Shown here in pieces: positions 1 through 30,612 of a stretch of DNA of 30,612 nucleotides (the first letter of the stretch is position 1; every line of letters begins with the position of its first letter). A program made the position numbers and the translations under genes. The notes beneath the pieces are model-generated. The model saw nothing but the letters and a program-made list of their open reading frames with translations, ran no database searches and had not been told where the DNA came from. The DNA is from a virus (lineage: Duplodnaviria > Heunggongvirae > Uroviricota > Caudoviricetes), in IMG/VR virus record IMGVR_UViG_3300036985_002287, positions 1 to 30,612 of that record. One strand, written 5' to 3'.

Positions 1-315
1 GTAGGCCATACCATCTTCGATCTTAGTAATTACCCCGTATTCGTTCTCGCCTTCCCCTTCTGTATCTGCACAGCAGCGGTCCCCGACTTTGGGATAGTCG
101 CCGGCATCCGAACCCTCCTCGTCTTCGGGATCTGTTGTGTTGTCCATCAACGTGCAGAGCAGGTTGTTGTAATCACCCGCCATGCACTTGAAGATCACAT
201 CCGAGATCTCATCTGCTGTCCAGCCCTGCTTACGCGCAGCAGTCTTGAATGCACCCATAAGGGAAAACGCATTGCCGTCAATGCCTACGAGCGTCAGTTT
301 AACTTTGTTTGCCAT
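1..315 (-). CDS. Hypothetical phage protein, partial (runs off window edge); MANKVKLTLVGIDGNAFSLMGAF...
   Basis: Hand-translated, open from ATG 315 to base 1; SD AAAGGA and promoter cassette 340-368 upstream. Confidence 0.8.
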   Translation of the reverse strand, partial: MANKVKLTLVGIDGNAFSLMGAFKTAARKQGWTADEISDVIFKCMAGDYNNLLCTLMDNTTDPEDEEGSDAGDYPKVGDRCCADTEGEGENEYGVITKIEDGMAY

Positions 316-374
316 ACAGTCCTTTGTTGCGATGAGTGTAGTATAGCAGGATGTTTCCATCCTGTCTATCTATT

Positions 375-1211
375 TTATGCGTGTTGTGGAACGCCGCAGC
401 GTGCAGCATTGTTCTTGTAATACGAAGCAGCAAGATTGCGCGGGTGCCCATTGGCAATCATAATTGCTTGGATAATCTGCTCGTATGTCTGTCCTGCACG
501 ATGTCCTTGCACCATCAATGCACGAGCAATGTCTGCTTTGCTACCGCCTGTCACTGCGGGCGTTACAGGGGCAATGCGGGGCACTGGTGTAATAACTACA
601 GGGCGCTGTACCTGCACAGGGATAATGGTAGCCGGAGCCACTTCCTTTGTGGGTGCTACTTGCTTGACCACAGGAGCAGCAAACGAACGCCCTTGCGCTC
701 CAACAACACTGTATGCACATTGTTGGGTAACGGTGCCCAAACCCTTGCGATAGGACAGTGTACGCCCCGACTGGATGTGTGCATGGCGGCGATCATTCAA
801 GCGAACTTTGTGGCCACGATCCGTCGTGTATTCGTATGTGGTGCCCTTGCCGTACACGACATCCATGCTGTGTGTGCGATTGCCTGTGCCGCCCAAGCTG
901 CGATCTACGCGAGCCCAGCCGCTGTCATGATTGCGTCCCAATTCAGGCTTCATGAAACAAACGATGTGTGCAATTTCGTGCGGGACAACAACATTAACCA
1001 TTTCGTCTGTTTCACGCAACAGCATATCGTAATTGAAGCGCATATGATATGCACGAGAAAGGAAGCCGCCACGCGCACTGGCTGTACCGCCAACACGGCC
1101 CTTCAAGTCGAAGCGGATAGCAACCTTGCTCAAATCTGTTCCGTACAGTTCCATTGCACGGGCAAACACTTCTTTGCATTTTGCGAGCACTTGCGCTTGT
1201 GGGGTTGTCAT
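375..1211 (-). CDS. SprT-like zinc metalloprotease with C-terminal putative DNA-binding domain
   Basis: HEIAH zincin motif followed by 'NHDSGW' as in SprT-like proteins; Pro/Val-rich linker; C-terminal 'LAASYYKNN' domain shared with three other ORFs; own promoter 1244-1272. Confidence 0.75.
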   Translation of the reverse strand: MTTPQAQVLAKCKEVFARAMELYGTDLSKVAIRFDLKGRVGGTASARGGFLSRAYHMRFNYDMLLRETDEMVNVVVPHEIAHIVCFMKPELGRNHDSGWARVDRSLGGTGNRTHSMDVVYGKGTTYEYTTDRGHKVRLNDRRHAHIQSGRTLSYRKGLGTVTQQCAYSVVGAQGRSFAAPVVKQVAPTKEVAPATIIPVQVQRPVVITPVPRIAPVTPAVTGGSKADIARALMVQGHRAGQTYEQIIQAIMIANGHPRNLAASYYKNNAARCGVPQHA

Positions 1212-1269
1212 TTTGTGTGACCTTTGTGTGTTGCGATGTGTTTATTATAAGGCCAAAGAAACCGAGTGT

Positions 1270-1473
1270 CTACCTGAAATTGAAACTTCTTATCCACTCG
1301 AAGCGAGTAGTGGCTGGATACCATTTGATATTGGCTCTGGTAGAACCCGTCATGTCGGGCGCACCGAGCTCTGGATCTACCAGAACCCAGCCTTTGTCCG
1401 GCGAGAACTTTACGTCCTGTGCAATCTTAACGATCTCTACAATCTTGTTCCCCATCTTTGCCACGATTGTCAT
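1270..1473 (-). CDS. Hypothetical protein (67 aa)
   Basis: ORF track; coupled to upstream gene; stop TAG lies inside the next -35 TAGACA. Confidence 0.7.
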   Translation of the reverse strand: MTIVAKMGNKIVEIVKIAQDVKFSPDKGWVLVDPELGAPDMTGSTRANIKWYPATTRFEWIRSFNFR

Positions 1474-1474
1474 A

Positions 1475-1837
1475 CTAGCCTACTTCCTTTTCCCATGCCA
1501 TATCATCATGGCGCCCATACGCTTCATAGGCATACGACCCGTATGCAGGGCGTGTAGTGCACCAGTAATCCAAATTAACAGTGCCTGCCTCAAGAACTTT
1601 AGCTGCAAGAGCATTACACTGTGCTTGGGCCTCTTCGCGAACGTCTTTGAATCCTACTGCCCATTCGTTTTCCCACTTCTCCACACCAGGAAACTCTTTG
1701 CCGTGAACCCAACGATTACCTTTTGCATCTGTAACATAGACACAATAGACTTCGCCGATGAAGGACTCACCGTCTTCAGTGTAGCCAAAGTCCTTAAGAT
1801 AGGACCATACACTAACGTCACATCCTGCTAAATCCAT
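1475..1837 (-). CDS. Hypothetical protein (120 aa)
   Basis: ORF track; SD AAGGAG; promoter 1864-1892. Confidence 0.8.
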   Translation of the reverse strand: MDLAGCDVSVWSYLKDFGYTEDGESFIGEVYCVYVTDAKGNRWVHGKEFPGVEKWENEWAVGFKDVREEAQAQCNALAAKVLEAGTVNLDYWCTTRPAYGSYAYEAYGRHDDMAWEKEVG

Positions 1838-2082
1838 TTTGTGCTCCTTGCTGCTATGTAAGTATTATAGCGCAATCGGAACCGACAGTCAACACTTATT
1901 CCAGTCATGCGAAAGCCGGCATACCCAATGGTACAAGCCGGCCCTCTATCTATTAATGTATTATATAAATATTAACTTACTGCATTGGTGCTCACCTCCA
2001 AGGAGCTTAACTATGTAAGGCCTAAGGGTTAATGTTAAATGGGATTGTAAGTCCCTCCCGGTTGCGGCAGTCGCCTCCTCTT

Positions 2083-2232
2083 CTACAGATTCTTCCAGTG
2101 ATCCGGACCCGTTTGGACAGTGTACTTGTACACCGGTGCACCATCGGGCCCATTCACACGCTCGCCACGAGCAGCCTTGGCCGCGGCCTTGGATGCATAG
2201 AACTCACCGTTGACTTTGAAAAGACGCTTCAT
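2083..2232 (-). CDS. Small hypothetical protein (49 aa, MKRLFKVNGEFYASKAAAK...)
   Basis: Hand-translated; SD GGAGAG; promoter 2262-2290. Confidence 0.7.
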   Translation of the reverse strand: MKRLFKVNGEFYASKAAAKAARGERVNGPDGAPVYKYTVQTGPDHWKNL

Positions 2233-2294
2233 ATTTACTCTCCACGTTGTTGTAAAAGTGTATTATAGCAGGGAGTTTCCTCCCTGTCTACCGT

Positions 2295-2573
2295 TTAGTC
2301 CACCAGACGGACAATAAAACTCTTGCCGCCCATGCGATCCGTTGCGCGGATAAACATGCCATAGAGGTAGCGGCCCTGGAACTGACGCTTCAGTTGACGC
2401 TCCAACTCCTGTTGTGCAAACAGCGGAGCATGGAAGATATGTTCGCCATTCCACAGCTTCAGGCGGCGCGTACCGTCCTTAGCCTTGTCATTGAACACAG
2501 CGGGCGCCCAGGGATTAGCTTGGCGGAAGCCAGCATCCTTAAATGCTTGGCGAAGCTTCTTTGTATCAGACAT
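2295..2573 (-). CDS. Hypothetical protein (start re-assigned to MSDTKKL)
   Basis: SD AAAGGAG and promoter 2601-2629 lie inside the longer track ORF. Confidence 0.8.
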   Translation of the reverse strand: MSDTKKLRQAFKDAGFRQANPWAPAVFNDKAKDGTRRLKLWNGEHIFHAPLFAQQELERQLKRQFQGRYLYGMFIRATDRMGGKSFIVRLVD

Positions 2574-2634
2574 TACTGTCTCCTTTGTTGCGATGCGTGT
2601 ATTATAGCAGGGAGTTGCCTCCCTGTCTACCACT

Positions 2635-2904
2635 TTATGCCAGTACGCAGCGAACAGTGACACCCGGCAGGCCGCCACTATAGCCGAAGCCCGACGGGTA
2701 ATTCAAGCCACCGTCCGTCAGCGTGACATTCTTCTTGCCACACTTCTTCTGCAATGCCTTCAGCATCTTCTTGTTGCCGTTGTAATAAGCCTTCACGCGG
2801 CGGTTAGGGCCTTCATAGCCCGTCGTCTTGTTCGTGTAAGCAGGGTAGCCGCCATGCTTACGCATGATTTTGCGGACTTGGAGTGTGGTAAGCAGTTTCT
2901 TCAT
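2635..2904 (-). CDS. Basic hypothetical protein (89 aa)
   Basis: ORF track; promoter 2935-2963. Confidence 0.8.
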   Translation of the reverse strand: MKKLLTTLQVRKIMRKHGGYPAYTNKTTGYEGPNRRVKAYYNGNKKMLKALQKKCGKKNVTLTDGGLNYPSGFGYSGGLPGVTVRCVLA

Positions 2905-2963
2905 TCTCTATCCTTTGTGTGTTGCGAAGTATGTATTATAGCACCAAAGCGGTTTATTGTCAA

Positions 2964-3209
2964 CTAATAGTCAGCAATAAACTTCTTCTTGCCTTCATCC
3001 CATGTCACAAAGATGACAGCAGTTCCTACACCCTCGGGCGCATCATCCCACGGGAAGTTAATAGTGTACACGAACTCTGCACCATTTGCAATGCCTATGA
3101 ACTTGCGCTCACTCACCCTGTCACCCTCGTAGCCACCGGCATGCAATGCCCAAGCAAGCTCACGAGATCCAAGGTTAATACCTTGTATGATAGTCTCTGC
3201 CTTAAGCAT
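2964..3209 (-). CDS. Hypothetical protein (81 aa)
   Basis: ORF track; SD AAGGAG; promoter 3238-3266. Confidence 0.8.
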   Translation of the reverse strand: MLKAETIIQGINLGSRELAWALHAGGYEGDRVSERKFIGIANGAEFVYTINFPWDDAPEGVGTAVIFVTWDEGKKKFIADY

Positions 3210-3271
3210 GTTATACTCCTTTTACGTCGTTGTTGGTATTATAACAGGTAGGAACCTACCAGTCAACCAAT

Positions 3272-3475
3272 TTAGGAGACTTTAGCGATCTTGCCTTCTT
3301 TCATCGTCACTTCGGCAAACCACTTGCGTTCGTACGCACTGGGCCCTACCACTGCGAACTTGCCGTCTGCCTTGTACTCCGGGCCGAACATGCTTGTTTC
3401 GCTGAAGCCAAGCGGCTTGCCAATGCATGCCTTCAAGTCCTTCTTCGTCTTGTAACCGGATGCTGCGAGTGTCAT
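3272..3475 (-). CDS. Hypothetical protein (67 aa)
   Basis: ORF track; SD AGGAG. Confidence 0.8.
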   Translation of the reverse strand: MTLAASGYKTKKDLKACIGKPLGFSETSMFGPEYKADGKFAVVGPSAYERKWFAEVTMKEGKIAKVS

Positions 3476-3496
3476 ATAGACTCCTGTGTAGTTAAT

Positions 3497-3724
3497 TTAC
3501 CAACGATTGTCACGCTCTTCTGCGCCAATAGCATCGCAGATATCCTTTGCTTCCTTCAGGCCCAGCCCATACTGCTGGCGGATGAACTTGATTGCAAGGA
3601 CCTTTTGACCAGCACCACCGTTGCTGGGATTGAAGAGATTCCATACCAAGTCGAACTCAGCGACAGTCACTTCCTGAGTTGCGTAATTGTGTACCGGATA
3701 CTTAACAGTCTTCATCTGTGCCAT
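3497..3724 (-). CDS. Ribosomal protein L7/L12 C-terminal-domain-like protein
   Basis: QKVLAIKFIRQQYGLGLKEAKDICD resembles the bL12 CTD signature K..VIK.VR...GLGLKEAK; promoter 3751-3779. Confidence 0.6.
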   Translation of the reverse strand: MAQMKTVKYPVHNYATQEVTVAEFDLVWNLFNPSNGGAGQKVLAIKFIRQQYGLGLKEAKDICDAIGAEERDNRW

Positions 3725-3775
3725 TGTAGACTCCTTGTTGCGATGTATGTATTATACTAGATAGAAGCCAGCCTG

Positions 3776-3928
3776 TCAACGGCCTGTTACCAAAGCTTTC
3801 GTTTCTTTTCCGGTAACTGGGCAAACAAATGTCAGCAAGTCCCTACCTTGCGGGTCTTCCTCGATGTTGACAAACACAACATCGGCGGGATCGTGAGGCT
3901 CGTGGCACTCAGGACATTGTACTTGCAT
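3776..3928 (-). CDS. Small Cys-containing protein (50 aa, MQVQCPECHEPHD...)
   Basis: Hand-translated; TAATG overlap with upstream gene; stop inside -35 TTGACA. Confidence 0.7.
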   Translation of the reverse strand: MQVQCPECHEPHDPADVVFVNIEEDPQGRDLLTFVCPVTGKETKALVTGR

Positions 3929-4155
3929 TAGCCGAAGTACCCGTATTTGATCTCGTTAAGGAAATCACTCACTGTGCAGATTGCCCAGACTGTTAGTACA
4001 ATCGCCCCCACACCGGTGCCTGCTACAAAGAACACTGTCACCAGCAACGGTAGTGAAGACCAGAGTAAGTACAGTGCAACACTGCCTCCCACCAGCAGCC
4101 AGGCGCCGGCAACCCATACCTGCCATTTGATTTGTTTGAGTGTTGGAAGTTTCAA
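3928..4155 (-). CDS. Predicted membrane protein (two hydrophobic segments)
   Basis: ORF track; SD AGGAGA; hydrophobic stretches. Confidence 0.7.
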   Translation of the reverse strand: MKLPTLKQIKWQVWVAGAWLLVGGSVALYLLWSSLPLLVTVFFVAGTGVGAIVLTVWAICTVSDFLNEIKYGYFG

Positions 4156-4288
4156 ATTGTTCTCCTAAAACATATGGGACAGCACTAATCTAGATGCACA
4201 GCAATGCACCCTTCGCCGTATTGCTGCACAGCCGCTTGTAAGACGCCAGTGCGGTCTCATATCCTCTATGCCTTATTATAGCACAAAT

Positions 4289-4699
4289 CTAAGCGTATGC
4301 AATTTGTTTTGATGGCCAACGCTGTTTATTTTGGTACACCCGGAGCTCCTTGCTTGTACCAAACACCTTCTCTGCCCTATACATTTCATGCACTTCTGCT
4401 TCCTTAGAGTGCATAATAACCACTTTCGTATTCTTAAAGGTGTCGAATTGTGTTGCAGTTACATCTAAAACATGGTCTTCTATTACGATGTAGCAGTGTG
4501 ACCCCATATAATGCTCCGTACTTACACATATATCAGCCTTAATGCCTTCCTTCTTCAGCCGCTTATGTAGTTCAGCAGAAGCAATTGCACACCATCCTAA
4601 TAGGTTATCCGGATGATAGTTCTTACGGAATGCTTCCTTTTCAACCCAGTCACGCACTGTATATGCTATCGTCGTGGCCGTGACAAGTGTGTTCTTCAT
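4289..4699 (-). CDS. Putative transglutaminase/papain-like fold protein (Cys-His-Asp)
   Basis: GWCAIAS...SHCYIV...LDVTATQF triad order; promoter 4706-4734 places +1 at the ATG. Confidence 0.55.
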   Translation of the reverse strand: MKNTLVTATTIAYTVRDWVEKEAFRKNYHPDNLLGWCAIASAELHKRLKKEGIKADICVSTEHYMGSHCYIVIEDHVLDVTATQFDTFKNTKVVIMHSKEAEVHEMYRAEKVFGTSKELRVYQNKQRWPSKQIAYA

Positions 4700-4734
4700 G
4701 CTCCTATTGTAAGGTAGTGTTAGGCAAATGTCAA

Positions 4735-5870
4735 CAAGGTAGAGATGCAGTCATACCTCGCTATACAATCTTCTGCCATTGAGCCTTGGTCTACCGAGAC
4801 ATTTGCAGGCCTCGGTAACATCTATGAGCACTGGGAAAAACAGTTAGCGAGGTATTAATACCGGGCCGCAGCCTCGGTAACTTTAAGCTTACTGGGCCAA
4901 CCTGCTACCGAGACTGAAACTCTTCGGTAAGTAAGCACCAACTAACCCTATCGAAACCCTTTCTATCGAAATTCGAAACTCTCGATACCCATTTCACCTT
5001 TCGATAGAGTTTCGGTATTCGAGTTTCGGTTTTCTATATTGAAAAGGATTTCATAATGATACCCTATCAAAGAGTATCTATAGAGTATCAGATAGATAGA
5101 AATTCTCTGCGGACATAGTATAAACTGTAGGCATAGTATAGATAGGATTTCACAAATGGCGATAGGGCCTTGATGCCCTTTATTAAATTAACTATATCCA
5201 TCGCATGACGAAACATTGGCGCGTGCAGGCATATATGTAAATCAATATCGCTTTCTGCATTATATGCGATATCCGCAACTAACTATAGGACTCAATACCT
5301 ACTGGTTTATCATTTATTATTCGCTGTTATACCTGTTTGCGAAATGTAATAGATATGTGATAGAACTTCTAACTGCTGGCCAATGCTCGTAAGCGACTTT
5401 AAGAATAGCATATCTATCTAATTTACTACAATGTTATTTATCATATAGAGCATCAATGTGTACTACTGTTCGATAGAGTATCTACCTGATGCCAGTTGCT
5501 ATACCTTCATGATGGTGCAGGTGATACAGTGTTTACGGTAGCTGTAGTGTAAGATAGGGTATCGATAGAGTATCAGAAGGTGTTCAGATAGGGGTATGTG
5601 TTTAGGTAGAGGTATGTGTATAGGGTATCTACCTTGTGTGCATAGCGATAGATAGAGTATCTACCTTAAGCAATGATAGCCAATGAGATAGGTAGAAATG
5701 CATACACGCACACATCTATCGAGCGCGAATGCGAAATCCGCGTGCGAATCTGCGCCCAAAACCCTATCTAGAAATGTCGCCTAGGATTCCTATCTAGAAT
5801 TCCTACCTTAAAGACCAAATCTGACCTGGAAATCTACCGAGAGAGGCGAGCTCGAATTCATTCAAACCAT
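4735..5870. repeat. ~1.1 kb ORF-poor region with nested inverted repeats and dispersed short repeats (origin-like, unproven)
   Basis: IR ATACCTCGCTA 4753-4763 / 4845-4855; TACCGAG/CTCGGTA pairs; GAAACTCT-type motifs 4916-5027; GATAG(A/G)GTATC-type motifs 5071-5666. Confidence 0.55.
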
Positions 5871-6050
5871 ATACGTTGATAAAATTGCACATCTTTGCAC
5901 TTTATTGCACTTCACTACATCTACCTGCCCTTGCATACACTTCTGTGCCCACTTTTACCTGCCCTTACAGTGCTCTAACGTCCCCTACCTTCCCCTATCT
6001 TTCTCTATTGCTACCCTTGCCTTATCCCAGCTTTTATGCTTACTTGAGTA

Positions 6051-6341
6051 TCATTTACTTTCATCTTCGTCCATTTGTTTCAACGGTTCTTCATATTCTC
6101 TTATTCTCTTTCTTAATGAGTCTAAGTATCTTCTTCTATAGTGTGCTTGAAACATTCCACCATTATAATAGTGAGCAGTCAACTTCATATGCTCGTGTAT
6201 CCATGTTGGAGCAGACAGCATTGAATCTGTACCTAATTCTTCTCTACACCAATCACATAGTATTTGCTGAGGTATTCGTCTTAAGTCTTCTATTAGAAAG
6301 TCTTCGTCTATGCGACACTTGATAACATCAAATAGGCTCAT
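6051..6341 (-). CDS. M[ST][LI]FDVI-family paralog 7 (last of array)
   Basis: MSLFDVIKCRID...; 14-nt overlap with upstream paralog. Confidence 0.85.
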   Translation of the reverse strand: MSLFDVIKCRIDEDFLIEDLRRIPQQILCDWCREELGTDSMLSAPTWIHEHMKLTAHYYNGGMFQAHYRRRYLDSLRKRIREYEEPLKQMDEDESK

Positions 6342-6588
6342 AATCGAGTAATACCTTTTTGAATATGGGATACTTAAGATGATTATCTTCCATCCATTTT
6401 ACTGCCAGGTAACTAGCTTGTGACTCAAGACTATGATTCTCGATTATATCTAATAACATATCTCCAGTATGAAAATAAGCATATGACGCACGTTGATAGG
6501 CTGCGAATATATCTGGCGGAAGGTTAGCTATTTCGTCTCTACTATTTAAATCGATATCGCCATATCGTATAACATCAAATAGGCTCAT
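6328..6588 (-). CDS. M[ST][LI]FDVI-family paralog 6
   Basis: MSLFDVIRYG...DYEPI. Confidence 0.85.
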   Translation of the reverse strand: MSLFDVIRYGDIDLNSRDEIANLPPDIFAAYQRASYAYFHTGDMLLDIIENHSLESQASYLAVKWMEDNHLKYPIFKKVLLDYEPI

Positions 6589-6775
6589 CGTATTCCGATA
6601 GAAGTGTTATTAGGATATTGCGAATTTGTTCTGGTGGCTTGTTGAATTTATTATTAATAGAAAGGCTGTTCCAATATCTTGTGTATCTATAGCGAACTTG
6701 TTCAGGCAGAGATTCGAACTCCTTAACCAGCACTGGTATGCTTAATGGATACTTGATAACATCAAATAGGCTCAT
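6575..6775 (-). CDS. M[ST][LI]FDVI-family paralog 5
   Basis: MSLFDVIKYP...YDEPI. Confidence 0.85.
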   Translation of the reverse strand: MSLFDVIKYPLSIPVLVKEFESLPEQVRYRYTRYWNSLSINNKFNKPPEQIRNILITLLSEYDEPI

Positions 6776-7019
6776 ATTCGGCTATGGCCTTTCTTGCTTG
6801 TTTGATTTGTTTCTTAATCGCATCGGAGTTTGGGGCGCGCCATAGGTGATCGAAGTAGATATGGTTTACGAGAAGTTGAAATTGAGCCTGTGTGCTTATG
6901 TTTTTTCTTACACCGAATATATCGAACATTTTCAATAGCAGATCATCAGGCAATCGACTAAACTCTTCTTTTGTCGGTATGTCACTTAGTGGATATCGTA
7001 TAACATCAAAGATAGTCAT
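6762..7019 (-). CDS. M[ST][LI]FDVI-family paralog 4 (start re-assigned to MTIFDVIRYP)
   Basis: Family N-terminus; ends EYEPI. Confidence 0.85.
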   Translation of the reverse strand: MTIFDVIRYPLSDIPTKEEFSRLPDDLLLKMFDIFGVRKNISTQAQFQLLVNHIYFDHLWRAPNSDAIKKQIKQARKAIAEYEPI

Positions 7020-7278
7020 CGTCGTCCCACTTAGCAATAAGTCTTCTTAGAAAGGAGACTTCGGCTTTATCCGCTGCTATAGCATCTTCTGTCCTGAGAT
7101 TCTCTTGTGTACAAGGTCTCCAGTACCAGGACGCCATGCCGGCTGGCGAAACTGTTCCATGTTCTCTCCAGACAGTATTATCACGCCACATCTGTATTAT
7201 GGGTTTAGGTATTCGTTGGAGTTCTTCTACAGTAGGCTTATCGCTTACTGGATAACGTATTGCGTCAAATATCGTCAT
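7006..7278 (-). CDS. M[ST][LI]FDVI-family paralog 3
   Basis: MTIFDAIRYP...DDDYL. Confidence 0.85.
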   Translation of the reverse strand: MTIFDAIRYPVSDKPTVEELQRIPKPIIQMWRDNTVWREHGTVSPAGMASWYWRPCTQENLRTEDAIAADKAEVSFLRRLIAKWDDDDYL

Positions 7279-7516
7279 ATTCTTTCAATCTTTTCTTTAA
7301 TGCAGCTAAAACTATATCACGATGTTCACTCCATCCATACCATTTCTTATCTGCATTCAATGTCATATAATTATAGATTGATTGCGCGTTAGCCGGCTTA
7401 ATGAGAATGCCTAGATCTTCGTAACACCATTTTTCTAATATAGGTGAAGGAATTCGTTCCAGATCTGCTAAGAGAAATCTACTATCGATGTGGCACTTGA
7501 TAACATCAAATATCAT
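7265..7516 (-). CDS. M[ST][LI]FDVI-family paralog 2
   Basis: MIFDVIKCHID...EYDDI; closest to paralog 7. Confidence 0.85.
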   Translation of the reverse strand: MIFDVIKCHIDSRFLLADLERIPSPILEKWCYEDLGILIKPANAQSIYNYMTLNADKKWYGWSEHRDIVLAALKKRLKEYDDI

Positions 7517-7694
7517 CTTCGTGCCTAAGTATCATCCATCTAATTAGCGCAGTTCCTTCTTCGCTAAAGATTTGAACACCAGATTCTTGTATTGCCTTGA
7601 GTATCTCTACCTTTAATGGATTGGAGATCGCGTGAAGTTCTTCCAGGGTAGCTGGATTGCTTATTGGATATCTTATAACATCAAATAGGCTCAC
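7506..7694 (-). CDS. M[ST][LI]FDVI-family paralog 1 (GTG start)
   Basis: GTG AGC CTA TTT GAT GTT ATA; ends HEDDI. Confidence 0.8.
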   Translation of the reverse strand: MSLFDVIRYPISNPATLEELHAISNPLKVEILKAIQESGVQIFSEEGTALIRWMILRHEDDI

Positions 7695-7695
7695 A

Positions 7696-7884
7696 CTATT
7701 CAATTACTCGTAATACTTTTAACCATTTATTGAAATCGCGCAGCTTCCATTGGCCGGTCTTAACCCATTCAAATACATGGCTCGTACTTATGCTGGCGAT
7801 CTGATCATCAGTAAGCCTGTTTTCGTGCTTAATGTCTTCAGAACGAATTTTACGAGCAATGCGGGCTTCTAGTTCAGGTATCAT
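7696..7884 (-). CDS. Hypothetical protein (start re-assigned to MIPELEAR)
   Basis: ATG follows the stop of the upstream gene. Confidence 0.7.
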   Translation of the reverse strand: MIPELEARIARKIRSEDIKHENRLTDDQIASISTSHVFEWVKTGQWKLRDFNKWLKVLRVIE

Positions 7885-7891
7885 ATTTATA
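7884..7891 (-). promoter_or_regulatory. T4-type late promoter consensus TATAAATA upstream of the paralog array
   Basis: Exact TATAAATA on minus strand; function inferred from the T4 gp55 consensus. Confidence 0.4.
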
Positions 7892-8132
7892 GTTTTTCGA
7901 CGATCATGATTTTGTTGCCTGGATGGAACCATTGAATATGACCACGTGTCGTGGCATTATATAGATCGACCATTCGTACACCTATGATCAACTCATCTGT
8001 GCAGTTATATCCAAACTCAGCTACTGTGCCCAATTCTAATTGATTCCCTTTTATCGTGATCACTACCTTATCGCCGATATTGAATTCGGCAAAGGTAATC
8101 TTATTTTGTTCCATCTGTTGTTTGGATATCAT
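7887..8132 (-). CDS. Hypothetical protein (possible SH3/KOW-like beta protein)
   Basis: ORF track; FNIGDKVVI pattern; ATGA overlap. Confidence 0.7.
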   Translation of the reverse strand: MISKQQMEQNKITFAEFNIGDKVVITIKGNQLELGTVAEFGYNCTDELIIGVRMVDLYNATTRGHIQWFHPGNKIMIVEKL

Positions 8133-8386
8133 TCCACACCTTTCAGAATGTAGATTTCGCTGTCAAGATCAAGCCGCCACAGTGTTCCCGGGCTGTAGCT
8201 TTTGTCAGCTTCGGTTGCTTGGAAGGTCTTGCGATTTATCTTTGTGACGACTGCCGTTACTTGATAATGGCCACCGCGACCGCGTCCGTTGCAAGTAAAC
8301 TCTACCTTGTCACCTACATATAGTTGGTAGATAGGTACTTCTTCGTACACCCAACCAAGTAATGGAGTAAGGGTTTTAGTTTTCAT
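8129..8386 (-). CDS. Hypothetical protein (start re-assigned to MKTKTL)
   Basis: Promoter 8417-8445 lies within the longer track ORF. Confidence 0.75.
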   Translation of the reverse strand: MKTKTLTPLLGWVYEEVPIYQLYVGDKVEFTCNGRGRGGHYQVTAVVTKINRKTFQATEADKSYSPGTLWRLDLDSEIYILKGVE

Positions 8387-8458
8387 ATAACTGTCTTTGT
8401 TTGCTGCGATGAGTGTATTATATACTAGATGTTGGATGGTGTCAACCACTAACAGGTC

Positions 8459-8827
8459 TCACTCATCTGGAACCTCCTTAGTATCTGCACCATTCCATCT
8501 AGGGTCAGGGCATTTAAGATAAAGCACACAATCTGTGCCCCAAAAATCAATTCCCTCGACTCTTGCGTACATACCAACTACTGGTTGCACTTTCCAAGGG
8601 CAGAGATTGGGGTGTTGGCAGGGAGGTTTCTTACGGCCTCCATTCATACCCTGCAAATGCCCGTCACGAAGTAACAGGCGTATCTCTATAAGATTAGAGT
8701 TAATCTTTTGCCGTATCGGGGTATCAGCAATAGCGTCATTCTCTCGCTCTAGCTTGTTTACACTCTTCTGCATACTTGCAAGTTGCGTGGCAGTGACGCC
8801 TAGTTCTGCTTGTCCCATATCGATCAT
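8459..8827 (-). CDS. Hypothetical protein (start re-assigned to MIDMGQ)
   Basis: SD TAGGAG 5 nt upstream. Confidence 0.7.
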   Translation of the reverse strand: MIDMGQAELGVTATQLASMQKSVNKLERENDAIADTPIRQKINSNLIEIRLLLRDGHLQGMNGGRKKPPCQHPNLCPWKVQPVVGMYARVEGIDFWGTDCVLYLKCPDPRWNGADTKEVPDE

Positions 8828-8835
8828 AATAACTC

Positions 8836-9006
8836 CTAAAGTGAAGCACAATCAACTGGAACATCGGCAAGAACGACCGCTACTTCGTAGGATTTCTGAG
8901 GTTTTACCTTGAAAAACTTTGCTGCTTCTTGTTGTGCGGCATAGCTGGATTCGGCAATGACAGTGACTGTCTTACCATGATAAAACGCTTTGTATGTACG
9001 CATCAT
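8836..9006 (-). CDS. Small hypothetical protein (MMRTYKAFYHGK...)
   Basis: Promoter 9034-9062. Confidence 0.75.
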   Translation of the reverse strand: MMRTYKAFYHGKTVTVIAESSYAAQQEAAKFFKVKPQKSYEVAVVLADVPVDCASL

Positions 9007-9120
9007 TGACCTATTGTTTGTTTGTGTAAATGTATTATACAATAGGATCAACCTACTGTCAACTGTTAATGATAAACTGACTGATATAGACAGTAAAGCC
9101 GATGATAGGTAGCGCACATA

Positions 9121-9261
9121 TCAACCCTGCAAGACCGGTTTTTCAATTTTAGCGAACTGATGCCAGTAACCGTTGCCCGACCGATTGTATCCTACGTAGA
9201 TCAAACGCTCGGGCTGACCTTTCCAATTGTAACGACCACCAACTTTGAATTGTTTGTCCAT
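9121..9261 (-). CDS. Small hypothetical protein (46 aa, MDKQFKVGGRYNWKGQPER...)
   Basis: Hand-translated; ATG follows the upstream stop. Confidence 0.6.
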   Translation of the reverse strand: MDKQFKVGGRYNWKGQPERLIYVGYNRSGNGYWHQFAKIEKPVLQG

Positions 9262-9262
9262 T

Positions 9263-9568
9263 TCACATACTCCAATACGTTTCAGAAGAAACATCACAAC
9301 AGAGCGGAGTGTTCACTGATTGGATAACTGGCTTACCTGACATCAGGTTAATGACCGTTTCTTTCTTTTCGATATGCTCGTAGAAGTGTTTGGCCTCGGC
9401 TATCGCATAGTCATCCTTGTTGCGAATGTATGCCGGATGCCGGATGCCATAGCACGTTGCAGAACGAGTCAATCCAGCCTTTGCAGCAGCTTCGGATCCA
9501 TAAGCATTCATACCATTCTTCTTCTTAAGGATTTTGGTGGTTGCTTTGTTGTAAACTATGTAGGACAT
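9263..9568 (-). CDS. Hypothetical protein (start re-assigned to MSYIVYNK)
   Basis: SD AAGGA. Confidence 0.75.
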   Translation of the reverse strand: MSYIVYNKATTKILKKKNGMNAYGSEAAAKAGLTRSATCYGIRHPAYIRNKDDYAIAEAKHFYEHIEKKETVINLMSGKPVIQSVNTPLCCDVSSETYWSM

Positions 9569-9578
9569 TGTGTTTTCC

Positions 9579-9725
9579 TTATTCGTTTTCGGCCTTGACG
9601 ATGATACGCGGGTCATAGCCGTCGTGATTGATCAATGAAGTCCGCACTTGTTCTGCTGTGACAGCATCATTGAAGAATACTTTGTCAATCCACTTGAAAC
9701 ACAAATAAACGTCCCAACCAAGCAT
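9579..9725 (-). CDS. Small hypothetical protein (48 aa, MLGWDVYL...SLINHDGYD...)
   Basis: Hand-translated; SD AAGGAG; promoter 9752-9779. Confidence 0.75.
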   Translation of the reverse strand: MLGWDVYLCFKWIDKVFFNDAVTAEQVRTSLINHDGYDPRIIVKAENE

Positions 9726-9775
9726 GATCTACTCCTTGTTGCTATGTGTTTATTATAGCACCTTTTTGAGAGTTG

Positions 9776-10057
9776 TCAATCCCAATTAATAGTTAAGCTA
9801 TCACCATCACGCTGATCTGAAAAGACTGATAAGGCATATCCTAACCCTGTGAGACGATCGATGATAACCTGATCGGTGCAGTCTTTGGAATAAATGGTGA
9901 CAGAAGTCTGTCCCTTCTCAGCAGCCTCTTTGACTGAAAGCAATATAACCTTAGTCTGTTCTCGCTTGTATGCACCAAGAAGCCCACGCGCAACCGCTGC
10001 CAGGCTGCGAGCTTCGTCTACCGTTAAGAACTTGTCAAGCTTCTTCATATCTTGCAT
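9776..10057 (-). CDS. Hypothetical protein
   Basis: TGATG overlap with upstream gene; stop inside -35. Confidence 0.75.
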   Translation of the reverse strand: MQDMKKLDKFLTVDEARSLAAVARGLLGAYKREQTKVILLSVKEAAEKGQTSVTIYSKDCTDQVIIDRLTGLGYALSVFSDQRDGDSLTINWD

Positions 10058-10230
10058 CAATACACCTCTTTGAAGGTATCGAACAGCGTAGATGGATACT
10101 TCTCTATAAACGCTTCAGACTTCACGTATTCGTTGTATTCTTTTGCAGTAAAGAACACCTTATAGAATACGCTACCAAGTTTACCTTTTGGGGTAACGGT
10201 TAAATGAACGGATGTCGCTTTGCCTGCCAT
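10057..10230 (-). CDS. Small hypothetical protein (57 aa, MAGKATSVHLTV...)
   Basis: Hand-translated; SD AAAGGA. Confidence 0.75.
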   Translation of the reverse strand: MAGKATSVHLTVTPKGKLGSVFYKVFFTAKEYNEYVKSEAFIEKYPSTLFDTFKEVY

Positions 10231-10262
10231 ATTGATTCCTTTGTTTGTGGTATAATACTAAT

Positions 10263-10463
10263 TTATCGCCAGCCGTGTGCATCGTCGATTTCGTCTTCAG
10301 TGAGGGTTTCGGGGCACTGCACAACGATGTGCTCTTCACCAATCCACACGCGGACACCATCGGGTCCAACTGTGCCGGTCTCGTTGCCAATCCATCCTTG
10401 AAGTTCTCCTTCATCGAGATAGCGGCTACTGCCTTTGTAGAGTTCAATCAACAGGTATTTCAT
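10263..10463 (-). CDS. Hypothetical protein (MKYLLIELY...)
   Basis: ATGA overlap with upstream gene. Confidence 0.65.
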   Translation of the reverse strand: MKYLLIELYKGSSRYLDEGELQGWIGNETGTVGPDGVRVWIGEEHIVVQCPETLTEDEIDDAHGWR

Positions 10464-10795
10464 TTCTTTTCCCCTGTCGAGCATTCACGGATATGAATTG
10501 TGCCCCATTCTTCGGGTTCGTCTACAAGCAGAGGCTCTGTTTCGAAATCTTCAAGACATGGTTCCATTGCGTCCCATTCTTCGTCGTCATCCTCGTCGCT
10601 ATCGTCGTCATCCTCGTCCTCTTCGAACAGTTCGCTCAGATGTCGGTTGCAGAATTGTTTAACATCGGCTTCATCCATCCAGCTGAGCAGATCTTCTATC
10701 AGACCTTTCTGATCCAACGCACCTTGATCTACCAGATCCAATATGGCGCAGGTATAGGCACGTGATTTGCGTGTATCTACTTTGATGAACGACAT
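10460..10795 (-). CDS. Highly acidic hypothetical protein (start re-assigned to MSFIKVD)
   Basis: EEDEDDDDSDEDDDEE tract; promoter 10823-10851. Confidence 0.8.
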   Translation of the reverse strand: MSFIKVDTRKSRAYTCAILDLVDQGALDQKGLIEDLLSWMDEADVKQFCNRHLSELFEEDEDDDDSDEDDDEEWDAMEPCLEDFETEPLLVDEPEEWGTIHIRECSTGEKK

Positions 10796-10847
10796 CTTGT
10801 GTTCCTTTGTTGCTATGTGTTTATTATAGCGTAGAGATTGGGTTTGG

Positions 10848-11312
10848 TCAACCCTTATTTGATTTTTTTGCCTGAAGTTTTGCAATAAAGTCATCCAGCG
10901 CATCTTTGGCAGGTGCTACAATAGTAGGATCGTCGCTGTCGATAACCATACCCAGATTATATTCCAAGCGAGCCCGTTCGTCTGTCTCTACCTTATTCTT
11001 CTGTGCAGCCTTTTCTTGTGCAACTTCCAACAGCTGACCTGCATAGATTCCGATACGCATTGCTCCGGACTTGTCTTTCATGCGCCAGTAGGCCACTTGT
11101 TTCGGAGTCAAATATCCTTGACGTTCAAAGAACTTAGACATTGACGCACCCATACGCGCATGACAAGGACGATAACCGCGCCCATTTAAGTAGCGCGTCT
11201 GCTCGCTTACCTGCTCATCGGCCGTTTGACGTGCTGTGAGCACAACAAGGGCGCGAGCAACCGCCTTGTCATTCGTTTGCAAGAGGCTAACGATAGATTC
11301 CTTAGTAATCAT
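10848..11312 (-). CDS. Hypothetical phage protein (start re-assigned to MITKESIV)
   Basis: SD GGAG; promoter 11344-11372. Confidence 0.8.
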   Translation of the reverse strand: MITKESIVSLLQTNDKAVARALVVLTARQTADEQVSEQTRYLNGRGYRPCHARMGASMSKFFERQGYLTPKQVAYWRMKDKSGAMRIGIYAGQLLEVAQEKAAQKNKVETDERARLEYNLGMVIDSDDPTIVAPAKDALDDFIAKLQAKKSNKG

Positions 11313-11368
11313 TTCAACTCCGTTTGTATGTTGCGATGAGTGTATTATAGCGCAAAAAGGGCTACCGG

Positions 11369-11620
11369 TCAACCAAATTTCTTTTGCAAGCGTTCATATT
11401 GAACACGATCACTCTCTTCACGAGCAATTTCATATTTCTCTTCGTACATGATACGATTATTCATTTGTGCATCGCCGCATTCGTTCTTCAGTTCGGCATC
11501 AGGGCCATACTTTTCAATCAAATACTGAATTCGTTTTAGTGCGGAGGCTAAAGATGTATCGAGCTCAGCACTTTCTTTCTCGGTGCTAATCATCTTACGG
11601 TTACGGTTCACTGCCATCAT
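11369..11620 (-). CDS. Hypothetical protein (83 aa)
   Basis: Cassette leader and SD AAGGAG; stop inside -35. Confidence 0.75.
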   Translation of the reverse strand: MMAVNRNRKMISTEKESAELDTSLASALKRIQYLIEKYGPDAELKNECGDAQMNNRIMYEEKYEIAREESDRVQYERLQKKFG

Positions 11621-11657
11621 CTACTCCTTGTTGCGATGTGTTTATTATAGCAGGAAT

Positions 11658-11918
11658 TTAGACTTCGCCTAGAACTTTTTGAATTGCACGTTTAGCTTCG
11701 GACACTGAGCTGAATCGACCTGTTCCTTCACACAAGCTCTGCGGGACAAATTTATCTTCTACCAAATCGAATTTCTGTACGTGGATACTATGCACCCAAA
11801 ATAGGTCGATAATACTTGTCCTCTTAACATACACACCGTTTTCTCTCTCGAAGAAGCGATACTTCCACTCGCCTTCCACACATTCGTAGATTGTTTCGAC
11901 TACACGGGTGTTGAACAT
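11658..11918 (-). CDS. Hypothetical protein (start re-assigned to MFNTRV)
   Basis: ORF track; short overlap with upstream gene. Confidence 0.6.
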   Translation of the reverse strand: MFNTRVVETIYECVEGEWKYRFFERENGVYVKRTSIIDLFWVHSIHVQKFDLVEDKFVPQSLCEGTGRFSSVSEAKRAIQKVLGEV

Positions 11919-12097
11919 TGCATTGCCTTCTTTCTCTTTTGAAACATTCGCTTGGTACGCCAACGAGCATAATCCAGTTGATTACCGCCGGAGTAGAAAC
12001 CAAGTGTGCCTATGCTAATGACAGCGTCGAGCAAAATGACCAACCCGAACATCAGGTTAGACCAGAATCCCCATTCACTATTCGTGCGGCGTATCAT
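11900..12097 (-). CDS. Small predicted membrane protein
   Basis: One hydrophobic segment, basic C-terminus; ATGA overlap. Confidence 0.65.
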   Translation of the reverse strand: MIRRTNSEWGFWSNLMFGLVILLDAVISIGTLGFYSGGNQLDYARWRTKRMFQKRKKAMQCSTPV

Positions 12098-12405
12098 TTA
12101 GAGAATTCTTCAATCAACAATTTCATCCAGGCCTTGCGATATGCTTGTAACTTACGATAACCGATACGCTTCACACCCTGAGCTTCCAACCAGTCTTCCA
12201 CTGTACTGTACGGGGCGATACGCTGGTGTATCACTGCCTTGGCAGCGGCGACCGCATTGCTGGCGCGGCCCAAACCCCACGTCCGGTCGATTGCGAAACA
12301 GATATATTCTGTCTTCTCGTTACCCCAGATGCCGCGACCATTCCACAAATATGGGAGGCCAGCACGAATTGCATTGGCAATTTTCTGACGATCAGCTTGT
12401 TTCAT
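12094..12405 (-). CDS. Hypothetical protein, paralog of 21967..22302
   Basis: Shared E[YF]IC.AI, T[VM]E.WL and QA[YH]R..W.K.LI.E motifs; promoter 12433-12461. Confidence 0.8.
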   Translation of the reverse strand: MKQADRQKIANAIRAGLPYLWNGRGIWGNEKTEYICFAIDRTWGLGRASNAVAAAKAVIHQRIAPYSTVEDWLEAQGVKRIGYRKLQAYRKAWMKLLIEEFSK

Positions 12406-12467
12406 ACTTTAATTCCTTGTTGCGGTGTGTTTATTATAGCAGACCGAAGCCTACCTGTCAACAACTA

Positions 12468-12755
12468 TTATGACTCGAGTGAAAGACCTAATGCTGCGAC
12501 TATCTCCGGACCGACAGGCAATGCTTCAGTCTCTGTACGCAGAAACAAGTGATCACCTCCACGCCAATCTTCGCCATATGCTGTAACAGCAACAATCATT
12601 CGGTCGTCCGAAGCAACCATACGAAAGATGTTTCCGCTGTATGAGCCGTCCTGCATCTTCACAGCGGTTGCAACACCACACCCGTCTTCAATGACACGAG
12701 TTTTTGGCAGAAAGCGAATATAAAATAGTTCGCCTTTACTTGGTAACCAAGACAT
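12468..12755 (-). CDS. Hypothetical protein (95 aa)
   Basis: ORF track; SD TAGGAG. Confidence 0.75.
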   Translation of the reverse strand: MSWLPSKGELFYIRFLPKTRVIEDGCGVATAVKMQDGSYSGNIFRMVASDDRMIVAVTAYGEDWRGGDHLFLRTETEALPVGPEIVAALGLSLES

Positions 12756-12764
12756 AGTTTTCTC

Positions 12765-13064
12765 CTACAGAAACAGTGTAACGATCCAGCCGAAGAACAA
12801 TGCGAAAGCTGGGTGCAATATCCCGAGCGATATGCCTTCGATAGCTTTATCTTTTACACTTCGGTCATCCACTGTATGGATGAATTGATATGTTAGAAAG
12901 CTAACCACCATCGATAGACCAATTGCAAGTGGTATGCTCAACACAGGGAGCCCAAAGATAGGTACAATGAACCAACCCCAGAGAATGCTGAAGGCATAAC
13001 CACGCCAAATGGATCCTAGAAATGCCAGTCCGAAGAAAGAAATAATAAGAGAAAGAGCTACCAT
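12765..13064 (-). CDS. Predicted multi-pass membrane protein
   Basis: About three hydrophobic segments; SD AAGGA. Confidence 0.75.
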   Translation of the reverse strand: MVALSLIISFFGLAFLGSIWRGYAFSILWGWFIVPIFGLPVLSIPLAIGLSMVVSFLTYQFIHTVDDRSVKDKAIEGISLGILHPAFALFFGWIVTLFL

Positions 13065-13079
13065 TGTGATTTCCTTAAA

Positions 13080-13250
13080 TTAAATTGCCACAGAAGCAAC
13101 GTCGTTGACGCATCGCTCCACACACCGACCAATTCCAACAAGTGTTTTATCACCCCACTCAGTATCGTACCGGCCGGTTATCTTGTTTGGTTTCAGGCCG
13201 AGAAAATGTACGATAGATTTACCAAGTTCTTCGTATTGTTCATCAGTCAT
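13080..13250 (-). CDS. Small hypothetical protein (MTDEQYEELG...)
   Basis: SD AGGA; promoter 13275-13304. Confidence 0.75.
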   Translation of the reverse strand: MTDEQYEELGKSIVHFLGLKPNKITGRYDTEWGDKTLVGIGRCVERCVNDVASVAI

Positions 13251-13275
13251 TTTGTGTTCCTGTTGTATGTCTTTA

Positions 13276-13770
13276 TTATAAAGCAGGAATAGGAGCCTTG
13301 TCAACCTTTAAGTAAAATTTGACAAGTTTACGAATTGCCGGTATGTCTTTACGGCGAAATGCAGGATTCCATCCCGGCTGACGCGCCGCAATTGACTTCA
13401 TCTCTTCCAACTTCATACGTCCTTTGTAGACAGGAATACCACCGAAGGCATTCGTAGCCTTTTTGACACCACCTGTATCATAGTGATGTTTCTTATTGCC
13501 CATCGTAAACTCGACAGCCACGTGCCAGAAAAAGACACCGTTGTTCTGCCATTCGTTTACAGTATTAGTCTTTATCAAAGGACGGACTTCATCGATATGT
13601 ATGGAAGACCTGGCACCAGAATCTATTACAATACCTGAAGCCTTAATTCCTTGCTTCTGCAATTCATTCACGACCATTGCAGCGAATACACAACACCCGC
13701 CGTTATTGATATTAGGATACAGGTCGGAAACAACTTCACCCAGCTCGTCGAGCTTCTCTATGATAGACAT
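13276..13770 (-). CDS. Putative papain/transglutaminase-like fold protein (start re-assigned to MSIIEKL)
   Basis: GGCCVFA...WHVAVEF...HYDTGG Cys-His-Asp order; SD GGAG. Confidence 0.55.
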   Translation of the reverse strand: MSIIEKLDELGEVVSDLYPNINNGGCCVFAAMVVNELQKQGIKASGIVIDSGARSSIHIDEVRPLIKTNTVNEWQNNGVFFWHVAVEFTMGNKKHHYDTGGVKKATNAFGGIPVYKGRMKLEEMKSIAARQPGWNPAFRRKDIPAIRKLVKFYLKVDKAPIPAL

Positions 13771-13783
13771 GATTGTTTGCTCC

Positions 13784-13821
13784 AAAAAAAGAAATCCCAC
13801 ACCTGTTGCCAAGTGCGGGAA
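13784..13821 (-). terminator. Rho-independent terminator
   Basis: TCCCGCACTTG-GCAA-CAGGTGTGGGA stem followed by TTTCTTTTTTT. Confidence 0.8.
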
Positions 13822-13825
13822 TCAA

Positions 13826-14038
13826 TTACTCGAAACGAGACAAGTCGTTGAGTACCTTCGGGTTCACTTGGAACCCGTTCCGCAGAGCCGCATCACGCAG
13901 CTTGAACGCTGATGGCAGCGTGGGGTTATTCAAACCAGCAAAGAGCTGGTTAATATCCTTCTGCACTTCTTCGCGTTGTTCACGCAATTCCACCGCAGTA
14001 CCGATAGTATCATGAGTTTCCTCAATCACTTCGACCAA
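13826..14038 (-). CDS. Hypothetical protein with uncertain start (frame stays open up to 14134 without ATG)
   Basis: Track TTG start; upstream in-frame sequence FEGADNFNPYREY... has no ATG. Confidence 0.45.
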   Translation of the reverse strand: MVEVIEETHDTIGTAVELREQREEVQKDINQLFAGLNNPTLPSAFKLRDAALRNGFQVNPKVLNDLSRFE

Positions 14039-14181
14039 CCCAGCCGCATAGCGGATAAATGCCCTTGATTCGATAATATATCTCCAATGCAGAATGTATT
14101 CCCGATATGGGTTGAAGTTATCTGCTCCTTCAAATTAAATTATAATATAAACACTTAATGATGTCAAGTGATAAATATCAT

Positions 14182-14730
14182 ATGCCTTACATTTATCGTG
14201 TCGAAAATTTAGTGACAGGTCAATTTTATTACGGTGCTCGTTATATTGAAAAAACTACTCCGGAGCTCGACCTTTGGTTAAAATACTTTACTTCCTCTAA
14301 GGATGTAAAGAAATTAATAAAGGAATATGGTGTTCAGTCATTTACTAATCTTATCTTAGAAACTCATGCAGACGCCGATATTTGCTATCAAAAAGAACAG
14401 GATTTTATAAAAGAATATATCGATAATCCGCTATGTCTGAATAAACAATATACAATGTGTGGAAAGAAGATATTTCTATGCAAAGGCCATACGAATGAAA
14501 CAAAGGAAAAGATGAGTATTGCTAATAAAGGCAAACCGGCATGGAATAAAGGCATCTCCCCGTCCGACAATACGAGGCAAAAAATATCTCTTTCTGGAAA
14601 AGGTGTTGCAGGGTCCAAGAAAGGTGTAAAGAAAGGACCACGATCATTGGAAACTCGCCGGAAGATCTCGGAAACTAATATTCGAAAAAATGCAGAGCGT
14701 AGATTATTGTCTGACTCGTTTATCGAGTAA
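14182..14730 (+). CDS. GIY-YIG homing endonuclease with NUMOD3-type DNA-binding repeats (free-standing, Seg-like)
   Basis: YIYRVENLVTGQFYYG...R = GIY-YIG pattern; HTNETKEKMSIANKG..AWNKG and TRQKISLSGKG, TRRKISE = NUMOD3-like; AT-rich; only plus-strand gene; GATAAATA at 14170-14177. Confidence 0.85.
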   Translation: MPYIYRVENLVTGQFYYGARYIEKTTPELDLWLKYFTSSKDVKKLIKEYGVQSFTNLILETHADADICYQKEQDFIKEYIDNPLCLNKQYTMCGKKIFLCKGHTNETKEKMSIANKGKPAWNKGISPSDNTRQKISLSGKGVAGSKKGVKKGPRSLETRRKISETNIRKNAERRLLSDSFIE

Positions 14731-14742
14731 GGCATCAGCCTG

Positions 14743-15225
14743 TCAAGCCGTTACTTCTTCTTTCTTGTAACGCTTGATAATCTTTTCGCCTGTTTCGAGT
14801 TTGAACTCATCGCCCGAATTCGGGCCAAGTCCTTGGATCATCACCCATTCGTTATTGGACCAAGTTTCGATCTTGGAATCGAAGTCTTCACTCGCATCGC
14901 CCTGCATGAGGAACGGGTAGCACCGTGCAACCTTATCGTCCACAAGTTCAATCACTGTGAAGCATTCATTGTCGTCTTGAAGCTGTTCCTTGGTGCCAGG
15001 CTTGCCGGGTTTACGCACACCTTTCGGTACTGGTGCTCGCCCAAGCCCGTCAATCGGATCGTGTGCCTTTTTGCAGTTGTTATAATAGGTGCTGGCAGCG
15101 GCCCCTGTACACCCGATCTCAGCCATGATTTGCTCGCGCACAGTGCGACGGAACAGACGGCCGTCAGTGCCAGCAAGAGCAATATGCTGCTCATAAATTC
15201 GTGTTGCTTTTTCTTTTAGAGTCAT
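14743..15225 (-). CDS. Putative DNA-binding protein ('FR...A[SA]T.YN' family)
   Basis: FRRTVREQIMAEIGCTGAAASTYYNN...GLGRAP; promoter 15252-15280. Confidence 0.75.
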   Translation of the reverse strand: MTLKEKATRIYEQHIALAGTDGRLFRRTVREQIMAEIGCTGAAASTYYNNCKKAHDPIDGLGRAPVPKGVRKPGKPGTKEQLQDDNECFTVIELVDDKVARCYPFLMQGDASEDFDSKIETWSNNEWVMIQGLGPNSGDEFKLETGEKIIKRYKKEEVTA

Positions 15226-15285
15226 GTCAGTTCCTTTGTTGCGATGTGTGTATTATAACAGGATGTTACCACCCTGTCAATACAT

Positions 15286-15756
15286 TTACCAGCTTGAATG
15301 ATATTCGAAGTTCCAGTCATCGGGCCATGCAAGACACTCGTCGATTTCCTTGGCTGTACGTTCCAGATCGCCGAAGTAGTATTCGTCAAACTCCGTGCCA
15401 CCGAAGAAGAAGCCCGATTGCGAAGGAAGCAATTCTGCTGCCTTGCTGTGATCGGCTAGCACTTCTTTGCACTTATCGCGAAGTTCGGTTAGCAAATCAC
15501 GATCGGCATAATAGTTACCACAATCGTCGACGCCGCCCTGCACATTTTTCACAAACCATGCATGAATGGCATTAGCCTTGCGCCAATAGATTGCCCGTGC
15601 GCTAATTTCATTCACACGAGGACCCGGTGTGCCAAATTCGATGTGTGGTGTCAGTTCCGGGAACATTGCCGACACATCGGTGGCAATCTTCTTGTCCGGA
15701 TGGTCACCCGAACTCCACAGATAACGCTTACCACTCAGATACATATCCAAACCCAT
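15286..15756 (-). CDS. Conserved hypothetical phage protein (MGLDMYL / YWRKANAIH / GFFFG motifs)
   Basis: Motifs recalled from a common phage hypothetical family; promoter 15784-15812. Confidence 0.8.
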   Translation of the reverse strand: MGLDMYLSGKRYLWSSGDHPDKKIATDVSAMFPELTPHIEFGTPGPRVNEISARAIYWRKANAIHAWFVKNVQGGVDDCGNYYADRDLLTELRDKCKEVLADHSKAAELLPSQSGFFFGGTEFDEYYFGDLERTAKEIDECLAWPDDWNFEYHSSW

Positions 15757-15826
15757 GATTGACTCCTTTGTTGCGATGTGTGTATTATAAGGGAAAATTC
15801 CCTACCTGTCAATGACTATTTGATAA

Positions 15827-16222
15827 TTAGCTGCCAATACAGAACTTGATGATCTTCTTTTCGGTATCGATTTCGATTTGCTCGAAGTAAAGATCGCTCA
15901 AGCAGTGACCCCAAATACCGTACGGACCTTCGGACGAATCACGATTGAGCATACCCGGAATGTTGGGTGTTTCGCCAACGGCTGCATCTTCAGCAGCATA
16001 GATATCCTCGTAGTCCTTCTTTGCCAGGAGCAAGATATCGATTGCGCTTGTCAGCCTGATAAGAGGGTGTGGGATACCGACTTCGACTGAAAGTGGGTAA
16101 CGATACATAAACGAATAAGTACCCACCAATCCAAGAGGCGTGTCATCTACCAAATAGCGTTCTTCCTCGCCAATATCTTCACGGGAGAATGAAGCGACAT
16201 GGTGGTTGCAATCAATTTTCAT
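15827..16222 (-). CDS. Acidic hypothetical protein (131 aa)
   Basis: ORF track. Confidence 0.75.
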   Translation of the reverse strand: MKIDCNHHVASFSREDIGEEERYLVDDTPLGLVGTYSFMYRYPLSVEVGIPHPLIRLTSAIDILLLAKKDYEDIYAAEDAAVGETPNIPGMLNRDSSEGPYGIWGHCLSDLYFEQIEIDTEKKIIKFCIGS

Positions 16223-16234
16223 AGTGTGCTTTCT

Positions 16235-16402
16235 TTAACAAGATTCTAAATCAAATTGGAGGCGATAAGATTCTTTGATAGCATCTTCATCGTTGGTTGC
16301 CTTGAGGAGGAATTCGTCACCACACCAGTAAAAGAAATAGTGACCCGTATCTTTCCAATACGAAACACGATCGGTAACTTCACGAATATTAGATTCTGGC
16401 AA
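16235..16402 (-). CDS. Small hypothetical protein (55 aa, TTG start)
   Basis: Hand-translated; SD AAGGTG; fills the gap between neighbours. Confidence 0.55.
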   Translation of the reverse strand: MPESNIREVTDRVSYWKDTGHYFFYWCGDEFLLKATNDEDAIKESYRLQFDLESC

Positions 16403-16419
16403 GTTATTCACCTTTTAGG

Positions 16420-16788
16420 TTATTGTTTCCGACGCAGCTTCTCTGCAGTAATCAACTGCAAGATTTCGCTTGCCAACTCATCCTCGCCCTGCTTCATAGC
16501 TTGAGTGGCAAGAACACGGAGCTCAGCAAGTATGCTATAAACGGGAGATGTAATTTTGCAGCCATTACGCTCCAACATCTTGAAAGCAGTAAAGACATCA
16601 TCGTTCAATATACCGATCAACCCAATTGTCTGCGGGCTTGTGATTTCGGAAATATCTTTAGCTTCCTTGAGACCACATCCAGACAATTGCCGGATCGTCC
16701 TGATAACAGGGACCTTACCGATATCGCTATCATAATGCCCGATAGACAGATACTCTTTCGGGAAGGTAATTGTAAAGTGTTTGTCCAT
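16420..16788 (-). CDS. Protein with ribosomal L7/L12-CTD-like motif (probably leaderless)
   Basis: KVPVIRTIRQLSGCGLKEAKDISE; TATAAT-6 nt-ATG. Confidence 0.6.
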   Translation of the reverse strand: MDKHFTITFPKEYLSIGHYDSDIGKVPVIRTIRQLSGCGLKEAKDISEITSPQTIGLIGILNDDVFTAFKMLERNGCKITSPVYSILAELRVLATQAMKQGEDELASEILQLITAEKLRRKQ

Positions 16789-16929
16789 GTGTGTATTATA
16801 TACTGAGCTAATGGATGAAGTCAACCTATTTGTTTAGTTAGTGCTCTTATCTGCCTGCCTGCACCCTCCGGATGGATAGCATCGACCCGTATACGGAACT
16901 CGCCCGACTTCAGTCTAGAGGCACTAACC

Positions 16930-16955
16930 AAACAAGGCTCCCATGAGCCTTGTTT
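16930..16955 (-). terminator. Hairpin terminator after 16967..17389
   Basis: 11-bp perfect stem AAACAAGGCTC/GAGCCTTGTTT. Confidence 0.7.
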
Positions 16956-16966
16956 CACCGTTTGGA

Positions 16967-17389
16967 TTAAGCTGTCGCAGCTTCGGTGGCCACCTCGACT
17001 GCCGGAGCAGCTTCGATGGTCTTGATTGCCAGCTTGGCCTTGTGCTTGGCAACAGCAGTGGTAATCAGCAAGTTGGCAGCGCCTTTGGAAATGCCGCTGA
17101 CCACCACTTCACCCGTCTTCACTTTGATGACATCGACAGTAACCAAAGGTTTGCGGCCGCCTTTTTTGCCTTCCGGACGACCCAAGCCTTCAACCGACTT
17201 GGGATTAGCCAAGCGAGCTACCTTCAGGCTGTGATTGTAATGTGTTGCAGCAGAAGCAATGCTAATGCCGAAGTTCATTACAGTTTCTTCCATCACGCGA
17301 CGACGGAAACCGGTGTCGCCCAACTCAGCACGTTCTGCCAAATACTTGCTGAAGTTGGCATTTGTAAAATCACGAATTCCTTGTGTCAT
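16967..17389 (-). CDS. Putative DNA-binding protein ('FR...A[SA]T.YN' family; start re-assigned to MTQGIRDF)
   Basis: FRRRVMEETVMNFGISIASAATHYN...GLGRP; SD GAAAGG; promoter 17453-17481. Confidence 0.75.
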   Translation of the reverse strand: MTQGIRDFTNANFSKYLAERAELGDTGFRRRVMEETVMNFGISIASAATHYNHSLKVARLANPKSVEGLGRPEGKKGGRKPLVTVDVIKVKTGEVVVSGISKGAANLLITTAVAKHKAKLAIKTIEAAPAVEVATEAATA

Positions 17390-17505
17390 ATAAACCTTTC
17401 TGTTGATAAGTAAACAATTCTTTTCTGGACTGTTTTTGCTGTCCATGTCGTTATTATATGATAGGATGAGTCTATGGTCAATAGGTTTTAACAAGAATTT
17501 TGCCA

Positions 17506-17533
17506 AAAAGAAAGCCTACACAAGGTAGGCTGT
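17506..17533 (-). terminator. Rho-independent terminator
   Basis: GCCTAC-CTTGT-GTAGGC followed by TTTCTTTTT. Confidence 0.75.
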
Positions 17534-17552
17534 TCTTTATACGGGTGGTAGG

Positions 17553-17798
17553 TTAAGCGTAAATCTTACCTTGAACACCGGCTTGGTCTCTACGGCTAAC
17601 TGTGTAAGCAGTATTGCCAACAGTGTTACGAGTGTTGGTGACTTTCAAACCTGCAGCACGCATTTCGCAGATGCGAGCGCGGAGATTCAAAATACCGTAT
17701 GTTTCACGAGCTTGGGCAGACGACATAGCCCGGCCCGTGCCTCGCAAGTGTTGTTCCAAGAATGTTTTCTGTGTCGAGACTAATTTTGTAAATGCCAT
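17553..17798 (-). CDS. Winged helix-turn-helix protein (HTH_39-like)
   Basis: Q...L...L......S..A...YGI.NLRARI.EMR..G..V pattern; promoter 17826-17854; SD AGGAG. Confidence 0.65.
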   Translation of the reverse strand: MAFTKLVSTQKTFLEQHLRGTGRAMSSAQARETYGILNLRARICEMRAAGLKVTNTRNTVGNTAYTVSRRDQAGVQGKIYA

Positions 17799-17855
17799 AT
17801 TATGGACTCCTTATTAAGTGTTCTAATTATAACAGCCTCGCTAACGAAAGTCAAG

Positions 17856-17888
17856 AAAAAGCGGCAACCATTTGCATAGCTGCCGCTT
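17856..17888 (-). terminator. Rho-independent terminator closing the putative ncRNA
   Basis: AAGCGGCAGCT...GGTTGCCGCTT followed by TTT. Confidence 0.75.
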
Positions 17889-18226
17889 AGTAGGTTAGAA
17901 CAGTTGATCCATAAAGGCGCTGTAAACCAGGTATAGAGTCAGTCACGAACCTTTCTACCTTATAATAAAAAGGGAGTTTCTAATGATTCCCTATATTTAG
18001 AATTCTTACTGTGAAGGCTAACTTCTCTAGCGCAAGCAGCGCATCCTGGTTCACGCCAGTTCGGTTATGCAGGGGCCAGGTTGCTCAGGCCTTCTTATAC
18101 TCGGTCGGTAAAATAATTCACCAAATTAGAATGCACAAATCTATCACCATCGGCAAACAGTGATGTCGCAGGGTTGCCGCCCTACCGCCCCGCTGGGCGT
18201 CTATACACTCTAATTTGGTATCTTAG
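17856..18226 (-). ncRNA. Putative ~370-nt structured non-coding RNA (family unassigned)
   Basis: Own consensus promoter 18232-18260 and own terminator; no ORF; 20-bp closing helix with G-U pairs enclosing three hairpins. Confidence 0.6.
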
Positions 18227-18272
18227 CCGTAATTATATGATAAAATATACAAACTGTCAACAAGTATTTAGT

Positions 18273-18300
18273 CAAACAGAAAGCGTCCGAAGACGCTTTC
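18273..18300 (-). terminator. Rho-independent terminator with UUCG tetraloop
   Basis: GAAAGCGTC-TTCG-GACGCTTTC then TGTTT. Confidence 0.85.
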
Positions 18301-18486
18301 AAGGGCTGAACCGATCACCTTGTTATGCAGACACCATACTGAATCCTAGGTATCCGGGTCACAAAGTCCTTCCCTTATAATGTGGGAAGTGGAAGCCGGG
18401 CTCTCAATAATAGCCTCTCTATTCGGGGTGGAGCTCTCCAGTGCCTACTCCACCCACGTTAATGCCAAGCACAGCACAGGGTTCTT

Positions 18487-19623
18487 TTATACGTCCGCGA
18501 GTACCATTCCCGCACGTTCCGCCTGTTGACGTTTCTCCAACAGACGCTTAAACTTCGCTTCACGTACCAGCGTCGTTGATTCTGCCAACGAACGCCATTC
18601 GTATTGGTCCACTTTGACGAAGTCCGCGATCTTTTTCACTGCGCGTAGGCTAACTTCACGCATAAATTCCGCATTACTTACAACGAAGTCCAAGATCTCC
18701 GCTTCTTGTAGTGGCGTAAATTGGTATGATTCCAACATTCCGTCACGAACGATCTGCTTGATACGCAACAACTTGTCACGCATAGACCCAATCTCCAAGT
18801 CCAAGTAGTGACAACGTGACATAATTGCTTCTAAGTGTTGCGAAATGCGCGACCCTTTTGCAATGGTACGTTCGAAGTCGATGTTCGACAAGAAGATAAC
18901 GCTACCCTCAAAGTCAAACGCATTTGGAATTTCGCCGTCGCCAAGTACACGACTTTCTTTATTCCAGCAGATACGGCGCGTGTCGCCACTGTTCAATGCA
19001 GTCTTCATCAAGTTAAGGCATTCTTCTTCAAACAGCACACCATCCGCATCATCAAACACAAGCACCTGTTCCGGGCTGCGATTGTAATAAAGCTTCTGGT
19101 ACAAGCCGATGCTCGAAACACCGCCGCTGACAACTTCATACTTCGGATCTTGCCCTGCAAGTTTACGAAACATATTTGCCTTCTTCAGCTGCTCTTCGAC
19201 GCCGTAAGACTTGCCAATACCCGGAGGGCCTGACACAACAAGGCCACGCACTACGCCCTGGGCGCAAGCGTCTGTGATCTTATCGAGCATTGCGAATGTT
19301 TCGCTAATACGCTCCATAGCATCGTCATCTGTTTCAGCAGAAACAAATGCTTGCTCGTAATTCGTGCCAGTTTCGATCTTTCCGCTGCCCGTTGCGATAG
19401 TGACGTGTTCTGACAGCACTTCACCTGCTTCATCCAACAGTGTAAAATCGCCAGGCATAACTTTGACACGCTGATGCGATACTGCACCTTTCTTTGGTGC
19501 GGGGTTATAGATGGTAACAAAACCACCAAAAGCACCTTCTTGGTAGGGTTTAATGAGTGGGAAGATGCCAGAGACAACTTCATTGCGATGGAAACCTTTA
19601 ACGATACTTACTTTAATAGTCAT
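18487..19623 (-). CDS. AAA+ family ATPase
   Basis: Walker A GPPGIGKS, Walker B LVFDDAD, sensor-1-like IFLSN, AIMSR (putative Arg finger); promoter 19650-19678. Confidence 0.85.
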   Translation of the reverse strand: MTIKVSIVKGFHRNEVVSGIFPLIKPYQEGAFGGFVTIYNPAPKKGAVSHQRVKVMPGDFTLLDEAGEVLSEHVTIATGSGKIETGTNYEQAFVSAETDDDAMERISETFAMLDKITDACAQGVVRGLVVSGPPGIGKSYGVEEQLKKANMFRKLAGQDPKYEVVSGGVSSIGLYQKLYYNRSPEQVLVFDDADGVLFEEECLNLMKTALNSGDTRRICWNKESRVLGDGEIPNAFDFEGSVIFLSNIDFERTIAKGSRISQHLEAIMSRCHYLDLEIGSMRDKLLRIKQIVRDGMLESYQFTPLQEAEILDFVVSNAEFMREVSLRAVKKIADFVKVDQYEWRSLAESTTLVREAKFKRLLEKRQQAERAGMVLADV

Positions 19624-19674
19624 TAAATACCTTTCTTGTTTAAGTATGTATTATACAGCATTTGGTCGATTCGG

Positions 19675-19893
19675 TCAACCGTTTTGTTCAACATACTCTT
19701 TGGCATATCGAAGATGGCTAAACTCGGCCTCCTTAAGACCGTCATTAGCCCTTGTCCAAGAATACCATTTGTCGGGAATCATTTCTCGTTTACCTGCCCA
19801 GATCTTTCTGCGGAACTCTCTGCGAATTTCTCCGCAGATTATTCCGTTCCGGAAAACAAATAACCCGTTCTCAGACTTCTGATACGAGACCAT
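19675..19893 (-). CDS. Hypothetical protein (C-terminal part of the track ORF, MVSYQKSENG...)
   Basis: Stop inside -35 TTGACC; start uncertain. Confidence 0.5.
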   Translation of the reverse strand: MVSYQKSENGLFVFRNGIICGEIRREFRRKIWAGKREMIPDKWYSWTRANDGLKEAEFSHLRYAKEYVEQNG

Positions 19894-20134
19894 CTGCTTC
19901 AGGATCCGCAGGGATCTCCATCTCCACCAGTTTGTGGAAGCATTCTTGCCCTTCGAGCGTAACATCTTCGAACTCGATGGCATATTCTTCATACGATTCT
20001 TCGTCGTGGCACTGAAAATATCCACTCTCCATATCACAGAAGTCCATACGCAACCACTTGCCGGATGGATCCACATAGAAGCAGGCACGTTCCGCCATAT
20101 CGGCGATTTGGTCATCGTGTGTAATTTTGCTCAT
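19871..20134 (-). CDS. Acidic hypothetical protein (MSKITHDDQ...)
   Basis: ATGA overlap with upstream gene. Confidence 0.7.
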   Translation of the reverse strand: MSKITHDDQIADMAERACFYVDPSGKWLRMDFCDMESGYFQCHDEESYEEYAIEFEDVTLEGQECFHKLVEMEIPADPEADGLVSEV

Positions 20135-20460
20135 GCCATCACTTTTACGTTGACGCCTGCTTTTGCAAGCGTATCGAATACACAATCCACTGCTTCACCA
20201 CGAGTGCCACCGATGTGCCAGCAAGTGACCTGCTCCTTCGGAGTGCCTTCACCTTCGCCATTGTAGGAATCGCCTTCCTTCCAGTCGTAAATGGTTGCAT
20301 AGGTGCCGTCTTCGAATGTCAGATTCCATTCAGCTTGGACTTTGTACCCGTCGCCGTCGGAATGCTCGGCACCGAATACCTTAACCAACTCGTCGTAAGT
20401 GGTCTTGATTTCGCCCTGAAGCCAGCTTGATTGCCATTCAGATGCAGGAGTAAACTTCAT
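20131..20460 (-). CDS. Conserved hypothetical phage protein (LQG..TY..LV..FG / ATIYDWK motifs)
   Basis: Start re-assigned to MKFTPAS; promoter 20492-20520. Confidence 0.8.
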   Translation of the reverse strand: MKFTPASEWQSSWLQGEIKTTYDELVKVFGAEHSDGDGYKVQAEWNLTFEDGTYATIYDWKEGDSYNGEGEGTPKEQVTCWHIGGTRGEAVDCVFDTLAKAGVNVKVMA

Positions 20461-20522
20461 ATCGTGTCCTTTAATGTGTTGCGAAGTGTTTATTATACGG
20501 CCAAACAGAAGCCTTGTCAACA

Positions 20523-20837
20523 TTAATCTCCAGAATCAATCTGGTATGTATCGCCGCAGTGGGCACAGACATATTCGTGCAAACAGTTGCCAACAGTCTT
20601 GCCGCTATAGGAGTGGGTACAGCTCTCGCCGTTGCGATTAATACCAACATACCCGCGGGCCTGACCAAACATATATTGGCCACCACAGTTGTTACAGCTA
20701 AGAGTATCGTCGGATGCACGATAACCAGCCATAACATTAGCATATCGCCGCATATCTTCGGGTAATGGACGCCGCCCCGTACCCTTACAAACGGGACATA
20801 TACATTTACCTTCGGGTATAATTAGTTTTGTTTCCAT
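20523..20837 (-). CDS. Zinc-finger-like protein (CPVCKGTG, CNNCGG, CAHCG)
   Basis: CxxC motifs; start re-assigned to METKL; SD AAGGAG. Confidence 0.7.
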   Translation of the reverse strand: METKLIIPEGKCICPVCKGTGRRPLPEDMRRYANVMAGYRASDDTLSCNNCGGQYMFGQARGYVGINRNGESCTHSYSGKTVGNCLHEYVCAHCGDTYQIDSGD

Positions 20838-20838
20838 T

Positions 20839-21276
20839 TCAACTCCTTGCGGCTTTAAGAATACGAGCAACTGACTTGTCCGCAATGTCGGACCAATCCT
20901 TAGGCATAACAATACGCTCAGGCAGTTTAACACCGGGCGCGAAGTTCCAAACATTGGAGAAGTGATCCTCCACTAGATCTGATACTTCAAACATCATCGA
21001 ATACAATGCGTCGGCAATATTTTCTTTGCCGTCCTTGAAAGCCCAGTAAGACTTGATTGAGCGATAGTCGCACCTTGCTGGCATCCTGTCCATCGCACGT
21101 GACAACTCACCATCTGTATCGAACGGATGGAAAGTGTCTGTCTCAAACAGCTGAGTATTGAAGTATTCCATGAAGTCTTCGCTGATGTTCTTGTCGTCAC
21201 GCTGCGAATACAGCTTGACTTGCGAAGACATAATCTTGCGAAACTCTGTAACGACAGCGGGCCAATTATATTTCAT
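20839..21276 (-). CDS. Hypothetical protein (145 aa)
   Basis: ORF track. Confidence 0.75.
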   Translation of the reverse strand: MKYNWPAVVTEFRKIMSSQVKLYSQRDDKNISEDFMEYFNTQLFETDTFHPFDTDGELSRAMDRMPARCDYRSIKSYWAFKDGKENIADALYSMMFEVSDLVEDHFSNVWNFAPGVKLPERIVMPKDWSDIADKSVARILKAARS

Positions 21277-21284
21277 GATATATT

Positions 21285-21385
21285 AAGTAGATAAGATAAG
21301 ACTACCTGCCATGGAGCACACCGGTACGTCAGTGTGCTTAGGACTCGAACCTTTTAGCCTTAACTTATCTACTCCTTGTTGCGAT
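21285..21385 (-). ncRNA. Putative small structured RNA or leader with a tRNA-like T-loop
   Basis: Cassette promoter 21392-21420; 10-bp closing stem 21286-21295/21364-21373; AGG-TTCGAGT-CCT; 9-bp second hairpin. Confidence 0.5.
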
Positions 21386-21423
21386 GTGACTATTATAACA
21401 AGGTTCTTAGGCCTTGTAAACAA

Positions 21424-21666
21424 TTAAACGAAAAGAAAGTTTTTAGATAGAAACTTGAGCACTTTGTTGTAGCCGTGCTCCTTAATCAGTTCCCCGATCA
21501 ACTTGTCAGCTTCAGGAGCTTCGGCGCACGTGGTCAACCGGTCTGCATCGATGCACATTTCAATGGCACATTCGTTGTCGTCGACCATGCAATCTGAACC
21601 AATATAGTTCCACACAAGCCACATCGGGTGCCTTAACTGATCTACTACTGCTTTGTCTAACTGCAT
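21424..21666 (-). CDS. Hypothetical protein (80 aa)
   Basis: Promoter 21692-21720; SD AAGGAG. Confidence 0.8.
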   Translation of the reverse strand: MQLDKAVVDQLRHPMWLVWNYIGSDCMVDDNECAIEMCIDADRLTTCAEAPEADKLIGELIKEHGYNKVLKFLSKNFLFV

Positions 21667-21705
21667 ATCTACTCCTTGTTGCGATGTGTTTATTATAACA
21701 GGATG

Positions 21706-21801
21706 CTACCATTTTGTCAATAACTGAATCGCAATACTTACGATAACAGCAACGGCAAATGGTATGGAGGCAAATAGCACCGCTGCCACAGCCAGTGTCA
21801 T
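21706..21801 (-). CDS. Tiny hydrophobic peptide (31 aa)
   Basis: Hand-translated MTLAVAAVLFASIPFAVAVIVSIAIQLLTKW; ATGA overlap. Confidence 0.45.
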   Translation of the reverse strand: MTLAVAAVLFASIPFAVAVIVSIAIQLLTKW

Positions 21802-21911
21802 TTCAAGTCTTTCACTGAATTCACTGCGTGAATAGCTAAGATAATTACCAACGGGCTAACAAACAGGGCGAGCGTAAACGCCGCCAACACCGTGCCAATA
21901 ATGTATTCCAT
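21798..21911 (-). CDS. Tiny membrane peptide (37 aa)
   Basis: Hand-translated MEYIIGTVLAAFTLALFVSPLVIILAIHAVNSVKDLK; SD AAGGAG; promoter 21938-21966. Confidence 0.7.
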   Translation of the reverse strand: MEYIIGTVLAAFTLALFVSPLVIILAIHAVNSVKDLK

Positions 21912-21966
21912 AACCTACTCCTTGTTGCGATGTGACTATTATAGCAACAAGGAGCGAGTCTGTCAA

Positions 21967-22302
21967 CTACTTTGTTTCATATTCCTTGATAAGCATTTTC
22001 AGCCACTTGTGGCGATGCGCTTGCATCCGGTCAAATGTAATATCTGCCGGAGGTACACCTTTCTTATTGATAAGCCAACCCTCCATTGTTTCACAGCCTT
22101 CCAGGCGCGCATGGATTGCAGACTTGGCCCGTTTTGCTGCATCTGTGTATCTGTAAGGATTCGTACTCAAGTTGGCATCCTCGATAGCATGGCAGATGAA
22201 CTCATTCATAAACCAGCGACTGGTATAATCTTTGCCACTACCTTTTGCCAGCCGTTCAACAGCCTTACGCATCGCCTTGGCAATTCTTGCACGAGAAGTC
22301 AT
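21967..22302 (-). CDS. Hypothetical protein, paralog of 12094..12405
   Basis: Start re-assigned to MTSRARI; promoter 22328-22356. Confidence 0.8.
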   Translation of the reverse strand: MTSRARIAKAMRKAVERLAKGSGKDYTSRWFMNEFICHAIEDANLSTNPYRYTDAAKRAKSAIHARLEGCETMEGWLINKKGVPPADITFDRMQAHRHKWLKMLIKEYETK

Positions 22303-22515
22303 ATCGTTCCTTTGTTGTGATGTGTCTATTGTAGCAGCATGGGATCTACCTGTCAAAGGTTATATGCAGTAAATGAAGGGCTGACCGCTTGTATATAGTA
22401 TGGTTGGTAGATCTATAGTAACCTCGCTGGTTGACCAAGGCATGACTACGAGATATCTGACCGGACCTACTGACCGTTGCCCAAAAACCACACCATCAAT
22501 TGAAACCCGACAGAC

Positions 22516-22590
22516 GAAACTCTTTGATTGAAACTCTATGATTGAAACTCTATGATTGAAACTCTTTGATTGAAACTCTTTGATTGAAAC
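22516..22590. repeat. Tandem repeat, 5 x 14 bp GAAACTCT(T/A)TGATT plus a partial copy
   Basis: Units start at 22516, 22530, 22544, 22558, 22572. Confidence 0.95.
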
Positions 22591-22648
22591 TTATGTCGAA
22601 AATCATTTAACAACGTATATCGTTAAATGAATTTATATATCGAAGTTC

Positions 22649-23272
22649 TTATCTTTCAAAAGTGACAGTAAAATCTGGACAGTCTCTATACATTTGAGGT
22701 ATAAGATTGCCTTCTGCTGCAATCATTAATCCCAAATTATGTAATTCTTTATCATAGTTAGCTGTTTTTAAGGCATCTAACACAACCTCCACACAGCTGA
22801 CTCTAGTAGAATCGGACAGGTCGAAAAGGTCGTCGTATGGTTTTCCAACTTGCTTTACTAGAGAATCGATAATTGCCGTCCATTCACTGTTCTCTATATT
22901 AGCAGGTGTCAATAAGCACACATTATCACAAGAGAAAACTTCGTCAAAAGTTGTATAAACGACACCCTTTACATCGGCTTCCACAAACTTAAATCCACTA
23001 CGGTTTAGTGGATCTTCTATGTTATCACAATTCATTAGAGCGTGACTATATTTTGCCCACTTACCTGTCTTAATCCACGATAAGAAACTAACAAGGACGC
23101 TACTCAGATGAGATTTATTGCCTGTAAGAATGATATAATATCCTTTCGAGAGTACAGCAGCCAAATGGTCTTTATCATGTTCGTCTACTGCATGTTTGTT
23201 GCTCCAACGAATTTTAGGTGGCAGTTGGGCAAGCCAGTGATATGTGCGATAGAGTATTGTATTGTATTTCAT
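22649..23272 (-). CDS. Permuted papain-like amidase (YiiX/YebB-like, permuted NlpC/P60)
   Basis: His (YSHALM) precedes Cys (GKPYDDLFD...SCVE), the permuted order of this family. Confidence 0.75.
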   Translation of the reverse strand: MKYNTILYRTYHWLAQLPPKIRWSNKHAVDEHDKDHLAAVLSKGYYIILTGNKSHLSSVLVSFLSWIKTGKWAKYSHALMNCDNIEDPLNRSGFKFVEADVKGVVYTTFDEVFSCDNVCLLTPANIENSEWTAIIDSLVKQVGKPYDDLFDLSDSTRVSCVEVVLDALKTANYDKELHNLGLMIAAEGNLIPQMYRDCPDFTVTFER

Positions 23273-23299
23273 AATGGTAGTCTCCTACCATTATTTATC
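23271..23299 (-). promoter_or_regulatory. Late-promoter-like GATAAATA overlapping an SD/start-sequestering hairpin
   Basis: ATAATGGTAG-GAGA-CTACCATTAT(G), 10-bp perfect stem. Confidence 0.65.
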
Positions 23300-23400
23300 G
23301 CAGTTGGATATGTATATGTATTCCTATATAGGATTATCGTGCAAGATTCCTATTTAAGATTTGGAATATGAATCTTAGATAGAAATCTGACCTTGAAAAG

Positions 23401-23712
23401 TCACTGCGAATCGTATGCAGCAATTATCTTCTTCAAGCTATTAGTGTATCTTTTTTTATGGAGTCCAATTAAGATATCTATTGTATCCCATCTTGCTGTA
23501 TAGGATGTTTCTTTTATCTTTGTAAGCATTATGTTATAAATTATAACTGAAAAATCATTTCTTTTATCTTTAAGATTTAATTCGAATGGATAATTAACAT
23601 CTTCTATACATTCGGCGATCCATGTTTCTAATATTTCTCGTGGAATATTTTTCAGATCGTTGTTATTAGCTATGTCGGGATTAGAGAACCGCAACGTATC
23701 AAAGATTGTCAT
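23401..23712 (-). CDS. Dispersed M[ST][LI]FD-family paralog 8
   Basis: MTIFDTLRF...DL.NIPREIL..W matches the array N-terminal pattern; TGATG overlap. Confidence 0.7.
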   Translation of the reverse strand: MTIFDTLRFSNPDIANNNDLKNIPREILETWIAECIEDVNYPFELNLKDKRNDFSVIIYNIMLTKIKETSYTARWDTIDILIGLHKKRYTNSLKKIIAAYDSQ

Positions 23713-24092
23713 CAATCAAATTTCTGTTTATTAAACCTAGATGCTACTTGCTGTTGTGTTCTGATTTTAGAAGCATTACCTGTTCCTAATTCTGCATGTG
23801 AGAAAATTCCATATAAATCTATTAGGGTAGGTCTGCTATGTATTCTGTAACAGATGGCAAGATCTTGTGTAAGATGTGCATGGGACATATTTAGTCCTAA
23901 TTTTCCGATAGGGCCAGCAGAAACAAATAGAGAATCTTTAATTAGTCTTGCGGCAGGATTAGCTACCTTGGCTGTCATAAAATCATTCAACTTTTGTACA
24001 GCCTCTGGATGAGCAGCGATTGTTTCGAGATGCAATTTACACATCCTGATTGAAGCACTCGCAGGCGCAATGTTGGATTTATTTGTTGCCAT
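23712..24092 (-). CDS. Probable YafQ/RelE-like ribonuclease toxin
   Basis: HAHLTQDLAICYRI...LYGIFSHAEL resembles YafQ 'CHI..D.LLIY...L...GSHSEL'. Confidence 0.55.
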   Translation of the reverse strand: MATNKSNIAPASASIRMCKLHLETIAAHPEAVQKLNDFMTAKVANPAARLIKDSLFVSAGPIGKLGLNMSHAHLTQDLAICYRIHSRPTLIDLYGIFSHAELGTGNASKIRTQQQVASRFNKQKFD

Positions 24093-24093
24093 C

Positions 24094-24261
24094 TTATGCT
24101 ATTCCGGCCGCTTTATTTGTCATTGCAATAGCTTCTTCTAATGACATAGGTTTGGACCAAGCCGATTCGCCTTGCTGTGCAACAGCAATAATACGAGCCT
24201 CATCCTCTTGGCTGATAGGAGATTGTGGGAGTTCCGGTGCTACGAATTCATCTAGGCGCAT
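24094..24261 (-). CDS. Small acidic protein, candidate antitoxin (55 aa, MRLDEFV...)
   Basis: Directly upstream of the YafQ-like gene with a 1-nt gap; start re-assigned. Confidence 0.5.
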   Translation of the reverse strand: MRLDEFVAPELPQSPISQEDEARIIAVAQQGESAWSKPMSLEEAIAMTNKAAGIA

Positions 24262-24322
24262 AATAAGATTCCATTTAATAAGTATATAATATAACACACT
24301 TATTGAATTAATTCAAATGGTG

Positions 24323-24499
24323 TTATGCATATTTATCAGTTAATGCTTCCTTGCGTTCTCCTTCGATATCACTGATTGCTTCCTTCAGCGTCTTGCCACA
24401 GGTACCTACATATTGTTCGCCATCTTTCCACCATGCATACAATCGTACACCTTCGACGATGCCGTTAAAGTATTCATGGATGCGTCCTGCATCTTTCAT
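24323..24499 (-). CDS. Small hypothetical protein (58 aa; YAWWKDGEQYVGTCG)
   Basis: Hand-translated; ATGA overlap; contains GATAAATA near its 3' end. Confidence 0.7.
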   Translation of the reverse strand: MKDAGRIHEYFNGIVEGVRLYAWWKDGEQYVGTCGKTLKEAISDIEGERKEALTDKYA

Positions 24500-24744
24500 T
24501 CTACCACTCCAAAATGTTCTAAAATCTGGTCTCGGGCAGCACCTAGCACTGCACTATCACCACCCTCAACATCTTCCAGGTCAGTATTGCGGGCAACGAT
24601 GGCACACTCGCGCACTATCAACTCGGCGAATTTTTCGGGGTTCAGTTCGTATCCTTCAAATTCAGGAGATCCGTTGTAAGGGTTGTTGCCCCACACTTCA
24701 TCAGAAGCATCGCTGATCAGTTCTTTAATTCGTTCGTTCATCAT
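24496..24744 (-). CDS. MNERIKEL/EKFAELIV-family paralog
   Basis: Family motifs; ends HFGVVE. Confidence 0.8.
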   Translation of the reverse strand: MMNERIKELISDASDEVWGNNPYNGSPEFEGYELNPEKFAELIVRECAIVARNTDLEDVEGGDSAVLGAARDQILEHFGVVE

Positions 24745-24938
24745 TTTGTCTTAGGTTGGTAAGAGTTGATTATTGTTACAAAGAATTTATTGTAAGCAGT
24801 TTCGAATCCACGCTTGTAGTCGTCCGCTTCGACTTCTTCTCCTGGCTGGTCATATATCTGCTGCCACATCAATCCCTCCCGGCCATCCGCATACCCTTGC
24901 TCATAAGGGGTTTTCATTCCTGCATTGCCGGTTGCCAT
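24741..24938 (-). CDS. Hypothetical protein (start may be 24917)
   Basis: ORF track. Confidence 0.65.
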   Translation of the reverse strand: MATGNAGMKTPYEQGYADGREGLMWQQIYDQPGEEVEADDYKRGFETAYNKFFVTIINSYQPKTK

Positions 24939-25201
24939 TATGCGGTTACCTCATTCAGTCGTTCCCGCGCAGCACCCGCAAAGGAAGAGATGTTGCCACA
25001 CTTGTCTTCCCAGCGCAGGAGATTGCGGCAAGTGTATGCAATATCTTTACGATCCCAACACACAGCTTCCTGATTCAACTCTCCATTTAGGAATACTCGG
25101 CAGTGAAACTCGCCGTTTATATTTCGAACTGTGACTTCATGCTCACACTCACCTTGGAGGACTTTCTGCATTTCCATGAGTTCTTTATACCTGTGTTTCA
25201 T
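24938..25201 (-). CDS. Hypothetical protein (87 aa)
   Basis: ATGA overlap. Confidence 0.75.
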   Translation of the reverse strand: MKHRYKELMEMQKVLQGECEHEVTVRNINGEFHCRVFLNGELNQEAVCWDRKDIAYTCRNLLRWEDKCGNISSFAGAARERLNEVTA

Positions 25202-25476
25202 TCTTCAACTCCGAAAACATGTTCTCTGATTTCCTGAGCAACACACTGACACGTGGAGTGATAAACCATACGGTTAGCGTCCGGCATATCTTTCGGATCA
25301 ATGTCTGGATGAATACGCTTGTTTTCCATAGAAAACATTGACGCGGTTCTAGCACACTCACGCACGATTAACTCGGCGAATTTCTCAACACCACTGCGGT
25401 CACCGGCAAGGATATCGTTGTGTGTGGAGAATCGGAGGCCTGCTTCCCAGGCAAGTTCTCTCATACGTTCATTCAT
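25198..25476 (-). CDS. MNERIKEL/EKFAELIV-family paralog
   Basis: Family motifs; ends FGVEE. Confidence 0.8.
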   Translation of the reverse strand: MNERMRELAWEAGLRFSTHNDILAGDRSGVEKFAELIVRECARTASMFSMENKRIHPDIDPKDMPDANRMVYHSTCQCVAQEIREHVFGVEE

Positions 25477-25700
25477 TATTCAACTCCAAAATGTTTCTTT
25501 AACATCATTGCCGCGGTCTCCATAGACTGGGCTTGTATTTCACGCCCTTGGAGGGCATCAAGGCGAAACATTTCCGTATGAAATATTTTAACGCCTTCTT
25601 TAATAATCAACTCGGCGAACTTTTCTTCACGGCTAGTATCACAAGTACCATCAACAACATAGTTGCATTTGGTCATAAGTTCTTTAATTCGTTCGTTCAT
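25476..25700 (-). CDS. MNERIKEL/EKFAELIV-family paralog (start re-assigned)
   Basis: Family motifs; ends HFGVE. Confidence 0.8.
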   Translation of the reverse strand: MNERIKELMTKCNYVVDGTCDTSREEKFAELIIKEGVKIFHTEMFRLDALQGREIQAQSMETAAMMLKKHFGVE

Positions 25701-25849
25701 TCTTCCACCTCGCAGTAAACAATTCGCTTCCACTTTCTATCGTCACCATCCCATTCATCGCGCGTTTCCTTGAAAACCCAGTGACCGTCCCCCTCGGGGT
25801 CTCCATCTTCGGACCAGTCAATTTCCCAATATAGCCATGCAAGTTTCAT
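25697..25849 (-). CDS. Small Trp-rich acidic protein (50 aa)
   Basis: Hand-translated MKLAWLYWEIDW...EVEE; overlaps both neighbours. Confidence 0.65.
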   Translation of the reverse strand: MKLAWLYWEIDWSEDGDPEGDGHWVFKETRDEWDGDDRKWKRIVYCEVEE

Positions 25850-26301
25850 CATACCTTAAACTGTTTAGTTACATCTTCCATTCTGATTTCGTGCGGAATA
25901 TGTTCGACCTTGGCGCGTTCGTACACGCGGTACGCATAGTCCGGACTGCACTCCAAGAACGCACAGACAACATCCGAGAACCCTTCGTCGGCGTATTCCT
26001 CTTCGGGAATGATTGGCGTGTCAAGCACCTCAATTTCTTCGAGGGTCAGCACAGCACGATGCTTTTCCATAACTGCGCGGATGGCCTCTGCCACTTCTTC
26101 GCGTTCAATTTCGCTTGGGTCATACATATTTCCGAAGCAGCCTTTGCGTTTCTTGCTTTTGAACAGTTTACACAGTTCCAGAATATATTCCACTCGCTCC
26201 TCTTCGAGCCCTTCGTGGACAGTCGTTTGATAATTGTCGGCATCGTTTTCCCACGATGTGACGGAGAGGCGATAACCTGCGGGGATGATTGTTTGTGTCA
26301 T
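25849..26301 (-). CDS. Hypothetical protein (SWENDADNY motif)
   Basis: ORF track. Confidence 0.8.
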   Translation of the reverse strand: MTQTIIPAGYRLSVTSWENDADNYQTTVHEGLEEERVEYILELCKLFKSKKRKGCFGNMYDPSEIEREEVAEAIRAVMEKHRAVLTLEEIEVLDTPIIPEEEYADEGFSDVVCAFLECSPDYAYRVYERAKVEHIPHEIRMEDVTKQFKV

Positions 26302-26594
26302 AGATATTCGTCCTTAGTTTCTATCGGTGCTCTATCAGCACGCTTCATTTGACCAATACGACTGGACTTATTCCAATCGTACACTTCACCGTCGGGTGTT
26401 TTACCATCTTTGACTTCATCCACCCCGTTTTGACCAACCTGGTCTACATTTTCTGCAGACATGGTAACAAACCGCATACCTTGACGGCGATGTAGTTCGG
26501 CATGTCGCAGAGCAGCATTCAAGTCAGTATGTTTCGCACTTGCTGGCTGGTCGTTAGACATTGTCCAATAGACCATATATTCTGTTTTGTTCAT
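26298..26594 (-). CDS. Hypothetical protein (98 aa)
   Basis: ORF track; ATGA overlaps. Confidence 0.8.
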   Translation of the reverse strand: MNKTEYMVYWTMSNDQPASAKHTDLNAALRHAELHRRQGMRFVTMSAENVDQVGQNGVDEVKDGKTPDGEVYDWNKSSRIGQMKRADRAPIETKDEYL

Positions 26595-26845
26595 GATACT
26601 TTCAACATTTCATTATTTTGTATATGTAGATCTTCCCGGGTCATTTTAACTATCTTTGTTAAGTCCGGAATTGTCAGCGTCTTAAAAACAGTTATGCCTA
26701 GTACGGTGTTGCTCGAGTCAAGTGTACGCAGGAATACGCCTAAATCCGGCATATTTGCCCGCATATAGATGTCTTGTACTATTGTGTCGCCTGCCCAAGA
26801 TTCGCCTGACAATAGCTTGACGGTAATCATATAACTGTATATCAT
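26591..26845 (-). CDS. Hypothetical protein (probably leaderless)
   Basis: TATAAT-5 nt-ATG (promoter 26851-26879). Confidence 0.65.
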   Translation of the reverse strand: MIYSYMITVKLLSGESWAGDTIVQDIYMRANMPDLGVFLRTLDSSNTVLGITVFKTLTIPDLTKIVKMTREDLHIQNNEMLKVS

Positions 26846-26876
26846 GATGCATTATATACTAATGCACGATCAAAGT

Positions 26877-27269
26877 CTAGTGGGCGAAGGATTCTACGTC
26901 CACGCCTTTAAGTACCATCACAATTTCATCTGCTTCGGTATATATTAAATTCTTACCTTCCAGTATGGTACGGCGATTCAAATCCGGTAGTTTTGTCCAT
27001 TCTTCTACCTTCTCATAAGACCCCCAGCATATACTCGGTGCCATATTAAGAATCCAGACAACTAGATATTTTAGAGCTTGAATAGTATTAGAAGGGTGGG
27101 AATGTACTATGGCTCCAGTGCAATCGTTGGCTAATACCGACGTAAAGAAGCTACCGGGTGAAAATCCGTGAACAAGGTAGTTATACATAACATCAGCGTA
27201 CTCTTTAGGTACATGATAGCTATCAAAATTTTTATGGATCTTGTATTTGCTGTAGTCGGATATATTCAT
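26877..27269 (-). CDS. Hypothetical phage protein (YLVHGFSPGSFF motif; start re-assigned)
   Basis: ATGA overlap; stop inside -35 TAGACT. Confidence 0.8.
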   Translation of the reverse strand: MNISDYSKYKIHKNFDSYHVPKEYADVMYNYLVHGFSPGSFFTSVLANDCTGAIVHSHPSNTIQALKYLVVWILNMAPSICWGSYEKVEEWTKLPDLNRRTILEGKNLIYTEADEIVMVLKGVDVESFAH

Positions 27270-27427
27270 TTTTGTTGCCGTCTCTTCCAAAGCAGTTCTT
27301 CTAACTCTTGATCATAAACATACGGGTGCAGCCAATACTCATTATCCTTCATCAATTCATCAGCTTTGGCAAGCCACGCAAGCATGGCCTTTTCGGCATC
27401 TGATTGATTGGGTTCGGACTCATTCAA
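27266..27427 (-). CDS. Small hypothetical protein (TTG start, uncertain)
   Basis: Fills gap between neighbours. Confidence 0.45.
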   Translation of the reverse strand: MNESEPNQSDAEKAMLAWLAKADELMKDNEYWLHPYVYDQELEELLWKRRQQK

Positions 27428-27653
27428 ATCTTTTCCTAATCTTTTCCACTTGTTTGTTGTAATCGTCAATTGCCAGATCACTGACAAAGCAGTCCTCGGA
27501 CCAAAATGCTTTCTTGCAGTCCTCGATGATTAGGTGGGCGAACTTTTCCAGAGCGTCACCGTTGGCTAAAACTGTGGCTGGAGTCGGGTCAAAATATCGT
27601 TTGTAATATGTCGCTCCTGCCTGTTCGGCAAGTTCTTCAATTCTTTTGTTCAT
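27420..27653 (-). CDS. MNERIKEL-family paralog (MNKRIEEL)
   Basis: Family motifs. Confidence 0.8.
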   Translation of the reverse strand: MNKRIEELAEQAGATYYKRYFDPTPATVLANGDALEKFAHLIIEDCKKAFWSEDCFVSDLAIDDYNKQVEKIRKRFE

Positions 27654-27928
27654 TCTTCAACTCCAAAATGTTCCTTAATCTCGTCATCTGTCAATTCACC
27701 GGCTTCCATTTCTAGGAATAGAACCACATCATTACCTGTAAATCGGTCTTCGCCAACTGCCGCATACTTTTTAGCAGAATAAAGCATACCTGCACGAAAC
27801 GCTTCTGCCACAATCAACTCGGCGAATTTTTCTTGTTGTTCTACCCACGCTTCACAATATTCTCTGCCGTGAAAATCTAAAAACTTAATATCAGCCTGTT
27901 CAGCAAGTTCTTTAATTCGTTCGTTCAT
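27650..27928 (-). CDS. MNERIKEL-family paralog
   Basis: Family motifs; ends HFGVEE. Confidence 0.8.
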   Translation of the reverse strand: MNERIKELAEQADIKFLDFHGREYCEAWVEQQEKFAELIVAEAFRAGMLYSAKKYAAVGEDRFTGNDVVLFLEMEAGELTDDEIKEHFGVEE

Positions 27929-27931
27929 TCT

Positions 27932-28195
27932 TCAACTCCGAAATGTTTCTTCAATCTCACGCATACAAGTATAAACTACTTGTTCTTGCGTCGGTGGCAC
28001 AAAATGTCTAATCTCATTTGCTCTGCTACAAGCCTCTAAACATTCTGCCACAATCAACTCGGCGAACTTTTCCACGTCAAGTGTACGAGAGTCTATATCA
28101 CCAGTGTCAGACCAAGAGCCTGCTGCATGTGAAGTATACCCACCGCATACAGTTGCTCCAGCTTGTTCGGCAAATTCTTTAATTCGTTCGTTCAT
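27932..28195 (-). CDS. MNERIKEL-family paralog with frameshifted C-terminus
   Basis: Ends ETFRS; HFGVEE is encoded in the adjacent frame. Confidence 0.8.
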   Translation of the reverse strand: MNERIKEFAEQAGATVCGGYTSHAAGSWSDTGDIDSRTLDVEKFAELIVAECLEACSRANEIRHFVPPTQEQVVYTCMREIEETFRS

Positions 28196-28197
28196 AC

Positions 28198-28671
28198 TTA
28201 ACCTGTAATTTCGGTATAACTATTCTTGAAGATCTTTTCATCGACTACCCACATATCAGTGTGGTCTTCACGATTGCGAACAATATAATCGCCCGCCTTG
28301 TATCTTTGAATATTTTTATACTCGCCGAATGTTTCGCCCCAGTTGCCTTGCAAGAATCCTGTGAACGACGTTTGTGCAAATTCTACACTGTTTTCCATTT
28401 TCGGATTACATACCATCCAACCTTCGTGATCGATGGCATCAACTGTGTATTTCGATAAAAGCTTCTTAGCCGATTGTTGCCATGCATCGTTGCTTTCACC
28501 GATACAGAACATTGCATCAGCATGGACAGGCTCTTTTGCTTCCAGTGTGTCAACTAAGAACTTGGACATTACGGTTCGGTCAACCAACAGTGTCACCATT
28601 GGCTTAGCCCGCAGGCCTTTCGTCTTTTTCGCTACACCAAAATTCAGTGTGTTTGCATCAAGTAAAATCAT
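28198..28671 (-). CDS. Hypothetical protein (AGDYIV...W.V...IF motif, PGDYG-like)
   Basis: ORF track; family suggestion is weak. Confidence 0.7.
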   Translation of the reverse strand: MILLDANTLNFGVAKKTKGLRAKPMVTLLVDRTVMSKFLVDTLEAKEPVHADAMFCIGESNDAWQQSAKKLLSKYTVDAIDHEGWMVCNPKMENSVEFAQTSFTGFLQGNWGETFGEYKNIQRYKAGDYIVRNREDHTDMWVVDEKIFKNSYTEITG

Positions 28672-29132
28672 GGTTCAATCTCCCCCAGAACTTCTGCTTC
28701 TTCCAGCTGATACCATTCACCGTCAATAATTTTCAGACTGATGTATTTGCCTACCATTCCGCCACGCACATAATCACGCCCACCGTCAATGAAAGTGGAA
28801 CCGTCTGTCGATGTGCGATAGTCGTGTCGATAGCGACTATAGATAACTTCGCCGTCGAGTGCAATCACGCCGTCGATGATACCTTCCACAGCACTTGCGC
28901 CGCTTGTAATATATGTTCCACCATTTTGGTAAATCAGTGCGAAGTAGTTCGAATAACCTTCTACCGGAGGCGTTTCCTGGTAATACACATCGCCGCAGTC
29001 GTCGCCGTGCCAGCCGCCACCCGCAGTTCGCAGGCAAAGCTGTCCAACGAATTTAGCCTTATATTTTTCTTCGACTTTTTCGATATTGAACTTAGCATCT
29101 GCCCGTCCATTGTTTACGATAATCTTTTTCAT
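28668..29132 (-). CDS. Hypothetical phage protein (IDGGRDY motif)
   Basis: ORF track. Confidence 0.8.
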   Translation of the reverse strand: MKKIIVNNGRADAKFNIEKVEEKYKAKFVGQLCLRTAGGGWHGDDCGDVYYQETPPVEGYSNYFALIYQNGGTYITSGASAVEGIIDGVIALDGEVIYSRYRHDYRTSTDGSTFIDGGRDYVRGGMVGKYISLKIIDGEWYQLEEAEVLGEIEP

Positions 29133-29311
29133 TTCATTGCCCTTATGCGATTAATTACTTCATTGGCTTCGGTGAAGTTTTCGTCTGCAACATCTTTTTC
29201 TTCCCAATCTTGTGGTCCTAAGCCACCTATTGCATCGTTCAACTTTTTGGTCAAACCATCTTTATACTCTTGTGTCCAACTGAAATTATATTTGATTTTA
29301 TCTGGGTTCAT
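29129..29311 (-). CDS. Small hypothetical protein
   Basis: ORF track; SD AGGAG. Confidence 0.7.
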   Translation of the reverse strand: MNPDKIKYNFSWTQEYKDGLTKKLNDAIGGLGPQDWEEKDVADENFTEANEVINRIRAMK

Positions 29312-29334
29312 AGTATTCTCCTGTTACTGCTATT

Positions 29335-29598
29335 TTACAGCAGACCTTTTAGGATAGCAATAGATAATGCTTGTTCTGCTTCTTGTATTGTATCGTATCG
29401 CCATGCAAATATCCACCAACTACCTGTTTGACCGCGGCAGCCGAAGAGATTGTATAATTTATCAATCCATTCGGGATTGATATCTATGCCTTTAGTAAAG
29501 ATATTAACTATGAATTCGTTGTTCTTACCTTTTATACCACGCCAGGATTGAATACTATAATTCCTGCCTTTTTTTATTGTTTTTGTGCGGCGTCTCAC
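29335..29598 (-). CDS. Hypothetical protein (87 aa)
   Basis: ORF track. Confidence 0.7.
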   Translation of the reverse strand: MRRRTKTIKKGRNYSIQSWRGIKGKNNEFIVNIFTKGIDINPEWIDKLYNLFGCRGQTGSWWIFAWRYDTIQEAEQALSIAILKGLL

Positions 29599-29894
29599 AG
29601 AATTTCCAATACCTTCAAACTATTGGCTGTGTACCAAATACCGCCCTGACTTTCTGGACGAATGTGTTTTGTGCAGCCTTTAACTTCAACCTTGCACCAA
29701 ACACGGCCTTTTTTAGACAAGTGTGGAGCAAGTGGTTCAGCGCAACAGTGCCAGCCTGGGCGAACCTTATAGCCTTTGGTCGGATGGAATTCCGCCATAT
29801 ACTTCTTTCCAATCTCCACACGCAGGCGAGCATTGATAAAGAGTGGGCCTAACGAACCATCCTTCCGTTGTTTGAATAGCTTATACGCGATCAT
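29595..29894 (-). CDS. Hypothetical basic protein (99 aa)
   Basis: SD AGGAG; promoter 29916-29944. Confidence 0.8.
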   Translation of the reverse strand: MIAYKLFKQRKDGSLGPLFINARLRVEIGKKYMAEFHPTKGYKVRPGWHCCAEPLAPHLSKKGRVWCKVEVKGCTKHIRPESQGGIWYTANSLKVLEIL

Positions 29895-29956
29895 AAAAAT
29901 ATCTCCTACCTGTCTATTATAACAACATAGGAGATTATGGTCAACTGGAAGTTGAA

Positions 29957-30217
29957 TTAGCCGACTGTGATAAGCCCTTTGGCTTCTTTGATCAACTTAC
30001 GGCGGGCCACTGCCTTCTGCATGTTGGCCTTTGCTTTACCGGGATTGGCAAGATTCCATACTTGCGTATAGATAGCTGCCTTCAGTTTGAATGCTTCCTC
30101 GCCCATTTCCTTCCTGATCTTCTTGGCATACTTTGCCTTCGAAAGCGTGATACGATTCACCGGGCGAATTTCGCCAGTGCGTGGGCGACCAATTGGATAA
30201 CCTGTAGCTTGTGTCAT
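29957..30217 (-). CDS. Basic protein with AT-hook-like GRPR motif
   Basis: GRPRTG; Lys/Arg-rich; promoter 30244-30272. Confidence 0.7.
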   Translation of the reverse strand: MTQATGYPIGRPRTGEIRPVNRITLSKAKYAKKIRKEMGEEAFKLKAAIYTQVWNLANPGKAKANMQKAVARRKLIKEAKGLITVG

Positions 30218-30282
30218 GTGGAAAGTCCTTTGTGTAAAATTGTATTATAGCATCTTAGATAGATGCAGTCAATAAGTACCTA

Positions 30283-30308
30283 AAAGTATAGGGACCGTAG
30301 TCCCTATA
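30283..30308 (-). terminator. Rho-independent terminator (UACG loop)
   Basis: TATAGGGAC-TACG-GTCCCTATA then CTTTT. Confidence 0.8.
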
Positions 30309-30325
30309 TCTTCGTTTGCAGCATC

Positions 30326-30612
30326 TTAGGCTGCAACAGCTTCTGCAACCGGCTCAGTAGCAGCGGGCACTTCGGCCTTCGTTGCATTCTTCGAACCAGC
30401 GGGGCGGCCACGCTTGCCAGTGCCAGCAACCTTGACCTTCTTCGGATCACGGCCGAGCGTAACGGTACCAGCAGTTTCAGCTTCCTTCTTGAAGGAGTTG
30501 TACATCGTCGATGCACTGGCGCGTGATACGCTCAGTTCGGTTTCGATGGCGCCCAAAATTGCAGCACGGAATTCCTTGTTGGAAGCGTACAGGCCTTGTG
30601 AACGTTCGTCCA
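30326..30612 (-). CDS. Putative DNA-binding protein ('FR...A[SA]T.YN' family) with AT-hook KRGRP, 5'-partial
   Basis: Frame open to window end: ...KEFRAAILGAIETELSVSRASASTMYN...LGRDP...KRGRP. Confidence 0.75.
   Translation of the reverse strand, partial: DERSQGLYASNKEFRAAILGAIETELSVSRASASTMYNSFKKEAETAGTVTLGRDPKKVKVAGTGKRGRPAGSKNATKAEVPAATEPVAEAVAA

Follow-up and report, generated by a model that had tools for sequence, protein, structure and literature searches.

The window analysed here, 30,612 nt of DNA, opens a 101-kb IMG/VR record, of which it covers the initial 30.6 kb. CheckV estimates the completeness of this record at 26%, and it is therefore taken as a fragment of a giant phage. Sequence comparison relates this phage, which is uncultured, to T4 and PA5oct. 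Genes on the minus strand are arranged in short units, many of them provided with near-consensus sigma-70 promoters and stem-loop terminators. The RNA unit described in this work is located between a gene coding for an AAA-ATPase-like protein, which is 43% identical to the proteins of PA5oct-like Pseudomonas jumbo phages and 34% identical to those of T4-type phages, and a gene coding for a small winged-helix (wHTH) protein. The features of the region are collected in Table 1.

Table 1. Predicted features of the RNA unit, of its surroundings and of related loci. Positions refer to the window unless preceded by the name of another locus.
Feature	Position	Strand	Remarks
RNA at a distance, behind a promoter	21373-21286	minus	10-bp closing stem
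AAA-ATPase-like gene	19623-18487	minus	phrog_1250; upstream neighbour of the RNA unit
Pseudoknotted RNA element, ATPase 3' UTR	18486-18301	minus	~165-196 nt, right after the ATPase stop codon
Upstream stem-loop terminator	18300-18274 (stem-loop 18300-18279)	minus	read from sequence; also in L003
Sigma-70 early promoter, TTGACA-17-TATAAT	18260-18232	minus	12/12 consensus match, top site in 3.3 kb
Module 1	18219-18106	minus	orphan junction and A/U-rich tail
Four-way-junction RNA	18219-18120	minus	P1 and hairpins H1, H2, H3; predicted MFE fold
Closing helix P1	18219-18200 with 18139-18120	minus	20 bp, 4 G.U, 0 mismatches
Hairpin H1	18199-18186	minus	fold prediction
Hairpin H2	18185-18168	minus	fold prediction
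H2 loop, CGGCAA	18179-18174	minus	complementary over all 6 nt to UUGCCG of the H3 loop
Hairpin H3	18164-18143	minus	fold prediction
UUGCCG in the H3 loop	18156-18151	minus	partner of the H2 loop
Single-stranded A/U-rich tail, GAAUUAUUUUACCG	18119-18106	minus	unpaired in MFE; ends in ACCG before the shared ACCGAG
Module 2, linker	18105-17993	minus	113 nt, four 4-bp hairpins; found only with L003 and L085/L086
Module 3, 3' core	~18002-17853	minus	in the whole sub-clade
Hairpin AGGGA-12 nt-UCCCU and U-tract, AGGGAAUCAUUAGAAACUCCCU	17992-17967 (hairpin 17992-17971)	minus	weak, -5.8 kcal/mol
Conserved 3'-core hairpin	17927-17894	minus	holds 7 of 8 compensatory pairs
Intrinsic terminator	17888-17859 (element 17888-17853)	minus	13-bp stem, -20.8 kcal/mol
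Promoter driving the wHTH gene	17854-17826	minus	11/12, with extended TG
Winged-helix (wHTH) gene	17798-17553	minus	81 aa; HTH_39 domain, E = 7.8e-10
Stem-closed RNA outside the window	G000:C1:41041-41150	minus	~19-bp closing stem
tRNA-like RNA family	L003:6774-6988		180-235 nt
tRNA-like RNA family	L085:6304-6518		
tRNA-like RNA family	L089:4646-4826		
tRNA-like RNA family	L098:5080-5314		
Proteo-phage-1-like RNA	L003:8296-8376		near-threshold Rfam match
NUMOD3 homing-endonuclease gene, free-standing, antisense	L167:1514-2194	minus	ATPase-wHTH slot; same as L002 ~5160-5810
NUMOD3 homing-endonuclease gene, free-standing, antisense	L172:2494-2826		ATPase-wHTH slot

A first-pass annotation of this DNA had described the interval as a self-contained, highly structured transcript of about 370 nt, with its own promoter and terminator and no credible ORF. 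The signals that delimit the unit were recovered: the promoter lies where it had been placed, with every consensus position matched, and the terminator annotated at 17888-17856 is a strong stem-loop. Transcription would start around positions 18226-18224. The U-tract of the terminator overlaps the -35 box of the promoter driving the wHTH gene. The RNA contains no sense-strand ORF of 25 aa or more, and the three small ORFs overlapping it, of which two are antisense, gave no hit in Pfam or PHROG, so that a hidden small protein was rejected. The sequence thus supports an ORF-free unit, predicted to run from promoter to terminator. The claim of high structure was too wide, since only the junction described below and the terminator are highly structured, and the 370 nt are a composite.

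The distinctive part of the unit comprises about 105 nt, a helix of 20-21 bp that bears three G+C-rich hairpins. The closing helix P1 was confirmed as annotated, with 20 pairs of which four are G.U and none is mismatched, and the three hairpins that it encloses keep their coordinates in the predicted four-way junction. The minimum free energy (MFE) structure appends a terminal U.G to P1, extending it to 21 bp, and pair probabilities in this helix range from 0.75 to 1.0. The 5' strand of P1 starts with ACCA, and about 5 nt are left unpaired at the predicted 5' end of the transcript, before the junction. The 110-nt segment holding the junction has an MFE of -50.7 kcal/mol (z = -6.4), and the MFE structure accounts for 26% of the ensemble. 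Folding of the opposite strand gives -31.5 kcal/mol (z = -2.8), which is 19 kcal/mol weaker. When 20,244 overlapping 110-nt segments covering both strands of the 101-kb record were compared, the junction ranked first, with -5.5 sd after correction for GC content, and the runner-up was found at -4.4 sd. According to these folding statistics, the junction structure is real and goes far beyond chance. The first-pass annotation had taken pairing through G-U wobbles as a sign of selection on the RNA. In agreement with it, the fold is strand-specific and P1, as transcribed, departs from Watson-Crick pairing at four positions, each of them a G.U, an outcome for which we estimate p ~0.06 or less if P1 were a passively decaying DNA palindrome. 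As the junction shows zero sequence variation, support for its structure comes entirely from thermodynamics, strand asymmetry and context.

According to the model, six nucleotides of the H2 loop can pair with six of the H3 loop. The loop-loop duplex would be worth -8.8 kcal/mol, and the chance of finding such complementarity is ~0.001. Part of the H3 loop is hidden in the MFE structure. Freeing UUGCCG costs about 3 kcal/mol, because the H3 stem then has 6 bp instead of 9 bp.

Compared with related loci, the 370-nt unit is a mosaic of three modules with different histories, and not one coherent structured RNA. The linker that follows the junction is 82% identical to that of the related locus L003 from ACCGAG onward. 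This ACCGAG is the breakpoint of the homology with L003, and the right junction carries a duplication, ACCG directly followed by ACCGAG. In L003 and L085/L086 the linker comes after a tRNA-like RNA instead of the junction. The short GGCC, CTGG and GCGC hairpins annotated behind the junction are present, but they are not exceptional, as the 150 nt that contain them fold like shuffled sequence (z = 0.07). The fourth small hairpin of the linker shows one compensatory change between the window and L003 (GAAG/CUUC versus GGAG/CUCC). The GGGA..TCCC hairpin with its U-tract is also there, but it is weak and was not scored as a terminator. Its stem and inner pairs are identical in six lineages that are otherwise 20-35% divergent, its 12-nt loop differs among them by one base and one indel, and it is kept in the cassette-free locus L166. 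This conservation of sequence suggests a recognition site for a sequence-specific protein or nuclease, more than a terminator. The 3' core occurs even where no promoter precedes it, and its consensus fold shows compensatory changes in 8 of 22 pairs among six sequences, nearly all of them in a single hairpin.

The absence of hallmarks of tRNA, tmRNA, SRP, 6S, RNase P or hammerhead RNAs, as read in the first pass, was borne out by database searches. Rfam 15 gave no match at gathering thresholds in the whole window, and none of the tRNA, tmRNA, SRP, 6S, RNase P and ribozyme families was matched. At E <= 10, Rfam returned a single weak, partial match of terminator type, STnc130, confined to the upstream stem-loop outside the unit. 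ARAGORN detected no tRNA or tmRNA in the window, and thus no tRNA adjoining the RNA unit. Its relaxed runs gave only noise, and one permuted tmRNA call at the 50% threshold was judged spurious.

Particular candidates were also examined, using for the gene content this record and three related ones (G000-G003), one of which, G003, is complete (364.6 kb). A tRNA is defined by a cloverleaf with a 7-bp acceptor stem, a T-loop (UUCRANY), GG in the D-loop and a 7-nt anticodon loop; it was rejected because neither ARAGORN nor the Rfam tRNA model gave a match, the stem has 20-21 bp and there is no T-loop motif. A tmRNA, in which a tRNA-like domain with G3:U70 is combined with a tag reading frame and pseudoknots, was rejected as well, given the negative ARAGORN and Rfam results and the lack of an SmpB gene in G000-G003. 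Y RNA or YrlA would come with a nearby Ro60 (TROVE) gene, a terminal stem with a Ro-binding bulge and a tRNA-like module; there is no TROVE gene in the four records and no Rfam Y_RNA match, and P1 has no bulge. A retron msr-msd would show terminal inverted repeats and have a reverse transcriptase gene beside it. The ends of the RNA do pair, but G000-G003 contain no RVT_1 gene and the neighbours are the wHTH and ATPase genes. Finally, an antisense regulator was rejected, since no complementarity longer than 13 nt was found between the RNA and the rest of the 101-kb record. This result favours an action by shape.

The first-pass annotation had proposed a search for homologs in related phages, and here the outcome was negative: the only other copies of the junction are 100% identical, and none of the searches returned a diverged homolog. 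The whole intergenic region has no homolog among 50,697 cultured phage records, and exact and degenerate patterns of the junction core or of its stem are absent from IMG/VR and GTDB genomes. The outer-stem pattern gave one IMG/VR match (L202), located inside a gene and taken as chance. Save for this match, neither the 5' strand of P1 nor the outer-stem pair was found with a different insert on any other IMG/VR contig. A single-sequence covariance model (R1) recovered only itself in G000 and nothing in four related phage records and 27 metagenome loci. No stem resembling P1 was found in G003, in spite of its 45 tRNAs and structured spacers.

Relatives of the locus were collected with the ATPase as anchor (~160 related loci), and further contigs were obtained by exact-protein and homologous-protein look-ups. 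Six further contigs, which come from at least four other samples, carry the whole 688-nt interval, with no substitution in the junction and one SNP elsewhere. The sites of these contigs correspond to JGI 3300037042, SRR11849211/20, ERZ4201064 and ERR3856788. The junction is therefore not an assembly artefact. In the near-isogenic L166, the flanks are identical and the stretch from the ATPase stop codon to 18003 is replaced by a 55-nt terminator, with no cassette. L002, with 86% ATPase identity, has no junction either, and its slot holds another promoter and, in antisense, a NUMOD3 homing-endonuclease gene. Since it is absent from L166 and L002, the junction cassette is dispensable and could be young or neutral. 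It may lie at or near a homing site. Other relatives have in the same slot small protein genes, a protein of 467-473 aa or nothing, while L003, L085/86, L089 and L097-99 carry at exactly this position an RNA of 180-235 nt with tRNA-like ends. The slot thus differs by whole cassettes, exchanged at stem-loop/promoter (terminator-promoter) junctions, and by its sequence it is a hyperplastic cassette site.

Hyperplastic regions of T4-type phages hold PeSL (promoter-early stem-loop) cassettes (Arbiol et al. 2010, PMC2839356). The locus is similar to them in its layout. At either edge of the unit, a strong sigma-70-type early promoter is predicted immediately after a terminator stem-loop (18300-18279/18260-18232 and 17888-17859/17854-17826), and the first of these pairs is, as read from sequence, the left PeSL-like cassette junction. 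Close relatives gain, lose or swap whole cassettes (the window compared with L166, L002, L003, L088 and L089), and the region is rich in small non-essential cargo. The locus differs from PeSL cassettes in that the cargo is a structured RNA instead of an ORFan protein gene, and in its host phage, an uncultured giant phage whose ATPase has 43% identity to those of PA5oct-like phages.

The RNA that occupies the slot in sister phages has an acceptor stem, a reduced D-arm, a canonical T-arm and an encoded ACC(A) end, with a large variable insert replacing the anticodon arm. It can be compared with the tRNA-like domain of tmRNA. Its 5' strand reads GAGCUGU or AUGUUGU, the conserved 5' motif is UGUUAGUUUAAC.AGA.GCA, and the T-arm GGUUCGAAUCC is followed by the 3' strand of the acceptor and by ACC(A). 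Acceptor stem, inner helix and T-arm covary, with compensatory changes in 10 of 23 pairs and 94.6% of cells paired, compared with 34-56% in slid controls. The RNA of L089 carries G3:U70. This family was recognised neither by ARAGORN nor by Rfam, nor in cultured phage records. When L003 is aligned with the window, the upstream stem-loop and -35 box are 94% identical over 53 nt and homology ends directly after TTGACAGT; the upstream part and the linker match, and only the RNA module in between differs. Junction and tRNA-like RNA therefore share the cassette position, the stem-loop and -35 box that precede it, and a final ACC, but the junction lacks the T-loop, the 7-bp acceptor stem and the large insert. 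As the same promoter context and linker flank the tRNA-like RNA in L003/L085, a non-coding RNA cargo is normal for this slot. Descent of the junction from the tRNA-like RNA was considered in view of shared islands (UUAG-7 nt-AGACGC and UAGGGC) and was rejected, because an HMM of the family has no match in the window; the family motifs are likewise absent from 18225-18106. Given this negative result, we regard the two RNAs as analogous occupants of the slot and not as detectable homologs.

Taking these data together, we propose, with a probability of roughly 55%, that the unit is an accessory early small-RNA gene, the cargo of a PeSL-type cassette, and that its orphan junction RNA of ~105 nt acts by shape. 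The proposal builds on what is shown for the element: its promoter and fold statistics, the asymmetry between strands, its modular history and the fact that it is dispensable; from them we infer a course of transcription, processing and target binding. The host polymerase would strongly transcribe the unit at the start of infection. The long perfect P1 helix would shield the RNA and would probably also be a stalk for double-strand processing of RNase III type, two roles that we assign to P1 because of its length and perfection. The A/U-rich tail would be a single-strand cleavage site of RNase E type. Processing would then free a stable, tRNA-sized RNA with three hairpins, which would bind or titrate a host or phage protein by its shape, and not by antisense pairing, during host take-over or counter-defence. 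The junction RNA is, in our opinion, probably a processed protein-binding or decoy RNA. Any role as a decoy, antitoxin or anti-defence RNA, as imagined in the first pass, is speculation. The idea of a new phage ncRNA made there stands in so far as an ORF-free unit belonging to no known family is concerned, but it has to be tempered by the absence of the element from a near-isogenic phage and by its mosaic composition.

A small-RNA gene at this position would fit with what is found in related systems. The tRNA-like RNAs occupy the same slot, and this genome has other long-stem (stem-closed) or T-loop RNAs behind early promoters, both of which are, by analogy, in line with it. As in the RNase III stalks of rRNA leader-trailer helices and T7 early-RNA sites, a 5'/3' helix of ~20 bp surrounds a folded insert of ~60 nt. 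The T4 RNAs known as species 1 and 2 (rnaC/rnaD) are encoded in tRNA operons and have tRNA-like ends. Together with T-even tRNA genes, they resemble the unit in being early, non-coding and tRNA-sized, and in lying in variable regions beside homing endonucleases. An analogy can also be drawn with the tRNA loci that T-even phages carry beside homing endonucleases, which serve as counter-defence (PMC13096335) and would fit the small-RNA gene proposed here.

Other explanations were weighed. A neutral passenger comes first in likelihood, then a cis-acting leader, then a self-assembling RNA and lastly a DNA-level element. It is unlikely, in our view, that the junction is a neutral or decaying passenger, that is, a recent fragment or recombination by-product (an inverted duplication or a piece of an RNA gene) standing without function behind the cassette promoter. 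The element is an orphan with zero variation in a single lineage, L166 is near-isogenic and lacks it, the slot is a recombination hot spot with a homing endonuclease in relatives, and the duplication of ACCG at the right junction resembles a microhomology join. Against this, its fold is the most extreme in 101 kb, specific to one strand and with all its wobbles on the transcribed strand, and three G+C-rich hairpins are stacked in a clean junction with two mutually complementary loops. The perfect-consensus promoter and the intactness of the element in at least four other samples also speak against it.

We find it rather improbable that the junction is a cis-acting leader, either a 5' stabiliser or an antiterminator of put or EAR type that would provide readthrough of the weak internal hairpin and the terminator into the wHTH gene and farther downstream. 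Its position would suit such a role, as it comes directly after the transcription start, with only ~5 nt unpaired at the 5' end, and upstream of two terminator-like hairpins and a regulator gene. But the wHTH gene has its own 11/12 promoter right after the terminator, and phages without the junction keep the same downstream arrangement. Moreover, the slot of sister phages holds a stand-alone tRNA-like RNA with an encoded ACC(A) end, and Rfam reveals no similarity to put or EAR.

The complementary loops raise a further scenario, to which we give little credit, in which they would pair between molecules, hand in hand, to form dimers, rings or filaments acting as an early scaffold or sponge. The loops belong to adjacent arms and their 6-nt complement is perfect (-8.8 kcal/mol), and there is precedent in natural RNAs shorter than 200 nt, phage-associated motifs included, that form homo-oligomers (PMC12286853; bioRxiv 10.64898/2026.07.01.735769). 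The long 5'/3' helix and the multi-helix junction also recall the layout of phi29 pRNA (RF00044; PMC3753930), which likewise has two mutually complementary loops and forms a ring on the portal through loop-loop pairing between molecules. pRNA differs in having a three-way junction and a 4-nt complement, where we find a four-way junction and 6 nt, and the element described here is dispensable and belongs to an unrelated phage lineage. The pRNA family RF00044 gave no Rfam match to the window even at E <= 10. The evidence is a single sequence that shows no covariation, the loops may just as well kiss within one molecule or not at all, part of the H3 loop is buried in the MFE structure, and dispensability speaks against a core role such as packaging. 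If the scenario were true, phi29 pRNA or the recently solved RNA-only assemblies would have in the junction RNA a small counterpart carried by a cassette.

Finally, we consider most improbable that the element acts at the DNA level, as a cruciform or single-strand DNA signal, which might be a target of recombination or of a nuclease, or a replication origin with priming from the early promoter. The order of a strong promoter and then a non-coding, A/U-rich stretch recalls T4 origins, and the slot of relatives attracts a homing endonuclease. But the element is dispensable, and on the other strand the four G.U pairs become A.C mismatches, 19 kcal/mol worse, so that no symmetric cruciform is possible.

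An accessory small-RNA gene, the reading that we prefer, would widen the current picture of these regions. The hyperplastic early regions of T4-type and giant phages are usually regarded as reservoirs of small ORFan proteins that serve host take-over and counter-defence. Here, the same mobile terminator-promoter cassettes have a purely RNA cargo, the orphan junction in the window and the tRNA-like scaffold RNA in the sister phages. Should the junction RNA be expressed and bind a host factor, giant phages would have an RNA arm in their early accessory arsenal. Nature already provides variants that carry the cassette and others that lack it.

The locus also provides two uncatalogued RNA elements with covariation support. 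The 3' UTR of the ATPase gene contains a conserved pseudoknotted element, found in 12 distinct versions (the window and L087-L094, L097, L109 and L115). It has 34 pairs, including a 6-bp pseudoknot (CCUGUAUC/GAUACAGG versus CCUGUGCA/UGCACAGG), with 93.8% of cells paired and compensatory changes in 14 pairs, compared with 0-4 in slid controls. It corresponds to no Rfam family, with a sub-threshold Chlorobi-1 match in L089 only, and to no cultured-phage match.

More structured RNAs were observed at a distance from the unit. The RNA at 21373-21286, which ranks sixth in stability, contains a T-arm-like AGG-UUCGAGU-CCU and a 9-bp hairpin besides its closing stem. In the same record, outside the window, a stem with G.U pairs encloses a structured insert and is followed closely by a Shine-Dalgarno sequence and ATG; this RNA lies near the tRNA genes and ranks fourth in stability in the record. 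The Proteo-phage-1 RNA match in L003 scores 39.5 bits (gathering threshold 42; E = 7.5e-4). The complete relative G003 (L183-L201) has 45 tRNA genes and a canonical tmRNA with the tag ANADTFALVA. Its tRNA array, at 3.8-15.7 kb, includes spacers with several T-loop-bearing structured RNAs, and a repeated hairpin, AGAAUGC...GCAUUCU, follows two of the tRNA CCA ends.
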